Assembly (NCBI RefSeq): GCF_006345805.1
Contig: NC_043016.1
Span: 8,246,001 to 8,310,000, forward strand
Source of the DNA: Octopus sinensis
Taxonomy: Eukaryota
Length of the DNA stretch: 64,000 bases
Reading direction: 5' to 3'
In this document: positions 1-64,000 of the stretch, piece after piece
Layout of the letters: each line of letters starts with the position of its first letter
Position numbering within the stretch: the stretch's first letter is position 1
Program-made: the position numbers and the translations under genes
Notes under the pieces: model-generated
What the model was told of the DNA's origin: nothing
The model's database searches: none
Seen by the model: only the letters and a program-made list of their open reading frames with translations

Positions 1-862
1 ACAGAGCTTGTATACCATGCAATGGAACGGAACCCAAACTGCTTACTTGCAAAGGTGAACTTCCTAACCACATTGCCATTCCTTCATCCACAAAGTTGTT
101 AAAAGTCTTAAAGGGAATATGTCATTACTTGAGGAATGGTAGACATTATTATTATTATTATTATTATTTACTGTTTTACATATGCATTTCTCTTTCATAG
201 AATATTTCCAATACATCAACGAAATAAAAACTAAAAAGTGTTAGCAAATACAAAGTAAGGTATAGCTACTGTCTTTAAAACCGTATGTTGTCTTTTGACT
301 ACATTCTTCCAAGACAAATTGTTGTTTGATTTGCTTTTGACAATTTCTTCTGAAATAAAATAACATACTTTGAAGAATATAAATTCCTTTGTTGTTTTAG
401 ATAAGTGATTCTCAAATGGTGCATTCTGCTGCAACACAAGGGAGGGGTATCTAGGTGCACCATGTTTTTTCTTTTTTTTTTTTTAAATATAAAGTGTTAG
501 AAAATCCATATCAATTCTTAAGAATTTTGAAAAAGAAAAAACATGAGATTCATAATTTTATTATATATATATATATATATATTTATGATTACTAAAAACA
601 AGGGAAGCAATTGTCAGTTTTTCTTTTTTTCTTTTTTTTACCCAGTTTCAGAATTTCTATTTTAAAACATAGTTTTGGCTTTAACTTTCTCTCATGGAAA
701 GTGTGAGTAACTTTTTTTTCTCAGATTCTTAAGTGGCTTTGCACTTTCAAAGATGTGTGCAGTAAGAAATCTCTTACTTGAAAAGCAGGTAAGGGTTAGT
801 GACAGAAAGAGCATCCATCTATGAAATAATGTCTTAATATGCAGTCATCTAATTCATGTTAA

Positions 863-1376
863 GTGGAGGCGCAATGGCCCAGTGGTTAGGGCAGCGGACT
901 CACGGTCGTAGGATCACGGTTTTGTTTCCCAGACCGGGAATTGTGAGTGTTTATTGAGCGAAAACACCTAAAGCTCCACGAGGCTCCAGCAGGGTGGGGG
1001 GGATGAACCCTGCTGTACTCTATCACCACAAATTTCTCTCACTCTTTCTTCCTAGTTCTGTTGTACCTGTATTTCAAAGGGCCAGCCTTGTCACATTGTG
1101 TCACGCTGAATCTCCCCGAGAACTATGTCAAGAGTACACGTGTCTGTGGAGTGCTCAGTCACTTGCACGTTAATAAATTAGCTGGGACGTCACAGGTGCC
1201 AAGCTGTATCGGCCTTTGCCTTTCCCTTGGATAACATCGGTGGCATGGAGAGGGGAGGCCAGTATGCATGGGCGAATGCTAGTCTTCCATAAACAACCTT
1301 GCCCAGACTTCTACCTCGGAGGGTAACTTTCTAGGTGCAATCTCATGGTTATTCATGATCGAAGGGGGGGAGGGTC
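863..1376 (+). mobile_element. tRNA-derived SINE, octopus OR1-like (family D)
   Basis: tRNA-like head GTGGAGGCGCAATGGCCCAGTGGTTAGGGCAGCGGACTC with an A-box. The same head recurs at 33191(+), 41470(-) and 44164(-). The 3' part CCTGTATTTCAAAGGGCCAGCCTTGTCAC is shared with the SINE at 5790. Confidence 0.8.
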
Positions 1377-1610
1377 ACAACAATTCATGTTATCATGGAA
1401 AAACAAGCTTAAAACAAATGGATTCTTCTGTCCCAACAATTTATTTAATGTACACAAAGCAGAAAAAAAAATGACATTTATTTCAATGCAAGCAAAAGCA
1501 CTAAACTACTTTACCATTCATCTCAAATGGTCAGCATTCCATCCTCCAACCATTATATTATAGTTCACCTGGCAATTGGATCCACATTTTGACTTTGTAC
1601 TTCATAGACA

Positions 1611-2318
1611 TGGGCATGGCTGTGTGGTAAGAAGTTTGCTTCCCAACCACATCACCTTGGGCAAGTGTCTTACACTATAGCCCCAAGTCAGCCAACCAAA
1701 GCCTTGTGAGTGGATTTAGAAGGTGAAAATTGAAGTGAGCTCACCATGTGTGAGTGTGTGTGTTTGTGTTTGTCCACCAACCACTGTTTGACTAGCGGTG
1801 TTGTTGTGTTTGCATCCTGTGACTTAGTGGTTCAGTAAAAAAGACCAATATAATAAGTATCAGACTTGAAAAAAAATATTTCGTTTTGGGATTTGGTTTG
1901 CACGATTCTTTATGAGTTCGTGTGTTGAAGCATATTCTCTTATGTCTGGGGAGAGTCGTTTTCTTTTTTGTGCCTTATTATGTAACACACTTACCAGTAA
2001 AATTTCCACTTTTTCTCTTATTTTTATTGTCCTAAAATTTTCGTTGCATCTTGCGACCTTTTCAATAGTTTTGAGTCAAGACTATTGCAAAGGTTGCAAG
2101 ACACAACGAAAATTTTAGGACAATAAAAATAAGAAGAAAAAAAGTGGAAATGTTACCGGTGAGTGTGTTACATAATAAGGCACAAAAAGAAAATGACTCT
2201 TGCCAGACACAATTGAAAAAAAAACTTAAGCAAACATGATTTGCTCAACTAAAATTCTTCGAGGTGGTGAGACAGTGCCCCTGTATGGCCACAGTCTAAT
2301 AGTTGAAACAAGTAAAAG
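1611..2318 (+). mobile_element. tRNA-derived SINE family A, interrupted by a palindromic insert
   Basis: Head GGCTGTGTGGTAAGAAGTTTGCTTCCCAACCAC, CCTTGGGCAAGTGTC, internal (TG)n and tail GAAACAAGTAAAAG, matching about 20 other copies. Confidence 0.8.
1943..2209. repeat. Long inverted repeat (~130 bp arms, centre 2075), putative Penelope-like element end with hammerhead-like motifs
   Basis: TGTCTGG...CCAGACA arms are reverse complementary with few mismatches. Each arm has CTA-TTGNAAA-G-stem-GAAAATTT-TAG. Confidence 0.85.
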
Positions 2319-3074
2319 CTGTAAGAGACCCAGAGGTAAGTGATGAACGTTGCAATAGAGGCAATTTCTCAGTGATTACACCAAGCAACGGCAACCACAG
2401 CCAGATGGATGCCATTGTTGGTTGTAGCTGGTGTGATAGAATGTCTGCAATGAAGACAATGACATCTGATATTCAAGCATTAAAGTTGTCAGAACATTAT
2501 GGTTAAGCAACTGATGAAATCTGATTGTTTCAAGTCTGCAGAGTCCTTTTGGGATTCTTATTTATTGCCAAGCCTGTTCTGTAAGTACTTCTTCCATCAG
2601 TGTGTGCGTGTACGTGTGTGTGCGTGTGCGTGTATGAGAGAGAGAGAGAGAGCTGGAACCTATGCAGATGGGATTCTAGGTGGAACAATTGACATCGGTC
2701 ACCTTATTTTTCAGGAAATCTCGTGCCAGTTACAATCAAAGAAAGGTTCTTTGGATAAAGAATTACATCTTCTTATATTAATTGTTCCAGTTTTTTTTAG
2801 CCAATTTCTTTCTGACTTGTTCTGTCGTGTATATTTAGATATGTTTGCCTGTAACCCCGTACATAAATTGTGCGTATTTAGCTCCGAGTACCAAAATTTT
2901 TGGCATGTAGTTTAAAATAAAGATCCTAAATTTTGCATTTGACCTGGACTTATTACCAATTTTATGAGGGTCTGTGTGTAAGAAATGAGTTTGAGTATTT
3001 TGTTTTTCACTTGCTTCTATGAATGTACACATGTATATATTTGTGTGTATGTGTGTGCGTGTGCATGTGTGTGT

Positions 3075-3721
3075 TCTTTTACTCATTTACTTGTTTTAGT
3101 TATATGGCTGCAGCCATGATAGAGCACCACCTTAAAGGGTTTTAGTCAAAGAAATCGACCCCGGGATTTATTCTTTGTTAGCCTAGTACTTATTATATTG
3201 TTAGGGCATAAACACACAAGCATTGGTTGTCAACTGAAGGCAGGGAGACACACACACACAGACATACACACACATATATATAGCTCAATTAAAGGTTACA
3301 TACCTCATTAAGAGATAATAAAATCCAATGAATTGATTGGTTTATTATCTATTTTTAATATTGAATGATATATTTAATATTCAACAATATGGTAATTAAG
3401 TAAACCGAGGTTTATATTTATTTAAGAAAAATAAGAAAATAGAAACAAATGAATTAATAATTATTTATTAATTACAAATTATGTCTATTTTTGTAATTAA
3501 TAAATAATTATTAATTGATCTCTCTCTATTTTCTTATTTTTCTTATATATATATATATGACGGGCTTCTTTCAGTTTCTGTCTACCAAATCCCCTGACAA
3601 GGCTTTGGTCGGCCCAAGGTTATAGCAGAAGATACTTACCCAAGGTGCCACACAATGAGACTGAACCCGGAACTATATGGTTGCAAAGTAAGTTTCTTAC
3701 CACACAGCCATGCCTATGCCT
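3075..3721 (-). mobile_element. SINE family A with an AT-rich insert in its internal (TA)n
   Basis: Reverse complement of the family A tail (3075-3280) and head (3550-3721). Confidence 0.85.
3423..3545. repeat. AT-rich inverted repeat
   Basis: TAAGAAAAATAAGAAAATAGA...AATTAATAATTATTTATTAATTACAAA pairs with TTTGTAATTAATAAATAATTATTAATT...TCTATTTTCTTATTTTTCTTA. Confidence 0.75.
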
Positions 3722-4086
3722 ATATATATATATATATGCATAGACATGTATATCTATATAAATATGTATGTGTGAGTGTACATATGTGTTTTTATATATA
3801 CTCCCACAGTACTGTCCATTGCCTTCGCAACCACTCCCACCAGCAGAAGCATCTCAACCAAAATTACCCCTTCCCCCCATCGCCTCCATTACCACTCCAC
3901 ATGTATACACTACACCCATAGTGTAGCATGATTCTTACCATTTCTAATAATACAACTACCATTACCTGAAATACCAGTTTTTGCAGTATTTTCTACAGGA
4001 CCTGCTATATCCCAACCTACAAGTTTGTGACACTTCTCAAAAAATATACTGTTATTCAGCAATCTTTTTAGTTTACAATCACTTGG

Positions 4087-4170
<84 letters not shown>

Positions 4171-5074
4171 CTCATCATTTTCCTAACAGTGTTTCTATCT
4201 TTATTCAACTATCATTCAAACATTGCATGTAACTACACAAATTACATTTATATTTCTCACTACGTATGCACACTGACACACACACATGCATATATATACA
4301 CACACATATATATATATATTGTGCACACACACAGATAGATAGATAGATAGATAGACAGATAGATAGATAGATGGACAGACAGATAGATAGAGAGATAGAT
4401 AGATAGATATGTATAATCTTCCAATCTCTCACCACCACTTTCTCTTTCCTCCTACCCTCTTTCCATCTGTACATTAATTTGGGTGTGTTCTTGCTCCAAA
4501 TTTACTGCATTGTATGTGTGTGTTTGTACATAAACATATATAATATATAGACATGTTTATATATGTGTGTGTTTACATATATGTATTTGTATCTGTGTGT
4601 GTGCTCACAAATATATATATAGAAGAATGCGTTCCATTGGTTTTTCAAACTGCTGAGTCCTTCATGACTCCTGACAGAAAGTCACTTCTTATGGTAACAG
4701 ACACAATTTGAACTTAGAGAGCTGAGTGAGACATGAAGCAGTCTATCCAACACTCCTTTGACTCTTTTGTTACCTTGAAAATATATATATATATATATTG
4801 GTAAAAACGGTGAGATAACAAAAGAAAGAAAGATACCTCAATATTATGTAAATAGAGGAAATATATATATATTGTCCTTACCTTTGAATATATATATATA
4901 TATAATCGTCCTTACCTTCGAAATGCAGAGTAGATGAAACAGGAACAACTGAAGAAGGGGAATTTTCCTTGTGTTGTATGTCTTGTTTCTCTGTTACCTT
5001 TTTTTCATTGTTTGAAAAAATATTCATTTCTATGTTTTTGTTTTTATGTTTTCGTTTCTCATTGTGTTCGAACC

Positions 5075-5460
5075 ATCTGCCAGGTATCCTTTCAATACTG
5101 ATTGGATCTACTTGAGCAAGGATTTCTACTCCTTTGCTGGTCTAGGACAGCGATTTCTAAGATGTGGATTTCTTCCTCTATATCATAACAAATGGCAGGC
5201 ACAAGCCATTTTATTTGTATCTCTGGGGGCACATCTTTATTTTTTAATTTTTATGACCCTACGACCAAGGTATGTAGGGATCATCATTAGGTTTTTGCAT
5301 TCATAAGACTTTGTGGAGAGGTCTTTGGCTCAGTCTTCACTGTCGAATCTAACTTTGATTGTGGTAAATCTTTTTCCTCCATATTCTTTAAAGGCCTATA
5401 TGGGCCATAGACATTTTCCCACTGTTCCTTGGGAGGAAGTATCGAAAAGTTGTGTTTTTA
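5075..5460 (-). pseudogene. Possible decayed LINE ORF1-like fragment
   Basis: Manual translation with frameshifts gives KRFTTIKVRFDSED..KDLSTKSYECKNLMMIPTYLGRRVIKIK..DVPPEI, reminiscent of L1/Tx1 ORF1. Not verified by search. Confidence 0.3.
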
Positions 5461-5737
5461 AGTTGAGTGTTTTATATATATACTCCTTTACTTGTTTCAG
5501 TCATTTGACTGTGGCCATGCTGGAGCACCGCCTTTAGTCAAGCAAATCGACCCGGTGGTGGGGATTTCTTATTAACAGATTTACTTAGGTTGAAGGAGAA
5601 GATGTTAAACACCTATTTGACAAAAAATATTTTAACAACAAACAGTTTTTTTTTCTATACAAATAAAGCCAACTTACTTGGAGCCGATCTGTCAACAATC
5701 CATTCGGACAGACAGACATATGTGTACATTTATGTGT

Positions 5738-5776
<39 letters not shown>

Positions 5777-5789
5777 ACACATCTATGTA

Positions 5790-6280
5790 TGTGTGGTCAT
5801 GAGTTTGATTCCCAGTGTCACATTGCGTCCTTGAGCAAGACACTTTATTTCACATTGCTCCAGTCCACTCAGCTGGCAAAAATGAGAAGTACCTGTATTT
5901 CAAAGGGCCAGCCTTGTCACACACTGTGTCATGCTGAATCTCCCTCAGAACTATGTTAACCTTTAGTGTTCACATTATTCTACCAAAATTAATACTTTTT
6001 TATCCACATTGCCTTGAACTAATCAGGCATTATCTTGTAGCTATGAGATTTTGATGAGGTAGCTGTTAATTTTTAAAACGATATTGTAGGGTTGGTCTGA
6101 GAGACCAGATCTGGCCATTTTGAACATAAAACAGGCAGAATACTTCTGTCTGGATATGGCCGGTTTAAAAGCTAAAGGGTTAAGGTGTTGCATGTCTGTG
6201 GAGTGCTCAGCCACTTGCATGTTAATTTCATGAGCTAACTCTTCTCCGACCCGATCATCTACAACCCTCACCATCATAAC
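5790..6280 (+). mobile_element. CORE-type SINE (OR2-like) split by a TTAA MITE
   Basis: CORE-like GCGTCCTTGAGCAAGACACTTTATTTCACATTGCTCCAGTCCACTCAGCTG. The 3' part shared with family D resumes after 6183. Confidence 0.7.
5956..6183. mobile_element. piggyBac-type MITE (family P1)
   Basis: TTAA at both ends, with termini CCTTTAG/CTAAAGGG. It interrupts a SINE exactly at a TTAA. Homologous copies lie at 32195, 35478 and 45305. Confidence 0.8.
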
Positions 6281-6410
6281 TGACTGTATCAGTATATATT
6301 ATATATATATATAATAAATTAAATTTAGGGTAAAAATTGATATTTATCAATTAGAACCAGTGGTCTAGCATATTAAAAAAAGTATCCGAAGATTAAAATA
6401 TTTATATATA

Positions 6411-6673
6411 CCAATTAAGGACTGCACACGAAAAGTGGACAGTCAACATGCTAGATATAGACGTCAAATCGCCATTCTCCACAAAAAGTTTATGTTCTCA
6501 GATCAAACTCAACAAAACCAAAGTAATAAACAAGTGAAAAATTTTTCACTTGTTTATTACTTTGGTTTTGTTGAGTTTGATCTGAGAACATAAACTTTTT
6601 GTGGAGAATGGCGATTTTGACGTCTATATCTAGCATGTTGACTGTCCACTTTTCGTGTGCAGTCCTTAATTGG
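6411..6673. repeat. Near-perfect spacerless palindrome (131 bp arms) embedded in (TA)n
   Basis: CCAATTAAGGACTGCAC...GTGAAAAA|TTTTTCAC...GTGCAGTCCTTAATTGG, with one 1-nt indel seen. Confidence 0.95.
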
Positions 6674-6709
6674 TATATATATATATATATATATATATAT
6701 CATCATCAT

Positions 6710-6826
6710 CAAAAGGATGAAAGGTAAAGTCGACCTCAGCGGAATTTGAACTCAGAACGTAGCGGCAGACGAAATACAGCTAAGCATTTCGCCCGGCATG
6801 CTAATGTTTCTGCCAGCTCGCCGCCT
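6710..6826 (-). mobile_element. SINE family C (Meta-domain-like), 5' part
   Basis: Reverse complement of GGCGGCGAGCTGGCAGAAAC...GAGTTCAAATTCCGCTGAGGTCGACTTTACCTTTCATCC. Confidence 0.8.
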
Positions 6827-6850
6827 TTCTCTGTTTCTTTTCTCTTATTC

Positions 6851-6886
6851 CTTTCTGTCGAAGAGTGTAGGCTCGAAACATAAAAG
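6851..6886 (+). ncRNA. Minimal hammerhead-ribozyme-like motif (variant core, decayed)
   Basis: CTTT-CTGTCGA-A-GAGT-GTAG-GCTC-GAAAC-ATA-AAAG. Confidence 0.4.
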
Positions 6887-7494
6887 ACTTTCCCGCTTTC
6901 CAGGGCATCAAACTAATACTCCTGCTTGTTGTTCATACACCTGTCTTCATCTTTTGTTTTCTGTGAATTTCATATATATGTGTGTGTATTGTATTTTGAT
7001 GGTGAAGTTTCTTATGTGTGTGTGTATGTAGACAAACAATGAGAAATACATTATACTTTACAGAATTCCATGTTGTAAAATTTTATGACTTAAACAAAAT
7101 TGATGAAGAATAGAGCAAAATATAGAATGACAAGTAACATATACATATTCCATATGTTTGCCATTGTCATAGATTCATTTTTCTTGTGAATGTGTGTATA
7201 TAAATTATACATACATAATTTATTAACACTATGTAATTGAATATACCAGTCACTGGCTTTATACAAGCTGGTGCTGCCATAAATTAGAGCAAAAATCTAT
7301 AAAGACCTGTCGAGATGTCTTTAGATCTCTAGTACTTTCTCTGCTAGTGTAAAATGCCCTACCTTAGGAATTTGATGTGGAAATTTAAAATTCAGAAAGA
7401 GTCTATTTTATTAGTGACAGGAATAAATACTTCATAAATACTAAAGTTTGTCTTTGTGCAAGTTTAAGTAGGCTTCATAGAATCTGATGATGAT

Positions 7495-7547
<53 letters not shown>

Positions 7548-7617
7548 ATGACCTCTTGTGTACCGTTGGCGATTTTTTTCCTAAGTCTTCCATTCTCTGG
7601 ATCTTTCCTTCTCCTAT

Positions 7618-7652
7618 GTTTCCAATGAAGAGCTCCGCTCGAAACGTTAGAC
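7618..7652 (+). ncRNA. Minimal hammerhead-ribozyme-like motif in a ~200 bp (TA)n-flanked element (7550-7745)
   Basis: GTTT-CCAATGA-A-GAGC-TCC-GCTC-GAAAC-GTT-AGAC. G5 is lost, consistent with CpG decay. Confidence 0.5.
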
Positions 7653-7972
7653 CCTCCTTCTTTCCTGAGCGTCCAATAATACTATATTTGTTCCACGTCC
7701 TCGCGCTGTTGTGTTTTTTTGTGTTTTCTTGTTTGGATTAACTTTATATATATATATAATATATATATATATATTATATATATTTTAGAGGGAACCACCA
7801 TGTGGACACCCATATGCTAGAAATAGATCCGCTACGGTCTCACCACCAAGAAATGTTCTCAAGAAAAATTTAGCAAAGCAACCAAAACATAATCAAGCAA
7901 GACAAAAAAAAAAGCAATAAAAATATGGATTATTCGTATATATATATATATATATAATATATATATATATAT

Positions 7973-8034
7973 ACAATTGCAGCGTGGAAGGTGTTTCTTA
8001 AATGGCTTACAAACACCTTCCACGCTGCAATTGT
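7973..8034. repeat. Perfect 24-bp-stem hairpin with 14-nt loop
   Basis: ACAATTGCAGCGTGGAAGGTGTTT ... AAACACCTTCCACGCTGCAATTGT. Confidence 0.9.
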
Positions 8035-8089
8035 TTTCATTTCAGCACACGATCTCAGATCAAATCACTTGCTATGCGAGTACATCTCG

Positions 8090-8130
<41 letters not shown>

Positions 8131-8628
8131 AATAAAAATTTATATATAAAGAGACGACACAGAAAACAGACAGGTCATTTGAAGCCTTTAATCTTCAGTC
8201 AGAAACCGGATCATCATAGCAAATTTCGGCTGATTGATTCTGATATTTGCTCCAACACAGCCAGCCCCAAGGAAAAACTAAGCTGTGAGCATTAGATTTC
8301 TTGGTAAAAAGAACGAATGTAAATGCAACAGAGACAAATATAAATACAAAAAACGAAAACAGAATTAAAAACAAGAATGGTTAATGGCAGGTGTCTTACG
8401 ACTTTAGACAAAATGAGACAAAACAAGCATATATGGGTGCTGGTGTCACATAAACGCACCCAATACTTTCTGTAAAATGATTGGCATTAGAAAAACACTT
8501 CTAGCCGTAGAAACCATGAAGCCCGGGAAGCTCTTCAACTGGCCAACTCCTGTCAAACCATCCGACCCATGCCAGCATAGAAAACAGAATTAAATTATGA
8601 TGATGATATATATATCATCATCATATAT

Positions 8629-8850
8629 ACTCTCTTTACTCTTTTACTTGTTTCAGTCATTTGACTGCGGCCATGCTGGAGCACCGCCTTTAGTCGAGCA
8701 AATCGACCCCGGGACTATTCTCTTTGTAAGCCCATACTTATTCTATCGGTCTCTTTTGCCGAACTGCTAAGTGACGGGGACATAAACACACCACCAGCAT
8801 CATTGTCAAGCAATGCTAGGGAGACAACTATAACACACAAACACACACAC

Positions 8851-8890
<40 letters not shown>

Positions 8891-9070
8891 TATATATACA
8901 CATATATACGACGGGCTTCTTTCAGTTTCTGTCTACCAAATCCACTCACAAGGCATTGGTCGGCCCGAGGCTATAGTAGAAGACACTTGCCCAAGGTGCC
9001 ACGCAGGGGGACTGAACCCAGAACCATGTGGTTGGTTAGCAGCTACTTACCACACAGCCACTCCTGCACC
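8629..9070 (-). mobile_element. SINE family A, full length
   Basis: Complete head with A/B-box-like motifs, internal (TA)/(TG) tract and (AAAGAGT)n tail. Confidence 0.9.
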
Positions 9071-9112
<42 letters not shown>

Positions 9113-9917
9113 TTAATTCTCATATTCAGGTTCAATTAAGTTTGTTATAGTAAAATTGAATTATTCTATTTTATTGAGCTCTTTGCTAAACTTTTGCACA
9201 AAGTATTCTTTAGTATTTGTTAAAGGTTAAACACTGTAAACAGAGCAGATGAAATTAACCTCATCAGTCAGTCAGTCAGTGCACACCAGCCTTCCATCTT
9301 CTTATATTGAAAACCCTGGAAACCTAGACAAGACCCACCATTAACCTAAGTGCCTTATCATTGAACTGACAGCTGTAATAGTTGATTGACCTCTCCCACC
9401 ACAGCTCTTCTCACATCAGCTTACTGGTACAGATTGATAAAACAAATGTAACATGTAAAAATGATTTTACCCTAATCACATAATAAAGCGGATTTCTGCA
9501 CACTGAAATAAATACAACCCATCATGTTAGGTAGGAAGGAATACTAAATAAAAAACTTCTTCAGTGTAAAAGGAATCCTTGACAGCAAGTGCCGTTGCAA
9601 GCTATTTTGGTAGCTATAACTCATCTTTCTTCTGAAATTTCTGAGTCATGGAGACAACTATTTTCTTCAAGCAGACCTTAGACTATGTTGTATATGTAAG
9701 CCCTTGTTAGCTAAATCCCTCTCTGCATAATGGAGTGTCTTAAGAGAAAAGAAAGTCTGAATAGAAATTATGTAAGGTGGAGTGAGTGAATGCATTAGTT
9801 CTTCCAAAGCGATCTGCTTCAGTGATCGTGGCCTGATGGAATACCTTCTCTTCATGCTGTGAAGTCTGAGAGATACTTAAGGTTCAGCCAACAGTTTACA
9901 AGTATGGAGTAAACAAT

Positions 9918-10320
9918 CATCATTATCGTTTAACGTCCGTTTTCCATGCTAGCATGGGTTGGATGTATGACTGAGGGCTGGCGAACCAGATGGCTGCACC
10001 AGGCTCCAATCTTGATTTGGCAGAGTTTCTACAGCTGGATGCCCTTCCTAACGCCAACCACTCTGTGAGTGTAGTGGATGTTTTTTACGTGCCACCGGTA
10101 CAGGGGCCAGAGGAGACTGGCAAACGGCCACGATCGGTTGGTGCTTTTACGTGTCACCAAGATAGATGCCAGTCAGGCGGCGCTGGCATCTGCCACGTTC
10201 AGACGGTGCTTTTACGTGTCACCGAGACGGACGCCAGTCAGGCGGTGCTGGCATCTGCCACGTACAGACGGTGCTTTTCTTTTAACGTGTCACCAGCACG
10301 GGGTCTTAACTACTATTTCC
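9918..10320 (-). mobile_element. SINE-like family B (GGAAGGGCATCC motif, (ATG)n tail) with internal ~65-bp tandem repeats
   Basis: CATCATTATCGTTTAACGTCCGTTTTCCATGCTAGCATGGGTTGGA...GGATGCCCTTCCTAACGCCAACC. The GGTGCTTTTACGTGTCACC unit is repeated. Confidence 0.8.
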
Positions 10321-10388
10321 ATTCAATTTTCATCTGATGTTGGTGTTAACAATGATAGTGTAATTATAAAGAGGATGACTCAAACATA

Positions 10389-10653
10389 TCTTTTATCTTT
10401 TACTTGTTTCAGTCATTAGACTGCAGCCATTCTGGGGCACCACCTTGAATTTTTTTAGCCGAATAAATCGCCCCCCTCCCCCCACAGTACTTATTTTATT
10501 TTAAGTCTGGTTTTTATTTTATCGGTCTCATTTGCTGAACCGCTAAGTTACGAGGACATAAACATGCCAAAACTGGTTGTCAAGTGGTGATGGGTGGACA
10601 AATGCAGACACAAAGACCACACACATAGATACTCACATGCATACATACATACA

Positions 10654-10696
<43 letters not shown>

Positions 10697-10738
10697 TATA
10701 TATATATATATGCAATATAACATACATACATACATATA

Positions 10739-10790
<52 letters not shown>

Positions 10791-11182
10791 ATCCAAACAA
10801 GAAAACCACAGAAAAAAGAGAAAAAAAGGGAAAAAAACACAGCAACGCAGGACGTGGAACAATTAAAGTATTATTGACGCTCGGGAAAGAAGGGAAGGAG
10901 GGTTTAACGTTTCGAGCGGAGCTCTTCGTCGGAAACAAGGAGAAGGAAAGATCCCAAGGAGGGAAGACAGAGGAGACAATATTTGAGCTGGTGGTGCTTA
11001 AGAGATCACATGTTGAAAAGATGATAGGTTTCTTTTCAGTTTCCATCTACCAAATCTACTCACAAGGTATTGGTCAGCCTGAGGCTATAGTAGAAGGCAC
11101 TGACCCAAGGTACCGCACAGTAGGGCTGAACCCGGAACTATGTGGTTGGCAAGCAAGCTTCTTATCACACAGCCACTCCTGT
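10389..11182 (-). mobile_element. SINE family A with a nested hammerhead-bearing element (10787-10975)
   Basis: Tail at 10389-10620 and head at 11025-11182, separated by microsatellite plus insert. Confidence 0.8.
10902..10936 (-). ncRNA. Minimal hammerhead-ribozyme-like motif (best preserved, U4C core)
   Basis: Minus strand reads GTTT-CCGACGA-A-GAGC-TCC-GCTC-GAAAC-GTT-AAAC. Stems I and II pair perfectly, and AACGTT at stem III is palindromic. Confidence 0.55.
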
Positions 11183-11439
11183 GCTATATACACATACATA
11201 TACACATGTCTTTATGTGTGTATATATAGATACATGTTGCATTTAAACAAATAAGAACTAAGAAGCATTTTGTGGCATGTAGTTGATCAACGCAGACAAA
11301 TACACATATATCAAATACCCTACAACATTAATTCTTAATTCATCAAAATTATCTCCGCCTCCTGAGGACGTGTGCCACAATTACCAAAATCATTATTAAG
11401 ACTGGCTCCTTTTGAGAAGTTGAGATAATCTCTACTCTG

Positions 11440-11775
11440 TGTGTGTGTTTTAGGTATGTGTGTATATATGTATGTGTGTATTATGTATGTGTGTATTATA
11501 TACCTGTGTGTATATTTTTATGTGTATTATGTGCTTGTGTATATATATGTGTGTGTATTATGTATGTGTGTATTATATACCTGTGTATATATTTGTATGT
11601 GTATTATGTGCTTGTGTATATGTGTGTATTATGTGCCTGTGTATATATTTGTGTGTGTATTATGTGCATGTGTATATATTTGTGTGTGTGTTATGTGCAT
11701 GTGTATATGTGTGTGTGTGTGTGTGTTATGTACATGTGTATATATTTGTTTGTACTATGTATGTGTGTGTATGTA
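11440..11775. repeat. TG/TA-derived minisatellite (TGTGTATTATGTGC.TGTGTATAT units)
   Basis: Visible tandem units that explain three overlapping spurious ORFs. Confidence 0.85.
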
Positions 11776-12126
11776 TTCTCATCCAAAATGGAGATGAGCA
11801 CCAACATTCTCAAGTGAATTGCTTGAATAATTATCTAGACATATGCAATTATGTATAATCTTTGGTTGCCTTGTCAGTCCAAAAATAAAGAATGTTTATT
11901 TACCAATGCAGAGTTGAGCACTCATTCTCCCCGTTCGATATTTTGTATATGAAGCCATAAATCTCGACGCATTTTTTTTTCTCCTTTTTTTTTTTCTATT
12001 TCCTTTTTTTCCTCTCACCCCTTTCTGTCAAAGGCTCAAAATATCAAAGACTTTTCCCATCTTCTCGCATTTGTTTTCTATACATTTGAACCACATGTGT
12101 GTGTGTGGATATATATATATATATAT

Positions 12127-12478
12127 CAATGGCAATCCCTCAAGGTCGAGGATGATGGTCTTCACGCAAATTTACTGGTGAGTCCGTAGGTGACCGATAA
12201 GACCAATTCTTGCTTGAAAAGATCGGTCACAGTGCGGACATCTAGTGCCGGAAGGGAGAGTCGCACGTGGTTGTTGTTGGCACTCCTTCCGTCGTCGTCT
12301 TTTCTCCTCCAGCTCTGCAGACCCTTTCGACTTGAAAGTCGCCGTTCCTCATGGATGGTGGTTTTCCAGAGTGGCCTGTTTTTTTGCCGTTTCCTCCCAG
12401 TTAGTGAAGTCGATGTCACACTTTTTGAGGTTCGTTTTCAGGAGTCCTTGTAGCGTTTCTTCTGGCCTCCTTTCTGTT
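12127..12478 (-). mobile_element. RTE-clade LINE 3' end with a C-terminal C2H2 finger
   Basis: Frameshift-corrected translation GGQKKRYKDS.KTNLKKCDIDFTNWEETAK.RPLWK...CPHCDRSFQARIGLIGHLRTHQ*, followed by a short 3' UTR. Confidence 0.85.
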
Positions 12479-12522
<44 letters not shown>

Positions 12523-13288
12523 GTAGGTAGGATAAAAGCCAAGTTATGTCCTTTTGAAGAACATCTAATTCCAGTACTACAATCCAGCTCATAGTTGTTG
12601 TATTGATGTAAGGTACATCTCAGAGGTGAAAATTTTGCAAATATTGTTTTTGGAAGTATTATTATATAACAAAAGAAGAATTTTAAAAAATTTTTTTGGG
12701 AATATATTTGTTCACCATTACACATATTTCATTTACTAATAGGAATCAAAAAGTTGTATATGTTGGATAAACATGTAAGAAATTTCCCATTAGACTACCA
12801 AAAACATTTCCAACTTCCTGTTGTGTTCTTTAATAAACTCTGCAAACAATATTTCTAGAATTTTCAACTCTAATATGTACCCCCACATCAGTACGACAAT
12901 GGATTGTAATACCAGAATAAGCAGATGTGCTTCATGAGTACATAGCTTGGATTCCCCCCCACACACACACACACCTTTGTAACATACATAATCAGTCTGA
13001 TTAAATTTATTTAAGCACTTATAAACTGTTAACATCTAAAATGGAAAAGAAATACATTTTGATATTTCGCTGAAGGATATTTCCTATTCCAACTAAAGCT
13101 GAATATATGAAATTGTTAATTTACAGAACAAGTTCATTTATCATGCATATGCGATGGAAAGCATATTTCTTTGATAAAAACTCATACTTGGATTCTAAAA
13201 GAGAATCCACACACTATTTAGAATATTATTTTCAATCTCAAAAGAATTCACCACAAAACCAACATCATATATATGTTTGTGTGTGGTG

Positions 13289-13350
<62 letters not shown>

Positions 13351-13940
13351 GTGTGTATGAGATGATAAATACAAACAAATTAAAGAAGTATTTTGGCTAA
13401 TTATTCTAGTATTTTAATAATATACTAACATTTTTGTTTTTTTATATGTATTTAATGATAAGGAGCTTGTTAACGTAGATGATTAAAATCAACTCCTAGT
13501 GTCTTGGAGAATACTGGTTCATAATGCCCTCTTCATGGCTGTTTCTTCCTTCCCTTATTGGCAATAAACACTTGACTAATTTCGTGTTTCTTTAGCAAAG
13601 AACCTTCAGGTAGAATGAAGAATTCATTTGTGTTCTTTTAGCTAACATTGAAACTCAATTATTCTAAATTATCTTTAATTGCTATTAAGATGTTTATTTT
13701 AACCTCCTTAATAAACTCATGATTCTCTTTTTATTAATTTTAATTTTGTATATATATATATATATTTATTGTATAATGGAATTAGTGATATTCTTTAAAC
13801 TTATCGCAATTTCTTAAGATTTTTACCTACCAATCACGGGATGAATTTCATTAGTTCTCTTTGGTTTAGTGTGTGTGTGTGTGTGTACACACTTATATGA
13901 ATCTTTCTTTCAAATTCTCTGCCTGTGATTTTCTTTTACC

Positions 13941-14000
<60 letters not shown>

Positions 14001-14719
14001 TATCTATCTATCTATCTATTTATCTATCTCTTCCTCTGTTCCTCCATCTATCTCTTAGTATTTACTTCAATTTCTGTTACACTTTTTCTCTTCCTATGTC
14101 TTTGGCCATCTCTCTCCTCTCCTCTTCCAACTCTCTTCAGTTGTTTGTCTACTACCTGTCTACTACCTGTCTACCTACCTACCTGCCCTACCAACCTTAA
14201 AGTATACCTTTCTGTTAGTCTACCATTTTGATCTTCTTCCTTTCTCTCTTTCCCCACTTCCTCTCCATCGCACTATACATTTATTTGGCTGCTCTCTTCT
14301 TCTAGAGATCTTGAAGCTGTTTCCAAGTTCCATCCATTTTCTCTGCTTGTAAATATTGATTATCTTTGAGAAGATAACCAGCAGAAGGGAACAGACAGAC
14401 TATGTTAAAGGAATTTCACCAGAAATTATTCTACTGTAATGATATCATCATCATCATCATCATCATCACCAACAATACATTATTAATAGCATTAGTATCA
14501 GCTACTGTTGTTGTTGTTGATTGTGTGATGGTGGTGGTGGTGGTGGTGGTGGTGACAATTTTTGAGTTTGTCTGAAAGCTACAATTATGCAAGTGAGAGA
14601 TTTCATTGTCAACTGAATCCCCTTGTACATTACTGGTATTTTAATAACTGCTACCTCACTAACCTCTCCACCACCCCATCAAACAAACTGCATCCACAGA
14701 TGAATGGAAAGGTTAAATC

Positions 14720-15435
14720 CAGGGACATGCCACCTAGGTAGGTAAAGTAGGCAGTGCCTACCCTGAATAAAATAGATCGATAGCAACATTTTCCTTTTAT
14801 GGCAAAATATGCACCTAATTCAATAGATTTATGAAGGTTACTCTGATTATCATCATCATCATCATCGTCGTTTAACGTCCACTTTCCATGCTAGCATGTG
14901 TTGGACGATTTTGACTAAGGGCTGGCGAACCAGATGGCTGCACCAGGCTCCAATCTTGATCTGGCAGAGTTTCTACATCTGGATGCCCTTCCTAACGCCA
15001 ACCACTCCGAGGATGTAGTGGGTGCTTTTTATGTGCCACCGGCTCGGGGGGCCAGTTAGGCAGTACTGGCAATGACCTCGCTCAAATCTTTTTACACATG
15101 CCACCGGCACAGGTGCCAGTAAGGCGACGTTGGTAACCACCACGCTAGAATTACTATCCACAAAATGCAAAATTTTTTTTTTTTTTTTCTAGATTAGGTA
15201 GGCATAATTCACCCCTGCCTTTCAATCTTAATATTTAAGCAACGTATTGTAATGCAGTAGTACACATGCTGTGTGCATTCCTACAACACTGTTTTCTTTA
15301 CGTAATATAAAGGCAGAAGTAAATCTGCCTTCAACTCTGTCATGTGCCTGTGTTTTTGCTTATTTGTTTTGTGTGTTTTACTACATAAAGGTCACCGTCT
15401 GCCTACCCTGAGTAATTACTGATGGCACATGCCTG
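14720..15435. mobile_element. hAT-type non-autonomous DNA transposon with a nested family B SINE
   Basis: Exact 8-bp TSD GTTAAATC (14712-14719 and 15436-15443), imperfect TIRs CAGGGACATGCCA/TGGCACATGCCTG and subterminal TGCCTACCCTGA motifs. Confidence 0.85.
14846..15150 (-). mobile_element. SINE-like family B
   Basis: (CAT)n tail followed by sequence matching the 9918 copy. Confidence 0.85.
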
Positions 15436-15564
15436 GTTAAATCATTCTCAAGATGATATGAACTTAAAACGCAGCAGATATGAACCAGTCATTGTTACAG
15501 CATTTAAAAGTTGATTCTCTGTTACTTCTGCCTCAGCATCATATTAAAATAATAATAATAATAA

Positions 15565-16010
15565 TGGTTTCAAATTTTTCTGCAAGGGCAGCAATTTTTA
15601 GGGAGGGTTTGAGTTGATTACATTGACACCAATGCATAACTGGTACTAATTTAATCAACCCCGATGGTGGAATTTGACCCAGAATGTAACGGCAGACGAA
15701 ATACTGCTAAGCATTTTGCCCGGCGTGCTAACGATTCTGCCAGCTCACTGCCTTAATAATAATAATAATAATATACCAAATCCACTCATAAGGCTTTGGT
15801 CGGCCCAAGGCTATAGTAGAAGACACTTGCCAAAGGTGCCACGCAGTGGGACTGAACCTGGAACCATGTGGTTCGTGGGCAAGCTACTTACCAAATGGTT
15901 TCAAATTTTGCCTCAAGGGCAGCCATTTTGGGGGAGGGGATGAGTTGATTACATCAACCCCAGCCCCTAATTGGTTCTTATTTTATCAACCCCAAAAGGA
16001 TGAAAGGCAA
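15565..16010 (-). mobile_element. Cluster of family C and family A SINE fragments separated by (AAT)n
   Basis: Family C at 15565-15755 and 15896-16010, family A head at 15775-15893. Confidence 0.7.
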
Positions 16011-16787
16011 AAAATATTTAGATCTTCCTGACATGTCATCTCTGATTTAGCAAACTTTATGGTCAGAGACAGTCTAACCATGACCATCTTGTCTTTTCAG
16101 ATATAGTTTAGTTTAAACTACATACCAGATATGGCTCTCTTTTTTCTTTTTTTTTCCTGAGACGAGATGATCTTAGAGTATGATTTGAGGGCAGTTTTTG
16201 TTGTTATTTCTAGCAGGTTAATTGGCTCACCTTTTTTTTATCCACTGCCCCCACCTCCTTATAAATACAACATGGGGAAGGAAACATTTAACCATTCTGA
16301 TATTTAGAAGTCATGTTTGTATATGGTAGAATGTTGTATATTTAACTTTAGGTCAGTTCTGATCAAGCAGACCAATGATCAAAAATGTTCCAACGATGGC
16401 CATCCCGACTGTCTTTAAAATATCTAAGATTGCATTGTCCAATTGCAGATTAGAGAGAGATTTGATTGCTATTTTTTTTTTATCTTGTCATGTGAAGCCC
16501 ATCACCTTCCCCAACAAACCACCACTACCACTTCCTCAATGGATTTGCCTGTTGTCTATGATGAAAGACTAGGCATGATAGCTGTCTTTTATCACATATC
16601 TCACCACATTTGGTGGTCCATCCCATGTAATCTTGATTGGTGTTTTACAGCTGTTGAAATTTCTTTATCTGTCAAAAAGTTACCTGTTCTATCCCCAGAA
16701 GGAATTTTATTCAGCTTGTTTCCATTAGCATATTTGACAACAACCGATTTCAAATAAACCTGGAGTAAGAGATTTATTGATTGCAAC

Positions 16788-16850
16788 ATCTATCCATCCA
16801 TCTATCTATCTCTATCTGTCTATCTATCTATATCTATCTATCTATCTATC

Positions 16851-16946
<96 letters not shown>

Positions 16947-17028
16947 GTCTATCTATAAATCTATCTCTCTATCTATCTATATCTATATCTATCTATCTAT
17001 ATCTATCTATCTATCTATCTATATATAT

Positions 17029-17072
<44 letters not shown>

Positions 17073-17097
17073 TATATAGTGAGAGAGAGAGAGAGAG
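16788..17097. repeat. (TATC)n / (TA)n / (GA)n compound microsatellite
   Basis: Directly visible. Confidence 0.95.
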
Positions 17098-18124
17098 GTA
17101 GGTGTTTAGTTTGAAAACTGTTCTATAGAATTATATAGACTCTGGTTACGCCTCCATCAGATTATCTGGTCAGGAATTCTCTGCCTTTTGTTGACCATTC
17201 ACAATATTAAATCGTTTTTTGTGTATAGTGGATGGAAGTTGAGTGGTAGTGGTAGGAAACTGTTGTTTGTGTTTACCTGAGGTCAGACCTTCCAGTCAAT
17301 CTATATATGACGTGTAGATTCAAACAACTAGACATCTTTCAAAGATCTATTGGCTTTGATAAATACCATGCTGCTGGTATTTACAAAGAAGCACATACTA
17401 TGCATTCCAAAATGTAACAAAGATGTAAGTGACAACAGTCAGGAATGCTTCAGAAGAGATGACATGATGTGAACGACCAGTTCCAAGGAGCAGAGGCCAT
17501 TATAATAGCAGTGTAGGAGGTAGATAGAGGAGACAGTGCATGTCTTTGAATAACTTTATGGCAATCAATTAGATGTCATTTTTCTGGGTGCAGTCAGTCT
17601 AGGATAAAAAGGTGTTAATTAGTTAATAAATTATTTAATTGCTGATTGGTTTCTCAATTTTTTTTTTATAATTGTGGCCTTTTCAGTGCCCACTTCTTTC
17701 TGTAAAACATTCTGTGTGTGTATGTGTGTAATAATAATGATAACAATTATAATAGAAATATTGTTATTCCAATACCATCGACTAAATACACTTTTATTGA
17801 CTGGTTAACCTTATCGTTACTAAAACACTTTCAGTTATGTACTTACATGTGATAGAGATAGATAGACAGACAGACAGATATAGAAAGATAGACAGTTAGA
17901 GATATATGTGTGTGTGTGTGTGCGCGTATAGATATATATATATGTGTGCGTGTGTCTATATATATGTTTGTATATATATATATATACACACACATACACG
18001 TGTGTGTGTGTGTGTGTGTGTGTGTCTATATATATGTATATATATATATACACACACACACACAAACACATAGATCGTTAGGCACTACACACATTTTTTT
18101 TCTCTCCTTGTTTTTTCTGTGTCC

Positions 18125-18160
18125 CTTTCTGTAGAAGAGCGTAGACTCGAAACGTAAAAG
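18125..18160 (+). ncRNA. Minimal hammerhead-ribozyme-like motif (variant core)
   Basis: CTTT-CTGTAGA-A-GAGC-GTAG-ACTC-GAAAC-GTA-AAAG. Confidence 0.45.
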
Positions 18161-18244
18161 ACTTTTTCTATTCCTGAGCATTATACTAATTCATCTGTTT
18201 GTTTAGTACACCACCTGTCTTCGTCTTTTGTTTTTTTTTTTTGT

Positions 18245-18279
<35 letters not shown>

Positions 18280-19060
18280 ATAGTATATATATAATATATA
18301 TATATATATATGTATACAGGCATAACTAAAAGAACACATGCCCCACATGTTGATCACTAATAACATTGCAGTGTAATACCTCTTACTGTAGATACTACTG
18401 CAAGATGCATTGAATGTTGCAGAAGTTATGACATTTCCCAAGAACAAACAATGCTGCACGTGTTTGTAGCGGAGAGTAAAGAGTAAAGGAAGAAAAATTC
18501 ATGGAATGTTGACTAAAATATGAAATATTCTTTGTAAAGCTTTCTAAACCTTAGCTGAAGTTCTGAATTTCTATCTTGTGTTAATTAAAAAGGAAGCTTT
18601 TTCTAGAACAGGCTGAATTCTTTCATGAAGTCCCAACAAACGTTTCTTTGTAGCACATCGTTTTACCCCTGATTTCCTTCCACAATGCTCATTAAATTCT
18701 TCACAAAAACTTCCTTTTTACGTTTTAGTTATGATATCAGTTTTGCAACGTTGAGACTAGACAGAGGTGCAGAGAGGGTAGCACGAATGTGCTAGAAACT
18801 TCATTTCGTGCCGCAGAAAACTGTACCGAAGTTTATGTATGCAAGTGTGTTTGTGTATAAATGGGATGATCATCCTTTTTTCTGTTGCAAGGTTTTATAT
18901 GCCCTAATATTAGACTGTTTTCTGTAGTCAATTTACTGAATGCTTGTAATTCTATTTACAAAAATATATAACACCAGGTTATTAGCATATCACAATGCCT
19001 AAACAGTATTTTATATATATATATATATTATATATATGACATTAGATGATGATGATGAAA

Positions 19061-19112
<52 letters not shown>

Positions 19113-19180
19113 GACTGCATGTCTATCGTTGGCGATTTTCTTTCTCTGTCTTCCCTTCTTGGACTTTATCTTTTTTCCTA

Positions 19181-19214
19181 TATTCTGATGAAGAGCTCCG
19201 CTCAAAACATGACA
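19181..19214 (+). ncRNA. Decayed hammerhead-like motif with a canonical CUGAUGA box
   Basis: TATT-CTGATGA-A-GAGC-TCC-GCTC-AAAAC-ATG-AC. The GAAA and GT positions are altered at CpG sites. Confidence 0.4.
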
Positions 19215-19248
19215 TCTCTTTCTTATGTATGTATATGTATGTATGTAG

Positions 19249-19323
<75 letters not shown>

Positions 19324-19486
19324 TATGATGTATATATATATATATGTAGTATATATATATATGTATGTATGTATATATATATATATATGTATGTATATAA
19401 TATATATATGTATGTATATATATATATATATGTATGTATTATATATATATATGTATGTATATATATATATATATATGTATATATAT

Positions 19487-20148
19487 AATACTTTGATACT
19501 TTGATGCTTTGATAGGTTTCGGCCATTATTGGCCCAGGCCATGTCTAACTTAATAGCACCACCTGGTGAAGTCTTTCAAGTCAGAATTTGGGCACTATGG
19601 CCACTCAAGTAGAGAGTTATTGTTTACAGAGACATATCGGGGTGTGTAGGGGTTTATCCGGGATTTCTTGAAGGAATCTGTCCAAAGACTTCTTGAACCC
19701 TATAGGGTCAGTTTCTGTTTAATGTGTTTTTGTGTTGTAATGTTAAGAGAGCGGGGCCAATTGAGGTGAAATAATTGTGCCGTATTGTGTTATGAGATGA
19801 GAGTGCGATTTTTGTTTTGGGCGGATGGCACGGGGCCAAGCCTGGATGTACCTTAAAGGTGATGCCAACATCATTTGGGCAATGCTGATGGAATTATTTT
19901 CCACATCATGCAGATGATGTAGCGCTCACGACGACGTTGGAGAGAATAGAGTTTTAGCTTTTCTAGTCGACCCCAATAGTCGAGGCCTGTCATGCCATCT
20001 ATCTTTTTTGTGATTGCCCTTGAGGGCTTCGACTTTTTTGATACCTTGTATTGTGTGGGGAGACCACAGTGGACAACAGTATTCAAGGTGGGGTCGGGCA
20101 AAAGTGGAGAAGAGAAGGATATGGTGTGGATATCTCTCGACTGTTGTG
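19487..20148 (-). mobile_element. CR1-group LINE 3' fragment
   Basis: Translation [14 protein letters not shown]...[39 protein letters not shown] (frameshifted). The 3' tail is an 8-bp repeat (ATCAAAGT)n. Confidence 0.85.
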
Positions 20149-20149
20149 T

Positions 20150-20279
20150 TATATATATATATATGTATGTATGTATATATATATTGTATATATATATATA
20201 TATGTGTGTATATATATATATATAATGTGTGTGTGTATGTATATATATATATATGTGTGTGTATGTATATATATATATG

Positions 20280-20316
<37 letters not shown>

Positions 20317-20510
20317 GCATATATATGTATATGTATGTATGTATATATGTATGTTTATGTGTATATATGTATGTATATATATGTATGTTTATGTGTATAT
20401 AGTATGTATATATATATGTATATGTATGTATATATATATGTATGTATATGTATGTATATGTATGTATGTATGTATATGTGTGTGTATATATATATATATA
20501 TATATAGATA
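20150..20510. repeat. (TA)n/(TATG)n microsatellite
   Basis: Directly visible. Similar tracts lie at 19240-19486, 20820-21165, 23410-23725, 46915-47175 and 58630-58790. Confidence 0.95.
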
Positions 20511-21119
20511 GATACATTGCAGGCTTGGAAAGTATCTAGGAAGACATCTTTCACATCTGATGACAGACTAGGAACATTCCTAGATATGTTGGAAATGGTG
20601 ATGCCACAGAGGAATGATACTAACAAGAACATGTGTGTGTGTGTGCAGGGAAGGGTCATGAATGATTTCCATCCTGTAACTCTGCTTGAACATAGAGCTT
20701 AAGATTTAGTCAAAGTGCTGGTGAAGAAGTTGGCGCTAGGTTGCACGTTTGGTTTTCATGTTCTCTGTGTCATGGACTTTACTCTCTAAGTTAGTCATTT
20801 GGTAGACTCGCTGCTGAGTGATATATTATATAGTACATATGTGTATGTATCTATGTATGTATATACATGTGTATATTCATATGCATATATATATGTATGA
20901 GTATATATGGCAGGCATATGTATATAGTATGTGTAAATATGTATGTGTGTGTATATATATAATGTATATGTCTATTATATATATATATATGTTTGCATAT
21001 TTAATGTGTGTATATATATATAATACATATATATATATATATATGCATGCATGCAATAGTATATATGTATTGTGTATATATGGTGTGCATCTATGTATAT
21101 ATGTATCTGTATGTTATGA

Positions 21120-21166
<47 letters not shown>

Positions 21167-22265
21167 TAGAAATGCATAATGTATAGCTATGTGTATGTTA
21201 AATATGTATATGTGTCTGTATACACACATATGCATAGTGTATATAAATATACTCTCACGTGTGTGTGTGAGTGTCATTCATATATTTCATACACATTTGC
21301 AAAATTTTTAGCTTTTCAGAATAAAGTATCCAAGCCCAAACAAAAGAATGCAGTTTGATTTCAGTCTAGACATTTATTTGTTCTTCAATGTTTTGTTCCC
21401 TACTAATTAATTAGCTTGGCTGATGATTAGCATTATTTGTCTTTAAAACTTAGAACATTAAATGTGTATATACACATTAAAACATGCGATAGTTAAAACT
21501 ATATTAAATTTTTGTCTTAAATATGAAATCCTTGGATTTTACTTATTCAAATTAGCTTTATGCTTTTCTGAAGTTTTATTTTTTTTTTTTTCCACACCAG
21601 CTTTGTGCTTAATGCTTTCAACCTCAGCCCACCAGCCACCAACCACCAACACCACTACCATTATCATAATTATCATCATTATCGTCTTTATCTTCATTGT
21701 TCTCATTTTTGTTGAGCAGAAGGTGTTTTTTTTTTCTCCAGCAGACATAAAACTTAGACATACACAAAAACAGTTGAAGATATTTATAGCTTATAAATAT
21801 ATATCTATATATCTATATATATATATACATACATTTGTGTGTATATATATATATGTGTGTGTGTTCAATATGAGCAACCATTAATCCAGACAGTTTTTTT
21901 CCCCTTCTGTTTCTTTTCCTCTCTCCATTCTTTTCTTTCCACATTCCTTTCTTTAGGCTCAAAATGTCAAAGACTTATTCCATCTTCCTGAACGTCAAAT
22001 TAATACACCTTGTTTGTCGTTCCCTCACCTGTCTCTGTCTTTTGTTTTGTTTTTTTGTTTTTCATATAATTTTGAACTCAATGTGTGTGTAATCGGGCTT
22101 TTTTCCGTAAACTAAACCTTAACATTTTCATGTCATAACATTATCTGATATATATATATATATTATATATATATATATATATATATGAACGTATGTATGT
22201 TTGTGTATGTGTATATATATACATATATATGAACGTATGTATGTTGTGTGTGTATATATATTATA

Positions 22266-22658
22266 CTAGCAGTATCACCCGGCGTTGCTTGGGTTTGTAA
22301 GGGAAATAACTATATAAGCATTTTTAGAGAGTTATAGCAAAAAATAGCAAAAAAATGCATTAAAAATGGAAAAAAATTGTGGTAAATTTTTTTTTTAATC
22401 GTTGACTCATCGTAGACATTTTTAGAGAGTTACTTCCCTTATATTAAAAAAAATATGCATTAAAAATGGAAAAATGATGGTAAATTACTTTTAAAATCGT
22501 AGACTCATTGTAGATCGCACTAATACCCAGAAGGGCTCGATATGAATCACGACTATAAGATACCTGGTTTTTTGGTTAAACTGCACCGCAAAATGTGGAG
22601 AGTGTAGGAATCTAAATCGGAGTAGACAGACACACAACCTTACTTTTATATATAAAGA
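22266..22658 (-). mobile_element. Non-autonomous Helitron
   Basis: Minus strand begins A|TCTTTATATATAAAAG and ends with the hairpin CCCAAGCAACGCCGGG then CTAG|T. Inserted between A and T with no TSD. Confidence 0.9.
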
Positions 22659-22669
22659 TATATGTAAGT

Positions 22670-23111
22670 GTGGAGTTGAGTGAAAGCGTTTGTAGAGGCA
22701 AAGATAACACATGCAAGACTCAAAAGAGATTTAAGGAAGGATGTTATGGTCGAGAAGGTGAATCACAATGACCTTTTTGTGTGCACAGTTTGTGACGGAA
22801 CATGCCTTTCTTTTGCTGGGCCCAAATCTCATTTGTGAACCTATGGAAAACGAACCTCTACTAACTATTCTATGTATATGTCTGTGCACACCTTTCAATG
22901 CAATGTATGCCAGAAGGACTGCAAATCCAACGGTGGCCTCAAAAGACATTTTAAGATTCACAAAGAACTTATCTGCAGCTCTTGGTAGTCCAAATCAGCA
23001 TTGCAATCTATGTACGTCTTTTCAAAACATAGTCTGATTTAAAACGCCACATCAAATGCCATGGTGGTTTTGGGGTGTAGGTACAGGAGGGGGTCATACT
23101 CTGCATAAGGA
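22670..23111 (+). mobile_element. Decayed RTE-like LINE 3' end with three C2H2 zinc fingers
   Basis: FVEAKITHARLKRDLRK...FVCTVCDGTCLSFAGPKSHL*TY...FQCNVCQKDCKSNGGLKRHFKIH...HCNLCT/FKT*SDLKRHIKCH, with stops and frameshifts. Truncated by the assembly gap. Confidence 0.7.
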
Positions 23112-23211
23112 NNNNNNNNNNNNNNNNNNNNNNNNNNNNNNNNNNNNNNNNNNNNNNNNNNNNNNNNNNNNNNNNNNNNNNNNNNNNNNNNNNNNNNNNN
23201 NNNNNNNNNNN
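23112..23211. other. Assembly gap (100 N)
   Basis: Run of N. Confidence 1.
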
Positions 23212-23325
23212 AAGAATTTCATAGAATACTTTATCCACAGCACAAACACCTCTAAAACATAATCAGACACAGACATTCAGAAACAAGTGACAACACACCC
23301 ACACCCACCACACACACACACCACA

Positions 23326-23356
<31 letters not shown>

Positions 23357-23409
23357 ATGTATGTATATACATTAGATATATATAAATACACTATATACAG
23401 TAAACAAAG

Positions 23410-23447
<38 letters not shown>

Positions 23448-23666
23448 GTATATATATATATATATGTATATATGTAATATATATATATATATGTATGTAT
23501 ATATATGTATATATATATATGTATGTATGTATATATATGTATGTATGTATAATATATATATATGTATGTATATATATATATGTATGTATGTATATATATG
23601 TATGTATATATAGTATATGTATATATATATGTATATATATATGTATGTATATATATATATGTATAT

Positions 23667-23699
<33 letters not shown>

Positions 23700-24014
23700 G
23701 ATATATATATATTATTATATATATACACCAACACAGATAAAGAGAGAGAGAGAGAGAGAGGGGAAAGATGAGACTCATCTAAAACAAATGTCATTCATAA
23801 ATCATGAAATTACATAAGATATACACACACACACACACACACACACAAGGAGACACATACACAATCCATACACACACACACACACAAAACAAAACACTAA
23901 TATTTTCTTTTAATTCAGAAGATTACTTAAAAGAAAATACCATTGTGTGCGTGTGTGTGTGTTTGTGTCTTTGATATGAATTACTCAGTGTCAAAGCATA
24001 GTATGTGCGTGAGT

Positions 24015-24045
<31 letters not shown>

Positions 24046-24338
24046 CTCACGCGTGCACATTTTTGTGTGTACTGAAAGTTCGTTCTTTTTGTTTTCTTTC
24101 TCTTTCAGAGACAGCAACGACTTCTTTTTTTTGCCGTGTCAGAATTCTTCTGTTTTGAGGTCTCTGGGAGTCAGATTCCCCTCGACATTTTTCATGTATC
24201 TTGGCTTACGACTAAGAGTACATGGTTCAAAACATTTTTATTGCGACACTGTATAGTTTTAATACTTAAACCAACCAACGGTAATCAACAAACAAAATTT
24301 TACTACTAAGGTAGTCATAGTGAAATCTACTCCATATG

Positions 24339-24702
24339 TAGGCGTGGCTGTATGTTAACAGGTTTGTTTCCCAACCACGGGGTTCTGGGTTCAGTCCCAC
24401 TGTGTGGTACTTTGGGCAAGTGTCTTCTATCACCTCAGGTCGACTAAAGTCTTGTGAATGGATTTGGTAGACAGAAACTGAAAGAAGTCCAAATATATAT
24501 ATATATATATTTGTTTGTGTGTGTATTTGTCACCCACCACCGCTTGTCTCTTTAACTTAGTAGTTCATCAAAAAGAAACCAATAGAATAAGCACCATGTT
24601 TAGAAGAACAAAAAAGTCCTGGGGTTGATTTGACTGAAAAATATTCTTCAAGGCAGCACCCCAGCATAACCACAGTCTAATGACTTAAACAGGATAAAAG
24701 AT
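24339..24702 (+). mobile_element. SINE family A (diverged)
   Basis: Head GGCGTGGCTGTATG...GGGTTCAGTCCCACTG and matching tail. Confidence 0.8.
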
Positions 24703-24736
24703 CTTATTTTGTCGTGCATTATCTATCTGCCTGTCT

Positions 24737-25425
24737 ATCTTTTACTTGCTTCAGTTATTGGACGGCAGCCATGTAGGGGTTACTATCTTAAAGGGTTTAT
24801 CTAAACAGATTGACTCAGTACTATTCATTCATGTCTGGTTCTTATTCTGCGTTTCTTCTTTTGCAGAACCATTAATGCCATGGGACTATAAACAAACCAA
24901 CACCGGTTGTCAAGTGCTTGTGGTGGTGGAGACAAACACAAACACACACGTATATACAATAGGCTTCCACTCATTTTCCGTGCACCAAATTCACTCAGAT
25001 GGCATCGGTTCACCTGGCACTATAGTACTTACTTACTTGTACTTGTACTTGTGACAGCGTTCACCCAGGGCGCGGTTGAGCCGGCTTCTTCTCTCATAGA
25101 AGTTTCGTGGGAATATTGAATTCACAAGCGGCCCCGACATCCCACATGCATATCCCGAGTGATGGGACGCCCTGTTTGCTGCGGAGTCTCCACAGACGCA
25201 GGGAGAGAACGACCTCAAAGCCGCCGGTTGCTGATCAGACGCCTCTTGGAATTTTCACCAGGCTGTGGCCCTAATACCGCTCGATGCCAGACCAATCCAC
25301 CTTGGGTGGCCCTACCAGGAACCGAAGTCCCCGACGGTATAGCTCTGACACTGCCTGTTTACACCACCCTACCGCTTTGAGGAGGGGTTGGACTTTAGGG
25401 CACTATAGTAGGAGGCATTTAACCA
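24737..25425 (-). mobile_element. SINE family A (diverged) hosting a 371-bp insertion
   Basis: Family A body is interrupted at its CTATAGTA site. Confidence 0.7.
25028..25398 (-). mobile_element. Short GC-rich non-autonomous retroelement (RTE 5'UTR-like head, (AAGTAC)/(AAGT)n tail)
   Basis: 12-bp TSD GGCACTATAGTA at 25016-25027 and 25399-25410. The motif AGCTATACCGTCGGGGACTTCGGTTCCTGGTAGGGCCACCCAAGG resembles RTE 5' UTRs (recalled). Confidence 0.75.
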
Positions 25426-25617
25426 ATATGCACATCTATGCATCTGTCTGTCCTATATTAACATTTGTTTTTAATGATCAGTAATAATAATAAAAACAAT
25501 CTTACATTTAAGCTGAAGGTTTACTTTATACTTTGGTAGCATGCAGATTTATCATTTTTACGTTTATATATTTGTTTTGCAAGATTTTTGATGTGAAATC
25601 GTGTGTTGAAACAGATA

Positions 25618-25798
25618 TTGTTGTATTTAGGAATGGTCATTTTGCCAGTTTAGTGACGAAAGAACTCTGGCCGAAATACGGTTAAGATTAATGTAAAAAA
25701 TAAAAAATAAATAAAGCTGAAGCAAATTAACACCAAATATATAGTGCGTGTGTTTTTATTGGCTAAACTGGCAAAATGACCATTCCTAAATACAACAA
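25618..25798. repeat. 36-bp perfect inverted repeat with ~110-bp spacer
   Basis: TTGTTGTATTTAGGAATGGTCATTTTGCCAGTTTAG / CTAAACTGGCAAAATGACCATTCCTAAATACAACAA. Confidence 0.9.
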
Positions 25799-26902
25799 AT
25801 TTATCATTCTTTAACAAGAATTGACAATGATCTTGAAGCCACTATCAATAATATTCATGGTTTTGAATATGAATATATATTATGTAACACACACACACAC
25901 ACACACTTACATATATATCTCAGTGTAACATTTTATTAACCAGACTAACAGATGTTGTAATATAGAGCTGGTCATTAAGGTGCTTCTTTGTACAATTTAC
26001 TACCCTGCTTGGAAACAGGTGAAAGTTAGAGACAGGAAGATGTATCTGACTGTAGGAAATCTGCTTCAACAAATTCTGTCCAACCCATGCCAGCATGGAA
26101 AAGTGGACATTAATTAAAATGATGATGGAGATGATGATGATGATGATGATGAATACCTGCAGTGGATATGAAATAATATCCTCTGAGCTGGTAGTTTCTT
26201 ACCTTACTCTTTCTCTTATTTTGAATCTAAAAATGGAAGTCTATGGAATAATCATGCTCATCACGACTCCTGTCAGAATGTTCTCCAAAAATTGTGCAAA
26301 CACAATTTTCAATCTATTCAAAATCACAAACAACAATCCTTAGACTTCCAAACATCTGTTGTTTGAACGATTTGAGGAAGAGAAGAAATGATTTGCTATA
26401 GACATGAAATAATAATTCTGAAATTCACTTCTAAATTGATGTCAAACTAACTAGTTGTGTGTTCCATAAAGTTCTTTTTGTTTTTATTATTATCATCATT
26501 ATTTCCAAATGACTGGAATAATTTCAATTAGAGTTAACTTGTCTATTTGTCTACCAACTTCTCTATCTCTCTCACTCTCTCAAGAATCTACTTACAGACA
26601 CAAACATTGGCGCTGTCCAAACCCTTTGTTAGCATATTTCTGTTGAAATACATCGCCTTCATTTCAATGAAAGCCGAAAATAATGAAGAATTCAGTAAAA
26701 TAACATTGTCTTTATTAACCTTCATTACTGTTTGGAACATAAATCAATACAAAATTCCACTGGAAGGTTTTAGCTTAGATCTGTGTGTGTAAAAGAGGAA
26801 CCAGTGATTGTTTTTGGAGGGTTCAAATTAAAAAGGGTTAGCCACAAAACAACTTGTTAAAATTACTGTTAACACTGTATAAACTAGGAATACAAAGCTA
26901 GA

Positions 26903-27245
26903 CTGGTGGTTCTCAACTGGGGTCTATATGGCCCTTGGGGGTCTATATGGCCCTTGGGAGTCTATATGGCCCTTGGGGGGTCTATATGGCTCTTGGGAGT
27001 CTATATGGCCCTTGGGGGTCCTTATAAAATTTTGATGTTAAAATTTATCTACAATAAATTATTTAAACTTCTGCTATATACAAAATATCTAAACAATTTT
27101 TTTTTATACACAGCTCCTAATAAAATTAAATTCTAAAAATATAATAGGATTTTTAAAACATTGAATAGTTATAAGGGTCTGACTGAGTAAAACAAGAATC
27201 AAAGGGATCCATAGGTAAAAAATGGTTGAGAACCGAGAACCCCTG
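26903..27245. mobile_element. hAT (Charlie-like) MITE with an internal 21-bp tandem repeat
   Basis: Termini GTGGTTCTCAAC / GTTGAGAACC(GAGAACC)CCTG. The unit GGG.GTCTATATGGCCCTTGG occurs four times. Confidence 0.7.
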
Positions 27246-27314
27246 GTGTGGCCTTAAAATATCTTAGAAACCACACAAATAAAAGTTTGGAGCTATTACT
27301 TTTATAGAGATATA

Positions 27315-27709
27315 CTCTTTTACTTGTTTCAGTCATTTGACTGCGGCCATGCTGGAGCACCGCCTTCAGTCGAGGAAATTGACCCCCAGGACTTATTCTT
27401 TGTAAGCCTAGTACTTACTCTATCGGTCTCTTTTGCCGAACCGCTATGTTACGGGGATGTAAACACACCAGCATCGGTTGTCAAGCAATGTTGGGTGGAC
27501 AAACACAGACACATAAACACACACACACATATATATACATATATACGACAGGCTTCTTTCAGTTTCCGTCTACCAAATCCACTCACAAGGCTTTGGTCAG
27601 CCTGAGGCTATAGTAGAAGACACTTGCCCAAGGTGCCACACAGTGGGACTGAACCTGGAACCATGAGGTTGGTAAGCAAGCTACTTACCACACAGCCACT
27701 CCTACCCCT
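27315..27709 (-). mobile_element. SINE family A, full length
   Basis: Complete match to the family consensus. Confidence 0.9.
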
Positions 27710-27715
<6 letters not shown>

Positions 27716-27746
<31 letters not shown>

Positions 27747-28315
27747 TGTGTACAGTGCTCAGGTGCACTACAACTCATCTAAAGTGTATATATAATCAGG
27801 TGTAGTTTCGACGGATTTCGGGAAGCATGAGGGCCTTAAAGGATGCAGTGTCATGGCAGTCAACAACTGATGCAGGCAGTTTATTCCACGCTTCAGCAAC
27901 CCTGAGCGTGAAAAAATGTTTCCGAAAGTCATGGAGCTGTGCTGTTTTCTGACTTTGTAGGCATGTCCACGTGTGTTAGACACATGGAGATCAAAAAGGT
28001 GTTCAGTGTTGTTTGTGGTGAGGTGGTTGATAACCTTGTGGTGTGTTTACCAAGTCCGTCGCCAGACGCCGGAGCTTCAGTGAATCCATGCCCAGGGAAA
28101 CAAGGCGCTCAGAATATGGTAGGGTCCTGATGGAGGGTATGCGTTTGGTTGCACGTCTCTGGACAGATTCCAGGAGGTCAATGTTCTGAGCAAGATAGGG
28201 ATTCCAAACTGATGATGCGAATTCCAAGTGTGGTCGTACCATAGCTGTATACAGTTTTAAATAGATGGCTGGAGAGCGGCTAACAAAAGTCTTGCTGAAT
28301 GATGCCAAGACATAC
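27716..28315 (-). mobile_element. CR1-group LINE 3' fragment (RT C-terminus)
   Basis: ORF KLYTAMVRPHLEFASSVWNPY...LESVQRRATKRIP...YSERL..LGMDSLKLRR, then NTRGHAYK, ending in an (ATT)n tail. Confidence 0.9.
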
Positions 28316-28803
28316 CATTCTGAGATTTCAGTTCCAAATATAGAAAATATACTGAAGGAATTGGTGTCTTTAGCAAGAATGATTTAGGGGACTGTGCTCC
28401 AACCTAATGACAGCACTTTTTGGGGAAACCACATCACTTTTGTGAGTGTAACTGTACAACTTAAACATGTAACCAAACATACTGCTCTTGAAATAACAAA
28501 CGTGTGTTTTTTCATAATAGAATATTGTGGAAATTGGATTATAGAATACAAGACAAAAGTATAACAAAAGTTAGAAAAAATTGGGAGTAAAACAACCATT
28601 TTTTTTTTTAGTGTGGTGGAGGATAATGTAAAAATAAGAAAAGACAGATAATTAATGTGATAAAGGAATATTTTTTAACTTAAACAAATAAAAGTTGATT
28701 CCAATGTAGAAAAAATGCATAAAGAAAAAAATGAGACAGACATCTACAAGTTTTGATAAGAAGCCACCAGTGCATGTTTATATATATATATATATATATA
28801 ATA

Positions 28804-29160
28804 TCATCATCGTTTAACGTCCGTTTTCCATGCTGGCATGGCTGGACAGTTCAACTGGGGTCTGGGAAGCCAGGAGGCTGAACCAGACTCCAGTCTGATC
28901 TGGCAGTGATTCTACAGCTGGATGCCCTTCCTAATGCCAACCACTCCATGAGTGTAGTGGATGCTTTTTATGTGCCACCAGTACAAGAACCCAATCAAGG
29001 CGGTGCTGGCATCGGCCATGTTCGAGCGGTGCTTTTTATGTGCCACCGGCACGGGGATCACAACTGCAATTTCCATTTGTATGTGATTTGATTTCGATGT
29101 AACATGACTCAATAGGTCTTCTCAAGCACGGCATGTGGCCCTAGGATCCAAGGAACTTTT
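28804..29160 (-). mobile_element. SINE-like family B
   Basis: Matches the 9918 and 14846 copies. Confidence 0.85.
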
Positions 29161-29584
29161 GAGTGATTACAGTTAAAGTGACACAGTGGTCGTATGAAAG
29201 GATCTGAAGTAAAAAAAACAAACCTGTTACTTAAAATCAGTGTAACAGCTAACAGTAATTAAATATATGTCTGTCTGTCTCTATATTTAATTAAAAAGCC
29301 AGTCAGTTATAGAATCTATGGAGAGAGAGAGAAAGAGAGAGGAAGAAGTGTGGAGAATGATGCTATGGAAAATGACAAAACTTAACTCTGGTTAATAGGA
29401 GGGAGAAATTAAATAACTACTTTAAAAAAAAAAAACACATCTTGAGTGTAAAACAAATTACAAAGAATTCTCCATTCTTCTCCATATTCTTCAGGAAGAA
29501 ATCTTGTTGTGGATGACTGTTAATCATAGTTATCTAATTCAACAATAGCACCAGCACTATGATGACAATATCAACAAGAACAGC

Positions 29585-29621
<37 letters not shown>

Positions 29622-29843
29622 TAATAATAACAACAACAACAACAACAACAGCCGCAACTAAAGAGAATTAATTAACTAAAAAAAAAAAAAAATCAACAAA
29701 TTGTGTATAGTAAATGATAAGTTTAAATATGAGACGACGACGACGACGACAACAACAACAACAAGGGAAAAATTCAATTCTGGAGAGAATGGCTACTTAA
29801 GACAATATAAGATCTCAACAAAGATTCGTCATGTGGACATAAG

Positions 29844-29877
<34 letters not shown>

Positions 29878-30029
29878 TTATGTATACAAGGCAGTGACAT
29901 GTATTGGTACACAGCCATCATACATAGAGATTTAGAAACACACACGTACAATCAAACAATGTAAACCATCATCTTTATACTTATATTAATGGAAACACAC
30001 ACACACACACACACGCGCGCGTCTTTCAT

Positions 30030-30393
30030 CCTCTATCTGTTTCAATCATTAAGACTCCGGCCAGGCTGGGGCACCACCTTGAATTTTAAGTCGAATGAAT
30101 TGATCCCAGAACTTATTACTTTTTAAAGCTCGGTACTTACTCTATCGGTCTCGTTTGCCAAACCACTAAGTTACAGGGATGTAAACACACCAACACCGGT
30201 TGTCAAGTGTGATGGGGGGGGGGGGCAAACACGCAAATACAATAGTGTTTTTCAACTTCTATGTACAAAATCTACTTGTAAGGTTTTGGTCAGTCCAAGG
30301 TTACAGAAGACCTGCCCAAGGTGCCATGCAGTGGGACTGGACCCAGAACCACATGGGTGGGAAGCAAGCTTCTTACCACACAGTCACTCCTGG
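30030..30393 (-). mobile_element. SINE family A (diverged)
   Basis: Tail-to-head match. Confidence 0.8.
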
Positions 30394-30546
30394 TCAGATC
30401 ATCATCATCATTATCATCATCATCGTTTAACGTCCACCTTCCATGCTAGCATCGGTGATAGATATTAAATAGACAGATAAAATGATAGAGTTAGACAGAC
30501 AAAAAGAGACAGTGAGACAGACTGACCGATAGATAGATAGATATGT

Positions 30547-31003
30547 AGGGTGGGCATGGCCGTGTGGTGTGAAGTTTGCTTTCCAACCACATGGTTTTGG
30601 GCTCAGTCCCACTGCTTGGCAACTAGGGAAAATGCCTTCAACAATAGACATGAGCAGACCAAAGCCTTGTGAGAGGATTTGGTAGAGAGAAACTGAAAGA
30701 AGACCATTGCATATGTATATGTGTGTATGCGTGTGCGTGTTACTGTGTTGTTGCTTTGACTTAGCATGATGGTTGTAAAGGAGTGTCACCTTCATACAAG
30801 TGGTGTCCTTCGTTTCCTGTCTTCCATGAAAAGCATCTCTGGTCATGGAAAAAGAAATATTACCTTGCTTGAAAAAAAAAAGTCGACTGTTGGCAACAGG
30901 AAGGGCATCTGGTTGTAGATAAATCTGTTTCGACAAATTTTGTCTGATCGTGAACATGAAAAAAGTGGATGTTGAAATTGTGCTGACAATGATGATGGTG
31001 ATG
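30547..31003 (+). mobile_element. SINE with a family A head and a family B-type tail
   Basis: Head GGCATGGCCGTGTGGTGTGAAG, then GTTGGCAACAGGAAGGGCATC...AAAAGTGGATGTT and an (ATG)n-like tail. Confidence 0.7.
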
Positions 31004-31684
31004 ACATACATCTATAGGGAGCAACTTTTCATCCAAACATGTTGAAAACATTGATTTTGTTTCTCTGTAATTTTTCTTAATCAATGATTTTTCATTAGCA
31101 GTCCTTTCCGTTTAGCTTGGAACACTGACATCCCTAACACCATTAATGTTTCTAGTTCATCTCGGTCTCATCTTCTGTAGGAAGTGGATGTTGGTGATGC
31201 TTTTTTATGACTGCATCCAATGACAACAACATGAGTGTGTGTATGTGTGTGTGAGTATGTGAGTGTGTGTGCGCATGCGTGTATTTACGAATGTATGTTT
31301 GTATAATTATCAGACACATAATAAAGTTATGCTTCCACTCTGTCAGAAGCAATAATTTAATTATTTGCCACATGTGCAGAGCTCTAGATGAGGGAACATT
31401 AAAAGGAATGAAAGATTTACAAAAAAATCCAATAATGATGATGATGATGATGATAATGATTTTTATCACCAAAATACCACCTCTTGGCAAAAGCATATTT
31501 CTGAAAACATTTGAGAAACTGAACAGGTATGAATTTGAGTATGAAATGGATCGGCAACCAGTTGGCTTTTGATATTGTTTCCTATTATGTGGATCATGAA
31601 AATAGTAGCCATGATATAAATGGCAAACCAATCACATCACAAATAAAATGACAAAACAATTCTGTGGTTACAAATAGAAGAAGG

Positions 31685-32102
31685 GGATCTTTTCGGTTTG
31701 AACGGCAGTTTTTTTTTCTAGCGGTGTCATATGAAATTGTCACCCATAATTATGACCCTAGTATCGATCTATTGCATTTCAATCTGTTTTAGGGTTAGGG
31801 GTGGGGGGGCAGGATATCTTTTTTTCTTCACAAATGTAAATAAAGCCAATCTGTTTCTTAAACGAGGGACATATTCATACGCCACAGAATGGTTTTTTAC
31901 CTCAATAGACGTCATTGATTGGTTGAAATTGCAGAAATTGAAGAAAAAACAACAACAAATATCTTACAAACCATAGAATTTTCTCAATAAAGCCAAGAGA
32001 AAAAGATGTTTTATAAACACATTCTACCAGTATATGAAGTTTAAAAGTGTTTAGTTACATGGAAATTATTTTAAAAAACTGCCGTTCAAACCGAAAAGAT
32101 TC
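31685..32102. mobile_element. MITE, Merlin-like
   Basis: TIRs GGATCTTTTCGGTTTGAACGGCAGTTTTT / AAAAACTGCCGTTCAAACCGAAAAGATTC. The 8-bp TSD GAAGAAGG/GAAGAAAG has one mismatch. Confidence 0.85.
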
Positions 32103-32194
32103 GAAGAAAGAATTAATAAAATCAGTTGTGGTCCCTATTTGAAGAATGATATTCCAAGTGCACTCCCCATCACCACTTCTTTCCAGCCAGGCAT

Positions 32195-32426
32195 TTAACC
32201 CTTCAAGCATTCACATTATTCTGTGAAATGTAATTCTTATTTATTCGCATTGTTTTGAATTAATCCTGCATTATCTTGTAGCTTTGAGATTTTGATGAAG
32301 TAACTATTCATTTTTAGAATTATATAGTAGGGCTGGTGTGAGAGGCCAGATTGGGCCAATTTGAACATAATAAAGCAGGGAGAACATTTTGGCTGGATAC
32401 AGCCAGTATAAATGTTAAAGCGTTAG
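32195..32426. mobile_element. piggyBac-type MITE (family P1)
   Basis: TTAACCCTT start and homology to 5956-6183. Confidence 0.75.
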
Positions 32427-32618
32427 CACAACTAATCATAACGTTTGGATACAAATGTTATGGAAGGATAAGAGACCATACTTTCTATATATAGACAATT
32501 TCATGCTGAGGTGGAAACATTCTTTGGACGGTATGAAGATTCACTAGAGAAACAGATATGAAATTTGGTTTAGAAAAATGCACTATGCAAACGTTTGAAG
32601 AAAGAAAATTAAGAAGAT

Positions 32619-33014
32619 TACTCTTTTACTCTTTACTCTTTTACTTGTTTCAGTCATTTGCTGGAGCACCGCCTTTGGTCGAGCAAATCGACCCCGGGAC
32701 TTATTCTTTGTAAGCCCAGTACTTATTCTATCGGTCTCTTTTGCCGAACCGCTAAGTGACGGGGACGTAAACACACCAGCATCGGTTGTCAAGCAATGCT
32801 AGGGGGACAAACATAGACACACGAACACATATACACACATATATATATATACATATATACGACAGGCTTCTTTCAGTTTCCGTCTACCAAATCCACTCAC
32901 AAGGCATTGGTCGGCCCGGGGCTATAGCAGCAGACACTTGCCCAAGATGCCACGCAGTGGGACTGAACCCGGAACCATGTGGTTGGTTAGCAAGCTACTT
33001 ACCACACAGCCACT
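32619..33014 (-). mobile_element. SINE family A, young copy
   Basis: Near-identical to the 8629, 50067 and 60009 copies. Confidence 0.9.
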
Positions 33015-33190
33015 ACTAGAATAATATTAGATAAAGAGCCAAGAGATAAAGCATTTGAACTAACCAAAGTATTAGAAATACTAAAGAACCCGTGAACTAT
33101 CCAAATAAAACACACACAAATGAAAAAAGGACTGTTATAGTCACAGAAGGTTAATACTTAGAATAAGTTAATAGGTATGGACAACCTATT

Positions 33191-33345
33191 GTGGAGGCGC
33201 AATGGCCCAGTGGTTAGGGCAGCGGACTCGCGGTCGTAGGATTGCGATTTCAATTCCCAGACCGAGCGTTGTGAGTGTTTATTGAGCAAAAACACCTAAA
33301 GCTCCATGCGGCTCCGGCAGGGGGTGGTGGTAATCCCAGCTGTTT
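33191..33345 (+). mobile_element. SINE family D (OR1-like), 5' part
   Basis: Same tRNA-like head as the copy at 863. Confidence 0.85.
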
Positions 33346-33357
33346 ATAAAAAAACTA

Positions 33358-33596
33358 AGGCGGCAAGCTGGCAGAATCATTAGCACGCCGAGCGAAATGC
33401 TTAGCGGTATTTCGTCAGCCACTACGTTCTGAGTTCAAATTCCGCCGAGGTTGACTTTGCTTTCATTCTTTCGGGGTTGATTAAATAAGTACCAGTTACG
33501 CACTGGGGTTGATATAATTGACTTAATCCGTTTGTTTGTCTGCCCTTGTTTGTCCTCTCTGTGTTTAGCCTCTTGTGGGTAGTAAAGAAATAGGTA
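33358..33596 (+). mobile_element. SINE family C, full length
   Basis: GGCGGCAAGCTGGCAGAATC...GAGTTCAAATTCC (B-box)...CTTGTGGGTAGTAAAGAAATAGGTAT. Confidence 0.85.
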
Positions 33597-33759
33597 TGGA
33601 TAACCTAGTATTTCCAGTAATAAGTTATAGTCAAAATGTTGCTTCACTCTTTGTTCTACCTGTATGTCACACGTAACACACAAAATATATTTCCCTGGTA
33701 ACCATATATATACCTGGTAATCATATATATGATACGCATTCATAATTTTTTTTTCCAAT

Positions 33760-34270
33760 CACAAAGCTTTGTATTATTCAGAACATATCAAACAAGGGCT
33801 AACTAAAAATCTGAAAAACAAGCATGGATATTTAGGACAAAGTTATGAAAATGCTTTGGACAGTCTAAAAAGTTAAACTGAATACAAAGTGAACTGGGCA
33901 GGACATGACAGGAAAATAAGAAACATAATGACTGCCTTTAGAGTTATACTATCCAAAAAGCTGACACACAAAGGATTATATTCAAATGTAAAGAAAACAA
34001 AAAACAAAAAACAAAAAAAAAACTGCTGTCTTCAGCAAAGACAATAAATATTAAACACAGGTTTAAAGAATAAACAGGTGTTAAGAGCTAAGGTGTAGTG
34101 GGGACACACACCTGAAATGGGGATTATTTGAAAGTGTCAAGTTGAAAACATTGGCAAGAAAATCCTTTACATTGTAAATACCTAACAAGACTAGTTGAAG
34201 GTGAAACTGATAAAGAAAAATCTGAACAATTGTTGAGAAGCAGAGAGGACTCAAAGGTTGAAACTGACAA
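33760..34270 (+). pseudogene. Decayed R4/Dong-like LINE fragment
   Basis: Fragments RNIMTAF..YPKADTQRLY and LKHWQENPLHCKYLTRLVEGETDKEKSEQLLRS.GLKVET resemble the R4-clade post-RT region (recalled). Confidence 0.55.
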
Positions 34271-35066
34271 AATCTCTTTTGGTTTCGACGCCTTCACCAC
34301 CAGAAACTTCCAAAAATATGTACGCTGAAATGTATACGGATGAAACGAAATATTACGGCAGAATATGTGAGTTAATGAAGGAACAATCAATCATGCTGTT
34401 TCTTGGTTGCTCAGACAACATTTCTAGATTTCCTTTCACCCAAGCTTGTTTACCTGTAAGTGGGCTAATTAAAAATGAAAAAAAAACTACAGGTGGGGAA
34501 AGTGAGATGAGGGAAAAGACTAAGTTCATCTACCATGAAATTGTATTCTATGAATGTCCTCAGCTTGAAAGTCTCTTCGGTAACGTTAAGTGGTTTAGTA
34601 TGGAGACCGAGATACGTCTTTTTTGCAATGGAGCAAAAGCAAGAATTCTAACAAGAAAATGAGTAAGAAGAATAAGCAGTGAAGGAACTGAATAATTTGG
34701 ATTTCCATATTTTACAAATGTTTCAGCATAGACGAGAGTAGAACCTGTATTTTGTGTGGAAGGTGCCTGAATGAGAAAAAAAAAAAAAACCCCAAAAAAC
34801 AAGAAAAAAACTTTGACCGGGTTCAGTCCCACTGCGTGGCACTTTGGGCAGGTGTCTTCCACTATAGTCCCGAGCTGACCGAAGCTTTGTGATTGAATTC
34901 GGTAGGCGGGAGTTACTGCCGTGTGTGTATATGTGCGTGTAGGTGCTCAGCGCCTCTCCGAAAGAGAGAGAGGGAAAATAAAAATAAATTTAACTGTTAG
35001 AATAACTCTCTGTACTTATCAACACATCTGCAGTGCTAGTTACAACATATAGATTTGTGATACTAA

Positions 35067-35295
35067 GGCGGCGAGCTGGCAGAAACGTTAGCGCGCCGGG
35101 GCGAAACACTTGGTATTTCGTCTGTCGTTACGTTCTGAGTTCAAATTCCGCCGAGGTCGACTTTGCCTTTCATCCTTTCGGGGTCAATAAATAAAGCACC
35201 AGTTTCGCACTGGAGTCAATGTAATCGACTTAATCTCTTTGTCTGTCCTTGTTTGTCCCCTCTATGTTTAGCCCCTTGTGGGCAGTAAAGAAATA
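35067..35295 (+). mobile_element. SINE family C, full length
   Basis: Consensus match. The flank ATATAGATTTGTGATACT appears on both sides as a probable TSD. Confidence 0.9.
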
Positions 35296-35477
35296 TATAG
35301 ATTTGTGATACTGAACAGGAGCATGACAGATCTACTCTACATAAGCTGTAATATAAGGAATCTATTTAAAAAAGGTAAAAAAAAAAGTGCCACAAATCAC
35401 ACAATAAGCCTGATACCTAACTTCTGTACATCAAAAAGACAGGTGGTATAGACTGTCCAGGGAGCAATAAGAAGTCA

Positions 35478-35992
35478 TTAACTCTTTGGCACTTAATCCG
35501 ACCATATCTGACCCAAATATTCTACCAGTTTTATGTTAATCCTCATCATTGATTGTTTGACCGTGGTCGAGACAATGGAATTTACTATGTTGCGCCAGAC
35601 CTCACGGTCCATCATAGCATTACGAAGGTCCTGTTGCTGGATGCCTGTATCCCTGGAGATTACATCAGAGTAGGAGAGTGTATGCCCTCTGGTATCGCGA
35701 ACAGATGGCTTCCAGAGGAAAAGAGTAGAAATTGCCTCGTTTTCAGTTCTACAACAATGTCCAGCAAACTGGACTCTTCTACCTTTCACAAGAGATGACA
35801 CAGGTGGTAGTTTCCGATATATTTAAAACTGAACAGATCCAGCCTCTCACACTTACCCTACAATGTCATTCTAAAATTATACAAACATGCCATTGAAATC
35901 TTGAAGTTACAAGACAATGCCTGATTAATCAAAAACAGTGTGAATAAACAATTATTACACGTGACAAAGAAATCTGAATGCGAAAAGGTTAA
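35478..35992. mobile_element. piggyBac-type MITE (P1) with a nested RTE fragment
   Basis: TTAA ends and reverse-orientation homology to 5956. Confidence 0.7.
35541..35821 (-). mobile_element. RTE LINE 3' fragment
   Basis: ORF VKGRRVQFAGHCCR..EAISTLFLWKP...AMMDREVWRNIV with a (TGA)n tail. Same family as 47905. Confidence 0.9.
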
Positions 35993-36021
35993 TGTTGTCC
36001 TTTACTTTACTAACCAAAACA

Positions 36022-36302
36022 ATGGAAGCATATGGCCTAGTGGTTAGAGCAGCGGACTTGCGATCGCGGGTTCGAATCTCAGACCAGGTAAAGAGTGTGT
36101 TTATGAGTGAAACAACTAAGTTCCACGCAGCTCCGGCAGAAGGTAATGGTGAACTTCTGCTGACTCTTACGCCACAAATTTCTCTCGCTCTTTCCTCCTG
36201 CATCTTGCAGCTCACCTGCGACGGACTGGCATCCTGTCCAGGTGGGGAACCTATACGTCAAGGAAACCGGCCCTTATGAGCCAGGCGTGGCTCGAGAAGG
36301 AA
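36022..36302 (+). mobile_element. tRNA-derived SINE (family D relative)
   Basis: TGGCCTAGTGGTTAGAGCAGCGGACTTGCGATCGCGGGTTCGAATCTC contains A and B boxes. Confidence 0.75.
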
Positions 36303-36669
36303 CCAAAATAATCCTTATTGGGGTATGTGGAGCAACCCCAAGCTCCTTGTATGGCCTCCCATATGGAATACACGAAAGGCTAGAGACTAGACTAATATGG
36401 ATTATTTTCCCCAGAGATGAAAATATGTTTGTTTAGTTAGTGTTGTGCTGAAGTAGAAATTACACTGACTTAGTTGTGATACTAAATGATAGTTGTGATA
36501 CAAGGTGCCACGCAGTGGGACTGAACCTGGAACCATGTGGTTGGTAAACAAGCTACTTACCATACAGCCACTCCTACGCCTATAATTCTCAAAATTACTT
36601 GCAACAGACAGTGTATTTCAAAAAAGGTTAAAGACTATTTTTTCTGCTAATTATAAATTTTAGAAACAC

Positions 36670-37009
36670 TTTTATCTTCTTGTTTCAGTCATTAGACTGC
36701 AGCCATGCTGGGGGGACCACTTTGAAGAATTTTTAGTCAAATTGATCGACCCCCCCCCCCCGGACTTTTTTGTTTCCATTTTTTAAGTCTGGTTCTTATT
36801 TTATTGGTCTTTTTTTGCCAAACCATTTAGTTACAGGGATGCAAACACACTAGCACCAGCCAAGTGGGTGGGAGAGGGGACAGCCGAAATTGCGAAGATG
36901 ATCCGGTTCTTGACTGAAGATTGAGGGCTTCGAATGTCCCATCCGTGTTTTTTGTATCGTCTTCTAAGTGTTTTGCGTTCTTGTCCCAGTTTGTATTTTT
37001 TTACATTTA

Positions 37010-37058
<49 letters not shown>

Positions 37059-38082
37059 AGGGTTCTTTCAGTTTCCACTCACAAAACTTTGGTTGGCCCA
37101 ATGCTATAGTAGAAGGTGCTTGCCCAAGGTATCATGGTCACAATTACTTGTTTAAAGTAATTACAGGTATGTTTAAAACACAGAGAGGTGCAGAAATTTC
37201 TTAAAAGGTGAAAGGTTAAAAAACAAAAAGTCACATGGTGGGTGTATATTCATAAACTCCACATTTTATAAAAATAATAAGTTTAGCAGAGTATATCTTA
37301 ATCTTATAATCTTTAATCTTTTCCTTGTTTCAGTCATGCTGGAGCACCGCCTCGGAAGGTTTTTAGTTCAATGAATTGACCCCATTACCTATTTACTTTA
37401 GAGCCTGGTACTTATTTTGTCCCTTTAACTGAGCTGCTAAGTTACAGGGACATAAACAAACCAATACCAGTTGTCAAGCAGACACAAACACACGCATATA
37501 ATTGACAGGCTTCTTTCAGTTTCTGTCTACCAAATTCATTCATCAGGTTTTGGTTGGTCTGGGGCTACAGCAGAAGACAGTTGCCTAAGGTCCCAAACAC
37601 ACAGTGGGACTGAACCAGGAGCCATGTGTTTGGGAGGCAAGCTTCTTACCACACAGCCATGCCTGCACCTCTCTTTACTCTCTTTACTCTTTTACATATT
37701 TCAGTCATTTGACTGCAGCCATGCTGGAGCACCGCCTTTAATCGAGCAACTCGACCCCGGGACTTATTCTTTTGTAAGCCCAGTACTTATTCTATCGGTC
37801 TCTTTTGCTGAACCGCTAAGTAACGGGGACATAAACACACCAGCATCGGTTGTCAAGCAATGCTAGGGGGACAAACACAGACACACACATACATACATAT
37901 ATATACATATACATATATACGACGGGCTTCTTTCAGTTTCCGTCTACCAAATCCACTCACAAAGCTTTGGTCCACACGAGGCTATAGTAGAAGACACTTG
38001 CCCAAGGTGCCACGCAGTGGGACTGAACCCGGAACCATGTGGTTGGGAAGCAAGCTACTTACCACACAGCCACTCCTGCACC
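36670..38082 (-). mobile_element. Three successive family A SINEs (36670-37137, 37315-37669, 37670-38082)
   Basis: Repeated tail-to-head matches. The first copy has an insert at 36880-37010 homologous to ~8155-8245. Confidence 0.8.
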
Positions 38083-38684
38083 TATGGATTTTTTTAAACA
38101 AAATATAAAAGAAACAAAAAAACAAAACAAAACAACCTCTCAACATAAAAGAGGATTCCCACCCCATCTTCTCGGTGTAGACAATTCAAGAAGAAGGATT
38201 AGTAGAAAACAAATATGTAGGGTGGAGGTAGTGTGGTTAGAGCATAACATGGGGTGACAGCCATGAGGTGGGTATTGGTTAGGTGTAACTGGGTGGAGAC
38301 GGTATGCAACAAACTAATTCTGAAGAGTGTGTGTGCGTGTGTGCGGTGGGGAAGGAGGGAGGGAATTGTTGTTGTTGTTGGTGGTGGTGGTGGTGGTGGT
38401 GGAGGCAGCGGCATGAACTGTTCTGTTTTCTCGCCTCCAGGACTTTGGAATGCGAGGACAATGAAGATATCACCACTGACAAAGAGAAGAATGTGAATAT
38501 AGGTGTGTGTGTGTGTGTATGTGTGTGTGGGTGTGTGTGCACGTGTGTATATGTGTGTAATGGGGGGTGTGACTGAGTGGGAGGTGATTATATTTGGCAA
38601 GATTAGATAGTTTGAATTATTCAGCATAATTAAATTCAAACCAGGTGAACATAGCCTATATATATATATATATATATATGTAAA

Positions 38685-39112
38685 AGTACCCTTGATGCAT
38701 TGGGCGATATGATATGCTTGAGAAGACCTGTTGAGTCAAGTAAAACCAAAACCACAGCCACAGCCAGTGCCCACTGATTGGCTCCCATGGTGGCTGCTGG
38801 CAGGTAAAAATATACCATCCAAACGCGGTTGATGCCAGGTCCGTCTGACTGGCTCCAGTGCCAGTGGCACATAAAAAGCACTATCCGAACATGAACGATG
38901 CCAGGGACGCCTGACTGGCTCCTGTGCCGGCGGCATGTAAAAAGCACCCACTACACTCACAGAGTGGTTGGCATTAGGAAAAGCATCCAGTTGTAGAAAC
39001 TCTGCCAGATCAGATTGGAGCCTGGTGCTGCAGCTGCTGGCTTTCCGGACCTCAGTCAAACCATCCAACCCATGCCAGCATGGAAAACAGACATTAAACA
39101 ATGAGGATGATG
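38685..39112 (+). mobile_element. SINE-like family B
   Basis: Forward-orientation match ending in GATGATGAT. Confidence 0.85.
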
Positions 39113-39124
39113 ATATTCTTGTAT

Positions 39125-39411
39125 TCTTTTACTTGTTTCAGTCATTTGACTGTTGTCATGCTGGAGCACCACCTTTAGTCGAGCAAATCGGGCCCCGGGA
39201 CTTAGTCTTTGTGAGCCTAGTACTTATTCTATCGGTCTCTTTTGCTGAACCACTAAGTTACGGGGACGTAAATACACCAGCATCGGTTGTCAAGCAATGT
39301 TGGTGGGACAAACACAGACATACAAACATATACACACACATACATACATATATATGTATACATATATATACAACAGGCTTCTTTCAGTCTCCATCTACCA
39401 AATCCACTCAC
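39125..39411 (-). mobile_element. SINE family A, 5'-truncated
   Basis: Tail and body match. Confidence 0.85.
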
Positions 39412-39628
39412 ATTATATACGTATATATAAATTATATACGCTTTTATTATTTTTTTGCAATTTACTTAATCATTGACATTTTATTGTTATTTAATTGTTC
39501 ATTTTGAATTGATAAAAGGTGTTTTTTTCTAATTTTTTATATATATATTATATTGTGTGAAATTTGATTTAGTATTTCTAAATTGAATTTGTTTTCCTTG
39601 TAAGGTTGGATTTTATTCCCTCAAATAA

Positions 39629-39664
<36 letters not shown>

Positions 39665-39665
<1 letters not shown>

Positions 39666-39862
39666 TGTGCAGGTGGCACGTAAAAAGCACCCACTACACT
39701 CACGGAGTGGTTGGCGTTAGGAAGGGCATCCAGCTGTAGAAACATTGCCAGATTAGACTGGAGCCTGGTGCAGCCTTCTGGCTTCCCAGAACCCCGGTCG
39801 AACCGTCCAACCCATGCTAGCATGGAGAACAGACGTTAAACGACGATGATGATGATGATGAT
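39665..39862 (+). mobile_element. SINE-like family B, 3' part
   Basis: GGAAGGGCATCCAGCTGTAGAAAC...(GAT)n. Confidence 0.85.
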
Positions 39863-39867
39863 ATATA

Positions 39868-41141
39868 TTAGGCTGAGTAAAATGTAAGCAATGTTTTGAA
39901 ACATGATATATTCAACACAATATATTTTAACAATGCGGAAATTTTATTGATCAAAGTAAATACTATTAAAATCAAAACATTTTTGCCAACGAGTTACAAG
40001 TTTGTTTATTCCGGTAACATAAAAATCTGGAGTTCTGGAGCTGATAAACTTTTTGAATGCACTTTCAGCATTGGTTTGATTTTTGAACTCCATCTTCCGC
40101 AGGAAACCATCAAGGTGCTTGAAAAAGTGGTAGTCGGTAGGAGAAAGGTCTGGAGAAGAACATCGTAGCCAAGTTCCTTCAACTTGGAGTGTCGTTAGTG
40201 AAACGTGTGGTCGAGCACTGTCATGAAGAAGGATTGGATCTCTTCTATTGACCAATCTGGGACGGAGGAGTAGTAGTTTTTCATTCATTTGGGCAGTTTT
40301 ATGGCAATATGTTTCAGCAGTAATAATTTTTCCGGGTTTTAAGAAGTTGTAGTGGATGAGTCCAGCAGTACACCACTAAACAATCGCCATAACCTTCTTT
40401 TTGAAAAGCTTGGGTTTAGGGAAGGTTTTCAGTGCTTCATTTTGGTCCAAACACTGTGAAGAAGGTTTTTTTTATTATTGTACAGAATCCACTTTTCATT
40501 GCAAGTTACGATATGGTCAAGAAATGGATCAGTCTGGTTATGGAGAAGAAGCAACGAACAAATTTCATATCTGCACATTTTCTGATTTTTTTCAAATTGT
40601 GTGATACCGTTTTGTCACGCTTTTTTTGATTTTCCAATTGCAAACAAATGGTTGCAGGCAGTTTTCTGGCAAACTTGAAGTTCTTTTGCCAGTTCTCGAG
40701 TGTTTGTTATGTGGATCTTTCTCAATGACAGTCTTTAGTTGACAGTCATAAATGACAGATGGGCGTCCACTACACTCACGATCTTCAAAGCTCAGCTCTC
40801 CACTGCAAAATTGTTTAAACCCATTTCAAGCTGACCACTCACTGGTCGTTTCCTCATCAAATGGTTCACTGATATCACAAGTAGTTTCAGCTGCTTTACG
40901 TCCTTTTTTGAAGATGAATAGCAAAATTGCTCGAATATCATCACATTTTGTCAGTCCCATTTCAGATGATTGTAACAACAGTGAAAAAAATATCAATGTT
41001 AATTTTTGATGCATTTGGGCAAGTCTATGTCTGTATTATCAGACAACTGCAAAAAATGTTTATAAAAAATTCCTAACTCTGAAAAAATCCAGTACAAATT
41101 CTTCATGGTTCAAAACATTACTTACTTTTTACTCAACCTTA
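39868..41141 (-). mobile_element. Full-length mariner transposon (~1.27 kb), inactive
   Basis: 33-bp TIRs TTAGGCTGAGTAAAATGTAAGCAATGTTTTGAA / TTCAAAACATTACTTACTTTTTACTCAACCTTA, flanked by TA, with an internal transposase remnant. Confidence 0.95.
39944..40960 (-). pseudogene. Mariner transposase pseudogene
   Basis: N-terminus IRAILLFIFKKGRKAAET, SGRPS, IVTCNEKWILYNN, LLHDSARPHVS and SPDLSPTDYHFFKHLD, with stops and frameshifts. Confidence 0.95.
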
Positions 41142-41157
41142 TATATATATATATATA

Positions 41158-41470
41158 TCACCGTAATCACCGTGACCGACCAGGCTATTAGATGTTGCTA
41201 CACATCGCTGGTCACAATGCGCTTCGCATTGTTTTAGCCTTGATATGACGCCACCCCACATGCTAAGCAAGCAGGCCAACAGAAGAAAGAGTGAGAGAAA
41301 GTTTTGGCGAACGAGTACAGCAGGGATTGCCACCACCCCGTGCTGGAGCCTTATGGAGCTTTAGGTATTTTTGCTCAATAAACACTCACAATGCTCGGTC
41401 TGGGAATTGAAACCGCGATCCTACAACTGCGAGTCCGCTGCCCTAACCACTGGACCATTGTGCCTCCACA
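41158..41470 (-). mobile_element. SINE family D (OR1-like)
   Basis: Reverse complement of the tRNA-like head ends at ...ATTGTGCCTCCAC. Confidence 0.85.
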
Positions 41471-42307
41471 TATATATATTTATATCATTAAAAATATAAG
41501 TGCTATGCTTGCTGAAAGAGCTGTAAGAACATGTTATAAGTTATTCTTGATTATGTATACAAGCTATGTAGAGGTAATTAAGTAAAAAAAAAGCTTTTAT
41601 TACAATTAGCTGAAATAGTAGACTGCTTTATGTAGTAAACACCTGGTAGTATTTAGTTCTGTCCTTCGATGCTAGGCCCCAGCAAATATTGAGCTGCAAC
41701 CAACATGAGGCAGGGTGAGGGGGGAATAAGTTACATTCTCCGAGCTTGTAACTCCTAAAATGCTTTAAAATTCAATAGGCGCAGGTATGGCTGTGTGGTA
41801 AGAAGATTGCTTGCCAACCATGTGGTTTTGGGTTCAGTCCTACTGTGCAGCACCTTGAGCAAGTATCTTTTACTATAGCACCCAGGCCAACCAAAGCCTA
41901 GTGAGTGGATTTGATGTGTTTGAGAGGGAGAGAAAGAGAGAGAGCAAAAGATCAAATGAGAGGACAGAATTTGATAATTTTAGCATGAAATATTTGAGAA
42001 AATCATGATCCTTCACAACCCTGCTACAGCCATCTCCACCACCCCATTTGGTAAATTTGGAAATGGACTGGTGTTATTTATTGACATTAATGGTCTTGAA
42101 AACGGCATGCTTGCTATAAATTTCGAAATTCTCATCCCCTTTCCACTCCCACCTCACCATAAAAAGTCTGCAAGACTAATTAGTTAACCAGAACCAACAC
42201 CACTAATATCAGGGTATGTTTGTTTGTTCCTGGTTCTCTTGACCTAGTGGGTCTACCATGTTTTAGCTTTTGTAAGCCCATCTTATATTTATTCAAACAA
42301 TGTATAT

Positions 42308-42538
42308 CTATTTCTTTACTACCCACAAGGGGCTAAACACAGAGGGGACAAACAAGGACAGACAAACAGATTAAGTCGATTACATCGATCCCAGTGCGTA
42401 ACTGGTACTTAATTTATCGACCCCGAAAGGATGAAAGGCAAAGTCGACCTCGACGGAATTTGAACTCGGAACGTAATGGCAGATGAAATACTGCTAAGCA
42501 TTTCGCCCGGCGTTATAACGTTTTTGCCAGCTCACCGC
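42308..42538 (-). mobile_element. SINE family C, full length
   Basis: Consensus match. Confidence 0.9.
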
Positions 42539-42699
42539 AAGGAGTCCAGGGTCTTGTTAAAATTTCTTAGAACCACTTGAAATGTATCAAATTTTCACAG
42601 ATTATTTTCAAAAAAGGTGGTCTTTTGGATGAAAATCACATTGTTTCTTGTTTTTTTTTATTTTGTTTTCTGAAGAAATTAAAAATAGAGAGGTTACAT

Positions 42700-43074
42700 C
42701 TCTCTTTTACTTGTTTCAGTCATTTGCCTGTGGCCATGCTGGAGCACCGCCTTTAGTTGAACAAATCAACCCTAGGACTTATTCTTTGTAAGCCTACTAC
42801 TTATTCTATCGGTCTCTTTTGCCGAACCGCTATGTTACGGTGACATAAACACAAGCGATGTTGGGAGGACAAACACAGACACACAAACACATATATACAT
42901 ATACATATATACGACGGGCTCCTTTCAGTTTCCGTCTACCAAATCCACTCACAAGGCTTTGGTCGGCCCGAGGCTATAGCAGAAGACACTTGCCCAAGGT
43001 GCCAGGCAGTGGGACTGTACTCAGAACTGTGTGGTTGGTAAGCAAGCTACTTACCACACAGCCACTCCTGTGCC
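42700..43074 (-). mobile_element. SINE family A
   Basis: Consensus match. Confidence 0.9.
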
Positions 43075-43789
43075 TATTGTACATCATTGTAGGAAATTTA
43101 ACAAGATCTTGACGCCATTATCCAATGTACCTTTCAGTACTTATGGCCTTTGTTCAAGCAGACCTATGATTAAAAGGCCAGCCTAACAATGATAAGCCAA
43201 TCTTTTCAGGTACAGGCTATCTATAAAGGACAACTAAAATAAGGTATCTATCAATCCATATATATATATTTTTAAATAGACGGTAGGATGTAACTTAGAG
43301 GGGATTTGGTTGCTATTTCTAGCCAGCCATATGACTGCATCAAATGTCCCTATTAGGTTGAATAGGTGCTGGGTTAATGGTTGAAGAGGAAGTGAAAGTA
43401 GTGGTGATGGGGAAGTAGTAGAGACTGGGAGTAGCTGTAGTAGTAGTAGTAGTGGTTGGTTGGTTGTGATAGTAGTTGTGATAGTGGATGGTGGCGATGG
43501 GGGTGGGGGGCCAAAAGATGCAGAAATGGTAAAGAAGGGAGTGGCAATAGTGGTGTTTCAAAATTTAAGCAGCACTAGTAGACCCACAATCAACAAAGTG
43601 ATTCACTCTAATTTATTCAGATATAATTAACTTGGAACTCACACATTAACGAAGTACATTGTACATTTCTTTCCTTTAGAACCCAAGGTGTTGCCTTGAG
43701 GGAGATTTGACTGCTACTTCTAGCAGGATAAGTGACCACATAAAGGCCATCTCATTTGTTGGCATTAACAACATACATTGTTGCTTGTG

Positions 43790-44164
43790 GCTGTTGCTGT
43801 TGAGCGTAGCGGTCTTTGTCCCAGAGCAGTGGGAGAAGTCCGAAACCTGGTCCTTTGCTATTCGTAAGACCCGCAGAAGAGAAAGCAGGTCAACCCCCAA
43901 CACCGAGAGCATCGATGGATGGATGAATGTGCATCCAGGCTCAGCGGTTGTGTAGGAAGTCGGGGACAAGAAACAGGAAGAAAGAGTGAGAGAAAGTTGG
44001 AGCGAAAGAGTACAGCAGGGGTCGCCAGCACCCCCTGCTGGAGTCTCGTGGAGCTTTAGGTGTTTTTGCTCAATAAACACACACAATGCCCGGTCTGGGA
44101 ATTGAAACTGTGATCCTCTGACAGCGAGTCCACTGCCCTAACCATTGGGCCATTGTGCCTCCAC
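43790..44164 (-). mobile_element. SINE family D head with a different 3' body
   Basis: Head matches the copy at 863, while the downstream part differs from the 863 and 41158 copies. Confidence 0.75.
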
Positions 44165-44455
44165 TGCTTGTTGCTGTTTAACCCCAACCCAGCAATGACA
44201 GTGCAGTCCTACAATCAAATGGGTTCAACCAGTGACTTACTTTTGTGTATGTGTGCATGCGCGCACGTGTGTGTATGTGTGTGCATGCATGAGTGCGTTT
44301 AAGGAATCCATGAGATTGGGGGTAGTGGTGATTTGAGGGAGATTTGACTGCTATTTCAGTTGCAATGACCATGTAGAGATCAGGGCCATCTTAAGCCATA
44401 GGCACACTGGGTAGTTTCCCAGGGGCATCACAGGTCTAGCAGCCCCAGTTCTGAT

Positions 44456-44799
44456 TTGAGTTCAAATTCTGCCGAGGTCAACTTTGCCTTTCATCCTTTC
44501 GGGGTCGATTAAATAAGTACCAGTTATGCACTGGGGTCGATGTAATCGACTTAATCCGTTTGTCTGTCCTTGTTTGTCCTCTCTGTGTTTAGCCCCTTGT
44601 GGGTAGTAAAGAAATAGGTATTTCGTCTGCCGTTATGTTCTGAGTTCAAATTCTGCCGAGGTCGACTTTGCTTTTCATCCTTTCGGGGTCGATAAATTAA
44701 GTACCAGTTATACACTGGGTCGATATAATTGACTTAATCCGTTTGTCTGTCCTTGTTTGTCCCCTCTGTGTTTAGTCCCTTGTGGGTAGTAAAGAAATA
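44456..44799 (+). mobile_element. Tandem dimer of the SINE family C body
   Basis: Two ~180-bp units joined at AAAGAAATA|GGTATTTCGTCTG (44617). Confidence 0.9.
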
Positions 44800-45083
44800 G
44801 TATATACTGTGGCTTGTTGTCAACAAACAAATACAACATGGCCAAGTGCACTGATTTGTTTGGGAGTCCTCATAAGGAAGCTATGACAACTATGAATTAG
44901 TGCTTCCCTAATTAGCTCGCGGAAATAAGCACTGTAACAAATTTATGCATTTTCATAGAAGCTGCATTTGTTATGTTAAATACACCCTCTTATTACACTT
45001 GATTTTGAAAAATATGAAGAATCCAGGAAAATAAGCTGGTATTTTGGAACATAAATTAACATGAAATTTTAACTTAGATCACT

Positions 45084-45533
45084 TTAACCCTTTCATTACC
45101 GTATTTATTTTGAGATGCTCTGTGTTTCTTTCAATTAATTTTAAATATAACAAAGAATTTAGTAAAATAACATAGTTATCATTCAGCTAGTGTTAGGAAC
45201 ATAAATTGTGACTAAGGTTTGGTGGAAGATTTTTATTCAAACCTTATGAAAACAAGACATTTACAGAGTCAGAGGCGGTTTCAGCCGGGTTGGTAACGAA
45301 AGGGTCAACCCTCTAGTATTCAGATTATTTCATCAAATTTAATGATTATTTAATCACATTGATTTTAATCAATCACATATTATCTCATAGCTTCAAGATA
45401 TCAATGACGCGATCACTTATTTTTAAAATGACATTGTAGGGTAAGTATGAGAAGCTGGATCTGGCCTGTTAGTACGTAAAACAGGTAGAATATCTGGCTT
45501 GGATATGGCCGGTTTAAATGAGTGAAGGGTTAA
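45084..45533. mobile_element. Two adjacent piggyBac-type MITEs (P2 45084-45308, P1 45305-45533)
   Basis: TTAA-CCCTTTCATTACC...GGTAACGAAAGGG-TCAA-CCCT...AGGG-TTAA, with a shared central target site. Confidence 0.85.
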
Positions 45534-45559
45534 AAATAGGAAGTACGTGTCCCATAGAC

Positions 45560-45695
45560 AGTGGCTGTGTGGTTCTGAGTTCAGTCCCACTGCGTGGTAC
45601 CTTGAGCAAGTGTCTTCTACTATAGCCTCGGGCCGACCAAAGCCTTGTGAGTGGATTTGGTAGACGGAAACTGAAAGAAGCCTGTCGTTTATATG

Positions 45696-45745
<50 letters not shown>

Positions 45746-45943
45746 TGTGTGTGCGTTTGTCCTCCCACCATTGCTTGACAACCGATGTTGGTGTGTTTAC
45801 GTCCCCGTAACTTAGCGGTTCGGCAAAAGGGTCCGATAGAATAAGTACTAGGCTTACAAAGAATAAGTCCCGGGGTCGAGTTGCTCGACTAAAGGCGGTG
45901 CTCCAGCATTGCCACAGTCAAATGAGTGAAACAAGTGAAAGAG
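45560..45943 (+). mobile_element. SINE family A
   Basis: Consensus match. Confidence 0.9.
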
Positions 45944-46537
45944 TATAAGTAGGGGTGGTCTTGGGTGGGCCGCTATCAAAAGCGTAAAAACTGTAAGCTA
46001 AGTAAAAATGGTAAAAGAAACCAAACCTCCTTGTTCAACTATTTCCAGTTAGATAACCTTGAAACAGACAGAGTTATGGGCCTTGTCCAAGAAGGGTTAG
46101 TGGTATTACAAAGTAAAAACAAAAAAAAAACACAAAACAAAACAAAAAAAATATTTAATGTTCTTTTTCATGCTCATGACTAAATGTGGTCTACAGAGAA
46201 ACCTCTGACCAACTGACAGATATTCATGCACACATGACTAGACTTGATGACTGACTTGGCTTCATACATCTGTTTAGGAAATGTCACTATTTCTAGCACA
46301 CAGTTCCATCCTCTTCTATGATTAACACCACCACACACACACACACACCCTGAACACACCCATATCACTCCTTATGTGTGTGTGTGTGTCTATATCTATT
46401 TTCCTTGTTATTATCCTTGCTCTGACTCACTTCCTTATATACCCTGGGTACTAAACGCTGTGGGTGGTGGTGGAGCAGTGGGATGGAGAGGCACAATTAC
46501 TTCCTCCACCACCAAACCAAACATTTAAATTAAGCAC

Positions 46538-46568
<31 letters not shown>

Positions 46569-46949
46569 CTCACGACCCCTCTGTTCACCCACCCGCCCGC
46601 ACACCGAGTGAGCAGGAAGTCCCCCAAAAAAGCATGTGATGTGCTCTGTCTCATCAAACTCTTACATTGTGTGTGTGTGTGCATATGTACTCGCAAGAGT
46701 GTGTATGTATCCATGTGTGTGTGTGTGCTTTTTTTTTTCCGTGTGTGTGAATGCCCTGTGGGTGTGTGTATGTATGTTTGTGTAAGCATATGATGCTTCT
46801 GGTGTGTGTATGCTTCTGTGTGTGAGTTGCCATGATTCATCTGTGTGTGTGTGTGTGTGTGTGTGTGAGTCACCACAATTATGAGTATGTGAGCTGTATG
46901 TGTATATTGCCTTGATTATATATATGATATATATTATATATATAATATA

Positions 46950-47026
<77 letters not shown>

Positions 47027-47098
47027 ATTATATATTATATATTATATATATATATATTATATTATATATATATAATATATAATATATATATTATATAA

Positions 47099-47176
<78 letters not shown>

Positions 47177-47904
47177 GGGTCACCATGATTGTGTGCTCAT
47201 ATCACTGTGATTGTGTGTGTGGCAGGTTATTGTGACTATATGCATATGGGTTGCTGTGATTATATGTGTGTGGGGTGTGTGTGTTTTAAGTTTGTTGTGA
47301 TTGTATGTTTGGATCACTGTGATTACGAGAGTGTGTATGACTGCCTGTGGTTCTTAGGGTATGTGTGGGTCACCGTGACTGTATACGTTGTGGGTGGATG
47401 TGATTGTACATGTGTGGGCTGTACATGTGATTATGTGTATGAATGTGTGTGTGTGTGTGTGTACGTGTCTGTGTTTAAGATTGTTACGATTGCACGCGTG
47501 TGGATTGCAACGACGTATCTATGCGTATGGCTGTGGCTGTTTGCATACGTGTGGGTTGTTGCGACGACACGAGTGAATGTTGTGCGAGTGTGTTTAGGTT
47601 GCTGTGATTGCACATGTGAGGATTATTATTAATGTGACGTGTCTACGTGTATTGTTATGGTCGTTTGAATATGTATGTGGGTCGCTGCGACAGTGTGTGT
47701 GTGTGTGTGTGTGTGTAATCCAGATCAACTCTGATGCAGCAAATCCCTGACATGACCACCTGCTCTTTTACAATTAATTCAGGCACTGCATAAACTGCAG
47801 CGACTGCCTAACGTAGGCCCAAAATCATAAATTTTGTAGGTAACTATGTCTGACTGATAACTTTTATTTTATTGAGCTCTGCAAATGGAACACCTTCGTG
47901 GCAT

Positions 47905-48593
47905 CTTTTTTACTATATGGCTCAGAAACCTGGATGTTATCAAAGAAGCTTGAGAGGCGGTTGGATGGAACTTACACTCGCCTCCTTATGAGAGCTCAAA
48001 ATATCTCGTGGAAGTGTCATCCAACCAAAGTACAAATATATGGGAAACTACGACCTGTGTCATCTCTTGTGAAGGGTAGAAGAGTCCAGTTTGCTGGACA
48101 TTGTTGTAGAGCTGAAAACGAGGTAATTCCTGGGGAAGAGGTACCCAGGTGTAGCTCTCCTTATGAGAGCTCAGAATCTCTCATGGAAGTGTCATCCAAC
48201 CAAAGTACAAATATATGGGAAACTACCACCCGTGTCATCTCTTGTGAAAGGTAGAAGAGTCCAGTTTGATGGACATTGTTGTAGAGCTGAAAACGAGGTA
48301 ATTCCTGGGGAAGAGGAACCCTGGTGTAGCTCTCCTTATGAGAGCTCAGAATCTCTCGTGGAAGCGTCATCCAACCAAAGTACAAATATATGGGGAAAAC
48401 GAGACAATTTCTACTCTTCTCCTCTGGAAGCCATCTGCTCGCGATACCAGAGGGCACACACTCTCCTACCCTGATGTAATCTCCAGGGATACAGGCATCA
48501 AGCAACAGGACCTCTGTAATGCTGTGATAGACCGCGAAGTCTGGTGTAACATAGTAAATTCCATTGTCTCGACCACGGTCGAACAATGATGAT
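47905..48593 (+). mobile_element. RTE LINE 3' fragment with an internal 175-bp tandem triplication
   Basis: LLYGSETWMLSKKLERRLDGTYTRLLMRAQ...FAGHCCR...DREVW. Units start at 47982, 48157 and 48332, and the tail is TGATGAT. Confidence 0.9.
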
Positions 48594-49179
48594 TATGGGC
48601 ACCTTGGCAGGATTAGGACTCAGAACAGAGAAGATAGTAAACAAGGTATTCTGTCTAATCGTAATCATGGCTGTTGCCAGTGTCATGTAAATGGTACATG
48701 TGAAATTGTAGTCAACTGGTAATCAACTGGTACCATGTTCTATCAACCCAGAAAGAAAAGCAAAAATGGCTTCTGTAGGACTTCAAATCAGAAAGTAAAG
48801 AGCTGAAAATGTTGTAATAATTTTTCTGATTCTTCACTCTTCCAGTCTAATGATCCCGTCATAATTAATGAAAAATAATAATTTCTGGCGTCATGTAAAA
48901 AAAAAGCACCTGATACACTCTGTAAAGTTGTCGATGTTAGGAAGGGCATCAAATTGTAGAAACTAAGCCAAAAACAGACAATGGAACCTGGTGTGACTCC
49001 TGGCCTTACCAGCTCCTGTTGAACCATCCAACCCATATCAGCATGGAAAACGGATGTTAAATGATGACGAACATAAGCACAAGTCCATAAATTTGAAGGA
49101 ACGGTGATAGTTAATTTAATCAACCCACCAGGTTCATTGACATGAAAGAATGACAAAACAAATTGACTTCAAATGTATA

Positions 49180-49181
49180 AC

Positions 49182-49228
<47 letters not shown>

Positions 49229-49795
49229 TGATATAATAATAATGAATAATAAAATAATGATAATATAATAATAATGAATAATATAATGATAATAAAAATA
49301 ATAATAATAATAATAATAATATAATAATAATAATCTATTTTGGCATAGGTTTGAAATTAGGAGGAGGGGGCTATTTGCTTACGTCAACCCAGTACCCAAT
49401 TGGTACCTATTTTATGGACCCCTGAACGGATGCAAGACAAAGCTGACCTCAGCAGAATTTGAACTCAGAATTGTAAAGACAGATGAAATGCAACTAAGCA
49501 TTCTGCTTGGCGTGCTAAAAATTCTGCCAACTTGCTGCCTTAAAATGATAATAATAATAATAATAATAATTATTATTATTATTAATATTTCTACTATAGG
49601 TACAAGGCCTGAAGTTTGAGGGTAAGGGTCTAGTCGATTAAGGGGTCTAGTACTCAACTGGTACTTATTTTACTGATCCGAAAGGGATGAAAGGCAAAGT
49701 CGACCTTGACGGAATTTGAACTCAGAATGTAATGGCAAACGAAATACCCCTGAGCATTTTGTCCAACATGCTAACAATTCTGCCAGCTCGCTGCC

Positions 49796-49841
<46 letters not shown>

Positions 49842-49960
49842 TAATAATAATAATAATCCTTTCTACTATAGGAAATTTGAGGGGAGGGGGACCAATCAAT
49901 TAGATCAAGCCCAGTATGCAACTGGTACTTATTTTATCAACCCCCAAAAGGATGAAAGGT
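49180..49960 (-). mobile_element. (AAT)n arrays interleaved with three family C SINE copies
   Basis: Copies at ~49335-49542, 49590-49797 and 49858-49960, each flanked by (AAT)n. Confidence 0.75.
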
Positions 49961-50066
49961 TACTAGTACTCAAATGCATGGTTGCAGTCTAATGACTGAA
50001 AGAAGCAAAAGATGGAATTTATGCAAGATCGATGGTGTCATATTGATACGTTTCACCAACGGAGAC

Positions 50067-50465
50067 AGGCGCAGGAGTGGCTGTGTGGTAAGTAGCTTGC
50101 TAACCAACCACATGGTTCCGGGTTCAGTCCCACTGCGTGGCATCTTGGGCAAGTGTCTTCTGCTGCAGCCCCGGGCCGACCAATGCCTTGTGAGTGGATT
50201 TGGTAGACGGAAACTGAAAGAAGCCTGTCGTATATATATGTATATATATATATATTGTGTGTGTGTGTGTGTTGTGTGTTTATCCCCCTAGCATTGCTTG
50301 ACAAACGATGCTGGTGGGTTTACGTCCCGTCACTTAGCGGTTCGGCAAAAGAGACCGATAGGAATAAGTACTAGGCTTAAAAGAATAAGTCCCGGGGTCG
50401 ATTTGCTTGACTAAGGCGGTGCTCAGCATGGCCGCAGTCAAATGACTGAAACAAGTAAAAAAAGA
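50067..50465 (+). mobile_element. SINE family A, full-length young copy
   Basis: GGCGCAGGAGTGGCTGTGTGGTAAGTAGCTTGCTAACCAACCACATGGTTCCGGGTTCAGTCCC head and complete tail. Confidence 0.9.
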
Positions 50466-50610
50466 GGAAAAAGAGAGACAATTCTTCATCGGCCATTTGA
50501 GTTTCATTAGTTTCAGCTGGGTCTCAGGATTCACCTTGTTAGGTGTCACGAGGAGGCCAGTCCAGTGACAGGAGGTGATAAAGTCTTAACTGTGACAAGA
50601 GGTAATAAAA

Positions 50611-52332
50611 TCTGTTGACTCTCAAGTACTTGACTAGTATCAAGGCCATCCATCATAACAACATCATAGAGCACCACCCCCTACTCACCCACCGGTATAT
50701 CAGGGCACTGAGCCCTTTACTATGTATTGTAATTGATCGAAAGCCACAGTATAGAAGATAGATCAAATTCGGCCCCCAGATCCATGAGGTGCTCCCCCTC
50801 CCCGCCCAGATGAACCGAAGCACAGGGGCCTGTATATTTACTATCTCACAGTTATACATAGAGCAGAATTAGGTAGGTGCAAGGTATGAAGTTTGCTTCC
50901 CACTGCATGGTCCAGGTTCAGTCCCACTGCACAGCATCTTGGACAAGTGTCTTCTGCTTTAGCCACCAGGCCAACCAAAGAAATTGAGTGGATTCGGTAG
51001 ATGGAAATTGAAAAAAAAAAGTTTGTTGTGGATGTGTATGTATAAGTGTCCATCTTTGTGCTGTGTTTGTCCCTCCCCCTCCAACAGCATTTGACAACTG
51101 GTGTTGGTTTATTTATGTCCCAATAAGTTAGCAGTTCATCAAAGGAGATCGACATAATATGTATCAGGCTTTAAAAGACATGTACCGGGTCGATTTGTTC
51201 AACTAAACCTTTCAAAGTGGCTCCAGTCATGTCTGTGTGTGGCTTTGTATTAGAGTCTGTCCTTCCACCACTTGGCAACCGGTACTGGTTTGTTTACATC
51301 CCCATAACTTAGAAGTTTGGCATTTGAGATGGATAGAATAAATACCAAGCTTTGTTTTATCTTAAAAAATAAATAAATACTGGGGTTAATTTGCTCCACT
51401 AAAACCCTTCAAAATGGTGCCCCAGCATGGCCACAATTTAATGACTGAAACAAGTATTAGATAAAAGAGAATGAAAAAAAAAAAAGCATTAATGAAACCT
51501 CTCCTGGTCTGGTACTTTAATTATTGAATCCTGGAATGGCAAACAGCAAAGCTGACCTCGGAAAGATCTGAACTTAAGTGCAGACTGACAGCCTGAACAA
51601 GAACCACAAGGCATTGCACCAGTTGGATGCGCTAACCCAGTATGTTTGCCATTTTATTGGTTTTTATTTTTTGACAACTTCCATAAAATGAAAATATAAA
51701 AATAAAAAAAAAAAAGTACATTGTTTTGTTGTCACTGTCGTTGTAATTATATAAACTTTGTTTTTCATTCTTCCAGGTCAACGAACCTGGGTGGAGTAAA
51801 TTAGGCATACCACTCCCTCAAAATGTATGGCCTTGTTAGTTAGCACTGGCAATGTTATCAACGGGTGCAGAGTGGTGAAAAAAATTGTTGGTATTTAGTT
51901 ACGTTTCTTCTATATATCGTGAGTTCACACCCCAGTGGGGGTCAAACTCTACTTTTCCTCATCATCAGGGCGGGGGGGGGGACTCCGTAAAAATTAAAGA
52001 ACTAGTCAGAATACAGTCTTAAGGTTCGATCACACACTGGGCACTTGCCCGAGGGCTTCATCATGCTAGGAGCCTAATTCTGCTCTAAGTCTAATGTGAC
52101 TTAGTAAATAATACAAGCCCCTGTGCTTCGGTTTGTCCGGGTGGGGCGGGGTGGGGGTCCTCATGGATCTGGGGGCCGGATTTGATCTATCTATACCTTG
52201 ACTTTCGATCAATACAATAAATAGTATAGGACTCAGTGCACTGATTTACCAGGTGGCGGAGGGGGATGGTGGCTATGATGTTGTTATGATGGAATGGCCT
52301 TGATACTAGTCAAGTACTTGGGAGTCAACAGA
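50611..52332. mobile_element. Element bounded by ~260-bp diverged inverted repeats (foldback-like)
   Basis: 50611-50873 is the reverse complement of 52073-52332, e.g. TCTGTTGACTCTCAAGTACTTGACTAGTATCAAGGCCAT. The interior is mostly SINE remnants and no TSD was found. Confidence 0.8.
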
Positions 52333-53280
52333 ATTGATTTATTCTTCCCTGGCAAGTAGACAGAATCCTTACAGCTGTCGGAATTTCTTCGGAATTGCGC
52401 TAATTTTTTTCCACCTCATTTACGTTTTGTGTTCGAATCTCGCGGGGGTGAACTTTGCCCTTCGTTCCCTGGGAAAGGGGTGGGTGGGTGGCATTAATAA
52501 AATAAAGTACAACAACAACAATAATAATCCTCTCTACTGGAGGCACAAGGACTCAAATTTGTGGGGAGGGGGACTAGTCGATTATATCGACCCCAGTGCT
52601 TCACTGGTACTTAATTTATCAACCCCGAAAGGGTGAAAGGCAAAGTAAACTTCAGCGGAATAATAATAATAATAATAATTAAATGGCAAAAAAACTTATG
52701 TCCTAATACTTGTAAATATTGGTCTTATGTCTCCATATGAGATTATTATTTGGTAAGAAAAACAATCATATTTCCTGTCCAAAATCTTATAGGAGAATGT
52801 CTTGAAAGACATTTAAGAAAGACAAAACAACAAAAACAAAGGTATTTGTATATAAAAGAAAGACTTAATATCTATTTCTATTTGAAAATGAAAGTAATGG
52901 AAATTAAAGAGGCCGGGAAAAGTTTAAAGAGCATATTTAACAATAATAGTGTTGTGTCTTTAGAGAAGGAAAAAGGATGACAAACAACGGTTTAAAACAA
53001 AACAAAACGACGGGCATATATCTACACATTCCTCTCCCCATCCTCAGAAATGGATTTTTTCTTTTTTTTTTTTTGCAACAAATTTCGAAATAATCGGAAT
53101 CTAAACCATCTGACGCGTATTAGTAGAAAATTCCATTAAAAAATATCCATTTTTCTAAAAGCTATGAGGAAATAAAAACGACGGGGTGGGGTGGGGGTCG
53201 CTTGCATAGGTATGTTGAAAAAGAAATGAAGAATATTAGGCAGACAATGATAGGGAATGAGGAAGATAGAAGGAAATGAA

Positions 53281-53646
53281 GGGTGTGTGGTTAAGAAGCT
53301 GGCTTCTCAAAACATGTGGTTTTGGGTTCAATCCCAGAGCGTGATACCTTGGACAATTCTCTTTTGCTTATAGCCCTAGGCTAATCAAAGCCTTGCGAGT
53401 TGATTTGGTAAAAATGATAACTGAAAGAAGCCCGTCGTGTGTGTGTGTCTGTCTGTCATTGTGTTGTGTTTTTTCCCCAGCCAGCGCTTGACAACCAGTG
53501 CTGGTTTGTTTACGTCCCAGCAAGTCAGCAGTTCGGCAAAATAAATAAATAGGTTTAAGTATCAGGGGCACTTAGACCATCAACGAAACATTGGCCCGTG
53601 TCAGGCTTAAAAAAAAATCGAATACTGAAATGAGTAAAAAGATAAA
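53281..53646 (+). mobile_element. SINE family A (diverged)
   Basis: Head and tail are recognisable. Confidence 0.75.
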
Positions 53647-53647
53647 G

Positions 53648-53690
<43 letters not shown>

Positions 53691-54008
53691 ATATATGGAA
53701 GGAAGAAAGGAATGTAAAAAAAAAGGACGGGGAAAAAACAAGGAAGAAACAAGAACCAACGAAACGAAGACAACGAAAAGACGGAAGGAAGAATTAAGAC
53801 AGAAGAGAAAAGACAGGAAGAAAGAAGGATAAAAGGGAAGAGAAGACAAGGAAATACGACAGGATAGAAGACAAAAAAGGAGAGAGGAAAGATAGATAAG
53901 AAAACAAGAGAGAGAGAGAGAGAGAGAGAGAATAGTTGAAGATGAATAAGAGAGGAAGAGATAGATACAGAGTGTAAGAGAGAGAGAGAGAGAGAACGTG
54001 TTACTTAC

Positions 54009-54114
54009 CTCCTGCTTTCCGGATAACGCGTAAGTCCAGGCCTTGATGGGAATCATGGAAGTTGGCAGATTTTTTTTTATTTAATGAGAGATCAACAGGT
54101 TCTGTCTGTACAGG
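54009..54114 (-). CDS. KLF8/12-like: Internal coding exon of a KLF3/8/12-like transcriptional repressor (CtBP-binding PVDLS motif)
   Basis: Acceptor TTTCCTTTTGCAG| and donor GAG|GTAAGT. The 106-nt exon is open in phase 0: PVQTEPVDLSLNKKKSANFHDSHQGLDLRVIRKAG. QTEPVDLS.NK matches the recalled KLF12 motif. The zinc fingers are not in the window, so family assignment is inferred. Confidence 0.75.
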
Positions 54115-54448
54115 CTGCAAAAGGAAATTGATTCGCATATAATAAATGTGGAAATATGAATGAATATATATATATATATATATATATCAATATATATCGA
54201 TATATCATGTGTGTATGTACATTTATATGTGTATGTATGTATGTATATTTGCACGTACATATATTGAAATAAATTATTATACACATATATTCAACAAGAC
54301 TTCATACACACACATATATAAACAACTGCTACAAATATTTTCGGAGTTTTATATAAAAAAGAAAAAAACTTGATTTGTTTTGTTTATCAAAATCACACAC
54401 ACACACACACACACTCGCAAAAACTTAATTATGTAAACACACGAATCT

Positions 54449-54485
<37 letters not shown>

Positions 54486-54823
54486 CACATATAAGATATT
54501 TTAGATGCTATATATATCAAATTATATACATATATATTACAACACGATCATAATCAGATATGTTAGTTTTAGATAGGAAAGAAAAAAAAATATGCTTAAA
54601 CCATTTCTCCGTGTTCCACAGCTGTGTGTAGGGTGAATAAATGTGTGTGTGTATTGTGTATATATATATATATAGATATAGATGTATGGAAATGTATGCG
54701 AACACATATAATCTACGTAGATACCGTGCGTATATGTATGAGTGTTTTGCGCGCGCGCTGCCTCGCGTGTGCGTGAGTGAGTGAGTGAGTGTACGAGTGA
54801 GTGTGAGTGTGTGAGTGAGTGCG

Positions 54824-54858
<35 letters not shown>

Positions 54859-54896
54859 GCTTGTTTATAGTTTTAAATTTATTTACTCGCACTTAC

Positions 54897-55100
54897 TGTC
54901 ATAAATAATGCATTTCGTGCACTGTTGCTGGTGATGGCGGAGGAGGCGGCGGCGGCGATGCTGCTGCTGCCGCCGGCGGCAGCAGCAGCAGCAGAGTCAA
55001 CTGCAGCAGCAGCAGCGGCGGCGGCAGCGAAAGCAGCGGCAGCAGGAAAAGCCAGTGCTTTATAAACAAGTTTGGGATTGGTCTCTATTCCCAGAATCAT
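54897..55100 (-). CDS. KLF8/12-like: Probable first coding exon of the same gene (poly-Ala N-terminus)
   Basis: GC-rich island with ORF MILGIETNPKLVYKALAFPAAAA...SARNALFMT ending at ACA|GTAAGT in phase 0, in frame with the 54114 acceptor. The start could instead be the Met at 54902. Confidence 0.65.
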
Positions 55101-56646
55101 ATCCAGAAGGAACGAAAAAAAAAAAACAAACAAAACGGAACGAGACGTGAGGGGGGGGGAAGGATGGAGGGGAGGGGTAAAAAAAAAAAGACCGAACGAA
55201 AAAAAAAAAGGAAAACCCCCCCGCAACAGACACCTCCCCCCTTTTTCTTTTCCTTTTTTTCCTTAAGTGGTGACCCCAGTGCATATAGAGGGAGATGTTA
55301 TTATTATTGTTGTATCTGTCGAAGTAGAGAATATCCACAAAGAATGGTGTGTGTAGTTGAAGAGAGGAGAACAACAACACAACCTCAGCGATGTATACAT
55401 GTTACTTGTCTGTCAGGTAAGCATTTGTGCCAGTGTGTGAACGAGAGAATGTATGATGAATATGTGCGTGTAAATAAATATATATAAATATATATGTGTG
55501 TGTGTGTAGGCTGTGTACGTTGACGTTGATGTCTTTGAGGTGTGGACGTGTTGTCTGGGGGTGTGGTATGAAGTGCGTGTGTGTGTGTGTGTGGTTGTAT
55601 GTATGTAAATGTGTGTGTGTGAGAGGGGAAAAAGAGAGAGAGAGAGAGAGAGAGATTGTATCCTGTATTCTCGTCCGTGCATGCGTATGACTGACTATTA
55701 TACACCGCCGGTCTCTTTTTGTCTTGTGTAGGTGGTGTTGTTGCTGTTCTATTTGTTGTTGTTGTTACTCAAGGTCAATTCTGATCGAGCGGACCTACGA
55801 ACGTCAAAGACGAGACGTTCTAGCCATGACCATCCCGTCTTTTATTATCTAGTTGTTTATCCGCTTTTTTTCCCCCCCCTTTATAAGGAGACGGTACAGT
55901 GAGATAGATGTTATAGGGGAGATATCCAGCTGCTGTTTCTAGCACGTTAGAGGCACCCTAAAAAAACCCAAAAAAAAAACGTGATAACGATGACACCGAC
56001 GGTAATGTCGGTGAGACCCGTATTGGTTTTGACACATTGCTTGTTTTCCTTTAACACCAGCTCGGCTACGATTATTAATTAAGCAGACCTGTGATGTACA
56101 AACAGTGTTCCAAACAGGACCACCACGTCTTTCAGTCGAGCATCGTATCGTATTATACCTAACACTAGGTTATCCAAGTGGTGTGCATGTAGTTAGTCTT
56201 TCTTAGTTACCGGATTGTTTCAGTACTTCGTGATGTTGGCAGGGTTAAAGATTTAAAAGGAAGCCTGGCTGCTATTTCTAGCAGGGCGAGCTGCGGCCAC
56301 TCAGAGAGAGAGAGAAAGAGAGACTCCCTTCTCGTTTCTGTATGTGTAATTGCGAGTTGGTGTAGTAGTTAGTTATTGCAGTGCACTAGTGTGGGTGTGA
56401 ATTACACACATATGTATATACATATATATACACGCGCACACACACACGCACGCATTGAGGTGGTGTGTCGTGTACATATCTCCTGTTTAAGAAGTGAGTG
56501 AGTGAATAGAACTCCAAAGCAATGACCACATGTAAAGTAACTAACATCGGTGTTAGAGCAGAGCTACCATAACCGACATACCACTACAACTACCACCGCA
56601 ACTAGTTCAGAATAAAGCAACACAGGTGTGTGTGTGTGTGTGTGCG

Positions 56647-56679
<33 letters not shown>

Positions 56680-57384
56680 GCGTGCGTATGTATATATATA
56701 TATATATGTATGTATGTATGAGAAAGAAAAAGATTAAAACGAGATAAAAAGTAGGTACAGAGAGAGAAAGAGACAGGACATAGAAGTTGAGTTGTGTGGA
56801 GAGAGAGAGAGGGCAAGAGAGAAAGGAAGAATGGCAGAGACGGGGGAGGGACAAAGAAAGGAGGAGGAGGAAGAGGAATGACAGAGGTCTACGTCTGCTA
56901 ACAACAACAACAAAATACGGGAGACAATCAACTAGTGGACTGGTCCATTAGGGAAGGACAGGTGGTGACAGCCGTTAAGACAGTGTCATTAACGATAAGA
57001 CGTTGCGGACAGGATAAGACAGGACAGGACTGGGAAGAAGGGGAAGAAGAAGAGAGAGAAAAGAGGGTGGGGCGGGAAAGGAATGCGTGTTTTTAAGGTG
57101 ATGGTGGATGGTGGAGGAGCCGAAAACAAAAATATACAGGTTTTCTGTTGGTGGTGAGTGAAAAGTAAAAATGTGATGGATAACATTGACGTTAGACCTA
57201 TGGTGGTGGCGTTAGAGTGACATATTGGGAGGAAGATTGATTGTGTGCGTGTGCATAGTCAGTGTACGTATGTGTTTGTCTGTGTGCGCATAGCGAATGT
57301 ATATATGCGTGTGTGTGTGTGTGTGTGTACCGTGACATGACAACGTATGTATGAGACGCTTGTATGTTTGTATGTATATATATG

Positions 57385-57801
57385 TTATTTCTCTACTACC
57401 CACAAGGGGCTAATCACAGAGGGGACAAACAAGGACAGATAAACGGATTAAGTCGATTACATCGACCCCAGTGCGTAACTGGTACTTAATTTATCGACCC
57501 CGAAATGATGAAAGGCAAAGTCGACCTCGGCGGAATTTGAACTCGGAACGTAACGACAGACGAAATACCTATTTCTTTACTGCCCACAAGGGCCTACACA
57601 CAGAGAGGACAATCAAGGACAGACAAACGGATTAAGTCGATTACATCGAACCCAGTGCGCAACTGGCACTTAATTTATCGACCCCGAAAGGATGAAAAGC
57701 AAAGTCGGCCTCGGCGGAATTTGAACTCGGAACGTAGCGGCAGACGAAATACGGCTACGCATTTCGCCCGGTGCGCTAACGTTTCTGCCAGCTCGCCGCC
57801 T
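57385..57801 (-). mobile_element. SINE family C with a duplicated body (dimer)
   Basis: Full head at 57801 and the same junction as at 44617 (CGAAATACC|TATTTCTTT at 57569). Confidence 0.9.
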
Positions 57802-58385
57802 TATGTGTGTGTGTGTGTGTGTACCGTTACTTGACAACGTATGTATGAGACGCATGTATGTTTGTATGTATGTATATATGTGTGTGTATACGATATGACA
57901 TCGTTATGTGAGACGTAAGCGTGTTATGTTTTCATGCATTCGTATATAACTATGCGTCTGCATATCCAGAAAAGAGAGAAATGGGATATTTATTACACAA
58001 GTGAGACGGTTTGTAAACACACGGGCATTCTTTCTTTTATGCACACACAAATCTCAGGAGTATATACAGGATACCATTCTATTTATTATTTCTCATGGTC
58101 AAATTAATTGTAGAACACTTTTAATGAATCGTTTACATGAATTTAAAGTGCTTTGTAAAATTCAAATATTGTAAAATATAGTAAGCACAATATCCACTCC
58201 TTTATATTCTAAGCTTTTTTTTTTTATTTTAACATATCTTTCCAAATAGAAACGTCTCAGAAAGACGGGATTTTTCTTCTTCTTCTTTTGTGTATAAATG
58301 CCCTCATTTTGTACTCCCTGTATGTTCCAGTGATTTTAAATTCAATAGCTTGTGGTCAGCTGAAATTTATAGTTATGTTATGTTG

Positions 58386-58432
<47 letters not shown>

Positions 58433-58638
58433 ATCAACTGAAAAAATGAGTAGCTACAGAAACATATAGATGTCCCAGAAGTTTACGATTAGGTAAATAT
58501 ATGCCTATTTTGTTCATTTAGATGTGTCTGAAAGAGAAGTTGTGTGCATATATAAAGGAGAGAGAGAAAAAAAGATGAAATATGAATGTAAGAGATGGAA
58601 TGTGCACATAAGACTAAGAGATGTTGCATGTATATATA

Positions 58639-58676
<38 letters not shown>

Positions 58677-58682
58677 TGTATG

Positions 58683-58735
<53 letters not shown>

Positions 58736-58740
58736 GTATG

Positions 58741-58775
<35 letters not shown>

Positions 58776-59027
58776 ATATATATATATATTATGTGTTGTG
58801 TGTAAGAAAGGAGAGAGAGAGAGGAGAAAATACTGAAGAGGAAGATACATAGAAGAGAAGACAAATAAACAGAGCAGGGAAAGAGAGACAAGAGGGGAGA
58901 ATTAATTAAAAAAACCATAGAAAAGGAGGAAGAATGGGAGAAGATACATGAAAATCCCAAAGGAAATAAAGGAAGAACTATTTGTAAGTCTGGCCAGAAG
59001 TGGAGAGGGAGGTGGTATAGAACATTA

Positions 59028-59040
59028 TATGTCTGTCTGT

Positions 59041-59086
<46 letters not shown>

Positions 59087-59152
59087 CTGTTTATCATCTA
59101 TCTATCTATCTCTGTCTATCTATCTATCTCTATCTATCTATCTCTGTTTATC

Positions 59153-59208
<56 letters not shown>

Positions 59209-59265
59209 CTGTCTATCTATCTATCTATCTCTCTATCTATCTCTGTCTATCTATCTATCTATCTA

Positions 59266-59338
<73 letters not shown>

Positions 59339-59372
59339 GTCTATCTATTTATCTATCTATCTTATCTATCTA
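59028..59372. repeat. (TATC)n/(TC)n/(TA)n compound microsatellite
   Basis: Directly visible. Confidence 0.95.
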
Positions 59373-59494
59373 GATGGATGGATGGATAGACAAACAGACA
59401 GATAGCTAGATCAATAGATATACACATGAGTTAATGTTTGTGGTGAGGAAACGAAGTGTTTTAAATCAAACAATGTAAGATATTATATATATAT

Positions 59495-59542
<48 letters not shown>

Positions 59543-60008
59543 GCAGTGTAACTTAAAGACTATGCTTGAGTGCATACAAAGTGTGCATGCACGCAAACGG
59601 AGTAATGTGCATTATCAACAATAGATGTATGAGCAGTTGAGCACGTTTCAAGTGTGTGTTGCGTTTATGATGTCTACATGTGTGTGTGAATATATAAATG
59701 CATACACATACATGCATATGTGTGTGTGTGTGCATGTTGCGCTGTGCAGACTATTGTTTTGCATCTACGAGCACGTACAAGTGCACGATAGAAGTTAAAA
59801 GCCAAATATATAAAATGGATGTATATGTATGGTATATCAAATCGTGTGCAATGAATATGTAAATGTAAGTTAGATCAGGTGTAAAAAACCTGTTTAATGT
59901 AAGCGCATTAATAGATAGACAATGTGTGTGTGTGTGCGCACACGCATGCACACAGATATTTCTGTAATGAAGAGTAAAATAAATATCAGTTTCACCACTT
60001 GCTAGTAT

Positions 60009-60399
60009 AGTGGCTGTGTGGTAAGTAGTTTGCTAACCAACCACATGGTTCCGGTTCAGTCCCACTGCGTGGCATCTTGGGCAAGTGTCTTCTGCTATAA
60101 GGCCCGGTCGACCAATGCCTTGTGAGTGGATTTGGTAGACGGAAACTGAAAGAAGCCTGTCGTATATATGTACATATATATATATATATGTGTGTGTGTA
60201 TGTGTTGTTTGTCCCCATAGCATTGCTTGACAACCGATGCTGGTGTGTTTATGTCCCCGTCACTTAGCAGTTCGGCAAAAGAGACCGATAGAAAGTACTG
60301 GACTTACAAAGAATAAGTCCCGGGGCCGATTTTCTCGACTAAAGCGGTGCTCCAGCATGGCCGCAGTCAAATGACTGAAACAAGTAAAAGAGTAAAGAG
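60009..60399 (+). mobile_element. SINE family A
   Basis: Consensus match. Confidence 0.9.
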
Positions 60400-60476
60400 A
60401 TATATATATGTGTGTGTGAGTAGAAGGTTGAAAAAGAACACACGAGTTGATATATAAATACGTATGGAAAAAAGTC

Positions 60477-60747
60477 AAGGTAGAAAATGCTAAAATAATT
60501 TTATAAAAAATGACCTCGAACCCACAAGAGTAAACAAGTGAGACACAGACAGACAGGCAGAAACAAGGAAAACGCCTCTTTGCCCATTGTATTTGAATAC
60601 TATGCAAATATTCTCTTAAAATACTTTTCATTTAATTTCTCCAAAATTTAATTGTTTTCCATACTTACAGCTGAAAAAGTCTCAATGTCCAAAACCGGAC
60701 TGGTACTGAAATGTTTTTTATAAAATTATTTTAGCATTTTCTACCTT
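60477..60747. repeat. 34-bp perfect inverted repeat with ~200-bp spacer
   Basis: AAGGTAGAAAATGCTAAAATAATTTTATAAAAAA / TTTTTTATAAAATTATTTTAGCATTTTCTACCTT. Confidence 0.85.
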
Positions 60748-60767
60748 AATTTTTTTTTTCCATATAT

Positions 60768-61280
60768 ATCATCATCATCATCATCATCATCGTTTAACGT
60801 CCGTTTTCCATGCTAGCATGGGTTGGACGGTTCAGCCGAGTCCTGGGAAACCAGGAGGCTGCACCACACTTCAGTCTGATCTGGCAGTGTTTCTACAGCT
60901 GGATGCCCTTCCTAATACCAATCACCCCGTGAATGTAGTGGGTGCTTTTTACGTGCCACTGGCAATGGCCACGTTCGGATGGTTCTTTTATGTCACTGGT
61001 ATCACAACTACAATTTCCATTGATTTTTGATTGATTTCGATTTCACTCGCCTCAACAGGTCTTCGCAAGCAGAGCTTTGTGTCCCCAGAAGGAAAAGTAT
61101 GCATAAGTAGGCTGGTTACACCCCTGGCATAGGCCACGGGTTATGGTCTCACTTGGCTTGCTGGGTCTTCTCAAGTACAGCATATTTCCAAAGGTCTCAG
61201 TCACTAGTCATTGCCTCGGTGAGACCTAATGTTTGAAGGTCGTGCTTCACCACCTCATCCCAGGTTTTCCTGGGTCTACT
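60768..61280 (-). mobile_element. SINE-like family B, long copy
   Basis: (CAT)n tail. Extends further 5' than the other copies, and a diverged relative lies at 61568-61975. Confidence 0.8.
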
Positions 61281-61481
61281 TCTCTCTCTCTGTATATATA
61301 TGCTTGTTTATGGTGTTACACAGTGGAATTGAACCTGGAATCTCGTGGTTGGGAAGAAAACTTTAACATACAGCCATATATATATATATATATAATTTCT
61401 GGACAGTGAATTTCATAACAAAGCTATGAATAACAGTGTAAATATTGGATTAAGAAACCCTTTGCATAGTAAAGTAGAAGG

Positions 61482-61545
61482 CTTCCATGGGGCTTGAACT
61501 CACTCTCCGGTAAACATGACAGGTTGTTTACCACTGGACTAAAAG
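61482..61545 (-). pseudogene. Degenerate tRNA-like sequence (Asp-like, GTC) or SINE head
   Basis: Minus strand TAGTCCAGTGGTAAA..CCTGTCATG..GAGTTCAAGCCCC has A/B-box-like motifs but no full cloverleaf. Confidence 0.3.
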
Positions 61546-62182
61546 TATTGTATCATGAATATATCATAATCATCATTGTTTAACATCTGCTTTCCATGTT
61601 GGCATGGGTTGGATGGTTTGACATGGAGTCGGCCAGCTGGGGAAGCTGTTCAGTCTACAATTGTCTGCTGTGGCATGGTTTCTATGGCTGGATGCTCTTC
61701 CGAATGCCATCCATTTAATAGAGTGTGCTGGGTGCTTTTATTTCACATGCTGCCGGCACAGGTGTGTTCATGGAGCACCAGCACAAATGCTTTTCATGTG
61801 GCACCCAGCACCTAAAAGGACAAACATGTATGTATGGAAAACAGTGATTTTATTTAGCTCGATGAATCCCCTGGTCCCTTGTCACTTCCTCAGTGAGGCC
61901 CAGCATCTGAAGATCTTTTCTCACAACACTTTGCCCCATTTCTTCCTGGATCTACCACTTCCACAGGTTCCCTCCATATACCATAAAAAGTCAGGAGGTG
62001 TGAGAGATGAATATATTTATTTTACCACTTGGATTTCAGCTGCATAGAACTTTGCATTGGTCTGTGTGGTCTGCTAGAGGACCTTTTTGGTGATAGCCAC
62101 ATGATTCTATAGATTCTCATCTCACACTACAAATTTATATATATATATATATATATATCTATATATATATATATATATATTT

Positions 62183-62594
62183 AGGCGCAGGAGTGGCTGT
62201 GTGGTAAGTAGCTTGCTTACCAACCGCATAGTCCTGGGTTTAGTCCCACTGCGTGGCACCTTGGGCAAGTGTCTTCTACTATAGCCTCAGGCCGACTAAA
62301 AGCTTTGTGAGTGGATTTGGAAGACGGAAACTGGAAGAAGCCCATCGTATATATATATATATATGTATGTATGTACGTGTGCGTATATGTTTGTGTGTCT
62401 GTGTTTGTCCCCCCCAACATCGCTTGACAACAGATGCTGGTGTGTTTACGTCCCCGTAACTTAGCAGTTTGGCAAAAAAGACCGATAGAATAAGTACTAG
62501 GCTTACAAAGAATAAGTTCTGTGGTGAATTTGCTTGACTAAAGGCGGTGCTCTAGCATGGCCACAATCAAGTAACTGAAACAAGTAAAAGAGTA
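62183..62594 (+). mobile_element. SINE family A, full length
   Basis: Consensus match. Confidence 0.9.
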
Positions 62595-63524
62595 ATATAT
62601 ATATATATATTATTATTATTAGTTAATGTACGATATAGACCAGGTAGTTTACTGGTAAAACACATTCACTGACTCAATGTTCATTGGGTATTTGATTAAT
62701 GAGAAAGATGGAAGATAGGTGAATCTTTATTGATTACTACAATTGTTTTGACCCATCTAGCATTGATTCCACATGGGTGAGATACTGAACATCTGGTTTA
62801 GGTGTAGCTGTCAGTGTAGATGTGTTTCTTCGGGTGATTTTAAAAGGTTTCCCATTAAAACAAGCTCTGTTTTGCAAGATTTCTTTTTGGTCTTTGTATA
62901 TATAAAATGGCAAATTAAGTACACAGCTTCATACTTATAGAAGATCCATAACAAATATCAGATACAAACAATTTATAGGTACAAGATAAAAGGAAAATAA
63001 TAATTAACACCTGCTGCATCTCACCCAACCCTGGCATCCCCAACAAAAATCCTTAATGATGAAAATTTGGTGAGACTGGAATCCCAGCTAAAGCCTAATT
63101 GCTTCTCTCTTTGCAAAGCAGGGATAGAATTTAAGCCACAGGTAGCCATGCAATCTGTTGCACCATTACACTCTCATACACACGAATATCTTGCACACAT
63201 ATGGAATCACAAAGACAGAAATAGTAACATAAATATAAAAGCCAGCAAGGAAGCTTCTGCATGCTAGCCTGGTTTACTAGAAATAGAAGATCATGTGCTA
63301 CTGTCTTTGAAAAAAAAGGTGGAGACATTGGCTAATTAATGTAGTCTTAGATATATAGTATGTCAGAATGAAGAAAAATGAAAATAAATTTGAGATGATC
63401 ATGGTTAGAACACTTTTTAAAATTTTTTAATTTTTAATTGTTATTAGCCTACTAGATCATCAGTAAAGGAACTAGACCAGTTAAAATTTCTTTTTTTTTT
63501 TTGTCCATTGAGAGTAGCTGTTTA

Positions 63525-63998
63525 AAAACCTTTCGTTACCAACCCAGCTGAAACCGGTTCTGGCTCTGAGTACAAATGTCTTGTTTTCATAAGTTTTGAA
63601 TTAAAATCTCCCACCAAACCTTAGTCGCAATTTATGTTCCTAACACTAGCTTAATGATAACTAAGTTATTTTACTAAATTCTGTCTTGTATTTAAAATTA
63701 ATTGAAAGAAACACAGAGCATCTCAACAGAAATACAGTAATGAAAGGGTTAAAATATATAATAGAAAAACAATTCTTAACCCTTTTGATACTATCCTGGC
63801 TGAAACTGGCTTTGAGTACAAATGTCTTGTTTTCATAAGTTTTGAATTAAAATCTTCCACCAAACCTTAGTCGCAATATATGTTCCTAACACTAGCTTAA
63901 TGATAACTAAGTTATTTTACTAAATTCTTCGTTATATTTAAAATTAATAGAAAGAAACACAGAGCATCTCAACAGAAATACAGTAACGAAAGGGTTAA
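63525..63998. mobile_element. Two tandem piggyBac-type MITEs (P2) at 63525-63752 and 63776-63998
   Basis: CCTTTCGTTAC...GTAACGAAAGGG-TTAA termini, reverse complement of 45084-45308. Confidence 0.85.
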
Positions 63999-64000
63999 TA

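What the first reader, a model, noticed from the sequence alone, without database searches (positions are those of the whole stretch)
6851..19214. Dispersed (TA)n-associated short elements carrying minimal hammerhead-ribozyme-like motifs with variant cores
Seen: five ~35-nt motifs (6851+, 7618+, 10902-, 18125+, 19181+, with remnants near 12020 and 21955) fit the type I layout stemI-CYGNNGA-A-GAGC-loop-GCTC-GAAAC-GTH-stemI'. Stem I covaries between subfamilies (GTTT/AAAC vs CTTT/AAAG), stem II is kept while its loop changes (TCC vs GTAG), and stem III is only a palindrome (AACGTT/ACGT). Known: Penelope-like elements and non-LTR retrozymes carry minimal type I hammerheads with palindromic stem III that cleave as dimers. 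Inference: this is a non-autonomous, microsatellite-associated Penelope/retrozyme-like family whose consensus cores (CCGACGA, CTGTCGA) deviate from CUGANGA. Caveat: the canonical CTGATGA at 19185 may just be CpG decay of CCGACGA.
Basis: partly seen in the sequence, partly recalled or inferred. Interest (0 to 1): 0.75.

Follow-up and report, generated by a model that had tools for sequence, protein, structure and literature searches.

The report
Penelope hammerheads with fixed core changes
These short motifs are leftover tail ends of two abundant protein-coding Penelope-like jumping genes that carry a known small self-cutting RNA motif, and one lineage has replaced a normally invariant core letter throughout while keeping the rest, so the motif likely still has a job although cutting is untested.

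Summary
The motifs are real, but they are not a non-autonomous retrozyme family. They are 5'-truncated 3' ends (pLTRs) of two sister Neptune-type Penelope-like retrotransposon families. Long copies run into GIY-YIG and RT, and 3 of 20 long family-B loci show pLTR-ORF-pLTR. The layout matches the published minimal hammerhead of such elements (PMC4209133). The core variants are inherited, not decay. Family B has U at position 6: 13,499 exact copies against 143 with A, close to a mutation control of 101. Family A has C4 in younger subfamilies (6,508) and a true canonical U4 set (2,806, against 214 for the mirror CpG product), so the CpG caveat for 19185 is probably wrong. Between B subfamilies only free positions 7 and 17 really change. 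No copy starts at the predicted cut (0 of 30 U6 copies; 0 of 30 rows of a canonical subfamily). Most likely a slow, protein-assisted dimer ribozyme; cleavage is untested. This scan noted A6U before in shark-like genomes (unchecked notes). New variant of a known kind.

The parts
6826..6972 (+). Family B pLTR fragment (older subfamily), 5'-truncated, ending at (TA)/(TG)n
   Evidence: blastn to B copies L057 (79%) and L098 (72%); sequence
6851..6886 (+). Minimal hammerhead motif, core CTGTCGA (U6), loop GTAG, decayed at 16.2
7548..7743 (+). Family A pLTR fragment between (TA)n tracts
   Evidence: 85% to the 10787-10975 copy
7618..7652 (+). Minimal hammerhead motif, core CCAATGA (likely CpG-decayed CCGACGA)
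   Evidence: CCAAYGA class has 214 exact genomic copies
10787..11018 (-). Family A pLTR fragment of the young C4 subfamily
   Evidence: 96% to long copy L061; 39 other scored genomic copies at 95-97%
10902..10936 (-). Intact minimal hammerhead motif, core CCGACGA (U4C), GUU triplet
11973..12064 (+). Decayed family B remnant, 5' core box partly lost
   Evidence: blastn
18070..18246 (+). Family B pLTR fragment (CTGTAGA subfamily)
   Evidence: 95% to L057, whose upstream runs into GIY-YIG and RT
18125..18160 (+). Minimal hammerhead motif, core CTGTAGA (U6), GUA triplet, one stem II mismatch
19110..19215 (+). Old family A pLTR fragment, 3' part lost
   Evidence: blastn; tree
19181..19214 (+). Decayed motif with canonical 5' box CTGATGA but G12->A and no stem I
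21894..22058 (+). Family B remnant with the 5' core box deleted

Best explanation
The motifs are minimal type I hammerhead sequences in the 3' terminal repeats of two protein-coding Neptune-type Penelope-like retrotransposon families, left in the window as short 5'-truncated insertions at (TA)n, and in the master elements they likely still work as slow, dimer- and protein-dependent ribozymes even though family B has fixed U at core position 6 and younger family A has C at position 4. Shown: identity of the elements, fixed 3' end about 100 nt past the predicted cut, an element-encoded TATATAT at that end in family B, lineage-level core changes, and conservation of the other core and stem positions. 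Inferred: the GIY-YIG nicks (TA)n; RT starts inside the RNA at the element's own UAUAUAU, which could pair with the target; RT copies back through the intact motif and usually falls off early. Inferred: two motifs of a pLTR-ORF-pLTR transcript pair through their ACGU palindromes and cut slowly with help from the element's protein; insertions come from uncut or re-ligated RNA. The single window copies are dead and have no partner in tandem.
For: B: 18 of 20 loci chosen for long ORFs carry the motif downstream of the ORF on the same strand, all 18 with T6; 3 of 20 are pLTR-ORF-pLTR with spacing 4423, 4569 and 4361. The 767-aa ORF hits RVT_1 (E 1e-6) and GIY-YIG (E 0.002), both just under Pfam cut-offs, and has a CX4CX2C linker like the Neptune rows of PMC8557442 Fig. 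S2. A: 8 of the 9 longest copies extended hit this ORF upstream at 55-77%; A and B RTs are 70% identical and sisters (SH-aLRT 100). Counts. Among 71 B copies not selected on the core, position 6 is T in 71, position 7 is A36/T20/C11/G4, and position 17 is A55/T16, never G. Columns differing between subfamilies: B 3 of 36 in the motif (one is an artefact of a core-selected group; the other two are positions 7 and 17) against 37 of 111 in flanks; A 4 of 35 against 56 of 112. Contigs of 4 public runs pile up on the 40-nt motif and diverge at the stem I edges. TATATA follows the end in 70 of 80 B and 100 of 110 A copies with a recognisable end, against 6% background. 147 internal junctions, 98 of the 100 listed of one length. 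A lizard PLE hammerhead cuts only with protein and is dispensable for insertion in vitro (PMC11167929).
Against: No cleavage data. A6C gave kobs under 0.1 per min in a natural phage ribozyme, and U4C considerably lowers activity in vitro (PMC3088659); A6C cut a Mg2+ rate from 0.3 to 3.6e-6 per min at 0.3 mM (PMC7151607). No copy begins at the predicted cut: 0 of 30 young U6 copies and 0 of 30 rows (28 loci) of a canonical subfamily. Copies were collected by anchoring on stem II plus GAAACG; on un-anchored columns alone the conservation excess is weaker (B 2 of 18 vs 37 of 111, p=0.09; A 4 of 18 vs 56 of 112, p=0.04; pooled p=0.005). Loop II (GTAG) is also unchanged between B subfamilies, which catalysis alone does not require. 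Predicted MFE folds pair the core boxes rather than adopt the hammerhead fold. Compensatory stem changes amount to one event. Five other extended A copies ended inside the CA-rich tract with no ORF.
Confidence: 0.6

Rival explanations
1. Same elements, but the variant motifs no longer cut. They are kept as a folded RNA handle for the element's protein, a dimerisation signal or a DNA promoter element, and U6 and C4 were fixed because cutting is unnecessary or harmful to insertion.
For: A6 and U4 changes reduce rates in other hammerheads. No 5' ends at the cut. Two sister lineages each lost a core letter and kept amplifying (13,499 and 6,508 exact copies). Loop II is conserved in B. Catalytic mutants did not affect insertion of the lizard element in vitro.
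Against: The only motif positions that really change between B subfamilies are 7 and 17, which the hammerhead consensus leaves free, and 17 stays H. Canonical-core copies also never start at the cut, so that test does not single out the variants.
Confidence: 0.28
2. The motif is simply decaying without constraint, and the core changes are drift in master copies.
For: The un-anchored excess of conservation in B alone is not significant (p=0.09). One C4 subfamily has a weakened stem I (ATAC against GTTT).
Against: B subfamily flanks differ by 11-31% while the motif differs only at free positions. The motif is the shared island in contigs of four public runs. Pooled p=0.005.
Confidence: 0.08
3. 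One reading: a non-autonomous, self-standing retrozyme-like short element family.
For: Most copies are short. Four short tandem arrays of family B (units of 448-569 nt, 3-5 motifs each) exist elsewhere in the genome and look like retrozymes.
Against: 5' ends form a continuum from 5 to about 1490 nt upstream of the cut. Long copies reach the ORF. The four arrays have four different junctions, so they are separate by-products. The window copies are single.
Confidence: 0.04

Closest known systems
Minimal type I hammerheads in pLTRs of metazoan Penelope-like elements (Cervera and De la Pena 2014, PMC4209133; read: main text parts 1-2 of 4, supplement file 2 part 2 and search passages; file 1 not searchable)
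   Same: U-rich lead, 7-nt box plus one extra nucleotide, G10.1-C11.1, GAAA, palindromic 15.2/16.2 with no loop 3, NUH, short stem I, position in the pLTR, and mostly single copies from truncated elements.
   Different: Their consensus is CUGANGAH and the only core variant I saw there is U3-A8. Here family B has U6 throughout and young family A has C4.
Neptune clade of C-terminal-endonuclease Penelope-like elements (Craig et al. 2021, PMC8557442; read: passages, supplement search and part 54)
   Same: RT followed by a CX2-5CxxC linker and GIY-YIG, pLTR partial tandems and inverted copies, microsatellite insertion bias, hammerhead near the 3' end.
   Different: That paper calls canonical hammerheads universal in such clades. 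Here the larger family by exact motif count is non-canonical. The clade call rests on linker likeness, not on a tree with reference sequences.
Poseidon element of the green anole, PAc (Frangieh et al. 2024, PMC11167929; read: parts 1-2 of 4)
   Same: Internal start of reverse transcription, AT-rich target, no footprint at the ribozyme cut.
   Different: PAc starts at a site not homologous to the target. Family B carries TATATAT at its fixed end, which matches its (TA)n target. PAc is a different clade.
Natural hammerhead core variants A6C (phage Bcep176) and U4C (viroid) (PMC3088659, section 8 and passages; PMC7151607, passages; the viroid paper only as cited there)
   Same: The same core positions are changed and slow activity is retained.
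   Different: Those are isolated ribozymes with full helix III. Here the change is A6U and U4C, fixed in thousands of transposon copies with no helix III.
Non-LTR retrozymes (PMC7229834, passages; bioRxiv 10.64898/2026.07.22.740005, part 1 of 5)
   Same: Four short tandem arrays of family-B pLTR units resemble retrozymes arising from a Penelope-like element, as the preprint proposes.
   Different: The window copies are single truncated ends, not tandem units. The arrays carry minimal U6 motifs and each has its own junction.

Membership tests
EN+ Penelope-like element (Neptune type) | Single ORF with RT and C-terminal GIY-YIG | tested here: met
   (both Pfam hits just below cut-off)
EN+ Penelope-like element (Neptune type) | CX2-5CxxC linker before GIY-YIG | tested here: met
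   CSRPRCHTC in L097, compared by eye with Neptune and Nematis rows
EN+ Penelope-like element (Neptune type) | RT tree placement within Neptune rather than Nematis | not tested
   The tree holds no named reference elements
EN+ Penelope-like element (Neptune type) | pLTR partial tandems and inverted copies | tested here: met
   3 of 20 loci pLTR-ORF-pLTR, 1 with an inverted twin; shown for family B only
EN+ Penelope-like element (Neptune type) | Microsatellite (TA)n insertion bias | tested here: met
   70 of 80 and 100 of 110 against 6% background; part of the TA is element-encoded in B
Minimal type I hammerhead of PLEs | Stems I and II, extra nucleotide after A9, GAAA, ACGU palindrome, NUH | tested here: met
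Minimal type I hammerhead of PLEs | 5' box CUGANGA | tested here: not met
   Not met in family B (13,499 U6 against 143 A6) or in C4 family A (6,508). Met in older family A (2,806)
Minimal type I hammerhead of PLEs | Compensatory stem changes | tested here: inconclusive
   One G-C/C-G swap in stem I between A and B, and one G-C to G-U in a canonical A subfamily; stem II is invariant; R-scape is not available
Minimal type I hammerhead of PLEs | Self-cleavage as a dimer | not testable with these tools
   No raw RNA reads were served; no genomic footprint at the cut
Non-LTR retrozyme | Non-coding tandem units each with a hammerhead, independent of an ORF | tested here: not met
   Window copies are single and continuous with ORF-bearing elements; four arrays elsewhere meet the tandem part only
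Non-LTR retrozyme | Expression as small circular RNA | not testable with these tools
   Only contigs were available

The most novel reading that the evidence does not exclude
CUGUNGA is a working natural hammerhead core that depends on the element's own protein or on a metal other than Mg2+. It was fixed independently in this lineage and in shark Neptune elements, and its slow cutting and rejoining makes the circular templates from which both the pLTR-ORF-pLTR copies and the new retrozyme-like arrays are copied, with priming by the element's own UAUAUAU on (TA)n.
Probability: 0.2. Interest if true: 0.68.

Novelty: new variant of a known kind. Interest (0 to 1): 0.4.

Why it matters
Why Penelope-like elements keep hammerheads is an open question in the papers read. 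This genome offers matched sister lineages with canonical, U4C and A6U cores on the same stem II, each with thousands of copies, so cleavage rate can be set against transposition success. A lineage-wide A6U would also be missed by descriptors that require CUGANGA: this one pattern has 13,499 exact copies, more than the 8,084 hits of my canonical descriptor. The window copies themselves are ordinary dead fragments.

Tried and rejected
Rfam: no hammerhead model hit among the rows shown. The reading frame at 19490-20150 is not Penelope: tblastn of the family-B ORF against the window gave nothing; it resembles a LINE tail (recalled). First attempt to link A to an ORF: 5 extended copies ended in the CA-rich tract; the link came from a second set. 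A canonical subfamily of B was rejected: CTGANGA copies fall inside U6 subfamilies and number 143 against a T4->A control of 101. CpG decay as the source of canonical A was rejected: 2,806 against 214. Expression: no RNA holder listed, contigs only; the contig overlay cannot show ends, and it did not list even the known N7 variants, so it says nothing on position 6 in other organisms. A genome-wide count of read-through across the cut was not obtained; the 30-copy samples stand instead. Pfam on 130 of 153 window frames found only a transposase fragment, so no host gene was identified. Lunse et al. 2017 (seen only as a reference entry) and Arkhipova et al. 2017 are not held; either could already list A6U or U4C among PLE hammerheads. 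Searches for prior print: hammerhead+A6U gave 2 papers, 1 listed, on twister ribozymes, not opened; hammerhead+CUGUNGA gave 0. No structure or complex prediction was run, as neither bears on the question.
Full report
Observation. They fall into two repeat families by blastn: family A (7548-7743 +, 10787-11018 -, 19110-19215 +; stem II loop TCC) and family B (6826-6972 +, 18070-18246 +, remnants near 12020 and 21955; loop GTAG). A strict descriptor finds 2 motifs in the window against 0.10 on average in 30 shuffles. Only the copy at 10902-10936 is undamaged relative to its subfamily. Rfam has no model that scores them. The host is a 2.7-Gb animal genome. Its repeats look octopus-like to me from recall, and an earlier scan note says the same; I did not test this.

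What the elements are. Genomic copies of both families share one 3' end followed by (TA)n and have ragged 5' ends. One B copy runs upstream through about 1 kb of C/T- and CA-rich sequence into a GIY-YIG and a Penelope-type RT. That protein has 13,283 candidate matches in the genome. Of 20 loci fetched for their long open frames, 18 carry the motif downstream of the ORF on the same strand, 3 have it on both sides at 4.4-4.6 kb spacing, and 1 has an inverted twin. The 767-aa frame of L097 hits RVT_1 and GIY-YIG just under their cut-offs and has a CX4CX2C linker that resembles the Neptune rows in PMC8557442. For family A, 5 copies extended first ended in a CA-rich tract over 1 kb long. Of 9 longer ones picked from 30, 8 hit the same ORF upstream at 55-77%, and 7 of those 8 have a recognisable motif. 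The two RTs are 70% identical and sister to each other among 38 rows. So the window copies are truncated ends of autonomous elements.

Fit to the known ribozyme. The supplement of PMC4209133 gives the consensus U-rich, NNN, CUGANGAH, G...C, GAAAN, palindrome, NUH. Both families fit it except in the 5' box. A canonical descriptor gives 8,084 genomic hits against 377 for the reversed control, and most of the 100 rows listed belong to family A and older relatives.

Are the core variants inherited? Family B: CTGTNGA 13,499 exact copies, CTGANGA 143, and a same-type control change at position 4 gives 101. The A6 copies sit inside U6 subfamilies. All 71 copies not selected on the core have T6, as do all 10 of 17 flank-retrieved bystanders that keep the box (read by eye) and all 18 ORF-linked copies. 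Family A: CCGAYGA 6,508, CTGAYGA 2,806, and the mirror CpG product CCAAYGA 214. CpG decay would give about equal numbers of the last two, so canonical subfamilies are real; 22 of 30 rows chosen on a downstream string alone read CTGAYGA and none read CCGAYGA. On a tree of 127 rows with the box removed, the label is clustered (12 changes against 44 shuffled). The most diverged relatives have U4, the near-identical youngest copies have C4, and the 19185 copy groups with U4 copies, though on a long branch. With B and the published consensus both at U4, C4 is most simply derived, and with A and the consensus at A6, U6 is derived. Both polarities are inferences; the trees are unrooted.

Is the rest still constrained? 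Between four B subfamilies whose flanks differ by 11-31%, 3 of 36 motif columns differ against 37 of 111 flank columns; 43 of 129 rows lay outside groups. One of the three is an artefact of a group selected for A6, and the others are positions 7 and 17. For A the figures are 4 of 35 against 56 of 112, with 26 of 127 rows outside groups. Because copies were anchored on stem II and the 3' box, I repeated the test on un-anchored columns: B p=0.09, A p=0.04, pooled p=0.005. Contigs of four public runs from four organism labels pile up on the 40-nt motif and break away at the stem I edges. That U6 was followed by change only at the free positions is the main reason to think the fold still matters. 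Loop II is also unchanged in B, which hints at a second role such as protein binding.

How it likely works. In tandem copies the family-B end continues as TTATATAT into the 5' region. There are 147 such junctions and 98 of the 100 listed have one length, so the short TA run belongs to the element. Reverse transcription likely starts inside the RNA there, as shown in vitro for a lizard element (PMC11167929), but here with possible pairing to the nicked (TA)n target. It then copies back through the motif. If linear cleaved RNA were the template, copies would start at the cut. None does: 0 of 30 young U6 copies, with extents from 5 to 1491 nt upstream, and 0 of 30 rows of a canonical subfamily. 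This fits uncut RNA or a re-ligated circle and does not separate them. Four arrays of 448-569-nt units with 3-5 U6 motifs each have four different junctions, and in two of them the units are nearly identical (1 and 6 substitution columns). They could come from rolling-circle copying or from later DNA duplication. Published A6C and U4C variants cut slowly, minimal PLE hammerheads are weak even as dimers, and the lizard one needs protein and is dispensable for insertion. I therefore put a slow, protein-assisted dimer ribozyme first (0.6) and a non-catalytic handle second (0.28).

Novelty. Hammerheads in Penelope pLTRs are known since 2014. I found no lineage-wide A6U or U4C in the papers I could read or in searches, but two key papers were not held and may list them. 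Earlier unchecked notes of this scan report the same A6U in shark-like genomes. Shark proteins are among the relatives at 53-54% but lie apart from the A+B pair, so independent origins are plausible; I could not read their pLTRs. Verdict: new variant of a known kind, interest 0.40.

Noticed in passing
L098:2186-2200 and 146 other places: Family B carries a fixed TTATATAT at the point where all copies end, matching its (TA)n target; the lizard element's start site is reported as not homologous to its target.
   Followed up: partly
L293, L294, L295, L296 (G000 C5, C8, C3, C15): Retrozyme-like tandem arrays of family-B pLTR plus 5' region, units 448-569 nt, each array with its own junction; three of four junctions rejoin about 55 nt before the core, a possible RNA 5' end.
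   Followed up: partly
window 6408-6680: A near-perfect palindrome of about 270 bp flanked by TA, centred near 6541; possibly a head-to-head transposon end.
   Followed up: no
window 7974-8033: A shorter fold-back (about 25-bp arms) next to (TA)n.
   Followed up: no
window 19500-20140, minus strand: Broken frames resembling the C-terminal end of an L2/CR1-type LINE (recalled likeness).
   Followed up: partly
window 39947-40375, minus strand: Transposase_1 fragment, E 7e-8.
   Followed up: no
window 8630-8830, 8920-9070, 10390-10620, 11030-11185: Abundant SINE-like repeats, often adjoining the Penelope ends; they look like octopus SINEs from recall.
   Followed up: no
G000:C1:26474609, 34173659, 34619925, 40481817: Family-B copies three letters shorter in the 5' box, which then reads CTGAAGA; 4 of the 100 rows listed.
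   Followed up: no
L062, minus strand near 4700; L151:3-671: Fragments of other, distant Penelope-like families (a different GIY-YIG; an RT at 24% identity).
   Followed up: no
L254, L257, L259, L260: The youngest family-A subfamily has C4, a GUC triplet and a mismatch in stem I.
   Followed up: partly
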